Shown: piece by piece, positions 1 through 64,000 of the stretch
How positions within the stretch are numbered: position 1 is the stretch's first letter
Layout of the letters: each line of letters begins with the position of its first letter
Assembly (NCBI GenBank): GCA_017380635.1
Contig: JAFODP010000020.1
Span: forward strand, 886 to 64,885
Direction: 5' to 3'
DNA length: 64,000 nucleotides
DNA from: Bacteroidales bacterium
GTDB lineage: Bacteria; Bacteroidota; Bacteroidia; Bacteroidales; UBA1402
The notes under the pieces: generated by a model
Database searches by the model: none
The model's input: only the letters and a program-made list of their open reading frames with translations
What the model was told of the DNA's origin: nothing
Position numbers and translations under genes: made by a program

Positions 1-81
1 TTTGCGGGGTTGTTCCACTACGACCTCGAAGCAGGTGCCAAACGAATTGCCCAACTCGAACAAGAATTAGAATCACTATGA
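1..81 (+). CDS. 3' end of an ORF entering from upstream (partial, function unknown)
   Basis: Frame 1 is open from base 1 (..FAGLFHYDLEAGAKRIAQLEQELESL) to TGA at 79-81. It is too short to assign. Confidence 0.25.
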   Translation, partial: FAGLFHYDLEAGAKRIAQLEQELESL

Positions 82-104
82 CTACTTTTGACAGAGTGAG
101 GTGG

Positions 105-112
105 TAGCTTTG
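105..112 (+). promoter_or_regulatory. Bacteroidota-type -7 promoter box TAgcTTTG
   Basis: TAGCTTTG matches TAnnTTTG and lies 23 nt upstream of the ATG at 135. Confidence 0.45.
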
Positions 113-134
113 TGAAAAATTAAATTATGCAGCT

Positions 135-1067
135 ATGATCTATTTAGAACAATTCAGGTTCATGACCTTAGGGAAAGAGGATCGTTTTTTGGCGGACTAC
201 TATCAAAGTCATCCTTGGGACAACGGGTCGCCATATCCCTTTGGCGTACTTTCCAAGCGCGGTTTGCACTCGCTTGATTTCTCCGAAATCACAATTCTGT
301 ATGGTGGCAACGGATCAGGCAAATCGACAGCTCTCAATCTGATTGGCTGTAAACTGAAAGCCGAACGAAGATCTGCTTACAACAAAGGCGATAGGCAGGC
401 GGATTATCTCGCACGCTGCACTTACAAAGAGGGGGTGTGGTATGATGATACCTCTCTGCAGGCCAAAACAACAATCATTACAAGTGATGACATATTCAAA
501 TATATGCTCGATACGCGTGGTAAAAACGAGTTTATATCGATGCAAAGCAACACTGTGCGTGCTGAGGTGGGGCGAATTAAAAGAGCCGCTTCCGACCCTC
601 GATATTACACTGCAAATGAGCGAGATGCTTTACACCACCTCGATTTCGAAACGGGTGAGAATGTTGATACTTTTTCTCGTGTCGTTGATATAAAGAAAAA
701 GAGTTGTGCGCAGTTTATCAAGGAGAACATAGGCGAAAAGACGCAGACCTACTCAAATGGAGAAACGGGTTTTATGAGTTTGGTGGAGAACATTGTTCCC
801 GACAGATTGTATATCCTCGATGAGCCCGAAAATAGTCTTTCCTGTAAATTGCAGCAAGAACTTGCTCGATTTATAGAATCGTCTGCAAAACATTGTGGTT
901 GTCAATTTATTATTGCTACTCACTCTCCATTTTTACTGGCTTTGCCAACGGCCAAGATTTATAATTTAGACGGAGAGCCAGCTACGGTCTCGAAGTTCTG
1001 GGAATTGCCTAATATGCAGTTGTATTATAAACTATTCCACCAGTTTGAGTCGGAATTTCATAAATAG
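135..1067 (+). CDS. soluble ABC-type AAA ATPase (SMC-head/AAA_21-like)
   Basis: Walker A GGNGSGKST, Walker B LYILDEPENSLS and an H-loop-like ATHSPF. 310 aa with no TM segments. Confidence 0.8.
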   Translation: MIYLEQFRFMTLGKEDRFLADYYQSHPWDNGSPYPFGVLSKRGLHSLDFSEITILYGGNGSGKSTALNLIGCKLKAERRSAYNKGDRQADYLARCTYKEGVWYDDTSLQAKTTIITSDDIFKYMLDTRGKNEFISMQSNTVRAEVGRIKRAASDPRYYTANERDALHHLDFETGENVDTFSRVVDIKKKSCAQFIKENIGEKTQTYSNGETGFMSLVENIVPDRLYILDEPENSLSCKLQQELARFIESSAKHCGCQFIIATHSPFLLALPTAKIYNLDGEPATVSKFWELPNMQLYYKLFHQFESEFHK

Positions 1068-1105
1068 GCTGTATGGTTCTGCCGCAATTTGTCAGTGTGG
1101 TGCGG

Positions 1106-1113
1106 TAGCTTTG
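1106..1113 (+). promoter_or_regulatory. Bacteroidota-type -7 promoter box TAgcTTTG
   Basis: TAGCTTTG lies 20 nt upstream of the ATG at 1133. Its sequence context resembles that of the box at 105-112. Confidence 0.45.
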
Positions 1114-1132
1114 CACTATAAAACTTTGGGTT

Positions 1133-1699
1133 ATGGATTTGGATAATATCAATGCTCTTTGTGAAGGAGGAGACATATACGCATCAAATGACGATTATGC
1201 GAATGCTATTCGCTGTTGGTCGTTGGCGGCAGAAGACAAGGCTGACCACGAAGGGAAATACCGATTAGGCATCTGTTACTATGAGGGTAAAGGGGTAGAA
1301 CAAGATATGTTTAGCGCAATCAGTTGGCTAAACAATGCCTCTCGGTCTGGAAGTTTTAAGGCTGCAAAAATGCTTGGCGGTTATTATGAAAACTTGGCTT
1401 ATAGTATTGTTGAACGAGAGGTTTCTGTGACCGATAACCAACTTGCCATATGGCATATTCCTCGTATTGAGAAAATAAAAATTCTTACATATCCAGAACA
1501 TCTCAATAACGCAATAGAATACTATTCTCAGTATCTTATAAATATAGACGCCTATGTTCATTGGGACAATCGGCAGGAAATTGGTTTCGATCTTAAAAAG
1601 AAATCGAGAAAAATTATTGATAGCGAAATCTCCAATGAATTAAAGATTGAAAAATTGAAACGGTTAATGAGGGCTTATGAGGGGTATGAAGATGTTTGA
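1133..1699 (+). CDS. Sel1/TPR-like repeat protein
   Basis: Sel1-type repeats (GKYRLGICYYEGKGVEQDMFSAISWLNNASRSGSFKAAKMLGGYY). Confidence 0.7.
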   Translation: MDLDNINALCEGGDIYASNDDYANAIRCWSLAAEDKADHEGKYRLGICYYEGKGVEQDMFSAISWLNNASRSGSFKAAKMLGGYYENLAYSIVEREVSVTDNQLAIWHIPRIEKIKILTYPEHLNNAIEYYSQYLINIDAYVHWDNRQEIGFDLKKKSRKIIDSEISNELKIEKLKRLMRAYEGYEDV

Positions 1700-2198
1700 T
1701 TGGAAACGGTGTTTCATATTGCAAAGCCGCAGAAAACTCGCTCGGTTATGGGCGGAGATTAGAGCCGCCTGGCGTGAGCTGACTGCCGAGGGACAACCTG
1801 CGAAGGTCTGCGAGAAGCCATATCGTTCAACCGATCCGACCACAAAGGTTGCCACGCAACTTAAATGGATGCTATTGAAAATCTACTGCCCGCAGGTCGC
1901 TTTCGAGTTGCGTGTTACTATGCAACGCCCCAAGAGTCGTATGGGCTACTATGTGCCGGCAAAGCGGAGTATAACGATTCACGGCGGCTGGGGCGATGTC
2001 CACTCGTTGGAGGAGATAGCGATCCACGAATACGCCCACCATATCCACTTTACGGAGCATCGTCGCAATGGCAAGAAGGACACGCCTCACGGACAGAACT
2101 TCTGGCGCATCTACTCAGCACTTATGGCAAAGGCGATAGAGAAGGGGCTTTACAACGATAAATATATTGATAAAATAATAGAGCAAGAAGATGAATAA
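1677..2198 (+). CDS. SprT-like zinc metallopeptidase domain protein
   Basis: HExxH motif in IAIHEYAHHIHF, preceded by a YYVPAKRSITIHGGW context typical of SprT/WLM-like proteins. Overlaps the upstream gene by 23 nt. Confidence 0.6.
   Translation: MRGMKMFDWKRCFILQSRRKLARLWAEIRAAWRELTAEGQPAKVCEKPYRSTDPTTKVATQLKWMLLKIYCPQVAFELRVTMQRPKSRMGYYVPAKRSITIHGGWGDVHSLEEIAIHEYAHHIHFTEHRRNGKKDTPHGQNFWRIYSALMAKAIEKGLYNDKYIDKIIEQEDE
2057..2198 (+). repeat. direct repeat copy A (3' end of the SprT-like gene)
   Basis: About 145 bp, roughly 90% identical by eye to 3393-3537 (cgcaatggcaagaagga...aataatagagcaagaagatgaa). Confidence 0.9.
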
Positions 2199-3138
2199 CG
2201 AAACTTTTGATTGGAACAGCCGCGACCCTCTCTTTGATGAGGTGGCGCATTATGTGGTTGAGCGACAGGCGGTGTCGGCATCGGCTATCAGTGATAAATT
2301 TTGCATCGGTTTTAACCGAGCAGAACGCATTATCAAGCAGTTGGAGCAGGCGTATATTATTGGCGAAAAGTGGAGTTCCCTCCATCCACGAGCAATCTAT
2401 GACTGTTGTTTTCGTAAACTCGATAAGAGATTGGCAGACTTAGCCACCATTGCGCGTCTGCAACCGTTGGAGGATAAGTGGCAGGCAGAAAGGGCTGAAT
2501 ATAAGGCAAAAGAGCAAGAAGAGGAGGGTGAGGAGTATTATTTCAAAATAGCCAATCACCGTCCACTCACAAAAGAGGTACGCGAAAGAGAGGAGGCTCG
2601 TGCTCGCTTTGAGGCAATGACCGAAGAGGAGCGACAAGTCGAAAGAGAGCGTCTTGATAAAGAATGGGAAGAGAAGGATAAAAATTGGGGTAAAGGGCCA
2701 GTCCACGGAATGGAGCGTGAGGATTGGAATGCCTATTGTGGTGCGCTCGATAGACAAAAATCCGATATGATTATGCGTGAACTGCCGTGGGGCGGTGATT
2801 ACGATTGGTCGGATATCTTCTTTATCCTGAAATTCAAAATCGAGCGAATGATTGAATATTGGGAGCAGTTTGGGCATTGTCGTAATGGACATTATATTGT
2901 AAGTACAATGCGTACTGCTTGTCGCCTGATAAATATAGTTCTAAAAAATGGCAACGAGAGTGGTGACTGCGAAAAATTCCCTTATCGGGTGAATCTGCGT
3001 AATGCCGATAGATTTAAAATTTTCCATGACCACAATGGCTATTATGACAAGGGCGATATGCAGAAAGTACGCTATAACAAAGCATACTGTATTTTGTTTA
3101 AGTTTTTGGAGTTTCATCTACATAATTGGTGGGATTAG
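2191..3138 (+). CDS. FtsK gamma-domain (winged-helix) protein with Glu-rich coiled coil and unknown C-terminal domain
   Basis: N-terminal DPLFDEVAHYVVERQAVSASAISDKFCIGFNRAERIIKQLEQAYIIG resembles the FtsK gamma consensus (DPLF..A..V......S.S.LQR...IGYNRAAR.ID.LE..GIVG). Confidence 0.65.
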   Translation: MNNETFDWNSRDPLFDEVAHYVVERQAVSASAISDKFCIGFNRAERIIKQLEQAYIIGEKWSSLHPRAIYDCCFRKLDKRLADLATIARLQPLEDKWQAERAEYKAKEQEEEGEEYYFKIANHRPLTKEVREREEARARFEAMTEEERQVERERLDKEWEEKDKNWGKGPVHGMEREDWNAYCGALDRQKSDMIMRELPWGGDYDWSDIFFILKFKIERMIEYWEQFGHCRNGHYIVSTMRTACRLINIVLKNGNESGDCEKFPYRVNLRNADRFKIFHDHNGYYDKGDMQKVRYNKAYCILFKFLEFHLHNWWD

Positions 3139-3537
3139 TTATGATTGAGAGCATTAGATTTCGTCTCGCCTTGCCCTTTAATGAGACGACAAAAGAGGAG
3201 TTTATTACTATAATTTGGAATGATGTAACCGACCGCTGGGGTGCAGATTTCACACCCGAGATAGGGGCGCGAATACAAATGGAGCTCGACACCTTCGAGC
3301 AAGTAGAGGGGTATATGGAGTATCTCTATTTCGTGTGGAGGGTGGTTTATGACAGCGGATACTATATTATGCCTTATCGTACTCTTGCCCACGTATCGGC
3401 GCAATGGCAAGAAGGATACTCCTCACGGACAGAACTTCTGGCGCATCTACTCGGCGCTTATGGCAAAGGCGATAGAGAAAGGACTTTACAATGACAACTA
3501 TATCAACAAAATAATAGAGCAAGAAGATGAAGAATAG
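3126..3537 (+). pseudogene. mosaic gene remnant: DnaE-like N-terminal fragment joined to a SprT-like C-terminal relic in a different frame
   Basis: The 122-aa ORF carries RIQMELDTFEQVEGYMEYLYFVW, paralogous to RIDHEIAVFKRCGYVEYLLGVV of the 4522 ORF (DnaE R.E.EL.VI..MGF.GYFLIV). From ~3393 another frame reads RRNGKKDTPHGQNFWRIYSALMAKAIEKGLYND.YI.KIIEQEDE, matching the C-terminus of the 1677 ORF. Confidence 0.6.
3393..3537 (+). repeat. direct repeat copy B
   Basis: See 2057-2198. Both copies end at the start codon of the next gene (ATGAATAAC versus ATGAAGAAT). Confidence 0.9.
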
Positions 3538-4522
3538 TGATTTTGATGAAGTAAGTTTTTTACGACGATTAGTAAGGGAGGCTTTTGAATCGGTTAAATT
3601 AATGCCAAGGGAAATAAAGACCATTAAAGCCCCAAGCTATTATGCGTTTGAGTTTCTACTCGACTATGAACGAGGGAAAACTATAAGTAGTGTACGATTT
3701 CACAAAGCAATGGATGAGTATTTGTTAATAGAACTCTATTCTTATCGAGGAGTTATATTGAGAGCTAAAAACGGAGAACCGAAGATTCGTGTGGAATCTT
3801 CCCGACAACACCCTGAGAGTATAAATATTGGTATAAAAACAATAATGCACTCGTATAAGGAGGAGTTGAAAGATATGTCATTGCCAATTGTCTTGGGTGT
3901 TGGCGATAATTATAAGCCTATGATTATCGATTTGGCGAATGTTGGACATATTCTTGTTGGGGGCGCAACATGCCAAGGAAAAACAAACCTGCTGCACGCC
4001 TTTGCGCAGTCTATATACTACTCGCCACGAAAGGTGTCAGAGGGGTGTTTTGTCTATTATATCGACCCCAAAGGCGTGGAAGGACCTCGTCCCTATTTCG
4101 ACTTTTATCTAACGACAATGGAGGAGATTCGTAAGGAGTTGGAGATGTTGTGCGACAAGATCGAAAAACGAATGAACGATACACAACTCTCACGCTATCC
4201 GATAATGGTATTGATTGATGACCTCGCTGATTTTGTAATAACAGATAAATATTTTATGGATATGCTTGTTCGTATTGCCCAGCGAGGTCATTGGGCTGGA
4301 GTCCATCTTGTGGTAACTTCAATTCCACTTAGCAGCCAGATGTTTCCTGGTATTTTGAAAGGAAATATCCCAACACGAATTTGTTTCCGTGTTGTGGATA
4401 AATATGAATCGAGGCTCGTACTCGATACTCCAGACGCAACACTGTTATCACAACAAGGTGAGATGTTTTTCTCGCACAACGGCAAATTAACAAGACTGCA
4501 AACAATTAAAACATTAGAATAA
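3527..4522 (+). CDS. FtsK/SpoIIIE-family DNA translocase motor (soluble, no TM or gamma domain)
   Basis: Walker A GGATCQGKTN, Walker B MVLIDDLADF, and HLVVTS...GNIPTRICFRV matching FtsK IHLVLATQRP..IKANIPTRIAF. Confidence 0.8.
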   Translation: MKNSDFDEVSFLRRLVREAFESVKLMPREIKTIKAPSYYAFEFLLDYERGKTISSVRFHKAMDEYLLIELYSYRGVILRAKNGEPKIRVESSRQHPESINIGIKTIMHSYKEELKDMSLPIVLGVGDNYKPMIIDLANVGHILVGGATCQGKTNLLHAFAQSIYYSPRKVSEGCFVYYIDPKGVEGPRPYFDFYLTTMEEIRKELEMLCDKIEKRMNDTQLSRYPIMVLIDDLADFVITDKYFMDMLVRIAQRGHWAGVHLVVTSIPLSSQMFPGILKGNIPTRICFRVVDKYESRLVLDTPDATLLSQQGEMFFSHNGKLTRLQTIKTLE

Positions 4523-5604
4523 TGAGCGAATATAAGATTAGCGTTCCACGACCGAAACTCCCCAAGAAATTTGCGAAATCACCGGCAAAGTATCTGCGTA
4601 AAAAGGTGATTGATGTTGTAGAAAACATGGGTATATTGACCACAGAAAACCGAGAAGAATATCTGCAACGCATCGACCACGAAATAGCGGTCTTTAAGCG
4701 ATGTGGCTATGTGGAGTATCTGCTTGGTGTGGTAGAGATAACCGAGCAAATGAATCTATTGGGGATATCATATATTGCGGGTCGAGGAGTCTTTTCTGCC
4801 TCGCTGGTCTTTTATTGCTTGCGAATTACGAACATTGACCCCATAAAATGCGACCTAATGTTCGCTCGATTTATGCCCGAGGATTGCCCAAAGTTTACCG
4901 AGGTGGAGCTGCTTATTGGTAAGATTTTGCGCCCATCTCATCTGCGAGATTTGGAGCAGGCAATTGCGAGTAATGAGAGCGAGGGGCATAGCGTAACGCT
5001 TGTAGCGTCAAACATCGCAGGACTGATCAGCAGAGCAAACTACGGGATTTGGGAGAACTGCGGATTGATGCTGTCCGACTTGTCTAATGGTTGCGCTTTG
5101 CGAATACCGCTCGACGATGCCGAGACTTATCGCTCGCTACGCTATGGCGACTTGACGGGAATCTATTGCCTAAATCGTAGAAGATTGGTTAATGAGATGT
5201 ATTTTAATCCGCCGATTTCGTTTGATGATTTGGTGCGTCTTTGCGCCATAAATAGACCAGGGGCATTTGAGATGTTTAACGAGAATGATTCACGATATTG
5301 TTTTCAAGAGGAGATTATGCGCGATGCGATGGCTTGCGGATTTAGCGAGGTAGAGGCTGATGATTTGCGCTGTTCGGTTGGCAGAAAACAGACCGAAAAG
5401 TTGGAGTTGTATCGTCCTCGCTGGGTGACAAAATATGGTGAAGCGAGTTGGCAAACGATGACAGAGTATGGATTGTACGCCTACCCCAAAGCCCACGCTG
5501 TAGTACTTGCCTACATCGCCTACGCAACCGCCTACCTTAAAACCCATTTTCCACAGGAATTTGCCCGAGCAGCATTGTGCGTGGCAGCGAGTGATGGGTA
5601 CTAA
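4522..5604 (+). CDS. shortened DNA polymerase III alpha (DnaE)-like protein, predicted catalytically inactive
   Basis: Collinear DnaE motifs: GRGVFSASLVFYCLRITNIDPIKCDLMFARFM, INRPGAF, LRCSVGRK, YPKAHAVVLAYIAYATAYLKTHFPQEF. Only 360 aa, with no PHP domain. The PDFDVDF site reads PKFTEVE. Confidence 0.7.
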   Translation: MSEYKISVPRPKLPKKFAKSPAKYLRKKVIDVVENMGILTTENREEYLQRIDHEIAVFKRCGYVEYLLGVVEITEQMNLLGISYIAGRGVFSASLVFYCLRITNIDPIKCDLMFARFMPEDCPKFTEVELLIGKILRPSHLRDLEQAIASNESEGHSVTLVASNIAGLISRANYGIWENCGLMLSDLSNGCALRIPLDDAETYRSLRYGDLTGIYCLNRRRLVNEMYFNPPISFDDLVRLCAINRPGAFEMFNENDSRYCFQEEIMRDAMACGFSEVEADDLRCSVGRKQTEKLELYRPRWVTKYGEASWQTMTEYGLYAYPKAHAVVLAYIAYATAYLKTHFPQEFARAALCVAASDGY

Positions 5605-5653
5605 TTCCGGCTACAAAATAGTCCGAATTATTACAAACTAATTCAAGACAAAA

Positions 5654-5694
5654 GTGGCGTATGTGGTGAACTGTGTAGTTCTCTCATACGCCAC
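5654..5694. terminator. 10-bp perfect-stem hairpin (gtggcgtatg / catacgccac), possibly a bidirectional terminator
   Basis: Stem arms at 5654-5663 and 5685-5694. A TTTTG run follows on the minus strand and a T-rich stretch on the plus strand. A second hairpin, gcatctt-tgg-aagatgc, lies at 5712-5728. Confidence 0.5.
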
Positions 5695-5886
5695 CTTGGT
5701 TTATTCACAATGCATCTTTGGAAGATGCTTGATTTCAGTGCTTTACTTTCTTACCTTTGTACTCGTAGTCTTTGGGTTTGATTACGATTTCCATGTAGTC
5801 TTCTATGTAGGATTTCGCAATTTTCGTAAAAACTAACACTGATAATCAATTAGTTAAAATAAAATAATGGTTGCCGAAAGTTTTCC

Positions 5887-6153
5887 TCACAAGGATTTAT
5901 CAACTGCTAAGCGACATAATTTCACGGCAGGGTAACTCTTAATTCTTTTTCTGTTGATAAATCGTTTGCGACGAAATCGATTGAAATCTGTAGGAGAACT
6001 GAAATCGTTTAAAGTGATTTTGTCGTTTGCTAAACTGAAATATCCGACAATTCTATTGCTGAGTTTGTGTTTCAATGTGTAGGTGATGGCAAGCATTTTT
6101 TTTTGCAACTTGCATATTTTGAATGTGTTGCTCAAATAGTCTCGGCTGAACAT
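5887..6153 (-). pseudogene. truncated GNAT acetyltransferase (TacT-like toxin family) remnant
   Basis: N-terminal two thirds of a GNAT (..IVGYFSLANDKI..YPAVKLCRLAVDKSL). It stops just before the Q/RxxGxG acetyl-CoA motif. The next codons read *GKLSATIILF*. Confidence 0.5.
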
Positions 6154-6218
6154 GTTGTATACGAACGAGAGATGATTATCCTGCTGAAAATGCTATTGAA
6201 AGTTCGTAAATGAAATAC

Positions 6219-6226
6219 TATCTTTG
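6219..6226 (+). promoter_or_regulatory. -7 promoter box TAtcTTTG
   Basis: A perfect TAnnTTTG 30 nt upstream of the ATG at 6256. Confidence 0.5.
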
Positions 6227-6255
6227 CGTGTTTGCCGTTATGTAGTTAAAAGCCT

Positions 6256-7164
6256 ATGTCATCGAGAATCATCGCATTGCCCAAGATTTTGGACGATAGG
6301 GGTAACCTTTCGTTCTTGGAGAATGGACATCAGATTCCGTTCGAAATCAAACGAGTACATTGGATTTACGATGTGCCCGGCGGGGAGTCGCGTGGCGCTG
6401 TGGCCTACAAGCAGACCGAAGAATTTATCGTGGCCATGTCGGGCAGTTTCGATGTTTGGGTGGACGACGGCCATACTTGCGAAAAATATCATCTGAATCG
6501 TTCTTACGAAGGCGTTTATGTGCCGCGCGGCACTTGGCGCAAGATCGACAATTTCTCGACGAATTCCTTGGCGGCCATTGCCACTTCAACGCTCTACGAC
6601 GAGCAGGATGCCATCCGCGATTACGACGAATTTGTGGCTTGGGTGGAGCAGTTGCCGAATCTGCAAAGTGCTGTGGATAAGAGTGATTTTTCTGAAGTGG
6701 GGCTCCCGATGCAAACCCCAGGCGGATCCGAAGTTCAGATTCCCGCTTTCAGCGTTCAGGATTGTGAAATCATCAATCTCGACCGACATCATTCGGCGCG
6801 CAAAGGCGATATTTGCGTGGTGGAAAATGCGCGCACGGTGCCTTTCGATATCAAGCGTTTGTATTATCTCTACGATGTGCCGGCCGATGCCGTGCGCGGA
6901 GGACATGCTCATAAACGCTTGTATCAGTTGTTGATAGCCGCCAGTGGATCCTTCACCGTTCGTTTAGACGATGGCAAAGAACAACGCAGTGTCAGTTTGA
7001 AGCGGCCTTATCAGGCGCTGCTTATCAAACCGGGTATTTGGCGCGAAGTGGACGATTTTTCTTCGGGTTCGGTTTGTATGGTGCTGGCCTCTGAGTTGTA
7101 CGACGAAAGCGATTATATCCGCAATTATCAAGCATTTATCGAATATAAACAGCGCGAATTATGA
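6256..7164 (+). CDS. tandem WxcM/FdtA-like cupin protein (dTDP-sugar 3,4-ketoisomerase family)
   Basis: Two FdtA-like cupin halves. The C-terminal half has the canonical VRGGHAHKRLYQLLIAASGSF. The N-terminal half reads SRGAVAYKQTEEFIVAMSGSF. Confidence 0.75.
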   Translation: MSSRIIALPKILDDRGNLSFLENGHQIPFEIKRVHWIYDVPGGESRGAVAYKQTEEFIVAMSGSFDVWVDDGHTCEKYHLNRSYEGVYVPRGTWRKIDNFSTNSLAAIATSTLYDEQDAIRDYDEFVAWVEQLPNLQSAVDKSDFSEVGLPMQTPGGSEVQIPAFSVQDCEIINLDRHHSARKGDICVVENARTVPFDIKRLYYLYDVPADAVRGGHAHKRLYQLLIAASGSFTVRLDDGKEQRSVSLKRPYQALLIKPGIWREVDDFSSGSVCMVLASELYDESDYIRNYQAFIEYKQREL

Positions 7165-8318
7165 TAAAGTTTCTCGATTTGCAAGCAATCACGGCCAAGT
7201 ATCAGGATGAAATTTCGGAGGCGGTCGGTAGGGTAGTGCAATCCGGATGGTATTTGCAAGGAAAAGCCAATGCCGATTTCGAAGCCGATTATGCTCGTTT
7301 TATCGGAAGCGACTATTGCGTGGGCTGTGCCAATGGCTTGGATGCTTTGATTTTGATTTTTCGTGCTTATCTTGAATTGGGTTATCTGCAGCCCGGCGAC
7401 GAAGTGCTTGTTCCGGCCAATACCTTTATTGCCAGTGTTTTGGCTATCACAGAAAATAATCTGAAACCAGTCTTGGTTGAACCCGATCCTGAAACTTTGC
7501 AAATCGACGAAACGCGTATGGAAGCGGCTATCACGCCTCGTACGAAAGCGCTTTGTCTGGTGCATCTTTATGGTCGCAATGCCTATACGCAGGCTATTGC
7601 CGCGCTCTGCGAGCAACATCATCTGCTTTTGGTGGAAGATAATGCGCAGGCCCACGGCTGTCGTTGCGGCGAGCTACGCACCGGTGCTTTGGGTCATGCG
7701 TCGGGACATTCTTTTTATCCCGGAAAAAATCTTGGCGCCTTGGGCGATGGCGGCGCTGTCACCACCAACGATAAGGCCTTGGCCGATACCATCCGCGCCT
7801 TGGCCAATTATGGTTCGCAGGCGAAATATGTGTTCAAATATGCCGGTCGCAATAGTCGTTTGGACGAAATACAAGCGGCCGCTCTGCAAGTGAAACTGCG
7901 TCATTTGGAAGAAGATAACGCACATCGTCAGGCAATTGCTGCCTATTATTACGAGCATTTGAATCATCCTTGCTTGCGTTTGCCTCGCCGCTTGCCCGAT
8001 GCAGAAAACGTGTATCATCTATTTCCGATTTTCTTGCAAACGAAGGCTCAACGCGATAGTTTACAAGCCTATCTGACAGCACAAGGCGTGCAAACCTTGA
8101 TCCATTATCCTATTCCGCCGCATTTGCAGGAATGCTATGCCAAAGCGCCTTGGAACGATTACGCAGCTGTTGCAGCCACTGCACACTCGGCAGCGCAGCC
8201 GAGCCAACTTTCCATTACCGAGCATTTGGCCGATACCGAACTCAGCCTTCCCATCAGTCCGGTGATGTCCATTCAAGACGCGCAAATCATCGTCGAACTG
8301 ATTAATCATTGGCATTAA
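7161..8318 (+). CDS. DegT/DnrJ/EryC1/StrS-family sugar aminotransferase (FdtB/WecE-like)
   Basis: HSFYPGKNLGALGDGGAVTTND (PLP-lysine context). ATGA overlap with the upstream gene. Confidence 0.85.
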   Translation: MIKFLDLQAITAKYQDEISEAVGRVVQSGWYLQGKANADFEADYARFIGSDYCVGCANGLDALILIFRAYLELGYLQPGDEVLVPANTFIASVLAITENNLKPVLVEPDPETLQIDETRMEAAITPRTKALCLVHLYGRNAYTQAIAALCEQHHLLLVEDNAQAHGCRCGELRTGALGHASGHSFYPGKNLGALGDGGAVTTNDKALADTIRALANYGSQAKYVFKYAGRNSRLDEIQAAALQVKLRHLEEDNAHRQAIAAYYYEHLNHPCLRLPRRLPDAENVYHLFPIFLQTKAQRDSLQAYLTAQGVQTLIHYPIPPHLQECYAKAPWNDYAAVAATAHSAAQPSQLSITEHLADTELSLPISPVMSIQDAQIIVELINHWH

Positions 8319-8319
8319 T

Positions 8320-10416
8320 ATGAATAATTACATGAAATCTTTTCTTTTAGTGTGTCTGGCTCTTATCGTGCTGAACACCAACGAAATATGTGCATCCAAT
8401 GCTTATCCCGAAAAAACTCCGGCATTTCCCGGCGCAGAAGGCTACGGCCGTTATGTCAGTGGTGGCCGCGGTGGAAAAGTTTATCATGTTACCAATCTGA
8501 ACGATTCCGGCAAAGGCTCTTTCCGCTGGGCCTGTGAACAAAAGGGCGCGCGAACCATTGTCTTCGATGTTTGTGGCACCATACATTTGCAATCTCAATT
8601 AAAACTAACCAACGGCGATGTCACCATTGCTGGACAAACGGCTCCCGGCGACGGTATTTGCGTGGCCGATTGGGATTTCTGTATAGCTGCTCCCAACGTG
8701 ATAATCCGTTATATGAGATTTCGTCCCGGAGATGTTTCCGGAGGTGAACCCGACGGACTCAGTGGTATGGACGGCAAACGTATCATCATCGATCATTGTT
8801 CGGTTTCCTGGAGCGTGGACGAATGTTTGTCGGTGTACGGTAATGAGCATATGACGGTGCAATGGTGCATCATTTCTCAGAGTTTGCGTCATTCTACGCA
8901 TAGCAAACAAGCGCATGGTTATGGCGGCAACTGGGGCGGAAAAGGCGCCAGCTATCATCACAATCTTTTGGCTCATCACGATTCTCGTACACCTCGTTTG
9001 GGAAATCGTCCCACCTACGTGCAACAAGATACCACCGATATTCGCAATAATGTGATGTACAACTGGTCGGGTAATGGCTGTTACGGCGGGGAAGGCATGA
9101 AGGTGAATTTTGTCAACAATTATTATAAGCCGGGGCCGGCCACCGATGCGCGTGCTACAGGAAGTCGTCAGCCTTTGGCGTATCGTATTTGCGGTCTGGG
9201 TGTTTCTACCAAGGCGGGCGATGGCAGTTATCTTATTTGGGGAAAATATTTTGTAGATGGCAATGATAATCCTGATTATCCTTCTTTGTTGAACAAAAAC
9301 TGGGAAATGGGAATTTATCCACAAATTAGTTCTGAAAATCCGGGTTATACAGCTGCTACTAAGGATAGTATCCGTTTGTCAGAACCTTTGCCTTATATGT
9401 ATGTGAGCACGCATACGGCCGCCGATGCCTACGAAAAAGTGTTGGCTTATGCCGGATGTTCGCGCAGTCGAGATAAGTTAGATTCGCTTATTGTGAAGGA
9501 TACTCGTCAGCGTAAGGCTACTTACACGGGGAACGGAGAAGGTGATTTGCCTGGCATTATAGATACGCCTTACGATATCAAGCCGGCTCATGCCGATGCC
9601 GATTGGAGCCCTTGGCCCGAACTCAAGCAAACGCGCCACTACAAAGATGCCGATGGCGATGGCATGGACGATGACTGGGAAATCTCTCAGCACTTGAATC
9701 CGCAGGATGCATCCGATGGCCTTTTGCTCGATGACAAAGGTTATACCATGCTGGAAGTTTATTTGAACTCTTTGGTGGCCGATATCACTGAGGCTCAAAA
9801 TCAGGGCGCTGTGGCCTCGGGCTATATTGAATACGACAATCCAAATGAAAATGTGGTGTTTATTCCTGCTTCAAAAATCGATTTGGATAAGGCAGAGATC
9901 ATCATGGCTTCTGATGGTAAAAAAAAGGCTGTTATCAAAGGCGATAAGGCCGATAGTTTCAGCCATAACGATGTCTTGCGCTTCGAACTATGCAATACGC
10001 AATCAGCAGCTTTCACCATGTCTTTCATTGCTTCCACCAAGCGAGATGATTTTAAACTGAATATTTCGTTCAGCGATTTGGCTTCTGGCGCTTCTCAAAT
10101 CAGTAAAACGCTGTCTATCAGCAATACGGGCGATTGGGAAAAGTACAAGGAATATCAAGTGGATTTGGGGGAACTGCCTGCCGGCAATTGGCGCATGGAT
10201 ATTAAGTTTCTGAGTTCTCGTGGCCAGTACACCGGTAATTTGCAAAAACTTTCTATCATGAAAACGCAGCAAGACGCACTGCCTTCGGTGAACCTTTCCC
10301 ATCAAAAAGAAGCATCCACCATTTACCGTTTAGACGGCCGTCAGGTGAATGCTCCTATGGAATCTTTGCCCGCTGGTATTTACCTTATCGAGCAACAAAA
10401 AATCTTGATAAAATAA
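8320..10416 (+). CDS. secreted pectate lyase (PL1-like) with C-terminal accessory domain and T9SS sorting domain
   Basis: Signal peptide. AFPGAEGYGRYVSGGRGGKVYHVTNLNDSGKGSFRWA is typical of pectate lyases. The C-terminus IYRLDGRQV..LPAGIYLIEQQKILIK is a T9SS CTD. Confidence 0.8.
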   Translation: MNNYMKSFLLVCLALIVLNTNEICASNAYPEKTPAFPGAEGYGRYVSGGRGGKVYHVTNLNDSGKGSFRWACEQKGARTIVFDVCGTIHLQSQLKLTNGDVTIAGQTAPGDGICVADWDFCIAAPNVIIRYMRFRPGDVSGGEPDGLSGMDGKRIIIDHCSVSWSVDECLSVYGNEHMTVQWCIISQSLRHSTHSKQAHGYGGNWGGKGASYHHNLLAHHDSRTPRLGNRPTYVQQDTTDIRNNVMYNWSGNGCYGGEGMKVNFVNNYYKPGPATDARATGSRQPLAYRICGLGVSTKAGDGSYLIWGKYFVDGNDNPDYPSLLNKNWEMGIYPQISSENPGYTAATKDSIRLSEPLPYMYVSTHTAADAYEKVLAYAGCSRSRDKLDSLIVKDTRQRKATYTGNGEGDLPGIIDTPYDIKPAHADADWSPWPELKQTRHYKDADGDGMDDDWEISQHLNPQDASDGLLLDDKGYTMLEVYLNSLVADITEAQNQGAVASGYIEYDNPNENVVFIPASKIDLDKAEIIMASDGKKKAVIKGDKADSFSHNDVLRFELCNTQSAAFTMSFIASTKRDDFKLNISFSDLASGASQISKTLSISNTGDWEKYKEYQVDLGELPAGNWRMDIKFLSSRGQYTGNLQKLSIMKTQQDALPSVNLSHQKEASTIYRLDGRQVNAPMESLPAGIYLIEQQKILIK

Positions 10417-10446
10417 TCGAATCGTGATAATCGAGGTGCGAGAATC

Positions 10447-11511
10447 TTAAGCCAATCCGGCTTCTTCTCTCAATTTGGCGGCAGTTTCGAAGATGCAAGC
10501 AATCTTGTCGTCGGTAACTTTGTCGTCCATGTTGATGCAGCAAAGTCCGGTCAGGCTTAAATCGCCACTGTCGGCCACCATACGACGGATGTGCGCTTCC
10601 AATTCTTCGCAAGTCATGTTGTTGATGCTGACGGCATCGATGCGCAAGTTCAAGAAACAATGGGGCAAATGTTCGCGCAAAAGCTTGATATCGCCACCCC
10701 AACCGGCATCCAAGAAGGCAAAATGCGGAATCTTGGCCATTTGTGCCGCATGACGATGAGGATCGGGACCACAATAGTGAATGCCGTAAGGTTGGTATTT
10801 CTTCGACCATTCAATATCGTAAGGCAACAAGAATTCTTCGTATTGTTCCTCGCCAATCATCGTGTGCGAACATTCCGAATGCAGATATACCGAGCCCGGA
10901 TAATTGATGACATTACGGTTGACAGAAATGGAATTGCTGCCGCAACGCTTTTGTACATAACTGAAGAAACGTTCTATCACTTGGGCAATCTTGTCGAAAT
11001 AAGCCTTGGTTTCTTCGGGTTGCAACATCATATCGAGCAATATTTCTTCGCCGCGCACATCGAGCGCCAGGTTCAGCACGCCGCTCCAATTGATATCGCC
11101 ACAAACATAGCCGTAACGTTTTTCCAGTTCGTCCATCAGGGCTTCCATGCGCTTGAAAGCGGGACTTTCGAAAGCAGCGTCCACATCTAGGTTCAGGTCG
11201 GGCTTGTGGGCGCAAATCACTTGTGGCGCAGCATCATCGCTGTACACAATCTCGCAACCTAACATTTCCGAAAGCAAGTAACCGGCCGCATTGTGCACGG
11301 CGCCCACTTGGGGCAACATCTTTCCGTGATCCTTGCCCAAACCATATTGTCCGAAACGGCGATACAATTCGTCTTCCATTTTCATTTCACATGCCACGCG
11401 CTTGTCGGGATTGTAGAAAAAATCCTGATCGAAAGTAATGCCGCAATGATGATGCCACCACGAAGGATGGAACACGATTTCAACGGGGAGAATATTTTTG
11501 TTGTCAGCCAT
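10447..11511 (-). CDS. uroporphyrinogen decarboxylase (URO-D)-family protein
   Basis: Overall resemblance to URO-D/MtaA-like TIM-barrel proteins common in Bacteroidales glycan loci. No diagnostic motif was checked. Confidence 0.4.
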   Translation of the reverse strand: MADNKNILPVEIVFHPSWWHHHCGITFDQDFFYNPDKRVACEMKMEDELYRRFGQYGLGKDHGKMLPQVGAVHNAAGYLLSEMLGCEIVYSDDAAPQVICAHKPDLNLDVDAAFESPAFKRMEALMDELEKRYGYVCGDINWSGVLNLALDVRGEEILLDMMLQPEETKAYFDKIAQVIERFFSYVQKRCGSNSISVNRNVINYPGSVYLHSECSHTMIGEEQYEEFLLPYDIEWSKKYQPYGIHYCGPDPHRHAAQMAKIPHFAFLDAGWGGDIKLLREHLPHCFLNLRIDAVSINNMTCEELEAHIRRMVADSGDLSLTGLCCINMDDKVTDDKIACIFETAAKLREEAGLA

Positions 11512-11556
11512 AATGAAATTTCTTTATGCTATTCGAATTTTTGCTTGTCGGTTGAA

Positions 11557-14484
11557 TTATTTTCCAGAAAGCTGAATGCGGCCTTTCTGCACGCCTTCCA
11601 ACCATTGAGGCAAAGAAGACGGACCAACCAAGTCGGTAGAATTCACCTTGTTACGAACACCGGGAATGACATCGAAGACGGCAATGCCGGTTTGGGGCAA
11701 AGTGTAGAGCAATACATCGCGGCCGTCGCGGGGCGTATAAACACCCAAGAAAGTGCCGGCTTTGTGGTTTTGCAAGAGCAATTGACCTTCTTCTGTCTGG
11801 AACTGAGCCCATTTCCAGTCGTTGAAATAACCCTTGAATTCGGGATAGGTGAAGCTTTCACCCGGGATGGGATCGTTGTATTCGTTTTCCCAAACATCCA
11901 GCACGGTACCATGCATACGGTTTTGCCATACGCGATAGGGACCCTTGCCCAAGAAACGAACGCTTAGCATCTTTTCTTCGGGATAATCGAAGCAGATACC
12001 GCAAAGTTCGATATTGCCTTCCCAACGATAAGCATAGTCGATAAAGATGGCACCGCTCTTTTCGATGGTCCAGTCAACTTGCTGCAACTGACCCCAATAA
12101 GTAGCGCTAACGATCAATTTGTCGGCTTCTTCTTTCACTTCGAATTTGGTCAGCGTTGAGGTGCCGGAAATGTCTTGATAAATGCGTTCTTTGCTGCGAG
12201 CGGTCTTGTCGTCGTGGTTGTAATAAATATCTTGCGATCTGTCGCCGCGGCGAGCTGCAATGAAGCGAGGACCATTGCTCAAAGCAAATTGGTTGAAAGA
12301 TTTCAGATAACCATTCTTGGTGTTGAAAACCAACTTGTTGTCGCCGGCTTTAACCAAAAGGTCGTCACCTTGATATTCGTAAGACAAAGCCAAATCCTGT
12401 GCCTTGGCTTCGGGTTGCAATTCTTCTACGCTCTTCCAATACCAAGCCCAAGTGTAAACACTTTCGCCTGCAGGATTATAAGCCGTTACATACAAAGCAT
12501 CGGCATCTTTCCAGTTGGCGGGCAATTTCAGAGCCAATTCGCCATTCTGACGGGCGGGCAAATCAAAGCCTTGCTGTTGGCCCTTGGCAATTACTTCGTG
12601 ACCTGCTTTGTCCAAGCTGTAATTGGCCAATTCCCAAGAGAATGAACAATCTTTCAAGTTGTTGAAATCGTAGCGGTTTTCAACGATGAATTTTCCTGCA
12701 AAAGCGTCGGCATCAGCGATGTAGCTGCATTGGTCGGCGCGCATTTTTTCTTCGCGATGCAAACGAATCTGAGGCTGGTTGGCAGGTTTCAGATAAATGG
12801 GGCTCCAAACCTGACGGATGGTATAGAAACTACCTTCCTTTTCGTGGTGAGGACCAACAATGCCATCGGCACCATAATTGCCCACATTGTCTATCTTGCC
12901 GTTCATATCGGTACGCATCACACCTTCGTCGGCGAAAACCCAAAGGAAGCCACCGGCATTGCGCGGATGACGACATTGCATTTCCCACATATCCCAAAGA
13001 CCTGCGCCATGACCACCATCATACAAGCCGTGCAAGAATTCGGTAGGCATGAAGATACCGGGGTTGCGCATAAAGTCTTGGCTTTCACCATAAGAACGAT
13101 AGTGCTTGGTTTCGAAACCGTTACGGTTGGCCCAAGGATACAAAACCGGGCGTTTCTGCGGATCGTATTCGTGGAAAAGAGGTTCCAGTTCGTAGTTGAA
13201 ACCGCCTTCGTTACCATTCGACCACCAGATGATAGAAGGATGGTTTACGTCGCGGGTAATCATTTCTTTAACCAGTTTGCTGCCTACTTCGGTATCGTAC
13301 TTGCCGTGCCAGCCGGCCAATTCGTTCATCACATACAGACCCAAAGAGTCGCAATAATCGAGGAAAATGGCATCTGGCGGATAGTGCGACATACGCACGG
13401 CATTCATGTTCATTTCCTTGATAATCTTCACATCGGCCAAGTTGTCGGCATAGCTCAAGGCACGACCCGTTTCCGGACGGAAGCTGTGACGGTTTACACC
13501 TTTCACCAAGATGCGCTCTCCGTTGATGTACAAACCGTCGTTTTCGCGCACTTCGATGGTACGGAAGCCAAAACGTTGACGCACTTTGTGTTGCACTTCA
13601 CCTTTGTAAAGCAAACTGAATTCTACATAATAAAGATTGGGCGTTTCTGCGGTCCAGTTCTTCACACCGGGCACCTGGGTTTCGATGATTACTTTGTCGC
13701 TGCCGTTGCGCACAGGCGTTGAGAAAGATTTGCCCACTTTTTTGCCCTTGATGTCGGTGAACGACGTTTCGATGCTGTAGTTTTCGTCCATGGCGCAACC
13801 CAAGAAAATTTCGCTGCGGAAATCGCCATCGGCCTTGGCATCAAGCGCCAAACGGTCTATGTGGAAGGCGGGCAAAGCCTCGATATAAACAGGACGGAAA
13901 ATACCGCCGAAGTTCCAATAGTCGGCACGACGTTCAGCCAGATTGACACTTTCGTTGGCCGATTCCTTGCTGACGGTGATTTCCAGCGTGTTTTCCTTAT
14001 TGCCAAAATAAATACGATCGCTCATATCGCCATAAAAACGATAGAACGAACCTTGATGCAACTTGATACCACGACGACCATTGATGTTGACGGTACAATC
14101 GGTCATCACACCTTCGAAAACCAAACGAATAACGCGGCCTTCCCATTCGGCGGGCAATTTGAAAGAGGTTTTGTATTTACCTTGTTCGGTGGCAATGCCG
14201 GCAGGACGAGCTTTACCATAGAAAGGCATACCATACTGATAGGTGCCGAAACCTTCTGTTTCCCAGCAAGAAGGCACTTTGATTTTGGTCCATTCTCCGG
14301 AATTGCGACCTTCGGTGCAGAAGAAATCCCATTCCACGGCGCTGGCGGCGTCGCGACCTGAAAGATATTGAACTTGCGTTTCGGGACCAAGTGGAGCCTG
14401 AGCTTTTTTCTTGGCGGGCTTGGCGCTGAGGCTGAACGAAATCAGCAGGGCCATAGCAAAAGAAAAGAATCTTGTAAGCTTCAT
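11557..14484 (-). CDS. GH2 beta-galactosidase-like glycoside hydrolase
   Basis: NAVRMSHYPPD and WSNGNEG motifs plus a LacZ-like C-terminal domain. Start moved to the internal Met (MKLTRFFSFAMALLISFSLSA signal peptide) because the 5' extension covers a terminator hairpin. Confidence 0.85.
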   Translation of the reverse strand: MKLTRFFSFAMALLISFSLSAKPAKKKAQAPLGPETQVQYLSGRDAASAVEWDFFCTEGRNSGEWTKIKVPSCWETEGFGTYQYGMPFYGKARPAGIATEQGKYKTSFKLPAEWEGRVIRLVFEGVMTDCTVNINGRRGIKLHQGSFYRFYGDMSDRIYFGNKENTLEITVSKESANESVNLAERRADYWNFGGIFRPVYIEALPAFHIDRLALDAKADGDFRSEIFLGCAMDENYSIETSFTDIKGKKVGKSFSTPVRNGSDKVIIETQVPGVKNWTAETPNLYYVEFSLLYKGEVQHKVRQRFGFRTIEVRENDGLYINGERILVKGVNRHSFRPETGRALSYADNLADVKIIKEMNMNAVRMSHYPPDAIFLDYCDSLGLYVMNELAGWHGKYDTEVGSKLVKEMITRDVNHPSIIWWSNGNEGGFNYELEPLFHEYDPQKRPVLYPWANRNGFETKHYRSYGESQDFMRNPGIFMPTEFLHGLYDGGHGAGLWDMWEMQCRHPRNAGGFLWVFADEGVMRTDMNGKIDNVGNYGADGIVGPHHEKEGSFYTIRQVWSPIYLKPANQPQIRLHREEKMRADQCSYIADADAFAGKFIVENRYDFNNLKDCSFSWELANYSLDKAGHEVIAKGQQQGFDLPARQNGELALKLPANWKDADALYVTAYNPAGESVYTWAWYWKSVEELQPEAKAQDLALSYEYQGDDLLVKAGDNKLVFNTKNGYLKSFNQFALSNGPRFIAARRGDRSQDIYYNHDDKTARSKERIYQDISGTSTLTKFEVKEEADKLIVSATYWGQLQQVDWTIEKSGAIFIDYAYRWEGNIELCGICFDYPEEKMLSVRFLGKGPYRVWQNRMHGTVLDVWENEYNDPIPGESFTYPEFKGYFNDWKWAQFQTEEGQLLLQNHKAGTFLGVYTPRDGRDVLLYTLPQTGIAVFDVIPGVRNKVNSTDLVGPSSLPQWLEGVQKGRIQLSGK

Positions 14485-14591
14485 ATAAATGATGTTTGTT
14501 GTTGTTTGCACAATTTTTTCGACGAAATGCAAATATAAGTCAAGAAGCCTGCAAACGCAAATTTTTCTAAGGAAAGCTTGTGGTAGAGTTG

Positions 14592-14620
14592 CCGTCCGGC
14601 ACCCTCTGGGTGCCGGACGG
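14592..14620 (-). terminator. GC-rich 13-bp perfect hairpin downstream of the MerR gene
   Basis: ccgtccggcaccc-tct-gggtgccggacgg, immediately 3' of the stop at 14629. There is no clear U-tract. Confidence 0.45.
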
Positions 14621-14628
14621 ACGCTCAC

Positions 14629-15459
14629 TTATGCTATCGGAATCTGAATCACCGATACCCATTGTTCTGGGTCTTCCTGATTCCATGCACCGTCAATGTA
14701 AGAAGTACGGGGATGGCCGGCAATCTTGTAACCTTGTTCTTCCATGTAGGCAAATGCTTCGGTAAATGATTCGTGGAAGCGTTCATAAGGACCGACGTGC
14801 TTCATACAGAGTGCTTTGGGAACAGCATCAAGATGCTTGAATTGGATAATAGCATTGTCTGTACCGATCTCTTCCACCTGTTCGCAATACTCAATATCAA
14901 TGTCGGTGGGGCGATACTCCTTATTGTGCTCAATGGTGAAACAATAGCCTGGAGGTGGGCACTTGCAACCGAGGCGTTGCATCTCGGGACCAATTTTCTC
15001 TACACATAACGGTCCGAGGGCGGCATAATCAGAAATTACTTCGCGATGGCTTGCCACGATAATTTCGGGCAAAGATTGAATACTGAATTTTGATTTATCC
15101 ATTGTTTTAATTTTTTTGCGAGCATTCACCCAGTTGACCAACTGACTGCGTCGTGCCACCAATAATTGCAGTTGTTGTTCCGTCTTCTCTATCTTCTCGT
15201 TCAGTTGCTCGACACTTGGGGCCTGTGCTCCTTCTTCGTACAACTCCTTGATTTCGTCAAGCGAGAAACCGAGACTTTGCAATTGGCGGATAGTGTTGAG
15301 CCTTTGCATCTGTTCAACGCTGTAATAGCGGTAGCCCGTCCACTCATCTACTTCGCAGGGAAACAATAACCCTTTTTGTTCGTAGTGACGCAGGGTCTTC
15401 ACGGTCACTTGCATCATCTGTGAGAACTCTCCGATTTTTAACTTTGTTTTTTCTCTCAT
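14629..15459 (-). CDS. MerR-family transcriptional regulator with GyrI-like effector-binding domain (BmrR-like)
   Basis: N-terminal KIGEFSQMMQVTVKTLRHYEQKGLL helix-turn-helix, a coiled-coil linker and a ~150-aa C-terminal GyrI-like region. Confidence 0.8.
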   Translation of the reverse strand: MREKTKLKIGEFSQMMQVTVKTLRHYEQKGLLFPCEVDEWTGYRYYSVEQMQRLNTIRQLQSLGFSLDEIKELYEEGAQAPSVEQLNEKIEKTEQQLQLLVARRSQLVNWVNARKKIKTMDKSKFSIQSLPEIIVASHREVISDYAALGPLCVEKIGPEMQRLGCKCPPPGYCFTIEHNKEYRPTDIDIEYCEQVEEIGTDNAIIQFKHLDAVPKALCMKHVGPYERFHESFTEAFAYMEEQGYKIAGHPRTSYIDGAWNQEDPEQWVSVIQIPIA

Positions 15460-15629
15460 AATCGTACGATTCTTAGTCTAATTTCGAAATCTGTGGCAAA
15501 GTTAGTGTATGCCCTTGGGGACGAGTCAAGAGAAAATTCAAAATAATTATTTATTTCCCCAAAATCTCTTGCAAAATCATCAACAGCCGCTTAGCTCTTT
15601 GTTTTTCAGCCTATCTCTTGAATAAGCGT

Positions 15630-15693
15630 AAACAAAAAGCAACCTGTTTCATTGACCACCGCGATAAGCATCACGGGAACGAAACAGGCTGCT
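15630..15693 (-). terminator. probable terminator of the hyf/Ehr-like operon
   Basis: On the minus strand, agcagcctgtttc...gaaacaggttgct is followed by TTTTTGTTT. The loop is long and can fold internally. Confidence 0.45.
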
Positions 15694-15755
15694 AAATTTT
15701 TGGAGACTCAAGGCTGCATCTGAGTATTGAGTCCGGACGCAGGAATCAACAACGC

Positions 15756-16514
15756 TCACTTTCTGCCACTGAGGGCGAGCAGGCCGTTGATGATGGTGAG
15801 CGGGTGGGCCGGATTGCCGGGCAGGTAAAGGTCGGTGTCGTGCTCGTCGAGGAAGTGACGGTCGAGGGCAGGAGAGTCGGCGAAGATACCGCCGCTGATG
15901 GCATCGGTACCGGCCAGCACTACAATTTTGGGATCGGGCGTGGCTTCGTAGCAGATGTCGAGCGCGCGGGCCATATTTTCAGAAATCGGACCGGTGATAA
16001 CCACGCCATCGGCATGACGAGGCGAGGCTACGAATTCGAAACCGAAACGACCCATATCGAAGTTGACATTGCCCGTGGCACCCAATTCCCATTCGCCGCT
16101 GTTGTCGCCGGCGGCAGACACTTGACGCAGTTTGAGCGATTTGCCGAAAAGTTTCTTTATTTCGGGACGAACGGCGCTTTTGTCGAAAACGATGGGCTTG
16201 TCTTCGCCTTCCGTTACGATAAGGTTTTCGCGCTTGTTGGTGGCCAATTTATAATCCTGGGTAAAATGAATCTTGTTGGGGAAACAGCGTTCGCATTCGC
16301 CGCAGAAAGCGCAGCGACCCAAATCGAGCTGAAGTTTGCCTTCTTTTTCGAAGAGCGCATGGGTGGGACAAACATCGCAAATGCTTTGGTTGTCGGCACT
16401 TTTGTCTTCTGAAATTACAGGACGTCCACGGAAGATGCCGGGCACTTTGGCCTTGGTGACATCGGGAATATACTGCTTGCCCTGATGCAATAATATTTTG
16501 AGTGTATCTAACAT
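15756..16514 (-). CDS. NuoB/HycG/HyfI-like small subunit fused to an N-terminal ferredoxin-like Cys motif; cluster ligands lost
   Basis: Aligns to E. coli HycG, but CGGCNGCE reads AAGDNSGE, GACGNSGG reads GTDAISGG and PGCPP reads PGNPAHP. The N-terminus has CDVCP...CAFCGECERCFP. Confidence 0.75.
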   Translation of the reverse strand: MLDTLKILLHQGKQYIPDVTKAKVPGIFRGRPVISEDKSADNQSICDVCPTHALFEKEGKLQLDLGRCAFCGECERCFPNKIHFTQDYKLATNKRENLIVTEGEDKPIVFDKSAVRPEIKKLFGKSLKLRQVSAAGDNSGEWELGATGNVNFDMGRFGFEFVASPRHADGVVITGPISENMARALDICYEATPDPKIVVLAGTDAISGGIFADSPALDRHFLDEHDTDLYLPGNPAHPLTIINGLLALSGRK

Positions 16515-16526
16515 AATAGCAATGAT

Positions 16527-18029
16527 TTACAAGTCGTGACCACAATAAGAAAGATTGAAACTCTTGTTGCAGATGGGGAAATCTGAAATTTCGTTGCCTC
16601 TGACAGCCAAGGCCAGCGCCATCCAGTTGTGGAAAGAAGGATCCTTTATTTTGTAGCAAGCCAACTTACCTTCGGCATCGGTGATGGCACAATGACAGAT
16701 TTCGCCGCGCCAGCCTTCGGTGAGCATGATGCTGAAGCAATTGGCCTGTGGTTTCATTTCCGGACGGGCATTGTCTTCGAGGGGCATATTTTTGAGTTGT
16801 TGCGCCAATTGACGGGCATAGGTCATTGACTGAACAATTTCGTAACGACGGATTTGCGTACGCGAATACACATCGCCATGACGACGCGTGATGCTTTCGT
16901 GATGCAACAAGGGATAAGCCAAGTAGGGGTGAGAGCTGCGGATGTCTCGCGCCAGCTCGCTGGCGCGAGCTGCCATGCCCACTGCCCCGATTTCCACCGC
17001 TTGTTCTCTGCTCAGTACGCCCGTTCTTTCAAAGCGCGCCAAAACAGAAGGCATCGTCAGCGTTTTGGCAATCATTTCCAGATAATCTCTTTCGTAAGCT
17101 TGCAACACTACCTGCAAGCGATCGGCCAAGGCGGGCGTGAATACATAAGGCGAATGACCGGGTCGGATGCATCCTTTGCCCAAACGGTTGCCGCACCATT
17201 CTTGCATGAAATTGATGATAGGCGTGCGCAGACGACCAAACACGGCATTACCCAACTGATAAGCCACATCGCCGCAAAGCGCGCTCAAATCGCCGGTATG
17301 AATGGCGATACGTTCAATTTCGGCCGCCAGGGTTCTTTCCAATTGGGTACGCTTGGACACTTCCACACCGCAAAGACTTTCCCACAACATGGCAAAAGCC
17401 GTACCATGACCCACGGCCGTGTCTCCCGCCGTCGATTCGGCCAAAAGACTGCGCTGAATGAGTTTGTCTTTTTGCAACATCAACTTTTCCACATCGCGAT
17501 GCTGATAACCTAAATGGATTTCCAGATGTAGCACTTTTTCGCCATCGCAGATAAAGCGGAAATGTCCCGGCTCGATGATACCTGCGTGAATGGGACCAAC
17601 GCCCACTTCGTGCAGATTTTCACCCTTGATGCTGTAGAAAGGATAATTGTCCATCACCTGTGTTTTGTCGGCGCGGTCGTGCGCGTAGCGCACAGGTTTC
17701 ATCCAAGGATGATCTAAAAATCTGAGACCATGGTTTTCGTTCAATTCTCTTTCGAAGCGTTCCATGGCGTGCACTTTGGCCGAGATGGCGGGCAATTGAG
17801 CCTCTTTTTTCACTTCGCAGGAAAGGATATGGATATCGCCTTGGGCATCGTCGGCCAAACAGGCATACAGACGCAAGCTGTCGCTTTGCGGATAAGCGAA
17901 ATAATTGACACAGTGCAAGTTGATATCGGACAGCGCTTCAACAATTTCCGCATAAAAATCGTCGTAAGACAACAAGGGAATATCAATCAAGGCTACGCAA
18001 GCGCCATTTTTTACAGACAAGGCTTTCAT
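16527..18029 (-). CDS. NuoC-NuoD/HycE/HyfG-like large subunit lacking Ni-Fe ligands
   Basis: GPIHAGIIEPGHFRF and LGYQHRDVEKL are conserved. The L1 motif RxCGxC reads STAGDT. There is no CxxC anywhere, and the C-terminus reads FPICNKSFNLSYCGHDL instead of DPCxxCxxR. Confidence 0.8.
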   Translation of the reverse strand: MKALSVKNGACVALIDIPLLSYDDFYAEIVEALSDINLHCVNYFAYPQSDSLRLYACLADDAQGDIHILSCEVKKEAQLPAISAKVHAMERFERELNENHGLRFLDHPWMKPVRYAHDRADKTQVMDNYPFYSIKGENLHEVGVGPIHAGIIEPGHFRFICDGEKVLHLEIHLGYQHRDVEKLMLQKDKLIQRSLLAESTAGDTAVGHGTAFAMLWESLCGVEVSKRTQLERTLAAEIERIAIHTGDLSALCGDVAYQLGNAVFGRLRTPIINFMQEWCGNRLGKGCIRPGHSPYVFTPALADRLQVVLQAYERDYLEMIAKTLTMPSVLARFERTGVLSREQAVEIGAVGMAARASELARDIRSSHPYLAYPLLHHESITRRHGDVYSRTQIRRYEIVQSMTYARQLAQQLKNMPLEDNARPEMKPQANCFSIMLTEGWRGEICHCAITDAEGKLACYKIKDPSFHNWMALALAVRGNEISDFPICNKSFNLSYCGHDL

Positions 18030-19450
18030 AAGGCAAGCATGGAAATGGATTCGTTAATAAGCGTCAGCAGGATTTCCGGCGGATTGATACCGATATAAGC
18101 TGCTATCAGAAAGAGTATCAGTTGAGAAACAGATTCCCAAGGAGAAAATTTTATGTCGCTAATTTCGCGTTTGGCGGGCAAGAAAATGATTTGCATCACG
18201 CTGCGGGCAATGGCCCAGATAATCACCGTCAGGAAGAAGGCCGTCAGGGCGAACACCAAGATTTGACGCGCATCTATCATGGCTTTGAAAATGAAGAATT
18301 CGCTCACGAAAAGTCCCGATGGCGGAATAGCCATGATACAGAAAAATCCGAAGAGCAACACCATGGCGCCAAAGGGATTATGCTTGAAATATCCGCCCAT
18401 GTCGTCGATGAGTTTGCTTTGGTACAGACGATACATTTGCGTGAAATGCAAGAAAAGGCCTGATTTAACAAAACTGTGCATAATCAGGTGCATGATGGCG
18501 GCCACATAACCCACACCGCCGATGGCAAGACCCAACATCACGATGGCCATGTGTTCCACACCCGAATAAGCCAGCATACGCTTCACGTTGTGCAGTTTCA
18601 CCATATATGCCGAGGCAACAAAGAGCGTAATCAGCGCGGTAATCAACATAAAATGACGACACCATTCGAAGGCTTCAGAATTGGCCACGACACCAAATAC
18701 ACGGAAAATACCGATGAATCCGACATTCACCAAAATACCTGCCAAAAAGGCGCCCGCAGGAGCCGGGGCTTTGTCTTTCGCGTCGATGCCGGCGGTGAAC
18801 ATGGGGAACAAGCCGATTTTGGCGGTGTAACCCGTAAAGATAAAGATGAATGCCAGTTTCAGCCAGAAAGTATCCAGTTGTTGGGCCGAAGCAATCAGGC
18901 ACTTGTAAGAAAGGTCGTGCGCGCCCGCGTGCATCAACGAAAGGCTCAGGAACAAGATACCGATAAACACGAAACTGATGCTGATGGCGCAGATGAACAC
19001 GTATTTCCAGGTGCCTTCCAAGGCCAGTTTGTTACGATGATGATAAATGAGCAGCGCGGCGCTCAAGGTGGTGATTTCGGTGAATATCCAGTTGACAGCC
19101 ACATGATTAGCCAGGAAACTGAGGCTCATGGCGGCTACCAGCAGCACCAAAGCGGCGTAATAAACTGCGGCCGATTCTATTTTAGCCTGAGGACGAGTGA
19201 GGTAAATGTGGCTATGAATGAACACCGGAATACAGATGATGGTGAGCACTACCAAGAGTAATACGCCCAAAGCATCGAAACTGAAATAGTTGAAAATATC
19301 TTCGCGCAAATGACAACAGGCATATACACAGAAACGCACTTGCAACATGGTGAAAACTACCATCAAGGCTTCCTGCACTTTGCTGTTGCGCGAGAAAACC
19401 AGACAGATAACCAAGAATAAAGTGGTGATAAAGTAGATAGATAACATCAT
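18026..19450 (-). CDS. NuoM/NuoN/HyfF-like antiporter-type membrane subunit
   Basis: Polytopic 474-aa protein with KRMLAYSGVEHMAIV. 4-nt overlap with the next gene. Confidence 0.75.
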   Translation of the reverse strand: MMLSIYFITTLFLVICLVFSRNSKVQEALMVVFTMLQVRFCVYACCHLREDIFNYFSFDALGVLLLVVLTIICIPVFIHSHIYLTRPQAKIESAAVYYAALVLLVAAMSLSFLANHVAVNWIFTEITTLSAALLIYHHRNKLALEGTWKYVFICAISISFVFIGILFLSLSLMHAGAHDLSYKCLIASAQQLDTFWLKLAFIFIFTGYTAKIGLFPMFTAGIDAKDKAPAPAGAFLAGILVNVGFIGIFRVFGVVANSEAFEWCRHFMLITALITLFVASAYMVKLHNVKRMLAYSGVEHMAIVMLGLAIGGVGYVAAIMHLIMHSFVKSGLFLHFTQMYRLYQSKLIDDMGGYFKHNPFGAMVLLFGFFCIMAIPPSGLFVSEFFIFKAMIDARQILVFALTAFFLTVIIWAIARSVMQIIFLPAKREISDIKFSPWESVSQLILFLIAAYIGINPPEILLTLINESISMLAL

Positions 19451-19455
19451 AAGGC

Positions 19456-20085
19456 TCAGTCTTTTAATAGGGTTAGACTATCTACGTCGGCATCCTTGAA
19501 TACGTCGCCGATTTTGTTGACGAAGATTCCGAGTATCAATACCGAAGCAAAAATATCGAGCAGCACGCCCAGGTTTACCAACATGGGCATTTCGTTACCC
19601 ACGGCCAGCGACAGGATGAACACGCCGTTTTCTATCACCACATAACCCATCACGTGCGACAGCAATTTGCGTCGCGAGCTGATGAAGTACAAGCCGAAGA
19701 AAATGGCCGAAACGGCAGCCACAAAGAAGATCTTGTCCAGATGTTCGTCTTTAATCATGCTCGCCAGGATAATGGTACCCACCACGATGGCGGTGGTGAT
19801 GATCAGCGAAACGAAATGTGGCAGGAAAGGTTCCGACTCGCGCGTAATCTTGTTGTGTTTGATGATGGTTGACAAGAAATAGGGCACCGCCACCGATTTG
19901 AAGATGATGGTTTCCAACAAAATCCAGAAAAGGTTGAAGGCGCTTACTTCGTGCAATTGGAAGAAGGCTACCAAAAACATCAACACACCTTGTATGCTAA
20001 GCACTTGGATGTAGCCGCGCATACGGTTGGCGATGGACATGTAAAACAATGTCACCAGAAAAATAATCAGCAATATTTCTTTCAT
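19456..20085 (-). CDS. HyfE-like small membrane subunit
   Basis: 209-aa polytopic protein in the position of hyfE within the operon. Confidence 0.6.
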   Translation of the reverse strand: MKEILLIIFLVTLFYMSIANRMRGYIQVLSIQGVLMFLVAFFQLHEVSAFNLFWILLETIIFKSVAVPYFLSTIIKHNKITRESEPFLPHFVSLIITTAIVVGTIILASMIKDEHLDKIFFVAAVSAIFFGLYFISSRRKLLSHVMGYVVIENGVFILSLAVGNEMPMLVNLGVLLDIFASVLILGIFVNKIGDVFKDADVDSLTLLKD

Positions 20086-20987
20086 GACAATTGACCTGAT
20101 AAAAGCAACACGCCGAAAATCACCATCAAGGCGATAGACGTCAATGCGAAAATAAACTGAGGATTATGATTCATGCGCAGACGCGCCATAAATGATTCTA
20201 CAACACCGATGATGACGGCGGCGGCAAACTGGATGCTAAAGAATAGCGGAATGCCCCATTCCAAACCAAGACCTCCCACGAAGAAATTGACAATCAAGGC
20301 GGTGTACATAGCAAATTTCAGGTAGCCGCTGCTCAAGATCAAGCCCAGGTCGAAGCCGCTGTTGTCGAGAATCATCACTTCGTGAATCATGGTCAGCTCC
20401 AAGTGGGTTTTGGGGTCGTCGATGGGAAGGCGACTGTTTTCGATCATGGCAACCATCAACAGAATAAAGGCTGCCAAAGTGGCCAATGCATAACTGACCG
20501 GATCGCCCAAGTGCAGGTGTGCGAAAATATCGTGGAAGGAGGTGTGTCCGGTAAGCAAAGCTACCGAACCGATAATCAGGAAGAAAGCGGGCTCGGCCAG
20601 CATCGAGAACAAGGCTTCGCGCGAAGCGCCCATTCCTTCGAAACTGCTACCGGTATCCAAGGCTCCCAGGATGCTGAACAGCTTGCCCAAGGCCAGGATG
20701 TAAGCAAAGAACACGAAATCGCCGTCGAAAGAAAAAAGCGCGGGTTGTTGTCCGAAAGGAATCACGCTGATGGCGGCCAGCACCGAAGCGCAATAAACGA
20801 TGGGCGCCCAACGGAAAACCCATCCGCAAGTGGGACTATACACCGAGGCTTTGTGCCACAAACGCCAAACATCGTAAATGGGTTGCAGTATGCCCGGACC
20901 TTTACGTCCCGCGCAGATACTTTTGGTGCGTATGATGATGCCGTCGAAGAAACAGGCGGCTATCAGAATCAGAAGCAGACTCAGCAT
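20082..20987 (-). CDS. NuoH/HycD/HyfC-like membrane subunit
   Basis: IENSRLPIDDPKTHLELTMIHEVM matches the NuoH/HycD E..R.PFD..E.E.EL loop. Confidence 0.75.
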   Translation of the reverse strand: MLSLLLILIAACFFDGIIIRTKSICAGRKGPGILQPIYDVWRLWHKASVYSPTCGWVFRWAPIVYCASVLAAISVIPFGQQPALFSFDGDFVFFAYILALGKLFSILGALDTGSSFEGMGASREALFSMLAEPAFFLIIGSVALLTGHTSFHDIFAHLHLGDPVSYALATLAAFILLMVAMIENSRLPIDDPKTHLELTMIHEVMILDNSGFDLGLILSSGYLKFAMYTALIVNFFVGGLGLEWGIPLFFSIQFAAAVIIGVVESFMARLRMNHNPQFIFALTSIALMVIFGVLLLSGQLS

Positions 20988-20990
20988 AAC

Positions 20991-22961
20991 TTAATGGATA
21001 ATGAAAGTTAAAATAATGGTAATCAGAATGAAGATGATACCATATAACATATAGAACTGTAATTTTCCGTTTTGCAGGAAGAGGAAATGCGACATCAGCC
21101 ACTGATAGCCTCTGAGCGGTTTTTCGATGGCTTTGTGTTCCAATTGGTCGAAACTTTCGCTTCGAACTTCGCCGGCTTGTTGCGGATAACTTTCTGTGGG
21201 AATGTCGCTTTGTTTTTCGAAACCAATCAGTCCGTCCAGTGTGTCGCTATAGGTTTTTACGTAGGAAGCTCCGGTGTATTGGATTTTGGGCGTGGCGGCC
21301 GTGTATCCGCATCCCCAGGTTTCGCTTTGACGGATGTTTTGTTTCGATTGCACTTTGTTGCGCAACAGATACAGGATAATCACCAGAGAAAGGAAACAGA
21401 TGCACACCAAAGACAACATGGCCAAATGTTCTTGTCCGACGCTATGGATACTGCTATCAACCTGTGGCAGATTGGCCAATGCCGCTTGCATGGCGCTGTT
21501 GAAAAGCCAAGGACAAAGACCGATGCAAAGCATCAATACTAAACTGATGGCGATGGGAACGAGACGAATTTTGGGCATTTCCTTTACTTCGTGCATTTCG
21601 CTGCGAGCCGTACCTAAAAAGGTGATACCGAACACTTTCGTGAAGCAGATGATGGCCAGTCCGCCAATCAGTACCAATGCCAGAATGGCGAAGGAGGCGC
21701 CTACGGCGCCCGTCAGCGAAGCTTCCTGCATCCAACGGAAAAGGCCGTTGTAGAGCATGAATTCCGACACGAATCCGTTCATGGGTGGCAGTGCGCAGAT
21801 GGCTACCGAGCCCAAGAGGAAGAACAGACAGGTCCAAGGCATTTTCTTGCCCAAACCGCCCATTTGTTCCATGTTCAGGCTGTGCGTGGCATGATAGACA
21901 TTACCGGCCAAAAAGAAAAGGCTCGATTTGAAAAGCGCATGGTTGAGCGTGTGCAGCAAAGCGGCCGCAAATCCCAGATAGGTGAGCAAAGACTGTCCGC
22001 TGCCCACACCGATCAATCCCAAACCGATACCCATGCAGATGATACCGATGTTTTCGATACTCGAATAAGCCAGCAGTTTTTTGATGTTCTTTTGCACGAT
22101 GGCTTGCATGATGCCGTACAATCCGCTGATGGCAGCTAAAGTTAGCACCAGATAGCCCACGCCTTCGTAATGAATGGGTGCGAAGCTGAGCATGCGCAAC
22201 ATGCCGAAGATACCTATTTTAATAATAACGCCCGACATCACGCCCGAAATATGCGCGGGTGCGGCCGGATGGGCATGAGGCAACCAGGTGTGGAAAGGCA
22301 ACAGACCGGCTTTCACGGCAAATCCGAGGAAAAGCAGCACATAGGCCGTGTTGGCTTGTTTTGCGCTGAGCGAGGCAAAACTGTTGAAATCGAAACTGCC
22401 GCTCTGGGCCGACATCATCAGAAAACCTATTGTTAGCAATACCACCGACACATGCGATTGAATGAAAAAGTTGATGCCGGCTTTGATGACATCGGCTTTC
22501 CAACTTTCAAAGATAATCAGCACGAAACTGCTCAGGGCCATGATTTCCCATGCCAGAAGAAAGGCCAGACTGTGTTGTAATACGCAGAGCGCCTGCATAG
22601 AAAGATAAGCCATCAGGTAAGCAAAGATGTGCATGCCGATGTCGTTCTTCTTGTCGAGGTAATGTTGCATATAACCCCAACCATAGAAGGCTCCAAGACT
22701 GAAAACCAAAGAGATAATCAGACTGAACCAGGCCGACAATCCGTCCATGCAAAGACGGACATTGCCTAAAAAGGCTCCTGCATAAAATTGATACTGAAAA
22801 CTTTGTCCTGTCAGGGCGAGCACCGCGGTGATGCTGGTGAAAACAGCGGCTGTACAAATGGCCGAGATGGCGAGAATGCCCTTGTTTCGATTGTTTTTGA
22901 GAATCAGCGTAATGAGCGCTGCGATTGCCAAAATGGCAAAAGAAGAGATGACCGAAATCAT
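20991..22961 (-). CDS. NuoL/HyfB-like antiporter-type membrane subunit
   Basis: 656-aa polytopic protein with LPFHTWLPHAHPAAPAHISGVMSG and KKLLAYSSIENIG. Confidence 0.8.
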   Translation of the reverse strand: MISVISSFAILAIAALITLILKNNRNKGILAISAICTAAVFTSITAVLALTGQSFQYQFYAGAFLGNVRLCMDGLSAWFSLIISLVFSLGAFYGWGYMQHYLDKKNDIGMHIFAYLMAYLSMQALCVLQHSLAFLLAWEIMALSSFVLIIFESWKADVIKAGINFFIQSHVSVVLLTIGFLMMSAQSGSFDFNSFASLSAKQANTAYVLLFLGFAVKAGLLPFHTWLPHAHPAAPAHISGVMSGVIIKIGIFGMLRMLSFAPIHYEGVGYLVLTLAAISGLYGIMQAIVQKNIKKLLAYSSIENIGIICMGIGLGLIGVGSGQSLLTYLGFAAALLHTLNHALFKSSLFFLAGNVYHATHSLNMEQMGGLGKKMPWTCLFFLLGSVAICALPPMNGFVSEFMLYNGLFRWMQEASLTGAVGASFAILALVLIGGLAIICFTKVFGITFLGTARSEMHEVKEMPKIRLVPIAISLVLMLCIGLCPWLFNSAMQAALANLPQVDSSIHSVGQEHLAMLSLVCICFLSLVIILYLLRNKVQSKQNIRQSETWGCGYTAATPKIQYTGASYVKTYSDTLDGLIGFEKQSDIPTESYPQQAGEVRSESFDQLEHKAIEKPLRGYQWLMSHFLFLQNGKLQFYMLYGIIFILITIILTFIIH

Positions 22962-22990
22962 GAAAACATATATGTTTTAAAAAACGGCCG

Positions 22991-22998
22991 CAAAGGTA
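22991..22998 (-). promoter_or_regulatory. -7 promoter box TAccTTTG for the hyf/Ehr-like operon
   Basis: The reverse complement of caaaggta is TACCTTTG, 30 nt upstream of the ATG at 22961. Confidence 0.45.
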
Positions 22999-23043
22999 CG
23001 TACTTTTACGCTTTATGCAAAGATTTTTCTGCTGGAAAATGAC

Positions 23044-23068
23044 GCGAGCGGCCCGCAGGGCCGCTCGC
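23044..23068 (-). terminator. GC-rich 11-bp perfect hairpin 3' of the 903-aa hydrolase gene
   Basis: gcgagcggccc-gca-gggccgctcgc, 27 nt past the stop at 23095. Confidence 0.45.
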
Positions 23069-23094
23069 TGTCGTTATGCTGAAAATTGCATGTA

Positions 23095-25806
23095 TCAATA
23101 GAACAACCAGTCGATGGCGCTGGATTCTTTTAGGCCTGCGTCGCGGGTCTTGAAATCTTCCATTTGTTCGCTGAATCCAAGTACCAGACAAAGGCCTTTG
23201 CCCAAATTGAGTTTGTGGCTGCCGGCATCGAAATGATAGCTGTGCACATTCACGGCAGGCATGTTTTCAATTTCCAAAGCATTGGCAATCTTGATGTCGG
23301 CTTGTCCGTATTGGTTGGCCGAAGCGTCGGTTTCCAACTTGGGAGCCGGCATATAGCGTTGGCTCGGGCTGATGGGGCTATAGTAACCAATCCACAAGGT
23401 AACAGGCTCTTTGCAAGTAAATTGCAATTCGGTAACGGCATCACGTTGCACTTCGTAGGCAAAACGCATAGCCTTCAGTCCTTGCAATTCGGGAGCGATA
23501 TGCAGAATCTTGAAAGGCTTGTCGGTGTAGAACTTTTCTCCCTCTTTCACGGTGATAAACTGAGCCTTGGCGGGCTTGCTCAAACGCACATCCACTGCCT
23601 TGAATGGCTCGATAACGGTGGCCACCGCTTTAGGATTCTTGATTTGTTCGATGTTGGCAGCAAAATTGGCCAATTCTTCTTCGTACTGAGGCAAGAGTTC
23701 CCACCATTCCTTGTTCTTGGCATTGGCACCGCTGTTGGGAATACGACGCATGGGTGTTTGCATACTGTTGGCATACAGGTAAGTATCGCGTGTCAAGTCT
23801 ACCAATTTGCGGTAATGTTGCAAGCTGCTTTCCATCAAAGTATAAGCGCTGTCCAAGTCGGCCACGTTGTTGGAATATTTGTAGCGAAGCACGTACATGG
23901 CGGCTTCCAATTTGTCGTCGAAACTGTAAGTGAAAGCTTCGTAGCAAAGAATGTCGTTTTTCAAGCGTTCGAATTCATCCTTGTCACCCTTGATGCCTTT
24001 TACCTTGCGGATGGCTTCGGCGGCTTTGCGGGCATGTTCGCGGGTTTCGGCAATGAGTTGGGGAGGCGTTTCGCCCACGTGCGGCTGACCTTTCCATTCG
24101 CGTTCGGCCCAAACTTCCAGTTTTTCACCTTCGGGACCACAAGAATTAGCAAAGTCGGGATACACCGTCCAACGATTGGGATTCACCAACTGGCTCATAA
24201 ACATACCCAAAAGGAAAGTCTGACGATTACCTTCGGTGATACCGAATTTACGCAACAACTTGGTAGAGATTTCGCCGGTTTCTTCGTAGGCAGTGAGGAT
24301 GTTGCGGGCTTGTGCCATGCTGCAATCGTATTTGTCGGCCAAGGCTTTACACCAATAATCGATTTCTTCGTTGCGGTCGCGATCGGCCTTCCAAGCGTAG
24401 CGGGCCCAAGCTTCGTACCAGATCCAGTCGCGATCCATTTCCAACAGACGTTCGCCATTGGCCAAACGGTCGGCAGCATAAGGCCAATCCCAATATGAAT
24501 GCTGCGGATAAAGATGCAAAGCGTTGGCACCATGAACATTATGCATGGCTTGCACACTCTTTTGGATAAAATCGGGGGATCCGTAACGGAAGGGTTCCAG
24601 GTTGGCCAAAATATGTACATTCGACACATGCACGCTACCCAAAGAACTCAAATAACGATGGGTGGCCGTCCAAGGTCCGCGCGGTTCGTAGGTGCAAAGC
24701 GATTCGCCATTGTATTTGTTCATTGTGTACAGATTCTTGTACAGCGGCAGCGCAGCTTCCATCACCATTTGACAGTTGGTGTCGTGTGCACGCACCACGA
24801 TAGGCGGTTCCTCGGTGATACCCAAGTTCTTCAAACCGTCTTGTACACCGGGAATGATGGTCTTGGTAAACCAATTTACGTCGTCTTCCCAAGTATTCAT
24901 GGCTTCGCCCAGGCAAACCAACAAACCAACGTTAGGATATTTTTCGATGAAGGCTTGTACCGATTTGCGCGTGTAATCCGACAACAGTGGCGTGATTTCC
25001 ACTTTTCTGTTTTGGGTGGGAATGCCGTGATATTCAGCAAAAGGCTTGGAAACGATGATGTTATAGAACATTTGAATCACCCAGATACCGCGCTTGTTGG
25101 CTTCGGTGGTAAGGAAACTGAAAATTTCTTCGTTCTTCTTGAAGTCTTCTTCGCTCACTTCCAAAGCATAAGGATAATCGGGCAATTTTACCAAAGAAGC
25201 AAAGGGATGTCCGTTCCACAAATACAACGAGTTCATGCGGTTTTCCACCAACATGTCAAGATACTCGATCCACAGTTCTTTGTCGTAAAACCAGGGGAAT
25301 TCCTTTTCGGTATAAGGATATTCATACACCTGACGTCCGGGCAAGAAATAGGTTTTCTGCACACCGATACAAGTACCGCGCAACACCATTTCGGGCGCGT
25401 CTTGAAAATCGATGTTTTTGGGCAATTTTTCGTTTTCGTCCAAACGGTCGCAAAGTTCCAGGGCGCCATAAAGCACACCGCTTTCGTCGCTACCGGCCAC
25501 CAGAAATTGACCCTTTTTTCCGTAGATATGGAAAGCTTCCTTGCCTTGCACATCGGCATTCCATCCGGCTTGCTGACAAGTCTGACGGAAACTTTCGCTA
25601 TGACAAGAACCCAACACAATCTGTTGTTTGGCATTGTCGGCGATGGTGTAACCGGCATCTTCGAGCGCATCGGCCAATTTTTCGGCAGCGAAAACAGCAC
25701 GTTCACTGCTTGGATTGTCGAGCACGATACTGATATCGCCTTTGCTCTGGCAGCAGCTGCTCAGTAAAAGTGCGCACAAGGCGAATAATGCATACAATTT
25801 CTTCAT
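23095..25806 (-). CDS. putative glycoside hydrolase lipoprotein (GH20b/GH67N-like N-terminal domain plus TIM-barrel-like core; family unassigned)
   Basis: Lipoprotein signal MKKLYALFALCALLLSSC. N-terminal GSDESGVLYGALELCDRL is typical of the GH20b/GH67/GH115-type N domain. Confidence 0.45.
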   Translation of the reverse strand: MKKLYALFALCALLLSSCCQSKGDISIVLDNPSSERAVFAAEKLADALEDAGYTIADNAKQQIVLGSCHSESFRQTCQQAGWNADVQGKEAFHIYGKKGQFLVAGSDESGVLYGALELCDRLDENEKLPKNIDFQDAPEMVLRGTCIGVQKTYFLPGRQVYEYPYTEKEFPWFYDKELWIEYLDMLVENRMNSLYLWNGHPFASLVKLPDYPYALEVSEEDFKKNEEIFSFLTTEANKRGIWVIQMFYNIIVSKPFAEYHGIPTQNRKVEITPLLSDYTRKSVQAFIEKYPNVGLLVCLGEAMNTWEDDVNWFTKTIIPGVQDGLKNLGITEEPPIVVRAHDTNCQMVMEAALPLYKNLYTMNKYNGESLCTYEPRGPWTATHRYLSSLGSVHVSNVHILANLEPFRYGSPDFIQKSVQAMHNVHGANALHLYPQHSYWDWPYAADRLANGERLLEMDRDWIWYEAWARYAWKADRDRNEEIDYWCKALADKYDCSMAQARNILTAYEETGEISTKLLRKFGITEGNRQTFLLGMFMSQLVNPNRWTVYPDFANSCGPEGEKLEVWAEREWKGQPHVGETPPQLIAETREHARKAAEAIRKVKGIKGDKDEFERLKNDILCYEAFTYSFDDKLEAAMYVLRYKYSNNVADLDSAYTLMESSLQHYRKLVDLTRDTYLYANSMQTPMRRIPNSGANAKNKEWWELLPQYEEELANFAANIEQIKNPKAVATVIEPFKAVDVRLSKPAKAQFITVKEGEKFYTDKPFKILHIAPELQGLKAMRFAYEVQRDAVTELQFTCKEPVTLWIGYYSPISPSQRYMPAPKLETDASANQYGQADIKIANALEIENMPAVNVHSYHFDAGSHKLNLGKGLCLVLGFSEQMEDFKTRDAGLKESSAIDWLFY

Positions 25807-25816
25807 ATTAGTTAGT

Positions 25817-27895
25817 TTAGATAGTTAATGTTTCTCCTGCTTGCAACGTGTAGACTTTGTCTTGATAATAGATGGTGCCCACGCCGCCGGGATTGCTGAT
25901 GCTGAGTTTTTCGCCATCCATCTTGATGATGATTTCGCCGTAAGGCGTAGGAACGCTGCCTTCCATCCACTCCATGTCGCTCAATGTGGGACGGGCTTCC
26001 CAAGTGGCATAACCGGGCGATGTAGGCTGAACGCCCATGTAGTAACGGCCCAACAGATAAATCGGGCTGGCTCCCCAGGCATGACAAAGACTCTTACCGT
26101 AAGGACGTCCGTACATGGCCAGCATTTGTCTGCCTTCTTCTTCGGGAATGTATTTTTCCCAGAAAGAAGTAGCGCCCTTGGCCAACATGCCGCCCCAGTA
26201 ATCCTTCATTTCTTTCATTACCTGGTCTTGCTTGCCCAACATACAAAGCGCTTCCAATTCGTAGAAACGCATATAAGGCGTGGTGATTTTCAGAATATCA
26301 TCGTTGAAGATAACCGATTTCACCACAGCGTCTTTCTTTTCCTTGTCGAGGAAGTTGTACATGATGGCAAACATATTGGCATAACGGAACACTTCTTGGC
26401 TCTGTTGGCCATTCACGCGATTGTGTACCAAAGCTTGCTTTTCTTCGTTCCAGAAAGCGGGAATCAACTTGGCTTCCAAAGTGTCGGCCAAAGTTTGGTA
26501 TTTGTCGGCATCGTCGGTCTTGTCGATGGTGCGGGCAACGGTGGCCATCGCTTTCAGCGCTTGGCAGAATAATACCTGTTCGAAAGCCAATTGTCCGTTC
26601 TTATCCATGGGTTTGTCGGCCCAATCCACGAATACCCAGTCGCCGGTGAGGCCTTGCACCATACCTTCGCTGTCGGTGCGGCCCAGTACGTAATCCATCA
26701 GATGCAGCATCGAAGGATAAATCTGTGCCAAGAAAGCCTTGTCGCCGCTGTAGAGATAATAGTCGGCAATGCTGTTGAACCAATAGAAAGTGTAATCCAT
26801 GATGGTGTTGATGTGGCTCGAAATAGGCGCTTTGCCGGCCAACAACCAAATGGTGCGCTTCACACATTCGTTATCGTTGAAAAGATAATAATTCATCAGA
26901 TAGCTCTGGGCAGCGTCGCCGCTCCATACCCAACGGTCGCGCTTGATGCCATCGATAAAGAACTCGCGGGTAGTGAGTTGCATGGTATATTCGCCGATTT
27001 CCCACATTCGGTTGATGAGTTCGTCGTTGCAACGGAAACGTCCGGGCGTGGCTTCGGGCAGATATTCGTAATCCATGCTCAAACTTTCCACGCACACTTC
27101 GCCTTCGCAGCAGAGTTGGATATAACGGAAAGCTTTGCTCAAGGCCAGCGTGTAACTGCCATCGGCCTGAATGGGCAAGGTTTTTCCGGTGGAAAGATCG
27201 GTAATCTGTCCGTCCTTGACAATGAGTTGGTCGTAGGTTTCGCAATAGGCTTTGTCCATTGCTTCTTCTTGGCTTTCACCATAATAGAGATAAACTTTGC
27301 CATTGCCTTTCACCTGATTCAGGATGGCGAAGCCGAAAGTTTCCTGTCCGAAATCGAACAAACGTCCGCCTTCTACCTGTTGACAATCAATCGCTTCGTC
27401 ACGACGACGGGCCAAACGGAAGGCCGAGGGTTTGTTTTCGGGCGTGTTGAAATTCCAGTAACCGGCCAATTGATATTCGGTGGCCGACGTATCGGAGGCT
27501 TTGCCGCTTTCGTCTATCCATTCCTTGTCTTCGAATGTGACTTTCCAAGAAGCATCGCTGCCGAAAGTTTCGCCTTGCAAAAAGAGACAGGGCGGCGTTG
27601 CCTGATTATGTACCTTGATGTTGATTTTATGTTTTCCGGCGGCCAATTCAAATTCCTTGGGCATACCGAAAAGCATCTTGCCATCAATTTTGACATTGTA
27701 GTCGCCTTCCACCTCGAGCAAGATATTTTCGTCCTTGGCCAAATCGACTTCGGTAGAAAATTCTACGGTGACGTAATGACTGTCTTGTTTCCAGAAAGGA
27801 GGAAAATACGCGCCGCGATCGGTACGACGATTGTTCATGTTGTTGCCCAGCCAGATTTCGTAATCACCGGGAAACCATATCCATGTTGCTTGCAT
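25817..27895 (-). CDS. GH78-like alpha-L-rhamnosidase-related six-hairpin glycosidase (cytoplasmic)
   Basis: Starts MQATWIWFPGDYEIW. DGIKRDRWVWSGDAAQSYL resembles the GH78 D.P.R.ER.GW.GD motif. No signal peptide. Confidence 0.5.
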   Translation of the reverse strand: MQATWIWFPGDYEIWLGNNMNNRRTDRGAYFPPFWKQDSHYVTVEFSTEVDLAKDENILLEVEGDYNVKIDGKMLFGMPKEFELAAGKHKINIKVHNQATPPCLFLQGETFGSDASWKVTFEDKEWIDESGKASDTSATEYQLAGYWNFNTPENKPSAFRLARRRDEAIDCQQVEGGRLFDFGQETFGFAILNQVKGNGKVYLYYGESQEEAMDKAYCETYDQLIVKDGQITDLSTGKTLPIQADGSYTLALSKAFRYIQLCCEGEVCVESLSMDYEYLPEATPGRFRCNDELINRMWEIGEYTMQLTTREFFIDGIKRDRWVWSGDAAQSYLMNYYLFNDNECVKRTIWLLAGKAPISSHINTIMDYTFYWFNSIADYYLYSGDKAFLAQIYPSMLHLMDYVLGRTDSEGMVQGLTGDWVFVDWADKPMDKNGQLAFEQVLFCQALKAMATVARTIDKTDDADKYQTLADTLEAKLIPAFWNEEKQALVHNRVNGQQSQEVFRYANMFAIMYNFLDKEKKDAVVKSVIFNDDILKITTPYMRFYELEALCMLGKQDQVMKEMKDYWGGMLAKGATSFWEKYIPEEEGRQMLAMYGRPYGKSLCHAWGASPIYLLGRYYMGVQPTSPGYATWEARPTLSDMEWMEGSVPTPYGEIIIKMDGEKLSISNPGGVGTIYYQDKVYTLQAGETLTI

Positions 27896-27982
27896 AATTC
27901 TTTGTGTTATAAACAGATAAAAAACGCATCTGCCAGCCTGTTTTCAGACTGACAAATGCGTATGAATCGTGGCTATGATTGT

Positions 27983-29323
27983 TTAGAAATTGTCACCATA
28001 ACGTTCCTTGGTAATCTGATCCAAAGTCTTGCCTTGGGTTTTGGGTGCCCAAATGGCGCCGACTACCAAAGAAATGAACAGCAGTCCCATCATCAGGTAA
28101 GAAGCCAGCTGGAATCCTTGACCGTTTTCTCCGTAGATGTAAACGAAGCACAATCCCCAAAGAGCACAGATACCGCGAACCAAGAAGAACATAATACCTT
28201 GAGCGGCAGCACGATATTTGGCGGGGAATAATTCAGAAGCCCAAAGAGCGTAGAAAGCTTGTACGGAAACACCGCCTTGAACAGCCCAAAGAATGGTGAA
28301 GATAATCAGACCGGCCATGCTGCTAACACCGATTACGGCCACCATCACCCAAGCGGCGATTGCGATAACCAAACCGGTGATGTAGAGAAGACGGTGAGGC
28401 ACTTTGTCCACAATCAGCGAGAAGAAGAAGGTGGTGATGATAACGATGGCCCAGTTGCCGGCAGAGAACATATTGGCATCGGCATTCGACAAACCACCGG
28501 CAGTTTCGTAAATGTGAGGCTGGAAGAAGCCCATAACAGAAGCTACCATGTTCCAGGTAAGATAGATACCTGCCAAGAAGATAACGGTGCGAACATTAAC
28601 TTTGTTGGTGAACAATGAACCGAAAGAAGAAAATACGCCTTTCTTTTCGGCGCTTTCTTTGGCTTTAGCGGCAGCCCATTCCTGCGATTCGTCCAAACGA
28701 CGTTGCAACAACCAGGCAATCAACGCAACCACAAACAAAGAGAAGAATACGATACGGCTGCTCCATACTTCCAAAGCGGCTCCGGTGGCAGTACCGCCAC
28801 TGATCCAGGTTCCGATTTTTTCGGTGAAACCGAAAGCAATACCTTCGGGAGCGAACAACATACCCAACACCAGGATAACGAAAGGACCAACGCCCCATGC
28901 CATCTGAGAAATGGCGATGTTACGGCCGCGCTTGGTTTGTTCCGAACTTTCAGAAATATAGGTCCATGAAGCGGGAACACCCACACCTACCGAAATACCG
29001 GTGATGAGGAAACCTGCCAACAACATCGGGAAATTGAAACTCAGCATCACCAAAGCAACGCCGGTCATATAGATAAGCATGTTGTAAGAATAGATGGCTT
29101 TACGGCCGTATTTGTCGGCCAAGAATCCGCCGATGATGGCACCGATGGCAGCACCCAAACAGTTGGCGCTGATGGCGTTCAACCAACCCAAATGACCTTC
29201 GGTGAGACCTAAATAATTCTGCCACAGTGTCAAACCACTGGCTCCGGCAACAATGGCACCTGCATCCAGATAATTGGTCAGCGAGACAGCCAAAGTGCTC
29301 TTCAAACTTCCTTTTTTGCTCAT
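27983..29323 (-). CDS. MFS sugar porter-family transporter
   Basis: GGFLADKYGRKAIY and PAKYRAAAQG motifs, with about 12 TM segments. Confidence 0.8.
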   Translation of the reverse strand: MSKKGSLKSTLAVSLTNYLDAGAIVAGASGLTLWQNYLGLTEGHLGWLNAISANCLGAAIGAIIGGFLADKYGRKAIYSYNMLIYMTGVALVMLSFNFPMLLAGFLITGISVGVGVPASWTYISESSEQTKRGRNIAISQMAWGVGPFVILVLGMLFAPEGIAFGFTEKIGTWISGGTATGAALEVWSSRIVFFSLFVVALIAWLLQRRLDESQEWAAAKAKESAEKKGVFSSFGSLFTNKVNVRTVIFLAGIYLTWNMVASVMGFFQPHIYETAGGLSNADANMFSAGNWAIVIITTFFFSLIVDKVPHRLLYITGLVIAIAAWVMVAVIGVSSMAGLIIFTILWAVQGGVSVQAFYALWASELFPAKYRAAAQGIMFFLVRGICALWGLCFVYIYGENGQGFQLASYLMMGLLFISLVVGAIWAPKTQGKTLDQITKERYGDNF

Positions 29324-29458
29324 AATGAATGATTAAATGTTAATATTTCAATAATTATTTTGCTGAATATGTTTTTGAGACTCCGAAACATAGAGTCCAT
29401 AGCTTGCAAAAATAAGCTAATTTTTCGTACCTCTCAAATTCTTTGTTACTTTTGTCGT

Positions 29459-30880
29459 ATGAAACGATTGTTTTTAAGCATTATTTTATCCCTTTCCTTG
29501 GCTTTTGTCGCAGAGGCGCAAAAGATAGCCTTGAAGCGAAGTATTACGCATCCACAACCCATGACCGGCCTGGCCGTCTGGCCCTATAAGGCAGCCGAGA
29601 TTCATGGCAGTTATGGCGATTGTATTCAATTGGAATTCAATTATTTCCTTCCTTGCAGATTGGTGAAAGGCTGTCAAGAAGATGGTACTATCATTTACGA
29701 TTGGACTTATTTCGATAGCGCTCTCAGCGATGTGGCAAGTCGCGGGCATCAGTTGGTGGCGCGTTTTCGTTATGAATATCCGAATAGCGATGATGTCGAT
29801 GGAAAAGTCGGAAGCACGGCTGTGCCGGCGTATATCAAGCAATTGCCTGGTTATCAGGAAACTTGGTCGGATGAAAACCAAACATATTATGCCGATTGGC
29901 GTTGCGCGGAATTAGAACGCTTCACTTTGCAGTTTTACAGCGATTTTATGCAACGATATGCGCGCGATCCTCGTTTGGCTTTTTTGGAAGTTGGCTTTGG
30001 CCATTGGTCTGAATATCATATATATCCAACGAAGGTTGAGTATGGAAAAAATTTCCCTTCCTTGGCTTTTCAAAAGACATTTCTGCTTCATCTGAGTCGG
30101 ATGGCCGATGCTTTGCCTTGGCTGGTTTCTAAAAATGCGGCAGATAATTCGCCTATTGTTGATGATAATGAACTGCTTGCTCTCACTTTCGGACTCTTTG
30201 AGGATTCTTTTATGGGCGATTATTTTCTGAAAGGAGGTTATGCCAAGGCCTGGCGCAATTTGGGTGGACAAACGCGTTGGCATACAGGCGTGTATGGAGG
30301 CGAAATCTATCCTCCTGTAAAAGAATCTTTTTTGCGTCCTGGCGGTTTGAACGGGCATACCATCGATGAGATGCTTTTCAATTATCATATTACTTTTATG
30401 AATGCCAATGCGGCTCCCGACAGCCAATATGGAACGCCGGAACGTCTTAAGCAACTATCTATGTTCATGGGTTATCATTTTGTGGTTAAGGATGCTTTCA
30501 TGGAAAACGGAAAGACGAAGCTTCTTGTTGGAAATGAAGGAATTGCGCCCATCTATCGTGATGCCTATTTTGCTATTGGTGACGTTCGTTCGGAAACTTC
30601 GCTCAAGGCTTTGCTGCCCGGTGCTGAAATTTGGGTAGAAATTGCTGCGGTACCGGCCATGGATGCTTTGGAAATCAAGATTGTATGCGATTATATTCTT
30701 CCGTCGCAAGAAATTGAATTCGAGGCTGATATAGACGATGTCACGGCATTGGAAACTCCCTGCTTCGATGCGGCAGTAGATTCGAAGCATGAGCCTTGTT
30801 ATAATCTTGCAGGACAAGTACTTTCAGCGCCTGTCAAAGGTGTTAACATTGTAGGCGGTCAGAAGATTTTGCTGAAGTAA
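29459..30880 (+). CDS. secreted hypothetical protein, possibly a TIM-barrel glycosidase-like (DUF4832-like), with T9SS C-terminal domain
   Basis: Start set at MKRLFLSIILSLSLAFVAEAQ (signal peptide). The C-terminus CYNLAGQVLSAPVKGVNIVGGQKILLK is a T9SS CTD. Confidence 0.4.
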   Translation: MKRLFLSIILSLSLAFVAEAQKIALKRSITHPQPMTGLAVWPYKAAEIHGSYGDCIQLEFNYFLPCRLVKGCQEDGTIIYDWTYFDSALSDVASRGHQLVARFRYEYPNSDDVDGKVGSTAVPAYIKQLPGYQETWSDENQTYYADWRCAELERFTLQFYSDFMQRYARDPRLAFLEVGFGHWSEYHIYPTKVEYGKNFPSLAFQKTFLLHLSRMADALPWLVSKNAADNSPIVDDNELLALTFGLFEDSFMGDYFLKGGYAKAWRNLGGQTRWHTGVYGGEIYPPVKESFLRPGGLNGHTIDEMLFNYHITFMNANAAPDSQYGTPERLKQLSMFMGYHFVVKDAFMENGKTKLLVGNEGIAPIYRDAYFAIGDVRSETSLKALLPGAEIWVEIAAVPAMDALEIKIVCDYILPSQEIEFEADIDDVTALETPCFDAAVDSKHEPCYNLAGQVLSAPVKGVNIVGGQKILLK

Positions 30881-30913
30881 TGGCGCCGCCTATTGCCGGC
30901 CTAAGACCTAAAC

Positions 30914-32389
30914 TTACAGACTTTGCGCCAAACGGGTTTTCATGCTTTCGGCCAAAAATTGAACCTTGGGCCCTACCACGATTTGCAGCGAATTTTCTCC
31001 GCTGACGATAATGCCGTTCACTTTTGTGGCTTTGATGCTTGCTTGGTCAACTATCTGTAAATCGTTCAGTTCAATGCGCAGTCGTGTGGTGCAATGGTCG
31101 AGTTGTCGGATGTTGGCTTTGCCACCCAGCGCTTGCAGAATGATGTCGGCTTGCGTGTCGAGGTTTGAAGTCTTTGCAGTTTCTTCCGCTTTGTGGGATG
31201 GCGATTCGGCTTTGTGAGAAGCTTCATCTATGTCGCGTCCGGGTGTCTTCAGGCGGAAGACTTTGATACACAAACGGAAAAGCAGATAATAAACGACAGC
31301 CATGCCTAAGCCGATGAGCCAAATGCCCCAAGGATGCAGCGTCATGGGCGATTTCAGACAGAGCAGAAAATCCACCAGTCCGGCGCTGAAATTGAAGCCG
31401 ACACGAATGGGCAGCAGGGCCACCACGAATGCGCCGAGTCCGCTCAGCAGTGCGTGCAACAAATAAAGCAAGGGCGCTGTAAACATGAAACTGAATTCGA
31501 GTGGTTCGGTAACTCCGGTGAAAAAGGAACTGATGGCGCCGGCCAGCATAAGGGCTCCGATTTTTTTCTTCTGCGAAGGCAAGGCGCTGTGATAAATGGC
31601 CAATGCGGCCGCCGGCAAGGCGAACATCATCATGGGGAAAAATCCCGACATGTACATGCCCGTCTGGCCGAGTGTGCCTTGTCCGCTCCAAAAATCACCC
31701 AAATCGTTGATGCCGGCCAAATCGAACCAAAATACTTGATTCAAAGCATGATGCAGACCGAAAGGAATCAACAGTCGATTGAGGAAAACATAGATGCCTG
31801 CGCCTAGGGCACCCGTCGAAGTGATGGATTTTCCCAAGGCAATCAAGCTATTGTAGAGCAAGGGCCACACAAACAGCAATACCAATGCGACCAGGCTGCT
31901 GATGCCGGCCGAAACAATGGCAACCGATCGTTTTCCGCTGAAAAAGGCCAAGGCCTCGGGTAAATCGGTGTTTTTGAAGCGATTGTACGACCAGGCTCCG
32001 ATGAGTCCGCTGATGATGGCAATAAATACATTTTCGCTCTTGGCAAAGGCGTCAAGGCTGATGCCGGGACGTAAACTTGCTACGCTTTCTGGCGATAATA
32101 AAGCGGTGATAACCAGCCAACTGATAAGCCCGGATAAGGCAGATACACCATGTTGGTCGTCAGACATGCCAACGGCAATACCAATAGCAAAAAGCAGCGG
32201 AATGTGGTTGATGATGGCTTGGCCGGCCTGCAGCAGAAAATTTGCTACCACGGCGATGTTGTCCCAAGCGGCGAGCCAATAACCGATGCCGATAAGTATG
32301 CCGGCTACGGGCAGACAAGCCACGGGCAGCATCAGCGATTTGCCCAGACTTTGCAGAAATGCCGATACGGAGTGTTTGTTGTTTGCCAT
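30914..32389 (-). CDS. PTS EIICB component, glucose/N-acetylglucosamine family
   Basis: Collinear with E. coli NagE/PtsG (GVTEPLEFSFMFTAPLLYLLHALL, KTPGR). EIIB motif HCTTRLRIEL. Confidence 0.85.
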   Translation of the reverse strand: MANNKHSVSAFLQSLGKSLMLPVACLPVAGILIGIGYWLAAWDNIAVVANFLLQAGQAIINHIPLLFAIGIAVGMSDDQHGVSALSGLISWLVITALLSPESVASLRPGISLDAFAKSENVFIAIISGLIGAWSYNRFKNTDLPEALAFFSGKRSVAIVSAGISSLVALVLLFVWPLLYNSLIALGKSITSTGALGAGIYVFLNRLLIPFGLHHALNQVFWFDLAGINDLGDFWSGQGTLGQTGMYMSGFFPMMMFALPAAALAIYHSALPSQKKKIGALMLAGAISSFFTGVTEPLEFSFMFTAPLLYLLHALLSGLGAFVVALLPIRVGFNFSAGLVDFLLCLKSPMTLHPWGIWLIGLGMAVVYYLLFRLCIKVFRLKTPGRDIDEASHKAESPSHKAEETAKTSNLDTQADIILQALGGKANIRQLDHCTTRLRIELNDLQIVDQASIKATKVNGIIVSGENSLQIVVGPKVQFLAESMKTRLAQSL

Positions 32390-32393
32390 GCTG

Positions 32394-32642
32394 TCAAATC
32401 AAAACTCTGGTCAAGGCCTGTGCGGCGGCTATTTCGTCTTCTCCTTCAATGTCAATTCTGATGGCATCGCCTTGCTGCAGGCCGAGTGTCATGATGGCCA
32501 GCATACGTTTGGCATTGATGCATTTGTCTTGAAAGTACAGATTGACAGTAGATTGATAGGCCGATGCGGTTTTGGCCAGCACGCCCGCAGGGCGGGCGTG
32601 CATCCCTTCCGCTGCTTGAATACAGTGATTTATCGTTTGCAT
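32394..32642 (-). CDS. ptsH: phosphocarrier protein HPr
   Basis: MQTINHCIQAAEGMHARPAGVLAK has the His15 context G.H.RPA. 82 aa. Start chosen at the internal Met of the 162-aa track ORF. Confidence 0.8.
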   Translation of the reverse strand: MQTINHCIQAAEGMHARPAGVLAKTASAYQSTVNLYFQDKCINAKRMLAIMTLGLQQGDAIRIDIEGEDEIAAAQALTRVLI

Positions 32643-34249
32643 AAAGCTAAAGTTTCTTTCATTAAAGGAATAAAGGCCGGGCTTACCGAAAATTGTCGAT
32701 AACCCATGTCTACCAAGATTTGTGTGGCCGAACTTACGCGGGCCAATTCGCCGCAGATGCAAAGTCCGATGCCAGCATCCGTGGCCGCTTGGGCCGTCAT
32801 TTTCAACAATTTCATTACCGCGGGATGCTGTGCGTTGTAATAAGATTCCATCTGGCGGTTGTCTCTGTCTACGGCTAAACAATATTGTGTCAGGTCGTTG
32901 CTGCCCACGCTGAAGAAATCGGCTTCGCGAGCCAATTCGTCGGCAATGAGAACGGCGGCCGGTGTTTCAATCATCACGCCTAAAGCAATGTTTTCATCGA
33001 AAGGAATATCTTCGCCTCGCAATGACTTTTTTACTTCCTCGAGGATGGCCTTGCTGCGCAAAAGTTCGTCTACTTGACAAATCATCGGCAGCAAAAGGGC
33101 GATTTTTCCATAAGCCGATGCGCGTAAAATAGCTCTCAATTGCTTGACAAACAAATCTTTTTTTTCGAAACAAAGGCGAATGCCACGACAACCTAAAGCT
33201 GGATTTTCTTCGGGCGGCAAGTGTAAGAAAGCCGCCTGTTTATCGGCTCCGATATCAATGGTTCTGATAACCAAAGTTTTGCCTTTCAGGGCTTCTGCGG
33301 CGTAACGATAATCTTCGAAAAGACTCTCTTCGTCCGGTTCCTGACTTTTGCCGATAAATTGGAATTCGCTGCGGAAAACGCCCACGCCGTCGCAAGCGGC
33401 AATCACTTCTGAGGTTAATTCTTTGGGATGTCCGATGTTGAGACAAAGTTTGAAGCCCTCGGCGGTGGCCATTTGTGTATCTTGTTTTTGCGGTAGGGTA
33501 CTGGCAAACGGCTCCGTAAATTGATAGTTACGACGCAATGATTCGGCGGTTTCGGGCGAAATGTCTATCCAAAGTTTGGTCTGCGCGCTATCCATGCCGG
33601 CCACTTGTCCTGTCCAATAATCTTGCAAATCCATGTCGGGGCAGAGCAGGAAAGGCAACTTTCGTCCGGCAGCCAACACGGCCAAATGAGAATGCGCCGA
33701 GCTTTCTTTCAGCACGATGCCAAGCACTTTCCGGCTATCCATTTCGGCTAATTCTCCAGGTAAAAGTCTTTCTGCCAATACGATACATTGCGCTGGCATG
33801 CTGTCGAATATCAACTGTCGATCTTGAAGAAAACGAATCACCAAAGAAGCAATGTCGCGCATGTCGGCCGCTTTGCTTTTCATGATGTCGCTATCCATTT
33901 GCAGGAATATCTGCGCAAAACTTTCGGCCGTTTCCATCACGGCGCTTACCGCACTGCGATGATCTTCTGTGATAAGCGTTTGTATCTGTTCGGAAAAATC
34001 TTCGTCTTCGAGCATCATCTGTTGCGCTTCGAAAATGGCCGCTTGTTCTTCGCTGTTGCTTTGCAAAGCTTTGGTATAACGTTCCTGCAAAGCCTTGGCG
34101 GCTTTTTCCGAGGCCGATCGATAACGCTCGCATTCCTGTTGCGTGTCTGCTACCACGGTCTGACAATCTTCCCATTGCGGTGGACGATAGACAAATATCG
34201 GCGCGATGGCAGCCCCTTCAACCAAACATTTTCCTGAATATACTCTCAT
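32630..34249 (-). CDS. ptsI: phosphoenolpyruvate-protein phosphotransferase (PTS Enzyme I)
   Basis: FFSVGSNDLTQYCLAVDRDN and CGELA motifs, with a phospho-His region SSAHSHLAVLA. Overlaps the HPr start by 13 nt. Confidence 0.85.
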   Translation of the reverse strand: MRVYSGKCLVEGAAIAPIFVYRPPQWEDCQTVVADTQQECERYRSASEKAAKALQERYTKALQSNSEEQAAIFEAQQMMLEDEDFSEQIQTLITEDHRSAVSAVMETAESFAQIFLQMDSDIMKSKAADMRDIASLVIRFLQDRQLIFDSMPAQCIVLAERLLPGELAEMDSRKVLGIVLKESSAHSHLAVLAAGRKLPFLLCPDMDLQDYWTGQVAGMDSAQTKLWIDISPETAESLRRNYQFTEPFASTLPQKQDTQMATAEGFKLCLNIGHPKELTSEVIAACDGVGVFRSEFQFIGKSQEPDEESLFEDYRYAAEALKGKTLVIRTIDIGADKQAAFLHLPPEENPALGCRGIRLCFEKKDLFVKQLRAILRASAYGKIALLLPMICQVDELLRSKAILEEVKKSLRGEDIPFDENIALGVMIETPAAVLIADELAREADFFSVGSNDLTQYCLAVDRDNRQMESYYNAQHPAVMKLLKMTAQAATDAGIGLCICGELARVSSATQILVDMGYRQFSVSPAFIPLMKETLALCKR

Positions 34250-34267
34250 GCGAAAAAGGCGGAGGCT

Positions 34268-34738
34268 TTATTTCTTGATGCTGATAATCTTGTCTGACAA
34301 ATCGACGCTTCCTTTGGTAATCATTTCGAAATCGGAGAAGTCGTCGCTATTGCAGATGACGATGGGAACGGTGGTGTCGTAACCGGCACGGTGGATGCCC
34401 AGCAAGTCGAAACCAATGAGAGGAGTGCCCGTTTTTACATGATCGCCTTGTTTTACCAAAGGCTTGAATCCCAATCCTTTCAGCTTGCAGGTATCGATGC
34501 CGATATGAATGAGCACTTCCAAACCTTCGTCGCTGGTAATGCAGATGGCATGTCCGGTTTCCTGTAAAACGGATACCACACCGTCGCAGGGAGAATGCAC
34601 CAATCCGTGGGTGGGAATGATGGCCATGCCTTTGCCGAGCATTTCCTGGCTGAAAGCTTCATCGTTTACGTCGCTCAGCGCGATAGCGTCGCCTTCGAGC
34701 GGCGCGTACAAATGTATCTTCTTCTTGAAAAGTTCCAT
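34268..34738 (-). CDS. PTS EIIA component, glucose family
   Basis: GHAICITSDEGLEVLIHIGIDTCKLKG matches the EIIA-Glc H..G.....G.E.LIH.GIDTV.L.G with both His residues. Confidence 0.85.
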   Translation of the reverse strand: MELFKKKIHLYAPLEGDAIALSDVNDEAFSQEMLGKGMAIIPTHGLVHSPCDGVVSVLQETGHAICITSDEGLEVLIHIGIDTCKLKGLGFKPLVKQGDHVKTGTPLIGFDLLGIHRAGYDTTVPIVICNSDDFSDFEMITKGSVDLSDKIISIKK

Positions 34739-34748
34739 AACTTCTTTA

Positions 34749-36635
34749 TTATAAAGGCATTATTTTAATGTGTTGCCAATGTTCCTGTATGCCGGCTTTG
34801 GCTTTGATGCTGTCGTCCACTTGCGGACCATTGTTTTCCCAATGATTTAAACCTGGTTGATTCTGTCCGAATTTGGCTTCGCTACACCAGTTGTCACGGA
34901 TAGTCATCCAAGAAGAAGCTTCGTCCAGATAGATATAATGACCTTGGGTTTTATCGTGAACATAATCGGGATGATAAATATCGTGTACGTAATTTTCGGC
35001 AATCAGCGTGCCGGTTTGGGCAGAAAGCGTGTACAATCCGCCGCAGCTGTAATTGTGTCGTCCGAAATGATGTACGTCGTTGGCAATCATTTGGTTGTCT
35101 TTCATGCAATTGGCGCTGCGTATCCATCCCCAGCCGATGCTGATGCCGCTGTAAGGTAGTTCGCATACTTCGTTGTGAGCCACGCAGACATTCTGTACAT
35201 ATCCGGCGATAATGCCCACGCAACCCCAATATTCGTTGGCGCAATCGTACACCCAGTTGTTGCGGATTTGCATTTGACGGCTCAGTTCTCTTTCGTCTTT
35301 GGGTTGATAGGGGAGATGCGTTTCGAAACCGGGATCGGAAAATTTACCCACCACGATGCCGCTACCGGCGATGTCGTTGAAAATGCAGCCTTCGATGCGG
35401 TCGTTGCAGCTGGCCATGACGTAATCCAGACCCGAAGCGCCCAAGTGCTGAAAACGGCATCTTTCGAAGGAAGTATGGGCTACGCCCGACAATTGCACCG
35501 CTGCCGGCTGACGACCTATCCAAGCTTGGTTTTCCAAATTGGCTTTTAAGGGCGTTCCGTCGATGGGAAGTTTGTAAGCGTCAAGCAGATACATGCCGGC
35601 CTGAAGCGGCACATAGCCCAGTTCGGAGGGACGCATCCAAGTGCTGTGCATAAATCCGATGCCTTCAAAATGAATATGTTCCACCGGACGGTCGAGGCTG
35701 CCGAATACTTGAATCAGCGTTTCTAAATAAGGAACCATCACTTCGGCTTTGGTCAAATCTTCTCCCTGACGAGGCATATAGTATAAACGGCAGATTTCCT
35801 GGTCGTAATACCATTCGCCTTCGTGGTCGAGAAATTCGATGGCGCCACTCAGGCGGAAGGGCGAATTGCCACTTTCGGCGATAACGGCCGGTGGCCAAGG
35901 ATGTTCGAATTCCAGTCGGCTGGCCGGTTGATGAAAACGCAGCACGGCTTCTTTGCCTTCTATTTTGATGCTTTCGATGCCGAGTATGGCTACTTCCCAC
36001 ATTTGATGAATGAAAAATTCCATGCCTTCCACTTTCTGAAATTTCTTGACGGCTGGAGCGGGAATGCGGATTTCTTGTTTTTCCTTATCGACGGCCAAAA
36101 TTTTATGTAAAGCGTCGGGGTTTTCTACATCGCAGGCTTTCAGGGCTTTGTTTCCGTTGATATAGACTTGTCTGAAATCGATGTCACGACCTGACACTTT
36201 GGGAACATCGGCATACCACACTTTTGAGGCAGGCACGCGCAGGCCTTTGGGCGATTTTTTCAGTACTTGCCAATTTTCGATGCGGATGCCGCCACTCAAC
36301 ACGGGACGCGCATTTTCGGCTGCACGGATGATGGTGGGGCAATCTTCGCTGCCGGAATCTTCCGGACGAATCAGCAAACTTTCGTGCAAAGGATACACAC
36401 CATCTTCCATGATGATTTCCAAGGCATTGCCTTGCACCTTGTTCAATCGGCGATATTCGCGGGCTTCGCGCAATGCGGCGTGAAGACTTTGTTTGGGTGC
36501 GTCGATGCTGCCGTTGTTCTTGTCATTTCCGTCCGGACTGACCCATATTTGGCTGTTCGTGTTGTCGGCTTGCATGACAAGGCCGGCGGGCAAGAACAAG
36601 CTGAAAATGAGTAGCAATACATTAATTCTCTTCAT
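34749..36635 (-). CDS. secreted right-handed parallel beta-helix (pectin-lyase-fold) protein
   Basis: Signal peptide MKRINVLLLIFSLFLPAGLVMQA. Repetitive beta-helix-type segments (NNWVYDCANEYWGCVGIIAGYVQNVCVAHNEVCELPYSGISIGWGW). Confidence 0.55.
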   Translation of the reverse strand: MKRINVLLLIFSLFLPAGLVMQADNTNSQIWVSPDGNDKNNGSIDAPKQSLHAALREAREYRRLNKVQGNALEIIMEDGVYPLHESLLIRPEDSGSEDCPTIIRAAENARPVLSGGIRIENWQVLKKSPKGLRVPASKVWYADVPKVSGRDIDFRQVYINGNKALKACDVENPDALHKILAVDKEKQEIRIPAPAVKKFQKVEGMEFFIHQMWEVAILGIESIKIEGKEAVLRFHQPASRLEFEHPWPPAVIAESGNSPFRLSGAIEFLDHEGEWYYDQEICRLYYMPRQGEDLTKAEVMVPYLETLIQVFGSLDRPVEHIHFEGIGFMHSTWMRPSELGYVPLQAGMYLLDAYKLPIDGTPLKANLENQAWIGRQPAAVQLSGVAHTSFERCRFQHLGASGLDYVMASCNDRIEGCIFNDIAGSGIVVGKFSDPGFETHLPYQPKDERELSRQMQIRNNWVYDCANEYWGCVGIIAGYVQNVCVAHNEVCELPYSGISIGWGWIRSANCMKDNQMIANDVHHFGRHNYSCGGLYTLSAQTGTLIAENYVHDIYHPDYVHDKTQGHYIYLDEASSWMTIRDNWCSEAKFGQNQPGLNHWENNGPQVDDSIKAKAGIQEHWQHIKIMPL

Positions 36636-37050
36636 TGTTATCCTGAGGTTTTAAAAGCTGTATACAATAAAATAAATAGGCGAAAAGTGCTCCGACGATA
36701 TCGGCTACCAGATCCATTTCGTCCAGGCCGCGATAAGCCGTGAGTCCTTGCAAATATTCGATAACCGCGCCTAATGTACAAGAAATCAAAAGGCTAAACC
36801 AGAAAAGTTTTTTGGCATCCTTCTTGTTCCCTTTCCATTGACGATGGTTGTATTCCCAAAGAAAAAGACCGATCAACACAAAATACAGCACGAAATGCGC
36901 CACTTTGTCGATGCCGAACATGGGTGGCAAATCTTCCATCATCGGGCTGGGATCGATCAGACATGCCAAGAATATAAGGCCCGTCCAAATGAGTGTGAAA
37001 CTGAAACGCGGCCAGGCGCGAAGGCTATCTTGTAAATTTCTTTTCTTCAT
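36622..37050 (-). CDS. VanZ-family membrane protein
   Basis: 142 aa with 4 TM segments and the VanZ-type DKVAHFVLYFVL motif. Confidence 0.65.
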   Translation of the reverse strand: MKKRNLQDSLRAWPRFSFTLIWTGLIFLACLIDPSPMMEDLPPMFGIDKVAHFVLYFVLIGLFLWEYNHRQWKGNKKDAKKLFWFSLLISCTLGAVIEYLQGLTAYRGLDEMDLVADIVGALFAYLFYCIQLLKPQDNNEEN

Positions 37051-37075
37051 TGTGATTGTTCAGAAGCTAAAAATA

Positions 37076-37083
37076 CAAAGATA
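37076..37083 (-). promoter_or_regulatory. -7 promoter box TAtcTTTG for the VanZ / beta-helix / PTS transcription unit
   Basis: The reverse complement of caaagata is TATCTTTG, 26 nt upstream of the ATG at 37050. Confidence 0.45.
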
Positions 37084-37199
37084 ATTAAAATCTCCGATTT
37101 TCTGTGCTTGGATGTGTGAGATTATTCCATTTCGGTGGATAATTATGTCGTATCTCATTTCCGCTCTTCCTTGATGGCGGTTTTTATGCTGTAATGTTG

Positions 37200-37207
37200 T
37201 AGCTTTG
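37200..37207 (+). promoter_or_regulatory. -7 promoter box TAgcTTTG
   Basis: TAGCTTTG lies 27 nt upstream of the ATG at 37234 and is divergent from the box at 37076-37083. Confidence 0.45.
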
Positions 37208-37233
37208 TGCATCACTTTTTTATCGTTTATTGT

Positions 37234-38514
37234 ATGAAAAAAACAACCATCATTGTGCTCATGCTTGTGAGTGCGGTAAATTTCGCTTTTGCGCAGCAAG
37301 CTGTTCCTGAAAAACCGCGTGTGCTCATCAGTACGGATGTGGGCGGCACCGATCCTGACGACAATCAATCGGTGGCGCATCTGTTGATGTACACCGATAA
37401 GTTCGATACCGAAGGTTTGGTTTCTTCGCCTTCTTATGGCAATGGAAATAAGGAAGAATTGTTGAAGATGATCGATTTGTACGAAAAGGATTTTCGCAAA
37501 CTTTCCCGTAAAATCAAAGGTCTTTCTTCGCCCGACTATCTGCGATCTGTCTGTAAGCAGGGTAGAAAAGGGGCGGTACCTTATGCCGGATATATGACGG
37601 CTACCGAAGGTTCCGATTGGATAGTGCAATGCGCTCGTCGTGACGATGCTCGTCCGCTTTGGGTGCTGGTTTGGGGCGGTTTGGACGATTTGGCTCAGGC
37701 CTTGCACGATGCTCCCGATATCAAAGATCGTATCCGTGTGTATTGGATTGGCGGTCCGAACAAGAAATGGAGCGTGAACAGTTATATGTATATTGTTGAA
37801 CATTTTCCCGATTTGTGGATGATTGAATGTAATGCTTCTTATCGCGGATTTATTGCCGACAAAAATGTGCACGATGCTTATAACACAGGTTATTACGAAG
37901 CTTATCTGAAGGGTGCCGGACATCTGGGAGAAGATTTTATCAACTATTATAAAGGTCTGCCCAAAATGGGCGATACGCCTTCTTTGTTGTACATGATGGA
38001 TGGCAATCCTGACGATCCTAGCAAGGAATCCTGGGGCGGTAGTTTTGTGCCGATTGATCGTAGTCCTTATGTGCTGTTCAACCGTGCGGCTACTGCGCAA
38101 GACACTGTGCCGGTTTATTCCGTTATTGAATTTCGTATGAGAGGTCCGGTTTTGGATATTCCTGCCGATTCCATTTGTTTTACGCTTGAAATTGCCAAGC
38201 AGAAATGGGGTGGTTTCTATTTGGGCGATGGGCTCTATGCGGTGCGTCACTCGTCTAATTATGCGCGAACGCTCACTTATACCATTAGTTCGGATATTCC
38301 GGGTTTTCCCAATCACGAAGGGGCTATTACGATGGAAAATATTTTCCCCGGACGATCTTATCCCAGCGATTTTCAATTGGGCGAACATTGGTATAGCGAT
38401 AAGCCTGATGCCGAGCTATTTGATAAAAATATGCAAGGCGTGATGACGGTGAAAAAATGGCGAAATCAGGCGATGGAGGATTGGGGACAACGTCTGAAGA
38501 TTCTGAAAAAATAA
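37234..38514 (+). CDS. secreted DUF1593 (nucleoside-hydrolase-like) domain protein
   Basis: Signal peptide MKKTTIIVLMLVSAVNFAFAQ. PRVLISTDVGGTDPDDNQSVAHLLMY matches the DUF1593 signature. Confidence 0.6.
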   Translation: MKKTTIIVLMLVSAVNFAFAQQAVPEKPRVLISTDVGGTDPDDNQSVAHLLMYTDKFDTEGLVSSPSYGNGNKEELLKMIDLYEKDFRKLSRKIKGLSSPDYLRSVCKQGRKGAVPYAGYMTATEGSDWIVQCARRDDARPLWVLVWGGLDDLAQALHDAPDIKDRIRVYWIGGPNKKWSVNSYMYIVEHFPDLWMIECNASYRGFIADKNVHDAYNTGYYEAYLKGAGHLGEDFINYYKGLPKMGDTPSLLYMMDGNPDDPSKESWGGSFVPIDRSPYVLFNRAATAQDTVPVYSVIEFRMRGPVLDIPADSICFTLEIAKQKWGGFYLGDGLYAVRHSSNYARTLTYTISSDIPGFPNHEGAITMENIFPGRSYPSDFQLGEHWYSDKPDAELFDKNMQGVMTVKKWRNQAMEDWGQRLKILKK

Positions 38515-38630
38515 AATCCTTGCAAAGACGGTTTTTGCTTGGTTTTTGAGTGATAAACGGCGCGGAATGCTATACTTTCCTTTTGGGAAGAAAAATAGTG
38601 TTCCGCGCTTATTGTTTGTAAAATTAATGT

Positions 38631-38638
38631 TAACTTTG
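38631..38638 (+). promoter_or_regulatory. -7 promoter box TAacTTTG
   Basis: TAACTTTG lies 58 nt upstream of the ATG at 38696. Confidence 0.35.
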
Positions 38639-38695
38639 TAGAGTTGTTTCCGCGGGATTTCCGTGGAAGATTGTTAATGTTTATGAATCTGTACC

Positions 38696-39607
38696 ATGAT
38701 GCTTTACCCTAAAGCAGAAAAACTGTCGTTAGTGCTTTTTCTGATGATTCTCTTTGCGATAAAATTGTGCTGTGATTATTGCTGGCGCTTGGATGATGAT
38801 TTGCTGCAGGCGATGGCGGCTTTCGATGCGGAACAAGTTCGGCAAGATAGTTTGAGAGAAGTGGCGCGTCAGCAGCAGATGGCGCTTTGGGAGGCGCAGA
38901 AAGTGCAAAGGGCAGCGCGATATGAGGCGGGGCGGCGCGAAGCCCCGCGGGAGCGGGCTTCGCGCGCGCCGGCGCGCGCTCACCATCCTGACGAAACTGC
39001 CGCCCGCAGCACGCGCACCGGCGCCGAGCTTCCGCTCGCCGCCGCCCCCTCAGCCCCTCACCACGTCACGACCGCCGCTGCGGCGAGTGAGCCGCAGTAT
39101 TCCACCGCATATTCATCCGCCAACCACGTCACGACCGACGCCTGCTCAACCGGCGCTGCGGCAGTTCCTGCCGCAGCGCAGCGTCTCAACCTCAATCAGG
39201 TCGATTCCCTGACGCTGCTTTCCGTGAAAGGTATCGGGTCATATTCGGCCGGCAAAATCCTGGCTTACCGACGCGCTCTGGGTGGATTTGTTTCACTCGA
39301 TCAGTTGGACGAAATTGAAGGATTGCGAGCTGAAAATCTACAAAATCTAAAGCAGATGACATATCTACACTCGGCCGATGCTCTGGCCGCCGGCGATAGT
39401 TTGGCCGCTGTAAAGCCATTGTTGGTAAACAAAGCCGACTTCAAACAGCTGCTGCGCCATCCCTATCTCTCTTATTCACAAGTGTGTGCTATTGTCAATC
39501 GCCGACGCGAAAGCGGCCGCATCGATAGTTTGGAAGCCTTGGAGTTTATGGAAGAATTCGGCCCCAAGGATTTGCATCGCTTGAGGCCGTATCTGGATTT
39601 TCAATAA
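38696..39607 (+). CDS. ComEA-like helix-hairpin-helix DNA-binding protein with a GC-rich Ala/Pro/Arg-rich linker
   Basis: N-terminal TM segment. C-terminal HhH motifs (LNLNQVDSLTLLSVKGIGSYSAGKILAYRRALGGFVSLDQLDEIEGL). Confidence 0.65.
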   Translation: MMLYPKAEKLSLVLFLMILFAIKLCCDYCWRLDDDLLQAMAAFDAEQVRQDSLREVARQQQMALWEAQKVQRAARYEAGRREAPRERASRAPARAHHPDETAARSTRTGAELPLAAAPSAPHHVTTAAAASEPQYSTAYSSANHVTTDACSTGAAAVPAAAQRLNLNQVDSLTLLSVKGIGSYSAGKILAYRRALGGFVSLDQLDEIEGLRAENLQNLKQMTYLHSADALAAGDSLAAVKPLLVNKADFKQLLRHPYLSYSQVCAIVNRRRESGRIDSLEALEFMEEFGPKDLHRLRPYLDFQ

Positions 39608-39625
39608 AATGTTTCACGAAGGAAT

Positions 39626-40747
39626 TTATTCTTTGGAAACTTTTTCCTGCACCTGACGCCAGCGGTCTTTGGCAAGTTCCTGCATATCCACCACTTCGTC
39701 TTTTTCGTCCACGATTTCGAAGCCCAACATGGTTTCGATAACATCTTCCAAAGTGACAATACCTCTGGCTGCACCGAAATCGTCGATGACCACAGCGATA
39801 TGTTCTTTCTTGCCAAGGAATTGCTCCAAAATATTGGAAACAGGTTCTTCTTCGTTGAACGACAGGATGGGTCGCGACAATTCTTTCAATTTGGTGGTGA
39901 ACTTATCTTCGGCCATCTTTTCCAAAATTTCCTGCTTGAGCACGTAGCCGATTACAAAGTCGTCGTTTTCTTCTTCGTAGAGCGGAATACGCGAGAATTT
40001 CAAATGTTCTTCGCTTTTGTAAAATTCGCGAATGCTTTCGTTGGCTTCGGCCATCGTTACCACGCTCGAAGGCGTCATGATTTCGTATGCGGTGATGCTA
40101 TCCAAGCGCAACAGGTTCTGAATCATGCGGTTTTCGTCTTTTTCAATCACACCTTCTTCGGTGCCGGTGCTCACCATGGCTGCCACTTCTTCGCGGCTCA
40201 CAGAGGTAGCTTCGTTGTTTTTCGAAATAAGACGGGTCAGTTTTTCCACCAACCAAACCAAAGGCCATGTAAGGTAAATTAATCCTTGAATAATGCGAGA
40301 GGCCGGAATGGCCAAAACTCTCCAATAGGTAGAACCGATGGTCTTGGGAATAATTTCGCTGAAAGTGAGTACACAAAGCGTAAAAATAGCCGAAACGACG
40401 CCCACGCCCGTGCTGCCGAAAATGCGTCCGGCTTCAGAACCCACCAATGAGGCTCCGGCGGTGTTGGCAATGGTGTTGAGAATCAGAATGGCACTGATGG
40501 GTCGGTCTATGTTGCTTTTGAGATGTTTCAGTTTTTTGGCGCCCTTGGTGCCTTGCTCTTCGAGCATGTTGGCAAAGGTGATGGGGGTAGAAAGCAAGGT
40601 GGCTTCCAATACTGAACAAAGAAATGAAATGCCGATGGCAAAAAACGCGTAGGCGATCAACAATGAGAACGTTCCTTCCGGCTCTGAGGTCATACTTAAA
40701 ACTTGAGAGGCGGAAGCCGGGTCCGCCGAGCTAAGGTCGCTTAACAT
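39626..40747 (-). CDS. CNNM/DUF21 plus CBS-pair membrane protein (hemolysin/TlyC family)
   Basis: N-terminal 4-TM DUF21 region followed by a CBS pair (ITAYEIMTPSSVV.., GIVTLEDVIETMLG). No CorC_HlyC domain is apparent. Confidence 0.75.
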   Translation of the reverse strand: MLSDLSSADPASASQVLSMTSEPEGTFSLLIAYAFFAIGISFLCSVLEATLLSTPITFANMLEEQGTKGAKKLKHLKSNIDRPISAILILNTIANTAGASLVGSEAGRIFGSTGVGVVSAIFTLCVLTFSEIIPKTIGSTYWRVLAIPASRIIQGLIYLTWPLVWLVEKLTRLISKNNEATSVSREEVAAMVSTGTEEGVIEKDENRMIQNLLRLDSITAYEIMTPSSVVTMAEANESIREFYKSEEHLKFSRIPLYEEENDDFVIGYVLKQEILEKMAEDKFTTKLKELSRPILSFNEEEPVSNILEQFLGKKEHIAVVIDDFGAARGIVTLEDVIETMLGFEIVDEKDEVVDMQELAKDRWRQVQEKVSKE

Positions 40748-40806
40748 ATAAATGAGTGAGTATAAATTCGCTGCAAAGATACTAAGAAGATTTTATTGTG
40801 GCAATA

Positions 40807-42084
40807 TCATAGTACATCTATGAGTTTTTCCAACTGATTGGAACGCGAGCCTTTTATCAGGATACAATAGTCGTGCAAAGGCTCTATTTCCAGGACTTTA
40901 CGACAACTGTCCGAATCTTGGAACTGACGTACGCGGGCATCGTTCACTTGTCCGAATTCTTCCCCAATCAGGAGAATGCTTTCCAAATCGCTGTCAAGCA
41001 ATCGATTGATGATTCTTTCGTGTTCTTCCTGGCTGTACGCTCCCAGTTCGCGCATGGCGCCCAAAATGACGGCTTTCTTTTTGCCGGCAGGGCGGGGTAG
41101 AAAGTTGTCGAGCGCGGCATTCATGCTGGAAGGATTGGCATTGTAAGCATCAACAATAAGTTGGTTGTGAGCACTTTCCATCCATTGAGAACGTTTGTTG
41201 CTGGGACGATATTCCTGAATGGCTTCGTTGATGGCGGTTTCCTCCACGCCGAAATGCAAACCAAGACTGATGGCTGCTCTGACATTTTCCGCATTGTAAG
41301 CACCAATCAACTGGGTTTCAAGTAAATGTTCGCCCGCTGAGCCTTGCCATGTCATGTGCAGATACTGACTCCCTTCTAGGCATTTTGCGGCGATATAAGC
41401 TTGCGACAGACCGGCTTGCGCGTAAGCGGAAAGTATCTCGTTGTCAGGATTGTAGAAGACCAAACCTTGCTCTTTTTGTAAAAATCGGTAGAGTGCGGTT
41501 TTGGTATCAATAACGCCCTGAAAAGATCCGAAGCCTTCCAAATGCGCTTTGCCGACATTGGTGATGAGACCATGTGTGGGATGCACTATTTCCACCAGTT
41601 CGGCAATCTCGCCCGGATGATTGGCGCCCATTTCGATGATGGCCAAGTTGTGTTCAGGTCGCAGCTGCAATAGCGTGAGCGGCACGCCGATGTGGTTGTT
41701 CAGGTTGCCTTGGGTATAAAGTACATTGAATTTCTTGGCAAGCACGGCGGCAGACAATTCTTTGGTGGTGGTTTTGCCGTTGGTGCCGGTAATGCCGATA
41801 ACAGGCAAGTCTTTAAACTGCATGCGATGATGATGTGCTAAGTCTTGCAAAGTCTTCAAGCAATTATCTACCAAGATGATGCGTTCGTTGTTGGCAAATT
41901 CGGCTTCGTCCACGATGGCATAGGCGCAACCCGCTTCGAGGCTGGCGGCGGCAAAACGGTTGCCATTGAAATTTTCGCCTTTCAAGGCAAGGAAAATACT
42001 GTCCTTGGGACAACGGCGACTATCGGTGCTGATGCAAGGATGTTGGCAGAATAAAGCGTAGATATCGGCAATACTGTACTTCAT
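40807..42084 (-). CDS. murF: UDP-N-acetylmuramoyl-tripeptide--D-alanyl-D-alanine ligase
   Basis: GITGTNGKTTTKE P-loop and DAYNANPSSM signature. Confidence 0.9.
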   Translation of the reverse strand: MKYSIADIYALFCQHPCISTDSRRCPKDSIFLALKGENFNGNRFAAASLEAGCAYAIVDEAEFANNERIILVDNCLKTLQDLAHHHRMQFKDLPVIGITGTNGKTTTKELSAAVLAKKFNVLYTQGNLNNHIGVPLTLLQLRPEHNLAIIEMGANHPGEIAELVEIVHPTHGLITNVGKAHLEGFGSFQGVIDTKTALYRFLQKEQGLVFYNPDNEILSAYAQAGLSQAYIAAKCLEGSQYLHMTWQGSAGEHLLETQLIGAYNAENVRAAISLGLHFGVEETAINEAIQEYRPSNKRSQWMESAHNQLIVDAYNANPSSMNAALDNFLPRPAGKKKAVILGAMRELGAYSQEEHERIINRLLDSDLESILLIGEEFGQVNDARVRQFQDSDSCRKVLEIEPLHDYCILIKGSRSNQLEKLIDVL

Positions 42085-42255
42085 GTTTCAAGTAAATTTT
42101 GACCGCGAAGATACAAAATGCAGATAGCCTTGTCAAGTTAAAAATAATTGAAGCACTCGCTTGTTTTTTCTCAGTTTCGGTAGTATCTTGCGCTTGATTT
42201 TGCAAAATTAGTTTCCAGACAAGGCTCGCTTTGGCTATTTGTCTGTTGTTCAGTT

Positions 42256-43107
42256 ATGTATCATCCTCAATCGGAATATACGATCTTGCTAGATGGAAGA
42301 CTTTGTCGGCTCGACAAGGCCCTCGTGATGGCTATTGTCAATGTGACGCCCGATTCCTTCTATGCGCAAAGCCGTGTGTCGTCTTCGTCAGCCCTTTTGC
42401 AACAGGTGGAAAAACACTTGAACGAAGGTGCCGACATCATCGACGTGGGAGCTTGTTCAACGCGTCCCGGAGCGCCCATGCCCGATGAACAGGAAGAAAA
42501 ACGAAGGCTCTTTCCGGCATTGGAAGCTTTGCGAAAGGCTTTTCCGCAGGCGATATTGTCGGTAGATACTTTCCGTTCAGAGATTGCCCGAGCCGCGGTG
42601 CAAGATTACGGTGTGTCCATCATCAACGATGTCAGTGCCGGCGAATTGGACGACAAAATGTTTGAAACTGTGGCCGATTGTCGGGTGCCCTATGTGCTCA
42701 CGCATAGTGCCGGCGTGTATGCTTCGCAGCAGGAAAAAACAGACAATAGTCCGCAGGCGGTTTTGCGTTATCTGGCCGAAAAATTGCAGCGATTGCGTGC
42801 CTTGGGCGTAGCTGACGTCATCATCGATCCGGGTTTCGGATTCGGTAAAAGCTTGGCCGAGAATTACGAACTTTTGCGACATCTGCCCGATTTTGAGATC
42901 TTGCACGCGCCTTTGTTGGTGGGCCTTTCCCGCAAACGCATGGCTTACGAAGCTTTGCACATCACGGCCGAGGAATCGCTCCAAGCAACAACGGTTTTGC
43001 ATACTTTGGCCTTGCAGGGTGGTGCCCATATCTTGCGCGTTCACGATGTGAAAGCGGCGGTGGAATGTATAGGAATTATGAATTGTTATCGTTCGAAAAT
43101 ATTATGA
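42256..43107 (+). CDS. folP: dihydropteroate synthase
   Basis: MAIVNVTPDSFY, DVGACSTRPGA, IINDVSAG, DPGFGFGK, LRVHDV. Confidence 0.9.
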   Translation: MYHPQSEYTILLDGRLCRLDKALVMAIVNVTPDSFYAQSRVSSSSALLQQVEKHLNEGADIIDVGACSTRPGAPMPDEQEEKRRLFPALEALRKAFPQAILSVDTFRSEIARAAVQDYGVSIINDVSAGELDDKMFETVADCRVPYVLTHSAGVYASQQEKTDNSPQAVLRYLAEKLQRLRALGVADVIIDPGFGFGKSLAENYELLRHLPDFEILHAPLLVGLSRKRMAYEALHITAEESLQATTVLHTLALQGGAHILRVHDVKAAVECIGIMNCYRSKIL

Positions 43108-43928
43108 TATTGCCTGGTTTACTGGATATTATCGACATATTTCTGGTGGCGGTGCTCTTGTACGTCACCTACCATTTGATGAAGCGTTTCGGCGCGCTGA
43201 ACATTTTTTACGGCGTCATTGCGGTGTTGTTTATCTGGGTGATGGTGTCGTATGTTTTCAAACTGAAATTGTTTGGCGGCATTTTGGATAAAGTGGTGAA
43301 CGTGGGTGTGATTGCGCTTATTGTCTTGTTTCAGAACGAGATACGGCGCTTTTTGGTGCTCTTGGGTTCCCGCAAACAATGGAGTACGGTGGCCGAACTT
43401 TTCTCTTCCGGACGACAACGCGACGAGGCGCAATCGGCTTATCTGCTGCAGATTGTGTTGGCTTGCAAAAATATGGCCGAAAAGAAAACGGGCGCGCTCA
43501 TAGTATTGGAAAAGAATGTGAGTCTGGAAGAATATGCGGCCACCGGCGAAGAAATCGATGCGAAAGTGAGTGTGGCTTTGCTCGAGAATATCTTTTTCAA
43601 GAATACGCCTTTGCACGACGGCGCCGTGATTGTAACGAAAGGAAAGATTCAGGCGGCTTCGTGTATTCTGCCGGTATCGGCTGCGGGGGATATTCCCAAG
43701 AAATATGGTTTGCGTCATCATGCAGCTATGGGCATCGCGCAGCAGACGGATGCGGTGGCCGTAGTGGTGTCGGAAGAAAGTGGACAAATTGCCTTGGCGC
43801 ATAATGCAAAATTGCGTGAACGTCTGTCTACCACCGAGTTGGAGCGTTTGCTGCAGGATATCATGATTGAGAAAAAGCCCAAGCCGCGTTATACGCCTCA
43901 TCGTAAACAAAGTAAGAAAGAATCGTAA
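43104..43928 (+). CDS. cdaA: diadenylate cyclase (CdaA/DisA_N family)
   Basis: Three N-terminal TM helices, TGALIVLE, PLHDGAVIV, GLRHHAAMGI..TDAVAVVVSEESGQIALA. ATGA overlap with folP. Confidence 0.8.
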   Translation: MILPGLLDIIDIFLVAVLLYVTYHLMKRFGALNIFYGVIAVLFIWVMVSYVFKLKLFGGILDKVVNVGVIALIVLFQNEIRRFLVLLGSRKQWSTVAELFSSGRQRDEAQSAYLLQIVLACKNMAEKKTGALIVLEKNVSLEEYAATGEEIDAKVSVALLENIFFKNTPLHDGAVIVTKGKIQAASCILPVSAAGDIPKKYGLRHHAAMGIAQQTDAVAVVVSEESGQIALAHNAKLRERLSTTELERLLQDIMIEKKPKPRYTPHRKQSKKES

Positions 43929-43962
43929 CAATATTTTTATAACTTAAATTATTACAGTCATT

Positions 43963-44973
43963 ATGAACTTGTTAGAACAAATGTGTTCCCGCGCACAAGC
44001 TTGTCCGCAAAGAATTGTGTTGCCCGAAGGAACCGAACTGAGAACTTTGAAAGCTGCCAACCAGATTTTGGCCGACGAAGTTGCGGAAATCATTCTCATT
44101 GCCAATCCTGCCGAAGTAGAAGCCTTGGCCAAGGAAAATAACTTGGATCAGTTGAGCAAAGCTACCGTGGTAGATCCTTTGAATCATCCCAAGAAAGAAG
44201 CTTACGCTGAATTGCTTTTCCAATTGCGTCAGAAAAAGGGTATGACTTTGGAAGAAGCTCAGAAGAAAGTGGAAGATCCTTTGTATTTGGCAACTTTGAT
44301 GATCAAGAGCGGCGATGCCGATGGCGAAGTGGCCGGCGCTTTGAACTCAACAGGTAATGTGTTGCGTCCTGCTTTGCAGATTGTGAAGACCATGCCCGGT
44401 ATCTCTGTGGTTTCTGGTGCTTTCTTGATGTTCTTGCAGAACAAGAATTATGGTTCAGATGGTTTGATGGTTTTCGCCGACTGTGCCGTTACTCCCAATC
44501 CTAACGCAGCCGAATTGGCACAAATTGCTGTTTCTACCGCTGCTACCACCCGCAGCATTGCCGGTTTCGAACCCAATATCGCTATGTTGAGCTTCTCTAC
44601 CAAGGGTAGCGCCAAGCACGAAATGGTAGACAAAGTAGTGGAAGCAACCCGCATCGCCAAGGAAATGGAACCCTCTTTGCATATCGATGGTGAATTGCAA
44701 TCGGATGCTGCTTTGGTAGAATCTGTGGCTAAGCAAAAGGCTCCCGGTAGCGACGTTGCCGGTCATGCCAATGTATTGGTATTCCCCACTTTGGAAAGTG
44801 GTAACATTGCTTACAAACTGGTTCAACGTTTGGGCGATGCCGAAGCTATCGGTCCCATCCTCCAAGGTATGGCAGCTCCTATCAACGACCTTTCTCGCGG
44901 TTGTTCGGTAGACGATGTTTACAAGATGATTGTTATCACCAGCAATCAGGCTATTGGTATTAAGAAAGCATAA
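43963..44973 (+). CDS. pta: phosphate acetyltransferase
   Basis: Full-length similarity to the Pta catalytic domain, next to ackA. Confidence 0.9.
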   Translation: MNLLEQMCSRAQACPQRIVLPEGTELRTLKAANQILADEVAEIILIANPAEVEALAKENNLDQLSKATVVDPLNHPKKEAYAELLFQLRQKKGMTLEEAQKKVEDPLYLATLMIKSGDADGEVAGALNSTGNVLRPALQIVKTMPGISVVSGAFLMFLQNKNYGSDGLMVFADCAVTPNPNAAELAQIAVSTAATTRSIAGFEPNIAMLSFSTKGSAKHEMVDKVVEATRIAKEMEPSLHIDGELQSDAALVESVAKQKAPGSDVAGHANVLVFPTLESGNIAYKLVQRLGDAEAIGPILQGMAAPINDLSRGCSVDDVYKMIVITSNQAIGIKKA

Positions 44974-44984
44974 ATTTTATCGAC

Positions 44985-46178
44985 ATGAAGATTCTCGTAT
45001 TAAATTGCGGTAGCTCGTCTATCAAGTACAAATTGTTCGATATGGACAAGAACTTTGTGATGGCACAAGGTGGTATTGAAAAAATCGGTTTGCCCGGTTC
45101 GTTCCTGAAACTGACTGCTCCCAATGGCGAAAAGGTTATTTTGGAAGAACCCATCCCCGAACACACCAAGGGTATCGAATTCATTATCTATCAATTGACC
45201 AAAGGACAATACGCTTGTATCGACTCTTTGAAAGATGTGGACGCCGTAGGTCATCGTGTGGTACATGGTGGTGAAAAATTCAACCAAAGTACTTTGATTA
45301 CACAAGAAGTATTGGATAACATCATTGCTTGCAACGATTTGGCTCCTTTGCACAATCCTGCCAACCTTTTGGGTATCAACGCTGTTTCTGCTATCGCTCC
45401 TGAAATGCCTCAGGTGGCTGTGTTCGATACGGCTTTCCATCAAACCATGCCCGCCAAGGCTTATATGTACGGTATTCCTTACGAATATTACGAAAAATAT
45501 GGCGTTCGTCGTTATGGTTTCCACGGAACCAGCCATCGTTATGTGTCAAAACGCGCTTGCGATATCTTGGGTCTCGACTACAATGCTACCAAAATTATCA
45601 CGGCTCATATCGGTAATGGTGGTTCTATTGCTGCTGTTAAGAACGGTAAGTGTGTCGATACTACCATGGGTTTGACGCCGCTGGAAGGTCTGCTGATGGG
45701 TACTCGTTCGGGTGACATCGATGCCGGTGCTGTTACTTTCCTGATGGAAAAAGAAGGCTGGAGCGCGCAAGATGCCAGCAATGTCTTGAACAAGAAGAGT
45801 GGTATCATGGGTCTGTCGGGTGTTTCTTCCGATATGCGCGAACTTACCCAGGCTGCCAACGAAGGCAACGAAAGAGCCAAGATGGCGATGGATATGTATC
45901 ACTACCGTATCAAGAAATATGTTGGTGCTTACGCAGCTGCTATGGGTGGCGTGGATGTATTGGTATTTACCGGTGGTGTTGGTGAAAACCAAGCTATTGC
46001 TCGTTACGACGTTTGTGCCGATATGGAATACATGGGCATCAAGTTCAATGCTGAAATCAACGATAGCATTCATGGCCAGGAAGCCGTTATCTCTGCTCCC
46101 GACTCAAAGGTGACCGTTATCGTGGTTCCCACCGACGAAGAATGGATGATTGCTTCAGATACCGCAGCTTGTCTCTGA
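44985..46178 (+). CDS. ackA: acetate kinase
   Basis: MKILVLNCGSSSIKY, HRVVHGG, GFHGTSH, TGGVGEN. Confidence 0.95.
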   Translation: MKILVLNCGSSSIKYKLFDMDKNFVMAQGGIEKIGLPGSFLKLTAPNGEKVILEEPIPEHTKGIEFIIYQLTKGQYACIDSLKDVDAVGHRVVHGGEKFNQSTLITQEVLDNIIACNDLAPLHNPANLLGINAVSAIAPEMPQVAVFDTAFHQTMPAKAYMYGIPYEYYEKYGVRRYGFHGTSHRYVSKRACDILGLDYNATKIITAHIGNGGSIAAVKNGKCVDTTMGLTPLEGLLMGTRSGDIDAGAVTFLMEKEGWSAQDASNVLNKKSGIMGLSGVSSDMRELTQAANEGNERAKMAMDMYHYRIKKYVGAYAAAMGGVDVLVFTGGVGENQAIARYDVCADMEYMGIKFNAEINDSIHGQEAVISAPDSKVTVIVVPTDEEWMIASDTAACL

Positions 46179-46202
46179 TACTCGCTTAATGCTATATAAT
46201 AA

Positions 46203-46237
46203 ATAAGGTGGCTAAAATTTAGTCACCTTATTTTTTT
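46203..46237. terminator. rho-independent terminator between convergent ackA and the NigD-like gene
   Basis: ataaggtg-(13 nt)-caccttat followed by a T7 run. An A-run precedes it, so it may work in both directions. Confidence 0.7.
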
Positions 46238-46243
46238 ATCAAC

Positions 46244-46912
46244 TTATTTTTGGGAAATGTAATGCGTTGTCCATCCTTGGGTTTCGAATACCGCTAGCTT
46301 GATGGTCTTTTTGTGGTTGAAGTCGGGCATTTCCGTCAAGGGAAACGAGAGACAAAAATCGTAACGTTGGAGTTTTTCGTTGCTCTGCGCTTCTTTCTTG
46401 AAATGGTGGAACATCAACTGGATACCATTGGTAGAATCGCTCTGGTTGATCATTTGAATGCGTTGCAGTTCGTTGCCATCCGAGTGCATCAATCCGTGGT
46501 AGCTGATGTTCAGAAATCCTCCGCCCAACCAAATTCTATCGACGCGAATCTGTTGGTGTGTCAGCATGCTGTTTGCATCCTTCAGTTTTTCCTCGATAGG
46601 CAGTATCGGCACTTCTCTCAAGTCCAATACTTCGGCTTTGTATCTTTCCTTTTTCTTTTGTCCGCTATTGTGCTCAAGCAGTCGATAGTGGATGTTGTAA
46701 CGTTTGCCGCTTACGATTTCGTTGTTTAAGTTGCTGTTTTCAGGATAAAGCCACGTGCTGTCGTCCATCAGAAAACAAAGCGTGTTGCCATTTCGCGTCG
46801 CCATGCCCAAATCGAGATAGTAGATATCCAATTCGGTATACATGGCATCCGTGCAAGCGCTTAGGGCAAGCAACAAAGCAGCAAACAAGAAAAAGGACTT
46901 AATGCATCGCAT
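46244..46912 (-). CDS. NigD-like lipoprotein
   Basis: Lipobox LLALSAC. GKRYNIHYRLLE...YKAEVLDLREVPILPI fits the NigD-like OB-domain pattern. Confidence 0.55.
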   Translation of the reverse strand: MRCIKSFFLFAALLLALSACTDAMYTELDIYYLDLGMATRNGNTLCFLMDDSTWLYPENSNLNNEIVSGKRYNIHYRLLEHNSGQKKKERYKAEVLDLREVPILPIEEKLKDANSMLTHQQIRVDRIWLGGGFLNISYHGLMHSDGNELQRIQMINQSDSTNGIQLMFHHFKKEAQSNEKLQRYDFCLSFPLTEMPDFNHKKTIKLAVFETQGWTTHYISQK

Positions 46913-47600
46913 ATTTCATTTGCAAAGTATCGGCGGTTTCTACCGTATAAATAAAGTTGATGTACAAAGTGTCGGTCTTGTCTGCATAACTTTTCTTGAG
47001 CGGCGACAAATCGAAACTATTCAATTGCCATTGGCTGCTATGTACGTTGATGCTGGGCGTGTAATGTTTCAATTCCAGATTGACATAATGTTTGCCTTTG
47101 GCATCGATGCTGTCGCTGTTGGGGTCGTAAGTCAAAGCTAGACGGTCCATTTTGTCTTTCGATTTGAAGGTGTAACAGCTAATGGTGAGCATGTCGTTGT
47201 AGTAGCTGCAATATTCCAGGTTTGACAATTGTTGGTTGGTGGCCAGGTCGGGCGTGCTGTCGCTAAGCAAATACAAATCATGTTTGGGGATGATGCGGAA
47301 AGCCGACAAATCCACTATCCAAGTGCTGTCTTCGTGGTTCATATTGTAATCCCATACCGAAAAAGCCAAGAGAAAACGCGAGTTGTAGGGAATAGAGTCG
47401 GGCTTTACAAAATCGGAAGCAATCAGCGTGATGCCGCCGTCGGCGATAAAGCATTCTCCCATCTTTTCGTTGGAAGGAACCAACGTGGCCAAAGTTTGAT
47501 ATGAATACAAGTTCTTCGTGTTTTCGATGAAATTGTCGCACGAAGTGCTGCTCAAAAGCAAGGCAAGAAGCCCCAAGGTAAACAGAGATAGTTTTTTCAT
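46899..47600 (-). CDS. NigD-like lipoprotein (paralog)
   Basis: Lipobox LLSSTSC, with similar length and layout to the neighbour. 14-nt overlap with it. Confidence 0.45.
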   Translation of the reverse strand: MKKLSLFTLGLLALLLSSTSCDNFIENTKNLYSYQTLATLVPSNEKMGECFIADGGITLIASDFVKPDSIPYNSRFLLAFSVWDYNMNHEDSTWIVDLSAFRIIPKHDLYLLSDSTPDLATNQQLSNLEYCSYYNDMLTISCYTFKSKDKMDRLALTYDPNSDSIDAKGKHYVNLELKHYTPSINVHSSQWQLNSFDLSPLKKSYADKTDTLYINFIYTVETADTLQMKYAMH

Positions 47601-48748
47601 TATAAAGTATTTAGATGATTTTTAAGAGGATTGGCATACATTTCCAGGATTTTTTCGCGCAAGAAAGCTTCGTCTTTTTGTCCCTGAGGAATGTCAATCT
47701 TTTCAATTTGCTTGTTCAAGTAGGTTTCGAAACGAAGCAAGTCTTCGTCGCTGTATTTATCGGCAAAATCTTTGCTTCCCGACAAAAGGTCTGCAGCGAC
47801 ATAATTGTTGGGATACATCCGATAATGACGATGAATGGAAGCGTCGATACGATCGGCAATCAGTTGTAACAGGTCGTTCTTGGGCATGCTGGCATCCATT
47901 TGCAAAATTTCCTGGCTGAGACATTGGTCGATATGATAATGCACTCGACCTTTGTATCCGGTGATGCCGGTGAGCATGTTCAGCAAATCGTCGGCAGGCG
48001 ATTTCTTGAAGCCTTCAATGTCGCGTTTCATTTGCATTTCCTTGGCTTTCAGATAGTCGCATGGGTCGTATTCGTAAGAGAGGCTCAAAGGCAACGGGCA
48101 CAAAGACGCCAATTCTTCCAAAACGTTACTGCCACCCGAAAGAATTAACATTTTCAGTACACTTTTCTGGGTGCGGTCGTTGCTGTCTTTGGCACGGCCT
48201 TCGCGTTGCGCCATCCAGATACACTGGCCGCGTTGCTTGATGGCATCCTGAATGTAAGACGACAATTCGCGCGAAGCCAGAATTTGTTCCTTTACGCCTA
48301 CGCCACGTTTCACGATGAAGCATTTGAGCAGACGTACGAAATGTTCTATCCAAGGACGAATCAGCAAGTTGTTGCCGATGGCTGTTTCGCTGGGTTCGAA
48401 GCCGTTTTCAAACAGGATATGGTTCAGTTGCACCGTGTCCATCACGATGTCGCGATGGTTGGAGATGAACAGATAAGCTTTCGATTTTTCGATGTTTTCC
48501 AGTCCGGAGCAAGTGATTTGGCTGTGACTCATTTGACAAACCTCTTTGAGCAAAGGTCTGACAAAGCCTTTCTGAAAACTCTCGAGCGTGGGAAAACTCA
48601 GTGCCAGTTGGCGATAGGCATCGGCATTGGGAATAAAGGGAATCTTGCGAAGCAGGTGCAAGAATTCAGGATCGTTCCACAATTGCGATTGAGCATTCTG
48701 ATAATCGCATTCCTGATAACAGCGGATGTCGTCGTAAGCTTGTTTCAT
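47600..48748 (-). CDS. PlsC-family acyltransferase (1-acyl-sn-glycerol-3-phosphate acyltransferase-like)
   Basis: HX4D motif in SNHRDIVMD, and EGRAKD. Confidence 0.7.
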   Translation of the reverse strand: MKQAYDDIRCYQECDYQNAQSQLWNDPEFLHLLRKIPFIPNADAYRQLALSFPTLESFQKGFVRPLLKEVCQMSHSQITCSGLENIEKSKAYLFISNHRDIVMDTVQLNHILFENGFEPSETAIGNNLLIRPWIEHFVRLLKCFIVKRGVGVKEQILASRELSSYIQDAIKQRGQCIWMAQREGRAKDSNDRTQKSVLKMLILSGGSNVLEELASLCPLPLSLSYEYDPCDYLKAKEMQMKRDIEGFKKSPADDLLNMLTGITGYKGRVHYHIDQCLSQEILQMDASMPKNDLLQLIADRIDASIHRHYRMYPNNYVAADLLSGSKDFADKYSDEDLLRFETYLNKQIEKIDIPQGQKDEAFLREKILEMYANPLKNHLNTL

Positions 48749-48751
48749 AGT

Positions 48752-49732
48752 TTATCCTATTATATCGGTGATGATTTCGTCCATAACTTCGGCCATGGTT
48801 TGGCCATTGGCAGCCACTTCCTGCGGAATGAAACTGGTGGCTGTCATGCCGGGCGTGGTGTTCACTTCGAGCAAGTAGATGTCGTCCTGACAAATGATGT
48901 AGTCGGCGCGGATGATGCCACGGCAGTCGAGCAAGTCGTAGATGAAGGATGTCTGAGCCTGGATCTGGTCGCGCAAGGCATCGGGAATACGGGCAGGCGT
49001 GATTTCTTCAACCTTGCCCTGATATTTGGCTTCGTAATCGAAGAATTCGTTTTCGGTTTGTACTTCGGTAAGGGGCAGACAAACGCTTTTTTGAGCCGTC
49101 TTGTAACAGCCGCTAGTGAGTTCAAGGCCATCGAGGAAGCTTTCGACGATGACGCTGCCGCCTTCGCAGAAGGCGGCAGCCACGGCGCCTTGCAATTGCG
49201 AAGCTTCTTTTACTTTCGTCGTGCCGAAGCTGGATCCGCCCACGTTCGATTTAACAAAACAGGGTAGACCGCAAGTGTCAAGAATCTCTTGTTCGTCAAA
49301 AACTCCGGGCTGCTTCAATAAGATAGATTTGGCCGTTTTGATGCCGAATTGATTCAAATAATGATTGCAGGTGTATTTATCGAAAGTGAGCGCAGCGGCC
49401 AACACGCCACAACATTGATAGGGCAGGCCGATAACATCGAAATAACCTTGTAGACAACCATTTTCGCCAGGCGTTCCGTGAATGGTAATCCAAGCCAAAT
49501 CGAAAGTGGTTTTCTTGCCTTGATAGGTGAAACTGAAATCGTTACGGTCGATGATGGCGCGGGCGTCGCTGTCCAATCCTTCGGGATAAGCTTGCCAATC
49601 GCGGCCGTGCAACACCACGACATAAGGCAGATATTTTTCCTTGTCGATAAAAGAGTAAAGCCCTTGGGCACTTCTCAATGAAACTTCGTATTCGGAGGAA
49701 TCGCCTCCGGCTACTATGGCGATGGTTTTCAT
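48752..49732 (-). CDS. ddl: D-alanine--D-alanine ligase
   Basis: MKTIAIVAGGDSSEYEVSLRSA start, an ATP-grasp body, and a C-terminal EVNTTPGMT. Confidence 0.9.
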   Translation of the reverse strand: MKTIAIVAGGDSSEYEVSLRSAQGLYSFIDKEKYLPYVVVLHGRDWQAYPEGLDSDARAIIDRNDFSFTYQGKKTTFDLAWITIHGTPGENGCLQGYFDVIGLPYQCCGVLAAALTFDKYTCNHYLNQFGIKTAKSILLKQPGVFDEQEILDTCGLPCFVKSNVGGSSFGTTKVKEASQLQGAVAAAFCEGGSVIVESFLDGLELTSGCYKTAQKSVCLPLTEVQTENEFFDYEAKYQGKVEEITPARIPDALRDQIQAQTSFIYDLLDCRGIIRADYIICQDDIYLLEVNTTPGMTATSFIPQEVAANGQTMAEVMDEIITDIIG

Positions 49733-49734
49733 AA

Positions 49735-50817
49735 TCATTCTTCGTTGTTTAAATCGCGAGCTGCGGTATAGTTTCTCCATTTCTGGAGCAATAATTCAAA
49801 ATCGTTGGGTGTTTCGGAAGTGAAGAACATCTTTTCGTGCGTGCGCGGATGTTCGAAACCTAAAGTCTTGGCATGCAAAGCTTGACGCGGACAAACGGCA
49901 AAACAATTTTCCACAAACTGTTTGTATTTGGCAAAACGTGTGCCCTTCAGGATTTCGTTGCCGCCATAACGTGCATCGTTGAAAAGCGGATGGCCAAGAT
50001 GCTGCATGTGAACGCGAATCTGATGCGTTCTGCCCGTCTCCAGACGACATTCCACCAAAGTGACATAACCGAAACGTTCCAATACGCGGTAGTTGGTGAC
50101 GGCGTGTTTGCTGCCTTCGTCGCCATCGGGATAGACGCACATCTGCAGACGGTCGCGCTTGCTTCTACCAATGGGAATATCCACGCGGCCTTCGTTCTCT
50201 TCGAAATTGCCCCACACCAAAGCATGATAACAGCGTTCGGTGGTTTTGTTGAAAAACTGTGCGCCCAAAAAGGCCTTGGCTTCCGGATTCTTGGCAATCA
50301 CCAGCAAACCCGAAGTGTCCTTATCGATGCGATGCACCAAACCCGGGCGCGGATCGTCCGAAGGAAACTGCGGATCGTCCTTGAAATGCCACACCAATCC
50401 ATTCACCAGCGTGCCTGTGAAATTGCCATGACCGGGATGCACCACCATGCCGGCGGGTTTGTTCACCACCATCAGGTCGCAGTCTTCGTACACAATGTCG
50501 AGCGGAATATTTTCGGGAATAACTTCGGTGTCGTTGGGCTGATAGTTCACCATCACGCGGATATCGTCGCCGGGCTTGACGCGATAATTCGATTTGACGG
50601 CATTGCCATTGACGATAATCATGCCACTATCGGCAGCATCCTGAATACGGCTACGCGACACATTGGCAATATGTGCCACCAGAAATTTATCGATACGCAA
50701 CAAAGTTTGTCCGGGATCGGCCACGAAATGCCATTGTTCGTAAAGTTCGCGGCTTTCGTAGAAATCTTCCTCCAGATTCTCTTCCTGCGACAATGAAATG
50801 TCCTTGTAATCGGTCAT
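49735..50817 (-). CDS. rluD: RluA-family 23S rRNA pseudouridine synthase (RluD-like)
   Basis: S4 domain followed by HRIDKDTSGLLV, which contains the catalytic Asp. Confidence 0.85.
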   Translation of the reverse strand: MTDYKDISLSQEENLEEDFYESRELYEQWHFVADPGQTLLRIDKFLVAHIANVSRSRIQDAADSGMIIVNGNAVKSNYRVKPGDDIRVMVNYQPNDTEVIPENIPLDIVYEDCDLMVVNKPAGMVVHPGHGNFTGTLVNGLVWHFKDDPQFPSDDPRPGLVHRIDKDTSGLLVIAKNPEAKAFLGAQFFNKTTERCYHALVWGNFEENEGRVDIPIGRSKRDRLQMCVYPDGDEGSKHAVTNYRVLERFGYVTLVECRLETGRTHQIRVHMQHLGHPLFNDARYGGNEILKGTRFAKYKQFVENCFAVCPRQALHAKTLGFEHPRTHEKMFFTSETPNDFELLLQKWRNYTAARDLNNEE

Positions 50818-50824
50818 GAGGCTA

Positions 50825-51634
50825 TCAGAAATCTATTTCGATGTCTTCTATCAGCAAACTGTCGGGCGAAAGCAACATGTCGGGATTTTTGCTCATCCAA
50901 ACGTTGACGCGCTTGCCCACGTTGTAATGCATGTGCGGCGCGGGGTCTTGCATGTAGACGAAATATTTGTTGGCGTCGCGTTTGTTGTCGGGTTCCACGT
51001 CGTAATAGATGTCGCCGATGTTGACGCTGCTTTCGTGTGCGATGATGATGGCCGAGTCGAGCGATTTGCCGATAAGTTCGGGGATGGCAATTTTTTCGCT
51101 GCCGGCGCCTTGTCCCACAATCAGGTCGAGGGCGGTGCCTACTGGCAGACTAGCGCCATTGCTGACGCTGAGGCCTTCGTGTTGTACATCAATCACCAAA
51201 TCGCGGTATTCCGAAGGCGCGAAACGCACATCGGCAATCTTGAAACCTAAAGCTTGCAAAGTGGCAATGGCTTGACGCTGAGAGAAGTCCTTCACGTTGG
51301 GCACCATCATGTATTTTTCTTCCTGTGAATTGATGGTGAGATAAATGATGCGATTTTCCTTCACTTTCGAGCCTGCCGAAGGTCGTTGTTCCAGCACCAC
51401 ACCGGCCGGATGATTGGCGTTGCGGATAGAATCGATGATTTCGAAGCGCAGGGCATTGTTCTTCAAACTGAGTGCGGCCTCTTCCAAATGTTGCAACGTG
51501 ACGTCGGGAACACGCAGGGCTTTGTCGTGACGGGTATAGGCTTTCAGCCAGATATTCAGTGCGATAAATAGTATAACGATGGTCAAAACAAAGACCACCA
51601 ACTGAAACATTGTCTTTTTAATTCCGGGTTTCAT
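50825..51634 (-). CDS. PASTA-domain protein
   Basis: N-terminal TM segment followed by three PASTA-like repeats (VPDVTLQHLEEA.., VPNVKDFSQRQA.., IPELIGKSLDSA..). Confidence 0.7.
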   Translation of the reverse strand: MKPGIKKTMFQLVVFVLTIVILFIALNIWLKAYTRHDKALRVPDVTLQHLEEAALSLKNNALRFEIIDSIRNANHPAGVVLEQRPSAGSKVKENRIIYLTINSQEEKYMMVPNVKDFSQRQAIATLQALGFKIADVRFAPSEYRDLVIDVQHEGLSVSNGASLPVGTALDLIVGQGAGSEKIAIPELIGKSLDSAIIIAHESSVNIGDIYYDVEPDNKRDANKYFVYMQDPAPHMHYNVGKRVNVWMSKNPDMLLSPDSLLIEDIEIDF

Positions 51635-51687
51635 ATTTTGATTATATGAGTAGCTTGCAAAGGTAACATTTTTCTTGAGTTGAAAGC

Positions 51688-51720
51688 AAAAAAAAAGTAA
51701 AGACGCGGGGCCTTTACTTT
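51688..51720 (-). terminator. rho-independent terminator of rpmH
   Basis: Minus strand: aaagtaaag-gccccgcgt-ctttacttt followed by a T8 run. Confidence 0.75.
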
Positions 51721-51755
51721 TAGAAGATGACGTTCGAACTCAATCGAACATAAAA

Positions 51756-51914
51756 TTAACCTTTCAGACGTTCTTCGTCAGATACGGTCAATTTCTTTCT
51801 GCCGTGAGCACGACGGCTTGCCAATACGCGACGACCGTTAGCGGTAGCCATTCTGGCGCGAAAACCATGTTTGTTGGCTCTCTTTCTGTTCGAGGGTTGG
51901 AATGTTCTTTTCAT
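51756..51914 (-). CDS. rpmH: 50S ribosomal protein L34
   Basis: Hand translation gives [52 protein letters not shown]. Missing from the ORF track because it is under 60 aa. Confidence 0.95.
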
Positions 51915-51969
51915 AACGTTCTATATTACTTGTTTTTATTTCTAATTTTCGTCTTGTTTTTAGCGGACG

Positions 51970-51977
51970 CAAAAGTA
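51970..51977 (-). promoter_or_regulatory. -7 promoter box TActTTTG upstream of rpmH
   Basis: The reverse complement of caaaagta is TACTTTTG, 56 nt upstream of the ATG. Confidence 0.35.
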
Positions 51978-52101
51978 CTGAATATTTTTGAATTGACAAA
52001 TGCTTGCTATAATTTTTTTAAAAATTTGCTGATGTGGAAGATTTGAGCGATATTTGCAGCCGCAAAAAATTAATATTCATTTAATTAGAAAAAATATTTT
52101 T

Positions 52102-52665
52102 ATGGCTACTACCGCTGATTTTAAGAATGGTATGTGCATCGACTTGGACGGTGCGTATTATTTTATTGTTGAATTTTTGCACGTTAAGCCCGGTAAAGGT
52201 GCTGCTTTCGTTCGTACGAAACTGAAAAATGTGCAGACCGGCCGCGTGTTGGAAAAGACCTTCAACTCGGGTGTGAAAGTGGACGAAGTACGTATCGAAC
52301 GTCGTCCTTATCAGTTCCTTTATCAGGACGATATGGGTTACAACTTTATGCATGCTGAAACCTACGAACAGATTGTTATTGCCAAGGATCTTATCAACGG
52401 TGTTGATTTCTTGAAAGATGGCGATATGTGCGAAGTGGTTACCCACGCTGAATCTGAAACCGTTCTTTATGCCGATGTTCCTACTCACGTAGTTTTGGAA
52501 ATCACTTACACCGAACCTGGTTTGCGTGGTGATACGGCTACCAACACCTTGAAGCCTGCAACCGTTGAAACTGGTGCTACCGTTCGTGTTCCTTTGTTTA
52601 TCGAAGTGGGCGAAAAGATCAAGGTAGATACCCGCGATGGTTCATACGTAGAACGCGTTCGCTAA
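52102..52665 (+). CDS. efp: elongation factor P
   Basis: [54 protein letters not shown]. Start set at the internal Met. Confidence 0.95.
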
Positions 52666-52687
52666 TCAATAGTTTTGCAAAGAAACG

Positions 52688-52721
52688 AAAAGCCTGTCGG
52701 CCTGTGCCGATGGGCTTTTTT
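52688..52721 (+). terminator. efp terminator
   Basis: aaaagcctgtcgg-cctgtg-ccgatgggctttttt, an imperfect stem plus a T-run. Confidence 0.6.
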
Positions 52722-52760
52722 CGTTGGTGAAGACTGGGGTTTTAGGTTGGTGGAAAGAGT

Positions 52761-52789
52761 GCGAGCCGGGCCCGACGGGCCCGGCTCGC
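52761..52789. terminator. GC-rich 12-bp perfect hairpin between convergent genes
   Basis: gcgagccgggcc-cgacg-ggcccggctcgc. It resembles the hairpin at 23044-23068. Confidence 0.4.
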
Positions 52790-52823
52790 ATCGTCATCAT
52801 CGTGTTTTTCAATCTGTTAAAAG

Positions 52824-53300
52824 TTAATAGTTGATTAGGTATTTTTTGTCAGAAGTTTCAATAAGTGCCAATCGCTCTTTGTTGCAGCAGAACAATCGAA
52901 GCTTGCCTTCTTCGGGATGAACGAAAATGCCCCAATAGCCCAAAGTGCCCCCGCTCCCATGACGACGTCGGCATTTGTTGAGGAAATGCTTATCCACTTG
53001 TTCCAGGCGGACAATGTCGTGCTTGTCAATCAGACTGCGGCCAATCAATCGTTTCAGTGCGATATAATCGTCGTCCACGATTAAGCCGACAGGCGTCATA
53101 CTGAAGCAGAAGACGAGAACCGGGATCAAGATGAATATTCCGACGATGTCTTCGCGATGGTGTATCACCTCGATAATCAAAATGACAAGGCAGGTGAGTA
53201 AGATAAGGCAGAAAAAGCTATTGAGTATCCATGCTTTTTTGTCCCATCTGTAACGGCAGGAGTTGATGTCGGAAATCTTGAGTGAGGGTTGTTTATTCAT
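52824..53300 (-). CDS. membrane protein with C-terminal bacterial PH (bPH)-like domain
   Basis: Start set at MNKQPS. Two TM helices followed by DDYIALKRLIGRSLIDKHDIVRLEQV...GSGGTLGYWGIF, a bPH-like pattern. Confidence 0.5.
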   Translation of the reverse strand: MNKQPSLKISDINSCRYRWDKKAWILNSFFCLILLTCLVILIIEVIHHREDIVGIFILIPVLVFCFSMTPVGLIVDDDYIALKRLIGRSLIDKHDIVRLEQVDKHFLNKCRRRHGSGGTLGYWGIFVHPEEGKLRLFCCNKERLALIETSDKKYLINY

Positions 53301-53466
53301 CTTTCTTGTTCTTTTGTCTGCTTGCGCGACGCAAAGCATCTGCAATGATCCACTGGAGTTGTCCGTTGACGCTACGAAATTCGTCGGCGGCCCATTTCTC
53401 CAGGGCGTTCATGGTGTCGGTGTCGATGCGCAGGATGAAGCTTTTGGTGTCTTTTTTTTCGGCCAT
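53293..53466 (-). CDS. Arc/MetJ-type ribbon-helix-helix DNA-binding protein (57 aa, not in the ORF track)
   Basis: Hand translation gives MAEKKDTKSFILRIDTDTMNALEKWAADEFRSVNGQLQWIIADALRRASRQKNKKDE, an RHH beta-strand followed by two helices. Its last 8 nt (ATGAATAA) overlap the start of the next gene. Confidence 0.6.
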   Translation of the reverse strand: MAEKKDTKSFILRIDTDTMNALEKWAADEFRSVNGQLQWIIADALRRASRQKNKKDE

Positions 53467-53478
53467 GACAACCGCTTT

Positions 53479-54441
53479 TTAGTTGTACAAAGTGCCGGTA
53501 TTTACCACAGGCTGCGCTTGTTCGTCGGCGCAAAGCACCACCATCAGATTGCTCACCATGGCGGCTTTCTTGTCGTCGTCGAGCGTTACGATTTCTTCTT
53601 CAGAGAGTTTGTCGAGCGCCATCTTCACCATCGAAACAGCACCTTCCACAATCTTTTCGCGAGCCGAAATAACGGCCGAGGCCTGCTGACGACGCAACAT
53701 CACGGCGGCGATTTCGGGTGCGTAAGCCAAATAATTGATGCGGGCTTCCACTACTTCGATGCCGGCCATGGCCAAGCGTTCGTTCAAAGTGTTTTCGAGG
53801 ATTTCGTTGATTTCTTCGCCACCGCTACGCAAAGTTAGTTCGTTGGCGTCGCCTTCGTTGTTGTCGTAGTTGTAATGCGTAGCCACCTGACGCAGAGCGG
53901 CATCCGACTGAATCTTCACATAATTTTCAAAAGCTTTCATGATGGACGATACCGTGGTCGTGCCGGTGGCGGCGCTTGTGGCCATGGTCTGCGAGTCGAT
54001 TTCGAACATCGATTTATAGGTGTCTTTCAGTTTCCAGGTGAGCACCAAACCAACCATAATCGGGTTGCCGGCTTTGTCGTTTACCTTGATGGGCTCTACG
54101 TCCAAATTGCGCGCACGCATCGACAGTTTCTTCTTGGCAAAGAAGGGGTTAACCCAATAAAAACCGGTTTTGGTGAAAGTGCCTTGGTATTTACCGAAAA
54201 ATACCAGTACGCGAGCCTGGTTTGGTTCCAGTTCCATGTAGCCTATCATGCTGATAATCCAGAAGATACCGATCAGAACGATGATCGTTGCCGCCAATCC
54301 TATACCGATAATTCCCTTGCTTGCGGCCAGGGCCAATCCTACCACCAATGCAGGCATCACCACAATGTGTCCGAGCAGCATCCAAAATCCGCTCATGCTG
54401 AATCCTTGGAAATCCTTTTCCTGTTGAATCATTTCTTTCAT
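53479..54441 (-). CDS. SPFH/band-7 domain membrane protein
   Basis: N-terminal TM helices followed by ARVLVFFGKYQGTFTKTGFYWVNPFFAKKKLSMRARNLDVEPIKVNDKAGNPI, typical of an SPFH core. Confidence 0.75.
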   Translation of the reverse strand: MKEMIQQEKDFQGFSMSGFWMLLGHIVVMPALVVGLALAASKGIIGIGLAATIIVLIGIFWIISMIGYMELEPNQARVLVFFGKYQGTFTKTGFYWVNPFFAKKKLSMRARNLDVEPIKVNDKAGNPIMVGLVLTWKLKDTYKSMFEIDSQTMATSAATGTTTVSSIMKAFENYVKIQSDAALRQVATHYNYDNNEGDANELTLRSGGEEINEILENTLNERLAMAGIEVVEARINYLAYAPEIAAVMLRRQQASAVISAREKIVEGAVSMVKMALDKLSEEEIVTLDDDKKAAMVSNLMVVLCADEQAQPVVNTGTLYN

Positions 54442-54506
54442 AGTCTCTACAAATTAAAAGGTTGAATAAATAATAATTGATTTAGATTTGATTGATTGTA
54501 TATATT

Positions 54507-54550
54507 GATTTTTTTGTTCGTTCGTGATGATTTTTTTGTTCGTTCGTAAT
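54507..54550. repeat. 2 x 22-bp tandem repeat upstream of the SPFH operon
   Basis: gatttttttgttcgttcgtgat / gatttttttgttcgttcgtaat (21/22 identical), 66-110 nt upstream of the ATG at 54441 on the minus strand. Confidence 0.85.
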
Positions 54551-54641
54551 GATATCAAAATGATATCGCAAAGATATTTCGTCTTTTTGAAACGCGCAAG
54601 ATTTTTGCGAAATTTTTAAGTAAAGTCTATTTTGACAGAAA

Positions 54642-54875
54642 ACAGAATGCGGCTCGGCAGAAGACAGGATGCGGCTCGGCATAAAAATCAAGCAAGCTCG
54701 TTTTTCTGCTCTCGCCTTTCACTATCTTTATAGAAGACAGGATGCGGCTCGGCATAAAAATCAAGCAAACTTGTTTTTCTGCTCTCGCCTTTACTATCTT
54801 TATAGAAGACAGGATGCGGCTCGGCATAAAAATCAAGCAAGCTTGTTTTTCTGCTCTCGCCTTTCACTATCTTTG
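54642..54875 (+). repeat. 3 x 72-73-bp tandem repeat plus a 19-bp partial seed
   Basis: Units at 54659-54731, 54732-54803 and 54804-54875 (agaagacaggatgcggctcggcataaaaatcaagcaag.t.gtttttctgctctcgcctttcactatcttt). The units differ by 2 substitutions and one 1-nt indel. The partial copy acagaatgcggctcggcag lies at 54642-54660. Confidence 0.95.
54868..54875 (+). promoter_or_regulatory. -7 promoter box TAtcTTTG at the end of repeat unit 3
   Basis: A perfect TAnnTTTG 27 nt upstream of the ATG at 54903. Units 1 and 2 carry TAtcTTTA at the same position. Confidence 0.5.
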
Positions 54876-54902
54876 CAAAAACTTCTGAAACACTGATATG
54901 GT

Positions 54903-55094
54903 ATGATGACCCCGAAACAACAAACTTTGTATGCGCTGATGGAATGTGAGGGCTACAGCTACGGTTGTATGCAAATGGTAATGAGCTTGTTGGGCGCTTC
55001 GCGCGAGGCACTCGACGACATGATACTTTTCATCGGAGACGAGCATCCATCCGAACGCGAACTGATTGCAAAATTGGCCGAACTTTGCGAATGA
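54903..55094 (+). CDS. small hypothetical protein (63 aa)
   Basis: An ORF with a promoter box directly upstream. No recognisable domain. Confidence 0.4.
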   Translation: MMTPKQQTLYALMECEGYSYGCMQMVMSLLGASREALDDMILFIGDEHPSERELIAKLAELCE

Positions 55095-55298
55095 TTACGT
55101 TTTGCAGAATGATGGTAGCGCAAATATTCGCTGTCTATTTTTGAAGGTGATGAGATGAGTGAGAATTTAATTTGCTGAAAGATCAATTACCGAAGGCGGA
55201 TTTGATAGATTGTCATAATTTAGATTAAGGGAGAGGCTGTGCTTAAATGAAAATTTGGCGCAGCTTCTTCCTTTGTTAATACATGTAAATTAAATGTA

Positions 55299-55547
55299 AT
55301 GCTTATGGCAACAGTAAAAGTGAAATTTCGTCCATCAAAAGTGGAAGGCAAAAAAGGTGTGATTTATTATCAGATTATTCATCGTCGTAAAACGGTACAT
55401 ATTTCTACCAAATATCGAATCTACTCTCAAGATTGGGATGAAGAGACGTTGGCTATCTTTCCTCATTCCAGGGCATTTTCCGCTTTGCAACATCGTGTGG
55501 ATGCAGAGTTTGATGGAAAGTGTATTAAAGAATTTTACCATATTTAA
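55299..55547 (+). pseudogene. 5' remnant of a Bacteroidales tyrosine integrase (Arm DNA-binding domain only)
   Basis: MATVKVKFRPSKVEGKKGVIYYQIIHRRKTVHISTKYRIYSQDWDEE is the typical integrase N-terminus. The ORF stops after 82 aa, whereas full-length integrases are about 400 aa. Confidence 0.7.
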
Positions 55548-55604
55548 GATATTTTATCGTATATTGCGGACCAATTAGAGAGATTTATGATTCTGTAAGA
55601 AATA

Positions 55605-56171
55605 ATGACTGACCAACAAATAATAGCGGCATTGGTGGAGCGAGATGAGAAAGTTACTCGGCAATTCTTTTTTAAGGATTGTCGTCCGCTTTTTGCTAGT
55701 ATCATTCGTCATGTGTTTACGTACAAGGTGGATTACGATGAGTTTGTGAATGAATTCTATCTTTATTTGATGGAAAACGAAGCTCATCGTCTGCGTCAAT
55801 TCCAGGGAAGAAGTTCTATCTATCAGTGGATGAAGGTGGTAGCTATTCGTTATTTTGTAGCTAAAAGGGATTCAATGATAGATATGGAACCTCGGGAACC
55901 TCTTTCCAATGAACCTGAAGCATCCTATGATAAATCGGGTGCCATATCAGCTGCTATCGATGTACGACGTTTGCTTGGCATGATGCCGAACAAGCGCCAT
56001 GTGTATGTTTTGCAGCGATTGCTCTTGGACGATGCGGAACCTAAAGAAGTGGCAGAAGAGTTGCAAGTGACAGTAGATAATTTGTATAACATAAAGAAAA
56101 GGGCTATGGCTGCGCTGACACAAATGGTGCTTTTCGAAACTGGGAAATATGAAAAAGAAATCTGTAAATAA
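55605..56171 (+). CDS. sigma-70 family (ECF-like) RNA polymerase sigma factor
   Basis: A region 2-like segment (EFYLYLMENEAHRLRQFQGRSSIYQWMKVVAIRYF) and a region 4 helix-turn-helix (EPKEVAEELQVTVDNLYNIKKRAMAAL). Confidence 0.7.
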   Translation: MTDQQIIAALVERDEKVTRQFFFKDCRPLFASIIRHVFTYKVDYDEFVNEFYLYLMENEAHRLRQFQGRSSIYQWMKVVAIRYFVAKRDSMIDMEPREPLSNEPEASYDKSGAISAAIDVRRLLGMMPNKRHVYVLQRLLLDDAEPKEVAEELQVTVDNLYNIKKRAMAALTQMVLFETGKYEKEICK

Positions 56172-57150
56172 GATCTCGTCGGAGGTATTGGCGGCTTTTC
56201 TCGATGGAAACGCCACTGCACAAGAAAGCCTGGAGATAATGTGCGAAATCTCTGAAGATGCTTCATTGAGAGAGTTGCTGCATATTTCTCAATTGGTAGA
56301 TGCGGAATTGGGTATCATGCCTCAAGTGGATTGTGAGCTTCTTCCCATGACGGCCATGGCTGCTACGTGCAGCGAAGAGAATCTCTGTAGTTTGGAATGC
56401 GAAAAATTTGTGCTAAGAAAGATGGGTATAGATTTCGACGAACAACAACTCTACGCTGAGGCGCTTCGCTGTGGATGGCAAAAAAAAGAAGGCACGGCTT
56501 TATACAATGTGGGACGCCATTTGGAAGCTAAAGGTCTTGTGGTGACTCGCCAATTTAAAGCGAGGATTGACGATATTGCAAATGCGCTCAAGAAAAATGA
56601 GAGCGTAATAGTTGCGCTTGATGGTGGAGAATTGTTGAATGCCGGATTGTCCGAAATCAGAGAAGACCTTATTGTAGGACAGATTCCCGACCATACGGTA
56701 GTTGTTACATCGTACGATGCTACCGCGCAAAAAATATGCGTATTCGATCCCAATTCTCCGGACGCGGAAGATACCTATCCTTTAGCTCAATTTCTGGATG
56801 CGTGGAGCGATTCTAAAAATTATTTGTTGCGTGTTGTTTCACCCGATACATGTGAATATATTCCACATCCTATCGATTTGTCTGATGTGGTTCTCACCGA
56901 AGATTTGATCGAATTGCGTGAAGCTATCGCCGAAAACGCTCACGAAGTTTGGGCGCAGAATCGTTATGCCGAAGGTTGGCGTTATGGTCCTCAAAGAGAT
57001 GACGATAAATTGCTTCATCCAGATATGATGCCCTATTCCCAACTTCCCGAAGGCGAAAAGGACTACGACCGCGAAATGGCTATGAAGACCATAAAACTTT
57101 TGAAGAAGCTCGGGTATGATCTTGTGAAACGTAAAAATAACAAACAATAG
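56149..57150 (+). CDS. anti-sigma-like N-terminus plus papain/C39-like peptidase-like domain plus C-terminal RyR domain
   Basis: LAAFLDGNATAQES is an anti-sigma-style N-terminus. A Cys...His module (CSLECEKFVL ... DHTVVVTSYD) is a tentative call. The C-terminus IAENAHEVWAQNRYAEGWRYGPQRDDDKLLHPDMMPYSQLPEGEKDYDREMAMKTIKLLKKLGY is a strong RyR-domain match. 23-nt overlap with the sigma gene. Confidence 0.6.
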   Translation: MKKKSVNKISSEVLAAFLDGNATAQESLEIMCEISEDASLRELLHISQLVDAELGIMPQVDCELLPMTAMAATCSEENLCSLECEKFVLRKMGIDFDEQQLYAEALRCGWQKKEGTALYNVGRHLEAKGLVVTRQFKARIDDIANALKKNESVIVALDGGELLNAGLSEIREDLIVGQIPDHTVVVTSYDATAQKICVFDPNSPDAEDTYPLAQFLDAWSDSKNYLLRVVSPDTCEYIPHPIDLSDVVLTEDLIELREAIAENAHEVWAQNRYAEGWRYGPQRDDDKLLHPDMMPYSQLPEGEKDYDREMAMKTIKLLKKLGYDLVKRKNNKQ

Positions 57151-57169
57151 ATTTAAGTTGATTCAGAAT

Positions 57170-58051
57170 ATGATTAAACCTTCAGAATTTATTCATCCTG
57201 AGGACGCAGCAGCATTGCGTCAGTTGGAATCTATTCCGGGATTTCCGATGCTGGTGAAGAAAATTATGGCCATCGGACTTGAACAATTGCAGTATGGTAT
57301 GAATATGGCGACGTCTATCAGGTTGTCGCCCACACAATTGCCAAAATTGTACAACCATCTCCCGCCCATTTGTGAAAAACTTGGTATAGAAGAACCGGAA
57401 TTCTATCTTATGATGGATCCCAATCCAAATGCTTTTACTTTTGGTGATACCAAAATATTTATTGCTGTTACATCTGGCTTGGTGGAAATGATGAGCGACG
57501 AAGAATTAGACGCCGTCCTTGCCCACGAATGCGGTCATATCATGTGTCGTCACGTATTGTATCATAGTATAGCGCGATATATTTTGAGCGGTGTAGATGC
57601 TCTTGGTGTTTTGGGCACACTGACTACACCTATTAAATGGGCTGTCTTATATTGGTATCGCAAGAGTGAGCTTTCGTGCGATCGCTGTGCCAGTATAGTT
57701 GCTTCTCCCGAAGTGGTGGCATCCACAATGGCTCGTTTGGCTGGGGGACCGAAGTCGATTACTGCTCACCTTAATATGGAAGAGTGGGCCAAACAAGCCG
57801 ATAAGTACGATGAAATTTACAACGATGGTTTGTGGAACAAGGCTTTACAAATCTATGTAATCATGGAACAATCCCATCCATTCAGCGCTGTGCGTGTACG
57901 CGAAATTCTGAAGTGGGGAAAGAGTGCTCAGTATCAACGTATCATGCAGGCTATGACCAAGGCCTTAGGTAGCAACGAATGTCCTAACTGTCATCGTTCA
58001 GTGTCATCTGATTGGGGATTCTGTAAATACTGTGGTCATAAACTGAAATAA
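57170..58051 (+). CDS. M48-family zinc metallopeptidase with C-terminal zinc ribbon
   Basis: HECGHIMCRH (HExxH) and a C-terminal CPNCHRSVSSDWGFCKYCGHKL. Start set at the ATG 12 nt inside the track ORF. Confidence 0.75.
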   Translation: MIKPSEFIHPEDAAALRQLESIPGFPMLVKKIMAIGLEQLQYGMNMATSIRLSPTQLPKLYNHLPPICEKLGIEEPEFYLMMDPNPNAFTFGDTKIFIAVTSGLVEMMSDEELDAVLAHECGHIMCRHVLYHSIARYILSGVDALGVLGTLTTPIKWAVLYWYRKSELSCDRCASIVASPEVVASTMARLAGGPKSITAHLNMEEWAKQADKYDEIYNDGLWNKALQIYVIMEQSHPFSAVRVREILKWGKSAQYQRIMQAMTKALGSNECPNCHRSVSSDWGFCKYCGHKLK

Positions 58052-58072
58052 TAAGCTATAAACTATTTGAAA

Positions 58073-58330
58073 ATGAAAGATTTATTCGACGAAAATGGAT
58101 TGTTGAACATCGATATTCTGATGGAACAAACTCCGTCATGGAAGTCTATCATAGCAGATGAGTTGGTGACAGATGAGGAGTTGAAGGAGCAATCTGAAAG
58201 AGTGATGCGCTTGGCAGAAAAACTTCAAGCCGCTTGTAATCAGGAGCAAATAGATTTGGTGAAGGCGTTTTTGGCTGAACTTAACGTGCTGAACATGGCT
58301 TATCATTACAATAGTGTAAAACCAATGTAA
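58073..58330 (+). CDS. small hypothetical helical protein
   Basis: An ORF tightly spaced within the cluster, with no recognisable domain. Confidence 0.4.
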   Translation: MKDLFDENGLLNIDILMEQTPSWKSIIADELVTDEELKEQSERVMRLAEKLQAACNQEQIDLVKAFLAELNVLNMAYHYNSVKPM

Positions 58331-58341
58331 AAGACATAGAT

Positions 58342-58869
58342 ATGGGAACTTTTAATACAAGTAAGATACTATATGTATCGCCTGCATATATTCCAGCCAT
58401 GGCCGAACGTTTGTGTAGAGACTTTCAAGCTGATGGGTACGATGTGGCTTCTGATAATTTGATGAGCGGTGGCATTGAGGTTTCCATCTCAAAAGGTGGT
58501 GTATTCAAATTGGCTTTGGGTATGAAAACCGCGCTGAAAATATCGTTGACACCTCGCGAAGAATCGGTCGTATTCGATGCCAGTGTCGGGATTTTTGGTA
58601 AGCAAATTATACCTGCATTATTGGCTTGGTATGTGGCATGGCCCGTGCTCTTGACGCAAGTATGGGGTTTGATAACCCAATCGAAGTTGGACGACAAGGC
58701 ACTTGCTATTGTTATGGATGTGGCTTCGTCTGGCGATATTTCCGTTGATGCCTCTACTTCTCCGATAGAGAAATCCGACACTACGGGTGAATATTGTTTC
58801 TGTACTCACTGTGGCCACAAAAATCTCATGACTGCAGATAAATGCTCCTCCTGTGGAAAAGACTTATAA
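58342..58869 (+). CDS. hypothetical protein with a TM segment and C-terminal zinc ribbon
   Basis: TM segment IIPALLAWYVAWPVLLTQVWGLI and a C-terminal CFCTHCGHKNLMTADKCSSCGKDL. Confidence 0.5.
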   Translation: MGTFNTSKILYVSPAYIPAMAERLCRDFQADGYDVASDNLMSGGIEVSISKGGVFKLALGMKTALKISLTPREESVVFDASVGIFGKQIIPALLAWYVAWPVLLTQVWGLITQSKLDDKALAIVMDVASSGDISVDASTSPIEKSDTTGEYCFCTHCGHKNLMTADKCSSCGKDL

Positions 58870-58962
58870 ACAATGATTAAAAGATGAATGAAGAGTTGTT
58901 TTTATTTATAAATAATAGAATAACATCTTTAGATATTGTTCTTAAACAATTTATTAAATTTT

Positions 58963-58995
58963 TTGATTAGTATATTTTCTTATACTAATTATCAA
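58963..58995. promoter_or_regulatory. inverted repeat (candidate operator) upstream of the SIR2-like/TIR gene
   Basis: ttgattagtata-ttttct-tatactaat(t)atcaa, ending 23 nt upstream of the ATG at 59018. Confidence 0.35.
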
Positions 58996-59017
58996 GTCTG
59001 TTGATATTTATATATGT

Positions 59018-60382
59018 ATGGCCAGTCATAATGAAATAAGCGAGCGTAATTGGGAGTTGTTACTTGAGGCAATCAATAATAAACGGGTTGTCCCTATTAT
59101 TGGTGACGATTTTTTCTATGTTATCGAAAATGAGCAAGAAATCAGTGTTAGAGAATTCTTAATTAAGAAACTTGCTTTAAGATTTAATGTAACAGATTCT
59201 TTTGTTGATTTTTCTTCTATCGCAGATGCGATAGAACTAGAAAATTTTATGAATCATAAAATACGTTTCATCAACTCCCAAACTGATATATATTATGAAA
59301 TCAATCAGATTCTCCAAACTGAAAAAATCTACGTAAGGGAATCATTGCATCAATTAATTGAGCTAAATAAATTTCCACTTATTCTTACAACCTCATTTAT
59401 TCCAGGTCTTGAAACTCTTTTATCTCAAAAGGGGCATGATTGTGTTTCACTATCATATGAGAAAGCTGCAGATTCAGACCTTACTCCTGCTGTAATGTGT
59501 GGAGATAAAACAATAATATACTACTTGTTTGGACGATGTGGAAAAATAAAAAGGTCATATATGGTAACAGAGGAAGATCTTCTTGAATATATACATTTAT
59601 GGCATGATACAGATGCAAGACCCCCTATACTTACAAAGCAATTAGCCAATAAATTTCTAATGGTTTTAGGTTGTAACTATCCAAATTGGTTATTTAAATT
59701 TTTCTGGCATTCTATTAGAAATTTTTCTTTAATTCCTAATTCTAATCATGGTGATAGAATTATGGAAATTATGCAAGCTATTGTTTCTGTCGATCAGGTG
59801 AAGGATGATGTTGACTTAGAAAGATTTCTGTCCAGAATACACACTTCCATATACAAAAGCAGTAATACGTTCATTCAAGAACTCATATGGCACTGGGGTA
59901 ATTATAAATCTAATATAGAAGAGATAAATCCTTTAGAAGAAAAAGAAGTATTCAACTCGAATGACGAATCAATAGATATATTTATTTCGTATGCAAGTGA
60001 AGATTTACCTATCGCCAATAGATTGGCTGATATGCTTAAGAATCTAGGCGCAAAAGTTTGGTTTGATAAACGTGAACTTGTTCTATCAGATAAATATGAA
60101 AGAGAAATTACTTCTGCTATAACAAAAGCCAAACGTTTTATGCCTGTACTTTCTAAAACAACGCTGATAGAGGAGCCTCGCTTTTTTAGAAAGGAGTGGG
60201 CAATCGCGCATCGTGTACTTGAGGACAGATTTGGATTACCATTTTTTGCTCCAATTACAATTGATGAATGTAACCCTAATGATGAACGTATTCCGAAGAC
60301 CTATCGAGATTGCCATATAATATCATTCCAAAGTGAAGACATTGAGTTGAAGTTGAAAAAGTTTATTAGATCAATTCGCTAA
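59018..60382 (+). CDS. SIR2-like (SIR2_2-type, catalytic residues substituted) domain fused to a C-terminal TIR domain
   Basis: Collinear with ThsA-type SIR2: VPIIGDDFF (GAGLS), LILTTSFIPGLE (TTNYD), IIYYLFGRCG..YMVTEEDLLEY (KMHGD...DDYEKY), FLMVLGCNYPNW (FVGFSFTDPN). TIR: IDIFISYASEDLPIANRLADMLKNLGAKVWFD...FFRKEWAIA. Confidence 0.75.
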   Translation: MASHNEISERNWELLLEAINNKRVVPIIGDDFFYVIENEQEISVREFLIKKLALRFNVTDSFVDFSSIADAIELENFMNHKIRFINSQTDIYYEINQILQTEKIYVRESLHQLIELNKFPLILTTSFIPGLETLLSQKGHDCVSLSYEKAADSDLTPAVMCGDKTIIYYLFGRCGKIKRSYMVTEEDLLEYIHLWHDTDARPPILTKQLANKFLMVLGCNYPNWLFKFFWHSIRNFSLIPNSNHGDRIMEIMQAIVSVDQVKDDVDLERFLSRIHTSIYKSSNTFIQELIWHWGNYKSNIEEINPLEEKEVFNSNDESIDIFISYASEDLPIANRLADMLKNLGAKVWFDKRELVLSDKYEREITSAITKAKRFMPVLSKTTLIEEPRFFRKEWAIAHRVLEDRFGLPFFAPITIDECNPNDERIPKTYRDCHIISFQSEDIELKLKKFIRSIR

Positions 60383-60386
60383 AAAG

Positions 60387-63300
60387 ATGCTGTTAAAAGA
60401 GAACAATCCCTGGTTAGGCTTAGAGTCATATTCAATCAATGATGCCTATAGATTTTATGGACGTGACAATGATATTGAGATTGTTAGTAATGCTATCTAT
60501 GATAATTTTATTACTACAATTTACGGTATATCGGGAGCAGGTAAAACATCTCTTCTTAATGCAGGTTTAACTCCTGCTTTAATTGAAAATAATTATCTGC
60601 CTATTAGGATACGCCTCAATCACAGTTCAGATAAGTCGTATAGCATGCAAGTTATTGATGCTATAACCGCTGCCGTAGATTCTGTTAATGGAGAAGTAGA
60701 ATATGATGGTACTATTTCTCTTGAACAGATTTGCGAAAATGAGAAACTTTGTTTTTTTTTGCATACTAGAGGTTTTTGGACAAAAGACAACTATTCCATC
60801 AGACCCGTAATCTTTATTGACCAATTTGAAGAGTTGTTTACACAGAACGATGATACATATAAGATATCTTCTTTCTTTGAAATGATAAATGCCATTCAAT
60901 ATGATACACCCCCTACTCAAACAAAGGAGCTGCTGGAAAACAGTTCGGGATATTTTGAGCTTAAATGCAATACTAGCAGAATAGTCTTTATCATAAGGGA
61001 AGATTTTCTTGCTCGTTTAGAAGATTATTCATACGGTATAGCAGTTTTAAGAAGAAATAGGATTGGTATAAAGCAAATGAATGGTCATCAGGCTTTAGAA
61101 GTTATTCTTAAACCCAGTCAAGGTCTCATTACACGAGAAGGCGCACTGAAGATTCTAAGCAAAGTTTCAGGTAAGGACGTAATTGATTCAGATCGTTCAT
61201 TAGGTAGGATTTCAATAGACACCTCAATTCTTTCGCTTTTTTGCTCTGAATTGTATCAAAGAGCTGTCGAAGAAAAAAGCGATATTATTACCACGAAGAT
61301 TATTGAGGAATTTGGCAGTAATATTATTGCTCACTTTTACTCAAAGAGTATGGCTCCAGTACCTCCTACTTTAGTAACATATTTAGAGAAACATCTATTA
61401 ACATCTAATGGCTATAGAAATTCTATCGCACTTGAAGATGTTGAGATACCCAAACTTACAAAAGAAGCACTTGCAAGTAATCTCACCCACCTCACAGAAA
61501 AACGTATTATAAGAATTGAAGAGACGAATGGAGTTGCACGTGTGGAATTTACTCATGATGTTTTATGCATGGTTGCTAAGCAACATAGAGATAATAAGAA
61601 ACAGAAGCAACTTAAGACGAAAGAACGAGCGGCCTCAATATTGCGATGTTTAGATTTTTCATTTATTCTATTGCTATGCTATATTTTCTTCTCTTCAGGT
61701 TCTGGGTGGTGGGGATATTATACAATTTCTTCACTTTTAAATCCAACCTCTATTGCAATAGGTTTTTTATTTGTATATACATTTTACGATAAATATAATA
61801 AACAAAACTGTCATTGGAAATTAATATCTTCTATATTTCTATCGCTTTTATTGGTTCCGCAAGATGTTTGGTTTAATTTTAATGATAGTGCTCTAAGACC
61901 AATTAATATTGCTACATTGATACTATGCTGTGCTTCAATTGTTATTAGTACATTTTCCTTTAACCCGTCCAAGCGTACGCAAAAAGGATTCTATTATCTT
62001 TTGCTAGCCACAAATTTCATGATGTTATTATTAAAATACCACATCTTTATAATTGGCTTATTAGCATTATTTTCATTCTTAATACTACTTCCATATAGAT
62101 TCACTTGTGAGAAAAAATCACGTATTTTATCAATAATAGCAACGGTATTACTATTGATATTGTATTTGGGATATGGTAGTGACTTAGGTTTATTTATTGC
62201 CATGTATCCACTTACAACCTTCTTCATAAAATTAAAAGATGGAAATTTATCATTAAAATCAGCACTTATATCTTGCCTAAAATTTGAAGTATATAATAAA
62301 AACAAAAGTCTTAGAGTGATACTTCTCATTGTTGGTATACTTTCTACATTTTCATATTGTTGGGCATATGGCAATTCATTAGCAGATAAAGAAATCATAG
62401 GGAGAATAATATCAGTTGTATTGATGTTTATTCTATTATTTAAATTTTGTCGTGAAATATCTACTAGTTTTAGAGAAATAACAGATCGCCATGATTGTTT
62501 GATACATAAAGGGGCATTAGGAATTTTGATTATTTCAACATGTATATTTTTATGCCAATATATACCATATGGAACCATCTTCATTTTATTTATTTGGTTT
62601 ATCATTTTGACTTCACTAATCGTTTTCGGGTCAAAATTAAGGATTGAAAATAAATGTCTATTTACTGCAATCATTATAGTTGTTATATCTTTAATTATTG
62701 CGCCATTGAATAGTATCGGATACAACATTTTCTCAAATATCAAATATGGTAAAACTCCTCAAAATATAATCCATGCCAATAGAGAATTTATCGTCATTAG
62801 AGATTTTCAAGGCAATTATGGTGTACGTGATAGATATAATATCATCGTACCTGTTAATTATTCCGAGATTCTGAGTGTTGAATTTTATAATATAGATGAT
62901 AATATAATAATTAGTAGAGGTTTAAGCTCATATAATTTAAATAACAATGTTAACGACAAATGGTTATATGTTTTTCCAACGTGGGTGCGTAGAATATTTA
63001 TCAATGGGCTTAACATAAGTAGTAAACAAAATGATATTGACAAAACACCCAATATTAGATTTTTATTAAAAAATAAAGACGGGGGTAATATAACATGGGA
63101 ATGCAATCAACATCTAAATATTCCAAATGTATGTACTTCTGTAATTAATCTATCATCGGAATCTTTATTTGTTGAAAATATATCAGGGGCATTAGATTAC
63201 TTCAAATCATTAGCAGAAGTAAAAGAGAATAATCCGATAATAGCAAAAAAAGTTATATTAAATTGTTTTAAGAAATATCTTTCTCAAGAATATCAATTTG

Positions 63301-63710
63301 ATTCTTTGCAAGAACTAGATGAGTTGTTAGAATCACAGAGTACTCTAACTCATAATACTGCAAATAATTTAAGATTGGCAATGAATAGGTCATATCAACT
63401 TTTACCATTTGTTGATGATACATCATTTGTTAAACTAACGTTGGATACATTGTGTCAATACACAAGACCGCAGAGCAATAAGTCATATGATATTTGGGAA
63501 CATTATAATAATATTTCTAGGTATTATTTATATGGAAAAATGTTTGATAAGGCAGAAGAATACGCAATAAAAGCTATTAAAACGGACTCGTTGTTAAAGC
63601 TCCCATATTTAAATATTATCGAGGCACACATAGCTAGAGGGAGGTATAGTGAAGCTGAGTTTTTATTTAACGAGTATAAAGATGATATGTTTTATCAAGG
63701 GAAAATATAG
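60387..63710 (+). CDS. STAND-type P-loop NTPase with an embedded polytopic membrane domain and C-terminal WG-like and TPR-like repeats
   Basis: NPWLGLESY..FYGRDNDIEIV...IYGISGAGKTSLLNAGLTPAL (Walker A) and RPVIFIDQFEELFT (Walker B) fit the STAND signature. About 12-14 hydrophobic helices span roughly aa 415-775. It ends at TAG 63708-63710, but the frame stays open beyond. Confidence 0.75.
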   Translation: MLLKENNPWLGLESYSINDAYRFYGRDNDIEIVSNAIYDNFITTIYGISGAGKTSLLNAGLTPALIENNYLPIRIRLNHSSDKSYSMQVIDAITAAVDSVNGEVEYDGTISLEQICENEKLCFFLHTRGFWTKDNYSIRPVIFIDQFEELFTQNDDTYKISSFFEMINAIQYDTPPTQTKELLENSSGYFELKCNTSRIVFIIREDFLARLEDYSYGIAVLRRNRIGIKQMNGHQALEVILKPSQGLITREGALKILSKVSGKDVIDSDRSLGRISIDTSILSLFCSELYQRAVEEKSDIITTKIIEEFGSNIIAHFYSKSMAPVPPTLVTYLEKHLLTSNGYRNSIALEDVEIPKLTKEALASNLTHLTEKRIIRIEETNGVARVEFTHDVLCMVAKQHRDNKKQKQLKTKERAASILRCLDFSFILLLCYIFFSSGSGWWGYYTISSLLNPTSIAIGFLFVYTFYDKYNKQNCHWKLISSIFLSLLLVPQDVWFNFNDSALRPINIATLILCCASIVISTFSFNPSKRTQKGFYYLLLATNFMMLLLKYHIFIIGLLALFSFLILLPYRFTCEKKSRILSIIATVLLLILYLGYGSDLGLFIAMYPLTTFFIKLKDGNLSLKSALISCLKFEVYNKNKSLRVILLIVGILSTFSYCWAYGNSLADKEIIGRIISVVLMFILLFKFCREISTSFREITDRHDCLIHKGALGILIISTCIFLCQYIPYGTIFILFIWFIILTSLIVFGSKLRIENKCLFTAIIIVVISLIIAPLNSIGYNIFSNIKYGKTPQNIIHANREFIVIRDFQGNYGVRDRYNIIVPVNYSEILSVEFYNIDDNIIISRGLSSYNLNNNVNDKWLYVFPTWVRRIFINGLNISSKQNDIDKTPNIRFLLKNKDGGNITWECNQHLNIPNVCTSVINLSSESLFVENISGALDYFKSLAEVKENNPIIAKKVILNCFKKYLSQEYQFDSLQELDELLESQSTLTHNTANNLRLAMNRSYQLLPFVDDTSFVKLTLDTLCQYTRPQSNKSYDIWEHYNNISRYYLYGKMFDKAEEYAIKAIKTDSLLKLPYLNIIEAHIARGRYSEAEFLFNEYKDDMFYQGKI

Positions 63711-64000
63711 AATGCAATTACAGAAGATGAGGAAAGAATTATATATGAGAACAACGATAGTGTTTCAATTCTATTAAGATACAATAGTCTTACAAATTCC
63801 TTAACTAGAGACATACCCATATTTGAGTCTTGCGGTTTGATAAATACGATTAATGCACCAGAATACATGGAACTCAAAAGAAAACTTTTACATAGGAAAT
63901 GTGCCATATATGATTCTGCAGAAGACAGAGGAGAGTATTATTTATGCAGGAAGTATGAAACATATATTGACGCAGAAGGAGAATTTTATAGAAATGCATA
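63711..64000 (+). other. in-frame open continuation of the 60387 ORF past its TAG stop (runs off the window)
   Basis: 96 consecutive sense codons in the same frame (NAITEDEERIIYENNDSVSILLRYNSL...GEYYLCRKYETYIDAEGEFYRNA). The first ATG in this frame is at 63867. Confidence 0.5.

What the first reader, a model, noticed from the sequence alone, without database searches (positions are those of the whole stretch)
61629..62712. A ~360-aa polytopic membrane block inserted inside a STAND NTPase
Residues ~415-775 of the 1107-aa protein are almost uninterrupted hydrophobic helices (for example FSFILLLCYIFFSSG, IAIGFLFVYTFY, IFIIGLLALFSFLILLPY, GILIISTCIFLCQYIPYGTIFILFIWFIILTSLIVFG). STAND and NACHT-like defence NTPases are normally soluble. 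A membrane-integral STAND would couple NTP-dependent switching directly to a membrane effector or sensor. The antisense 249-aa ORF at 61994-62743 is most simply explained by the extreme AT richness here.
Basis: seen in the sequence. Interest (0 to 1): 0.55.

Follow-up and report, generated by a model that had tools for sequence, protein, structure and literature searches.

The report
Membrane-spanning NLR-like ATPase, 13 helices
The hydrophobic block is real: an NLR-like (STAND) switch ATPase crosses the membrane 13 times, probably placing its sensor outside the cytoplasm, and is paired with a TIR enzyme gene; in this genome one premature stop codon cuts the gene short.

Summary
Residues 421-777 of the ORF at 60387-63710 form 13 transmembrane helices (AlphaFold2 with 72 sequences, pLDDT 86.9, pTM 0.85). 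The block is not inside the NTPase. It lies between an intact nSTAND1 NTPase module (residues 1-405) and a WG-repeat/TPR region.

All 120 closest NTPase homologues carry such a block, mostly 13 or 9 helices. More distant relatives (28-38% identity) have one helix at the same place. Charge bias puts the NTPase inside and the C-terminal region outside (72/72 polytopic, 35/35 single-helix). One relative carries a penicillin-binding transpeptidase domain there.

A SIR2-like/TIR gene (59018-60382) lies 4 nt upstream. Full-length homologues precede the STAND gene in about 45 metagenome loci.

The block matches no solved fold and no other protein family.

The 1107-aa ORF is not the whole gene. A single TAG (63708-63710; Tyr in all 12 close homologues, TAT in L005) interrupts a gene of about 1,480 codons that runs off the contig.

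This scan has already found the single-helix form of the module in at least 21 other genomes. The polytopic form is the new part. The function, immune-type sensing outside the cytoplasm, is inferred, not shown.

The parts
59018..60382 (+). Partner gene, 454 aa: an N-terminal SIR2-like domain lacking the canonical Asn/His, plus a C-terminal TIR domain with a conserved Glu393.
   Evidence: Pfam TIR_2 E 1.3e-18 and SIR2_2 E 1e-4. The TIR aligns to the AbTIR NADase chains. E393 is kept in 42/45 homologues; the motifs TTSF and YYLFG replace TTNYD and xLHG. Full-length homologues lie directly upstream of the STAND gene in about 45 loci.
60387..61601 (+). Cytoplasmic NOD module of the STAND gene (residues 1-405): P-loop NTPase with Walker A GISGAGKTS and Walker B VIFIDQFEE, followed by helical and winged-helix parts.
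   Evidence: Pfam nSTAND1 101 bits against a cut-off of 27.1. It is 94-97% identical to close homologues and 28-38% to single-helix relatives. dN/dS is 0.12. Foldseek gives ORC/Cdc6-like matches.
61647..62717 (+). 13-helix transmembrane domain (residues 421-777); this is the finding's block.
   Evidence: AF2 pLDDT 86.9, pTM 0.85. K+R count is 18 in the inside loops and 3 in the outside loops. There is no fold match. Sequence relatives occur only within this STAND family. dN/dS is 0.44.
62718..62915 (+). Conserved juxtamembrane unit just after helix 13 (residues 778-843): the GYN motif and a WG-like beta hairpin (GNYGVRDR..IIVPVxY).
   Evidence: G778, G809, G812 and D815 are invariant and Y779 is 97% conserved over 72 sequences. 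AF2 gives beta strands at residues 801-825.
63051..63707 (+). Beta/alpha unit with a conserved W-x-C-x-x-H...N-x-C-T motif, then TPR-like helical repeats (residues 889-1107).
   Evidence: W904, C906, H909, N914 and C916 are invariant in A3. AF2 gives helices 915-1100 at pLDDT 80-90, and Foldseek gives TPR hits such as MamA.
63708..63710 (+). Premature in-frame TAG.
   Evidence: This position is Tyr in all 12 close homologues and Y or W in distant ones. L005 has TAT here. No tRNA with anticodon CUA is found in the genome.
63711..64000 (+). Continuation of the same reading frame. It holds WG_beta_rep repeats further on and runs 408 codons to the contig end at window-equivalent 64934.
   Evidence: tblastn of P0003 reads through in one frame. 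Pfam WG_beta_rep E 2.6e-14 on L001:2338-3435. dN/dS is 0.29.
61994..62743 (-). Antisense 249-aa ORF; not a gene.
   Evidence: It is broken into 127-aa and 48-aa ORFs in L005, which is 90% identical in DNA.

Best explanation
The block is the transmembrane domain of a membrane-spanning nSTAND1-type STAND (NLR-like) NTPase. The NOD module (residues 1-405) is cytoplasmic. Thirteen helices (421-777) cross the membrane. The C-terminal region lies outside the cytoplasm and consists of a WG-like beta unit, a Cys/His motif, TPR-like repeats and, past the TAG, WG beta repeats. The gene is co-transcribed with a SIR2-like/TIR gene 4 nt upstream. The pair belongs to a widespread two-gene module in which most members have one transmembrane helix; a Bacteroidales-centred clade expanded this to 9-13 helices. 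Inferred mechanism: a ligand at the envelope, such as a phage or other invader component or cell-wall damage, is bound by the outer repeats and the conserved outer face of the helix bundle. The signal passes through the bundle to the NOD, which exchanges nucleotide and oligomerises in the membrane plane. This activates the partner's TIR domain to cleave NAD+, either depleting it or making a signal. The SIR2-like half, which lacks the catalytic residues, acts as adaptor. In this genome a TAT-to-TAG change at codon 1108 removes the distal 370 or more residues of the sensor, so this copy is probably disabled or altered. What is shown: architecture, helix count, family conservation, gene pairing and the stop codon. 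What is predicted: topology. What is inferred: sensing, signalling and immune role.
For: Domains are. The 13 helices are. On topology, K+R is 18 inside against 3 outside, with inside greater than outside in 72/72 family members. My own dynamic-programming predictor gives C-out in 118/123 homologues, with helix counts of 13 (91), 9 (23) and 11 (4). Single-helix relatives have 6.4 K+R on the N-terminal flank against 2.1 on the C-terminal flank, N greater than C in 35/35. A tandem module in L029 has NOD, one helix and a PBP transpeptidase domain (PF00905, E 2e-6), a domain type that works outside the cytoplasm. The conserved residues of the block (P453, D667, Q724, Y725, P773, G778, Y779, N780) lie on the predicted outer face beside the invariant beta unit. 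On pairing, homologues of P0002 at 23-69% identity lie -4 to +31 nt upstream in nearly all loci with upstream DNA. On island context, the module is 27-35% GC in a 45.9% GC genome. It is a 90%-identical cassette in L005 whose flanks are only 65-69% identical, and L005 has two extra TIR genes inserted there. The polytopic forms fall in one group on the NOD tree (SH-like support 98). The stop codon is covered, and the exact 1107-aa form is on 2 contigs, one of 371 kb.
Against: No experiment exists for any member. The topology rests on predictions and a home-made predictor. TPR and WD40 sensors of known STANDs are cytoplasmic. No known defence model (PADLOC) matches the STAND beyond weak P-loop hits. 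The immediate neighbours in the window (peptidase C39+RyR, M48 protease, zinc-ribbon proteins) suggest envelope signalling rather than classical defence. The block evolves fast (27-34% identity where the NOD is 68-80%; dN/dS 0.44), which would also fit a mere anchor. This copy is truncated, so nothing can be said about its activity in this host.
Confidence: 0.6

Rival explanations
1. The polytopic block is itself the sensor. It would report events within the membrane, such as phage DNA injection, depolarisation, or lipid or cell-wall precursor changes. The outer repeats would be accessory.
For: The helix number grew from 1 to 9-13 in one clade. This is hard to explain for a simple anchor. The bundle folds with high confidence and keeps conserved outer-face residues. 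It is the fastest-evolving part between close strains (dN/dS 0.44), as sensors often are.
Against: No conserved polar or charged residues lie within the helices. The large, variable C-terminal repeat region is kept in nearly all members. Single-helix relatives work without such a bundle.
Confidence: 0.2
2. The block is a membrane effector, a pore or channel opened by the NTPase switch, and the C-terminal repeats sense inside the cytoplasm. This requires an even number of crossings.
For: Transmembrane effectors are common in defence systems (established knowledge; SLATT pores in PMC7159879).
Against: Odd helix counts dominate in homologues (13, 9 and 11), and more distant relatives have a single helix. 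Positive-inside bias holds in 72/72 and 35/35. A dedicated TIR effector gene is always present. There are no conserved pore-lining polar residues. There is no fold match to channels or transporters.
Confidence: 0.07
3. It is not an immune system. It would be an envelope signalling receptor of housekeeping type, for example one that senses cell-wall or surface state and works with the neighbouring sigma/anti-sigma-like, RyR and protease genes.
For: The upstream cluster (C39 peptidase+RyR, M48+zinc ribbon, zinc-ribbon membrane protein) is also upstream in L005 at 65-69% identity. RyR-domain neighbours recur (L033). One relative carries a PBP-type domain.
Against: The distribution is patchy: absent from 60 relatives searched, and 13 of 400 other genomes sampled from the order (14 of 401 with G000) have even a distant relative. 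The composition is low-GC and foreign. The island holds variable TIR genes. The C-termini vary strongly between strains. The gene is lost through a nonsense codon here.
Confidence: 0.13

Closest known systems
nSTAND1 clade of STAND NTPases in prokaryotic conflict systems (Pfam PF20703; named in Kaur, Iyer, Burroughs and Aravind, eLife 2021, PMC8195603)
   Same: The NTPase module scores 101 bits against the family model. It has C-terminal repeat sensors (TPR, WG; WD40 and FGE in relatives) and is associated with TIR-type effectors.
   Different: In the described text the effectors are fused or linked through adaptor domains, and no polytopic membrane domain is mentioned. Here a 13-helix bundle separates the NOD from the sensor, and the effector is a separate SIR2-like/TIR protein.
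The unnamed SIR2-like/TIR + single-helix membrane nSTAND1 two-gene module
   Same: It has the same partner protein (full-length homology), the same gene order and spacing, the same position of the membrane segment after the NOD, and the same predicted N-in/C-out topology.
   Different: There are 13 helices (9 in some members) instead of one. The bundle is a folded domain with its own conserved outer-face residues. The polytopic forms make one group on the NOD tree.
Avs/AVAST and bNACHT bacterial NLR-like defence proteins (for example SIR2-STAND EfAvs5, PMC11897194)
   Same: The logic of a STAND switch plus a repeat sensor plus an NAD-targeting effector.
   Different: Those proteins are soluble, sense phage proteins in the cytoplasm and carry the effector on the same chain. 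PADLOC finds no Avs model here.
'Transmembrane STAND ATPases' fused to Pepco-associated proteases (bioRxiv 10.1101/2025.11.14.688446)
   Same: A published mention that STAND ATPases with transmembrane segments exist in defence contexts.
   Different: It is mentioned in one sentence only, in Actinobacteria and cyanobacteria, with protease and Pepco effectors. No topology and no polytopic domain are described.
KAP family P-loop NTPases (Aravind et al. 2004, PMC416466; cited in PMC8195603)
   Same: A signalling-type P-loop NTPase combined with transmembrane helices.
   Different: In KAP the helices are inserted within the NTPase domain. Here the NOD is uninterrupted (residues 1-405) and the helices follow it. 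There is no KAP Pfam hit.
Toll-like receptors (functional analogy only)
   Same: An outward-facing repeat sensor, membrane crossing, and a cytoplasmic TIR output.
   Different: TLRs have one helix, no NTPase switch, and the TIR on the same chain. There is no homology outside the TIR fold.

Membership tests
nSTAND1 (PF20703) STAND NTPase | A match to the family model above the curated cut-off | tested here: met
   101.3 bits against a cut-off of 27.1, residues 8-245. The same holds for homologues.
nSTAND1 (PF20703) STAND NTPase | Intact Walker A and Walker B motifs | tested here: met
   GISGAGKTS (residues 47-55) and VIFIDQFEE (141-149) are read. They are invariant in A3 and A4.
nSTAND1 (PF20703) STAND NTPase | C-terminal repeat region serving as sensor | tested here: met
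   TPR-like helices at residues 915-1100. WG_beta_rep after the TAG and in homologues.
SIR2-like/TIR + membrane nSTAND1 two-gene module (unnamed) | A full-length SIR2-like/TIR partner directly upstream on the same strand | tested here: met
   P0002 lies at 59018-60382 with a 4-nt gap. Homologues lie upstream in about 45 loci.
SIR2-like/TIR + membrane nSTAND1 two-gene module (unnamed) | Membrane segment immediately after the NOD, with N-in/C-out topology | tested here: met
   13 helices start at residue 421. Positive-inside bias holds in 72/72. This is a prediction only, with no experiment.
Avs/AVAST | A match to Avs models and an effector fused to the STAND chain | tested here: not met
   PADLOC gives only weak PbeC/mad3 P-loop hits (E of 7e-4 or weaker). 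The STAND chain has no N-terminal effector domain, since the NOD starts at residue 8.
Thoeris | A ThsB-type TIR together with a separate ThsA-type effector that has a signal-binding (SLOG/Macro) domain | tested here: not met
   ThsB models match only the TIR part, at E 2.5e-7 or weaker. No SLOG or Macro domain was found. The SIR2-like and TIR domains are on one chain.
KAP NTPase | Transmembrane helices inserted within the P-loop domain | tested here: not met
   There are no hydrophobic segments at residues 1-414. There is no KAP family hit.
Known polytopic folds (GT-C glycosyltransferases, transporters, channels, 7TM receptors) | Structural match of the helix bundle to a solved member | tested here: inconclusive
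   The best Foldseek hit has E 0.15 and TM-score of 0.19 or less. The best VIA-align hit has Z 9.7 over about 95 residues of generic four-helix packing.

The most novel reading that the evidence does not exclude
A clade of bacterial NLR-like receptors looks outward. A folded 13-helix bundle of a fold not yet seen in solved structures carries ligand binding at the envelope, by periplasmic WG/TPR repeats and the bundle's conserved outer face, across the membrane to a cytoplasmic NOD. The NOD's oligomerisation switches on a separate TIR NADase. This would be a TLR-like input joined to an NLR-like switch in one prokaryotic system.
Probability: 0.4. Interest if true: 0.8.

Novelty: new variant of a known kind. 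Interest (0 to 1): 0.58.

Why it matters
Characterised STAND/NLR-type immune proteins of bacteria, plants and animals sense ligands in the cytoplasm. A clade whose sensor is predicted to lie outside the cytoplasm would extend this receptor class to surveillance of the envelope, before or during entry of an invader. It would also raise the question of how a signal crosses the membrane to an oligomerising ATPase. The polytopic form has a confidently predicted 13-helix domain with no structural relative, which makes it a defined object for structural work. The natural series of 1, 9 and 13 helices offers built-in comparisons. For this genome the practical message is annotation: the 1107-aa ORF is a nonsense-truncated copy of a gene of about 1,480 codons.

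Tried and rejected
- The ESM Atlas gave no usable hit for the block.
- Megablast of the module against plasmids and phages found nothing.
- A PDB sequence search with P0001 found nothing.
- HMMER with the block alone over 1.84 billion representatives found only 4 full-length family members and one fragment. The block is therefore too divergent to trace by sequence. The wider polytopic clade was found through the NTPase domain instead.
- Foldseek and VIA-align gave no specific fold match. I had considered a GT-C-type 13-helix glycosyltransferase. There is no fold hit and no conserved acidic motif in the first outer loop.
- TAG recoding or suppression is rejected. No tRNA-CUA is found among the 39 tRNAs, the window's other ORFs have normal lengths under table 11, and homologues have Tyr at the site.
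- An assembly fusion of two genes is rejected, because the architecture occurs in more than 120 protein clusters.
- The antisense ORF is rejected as a gene.
- My first TopPred-like pass missed helix 5 and picked up the P-loop. It was replaced by a dynamic-programming model and by the AF2 helix boundaries.
- Literature searches for 'SIR2-TIR' and 'TIR-SIR2' returned no paper. The supplements of two STAND surveys held nothing on membrane nSTAND1.

Full report
**The observation**

The ORF 60387..63710 (+) encodes 1107 residues. Pfam places an nSTAND1 NTPase at residues 8-245 (101 bits, cut-off 27.1). A Kyte-Doolittle scan shows almost continuous hydrophobic segments from residue 415 to 779.

AlphaFold2 on the whole ORF with 22 homologues gave a moderate model (pLDDT 65.7). 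A second run used residues 370-840 and a 72-sequence alignment anchored on the conserved flanks. It gave pLDDT 86.9 and pTM 0.85.

Both models show the same 13 membrane-length helices: 421-436, 453-467, 472-488, 505-524, 532-550, 552-573, 577-596, 599-613, 640-664, 667-691, 705-723, 729-750 and 755-777. There are short loop helices at 623-638 and 693-701.

**Position of the block in the protein**

Homology to other nSTAND1 proteins runs without interruption from residue 4 to about residue 402. The block therefore follows a complete NOD module. It is not an insertion inside the NTPase.

After helix 13 comes the most conserved stretch outside the NOD. This is a GYN motif and a WG-like beta hairpin (G778, G809, G812 and D815 invariant, Y779 97% conserved). 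Next comes a W-x-C-x-x-H...N-x-C-T motif, followed by TPR-like helices at residues 915-1100.

**The ORF is truncated**

Homologues found with the block are 1344-1485 aa long and carry WG_beta_rep repeats. A tblastn search with the closest one (P0003) against the window plus the rest of the contig reads in one frame straight through the TAG at 63708-63710.

All 12 close homologues have Tyr at that position, and distant ones have Tyr or Trp. The 90%-identical locus L005 has TAT there.

The frame stays open for 408 more codons, until the contig ends at window-equivalent 64934. No tRNA with anticodon CUA is found among the genome's 39 tRNAs.

The exact 1107-aa form occurs on two contigs in public data, one of 371 kb. 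The stop is therefore seen in more than one assembly, though perhaps from the same reads. dN/dS against L005 is 0.29 downstream of the stop, no higher than elsewhere in the gene. This fits a recent nonsense mutation, or an error, in a gene of about 1,480 codons.

**How widespread the block is**

- HMMER with the block alone over 1.84 billion representatives found only four full-length proteins and one fragment. The full-length proteins all have the same architecture.
- The block is not found in 60 related genomes.
- A search with the NOD (residues 1-405) returned 413 clusters at E of 1e-10 or better. All 120 best clusters (46-97% identity) carry a polytopic block that starts at residue 415-425.
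- My own dynamic-programming topology model, with the N-terminus fixed inside, gives 13 helices in 91 homologues, 9 in 23, 11 in 4, 8 in 3 and 14 in 2. It prefers C-out in 118 of 123.
- More distant relatives (28-38% identity over the NOD) have one strongly hydrophobic segment at the same place. This holds in Prevotella-type MAGs, in 13 of 400 other genomes sampled from the order, and in metagenomes from soil, sediment and gut.
- On a FastTree tree of 100 NOD sequences, 52 polytopic proteins form one group (SH-like support 98), next to a single-helix group. The 9-helix and 13-helix forms are intermixed within it.

**Topology**

Using the AF2 helix boundaries, the window's protein has 18 K+R in the loops predicted inside and 3 in those predicted outside. 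Across the 72 aligned members the means are 19.7 and 4.3, with inside greater than outside in 72/72.

In 35 distinct single-helix relatives the N-terminal flank holds 6.4 K+R and the C-terminal flank 2.1, with N greater than C in 35/35.

In L029 a second, tandem module encodes a 783-aa nSTAND1. It has one helix (residues 422-440) and a C-terminal penicillin-binding transpeptidase domain (PF00905, E 2e-6). By established knowledge that domain type acts outside the cytoplasm.

Together with the odd helix counts (1, 9, 13), this supports a cytoplasmic NOD and an extracytoplasmic C-terminal region. It remains a prediction.

**Nature of the block**

Foldseek against the PDB gives nothing better than E 0.15 and a TM-score of 0.19. 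VIA-align against 48,161 chains gives at best Z 9.7, on about 95 residues of generic four-helix packing. The Atlas gives nothing.

Weighted conservation over the 72 sequences is low within the helices (0.27-0.37). The positions that are conserved are P453, D667, Q724, Y725, P773 and G778-Y779-N780, all on the predicted outer face. Inside, only P569 is conserved. No charged residue is conserved within a helix.

Between the window and L005, dN/dS is 0.12 for the NOD, 0.44 for the block and 0.26 for the post-membrane region. I read the block as a folded transducer or anchor with a functional outer face. I do not read it as a transporter, enzyme or pore.

**The partner gene and the island**

The gene at 59018-60382 ends 4 nt before the STAND start. 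It encodes a SIR2-like domain plus a TIR domain. The TIR aligns to AbTIR-type NADases, and its Glu393 is kept in 42/45 homologues.

The SIR2-like half reads TTSF and YYLFG where canonical SIR2 has TTNYD and xLHG. In the wider family 27/45 have His at position 169 and 26/45 have Asp at position 128. This subgroup has lost both.

Full-length homologues of the partner (23-69% identity) lie -4 to +31 nt upstream of the STAND gene in nearly all loci that include upstream DNA.

The module is 27-35% GC in a 45.9% GC genome. It is shared with L005, a Bacteroidaceae MAG, as a 90%-identical cassette that starts 135 nt upstream of the partner gene. The flank is only 65-69% identical, and in L005 it holds two more TIR genes.

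**Literature and earlier notes**

- nSTAND1 is named in PMC8195603.
- 'Transmembrane STAND ATPases' are mentioned once, in 10.1101/2025.11.14.688446.
- A DGR study predicts a periplasmic lectin domain in a NACHT target.
- KAP NTPases have helices inside the NTPase domain (cited).
- I found no description of a polytopic domain in a STAND, nor of the SIR2-like/TIR pairing.
- This scan has already reported the single-helix form of the module in at least 21 other genomes. I reached the same reading independently, before that look-up.

**Verdict**

It is a new polytopic variant of a membrane-spanning nSTAND1/TIR module that appears unpublished but has been found repeatedly by this scan. The copy in this genome is cut by a premature stop codon. 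Function as an outward-looking immune-type receptor is the best-supported inference, with confidence about 0.6, and is untested.

Noticed in passing
window 55605-58869: Upstream there are five co-directional genes. They include a peptidase C39-like + RyR protein (56149-57150), an M48 protease + zinc ribbon (57158-58051) and a zinc-ribbon protein (58342-58869). The same cluster lies upstream in L005 at 65-69% DNA identity. A TrkA_N + RyR protein sits upstream of the module in L033. RyR-domain neighbours may therefore be a recurrent companion.
   Followed up: partly
L005 4217-5371 and 5748-7691: In the Bacteroidaceae MAG, the spot between that cluster and the module holds two extra TIR genes. 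One is TIR + zinc ribbon. The other is TIR + one transmembrane segment + a weak PDZ match (PDZ_6, 19.1 bits, below the 27-bit cut-off), possibly another cytoplasmic TIR with an outward-facing domain.
   Followed up: partly
L029 869-4570 (also L030): A second, tandem module lies directly upstream of a polytopic one. It consists of a 448-aa TIR protein and a 783-aa nSTAND1 with one helix and a penicillin-binding transpeptidase-type C-terminal domain (PF00905, E 2e-6). A 176-aa TIR-only gene follows the polytopic STAND gene.
   Followed up: partly
L001 3121-3435 (window-equivalent 64620-64934): Past residue 1416 of P0003 the window's frame no longer aligns with the homologue. It shows a different repeat (YFDE.GK....DGYAK) and is still open at the contig end (1516 codons). 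The C-terminal tip seems to differ between strains.
   Followed up: no
proteins P0098, P0099, P0101, P0102, P0104: Proteins whose NOD modules are nearly identical (tree distances 0.003-0.04) are predicted to have 9, 11 or 13 helices. The number of helices may change quickly, or my predictor may miscount in this subgroup.
   Followed up: no
L073 2007-5303 and L094 3129-8168: Two relatives within the same NOD clade have a SIR2-like/TIR partner upstream but no hydrophobic segment after the NOD. They are possible soluble revertants.
   Followed up: no
window 63711-63716: The two codons after the TAG also differ from L005 (AAT GCA against AGA GAA). The stop therefore sits in a small patch of several base changes and is not a lone substitution.
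   Followed up: partly
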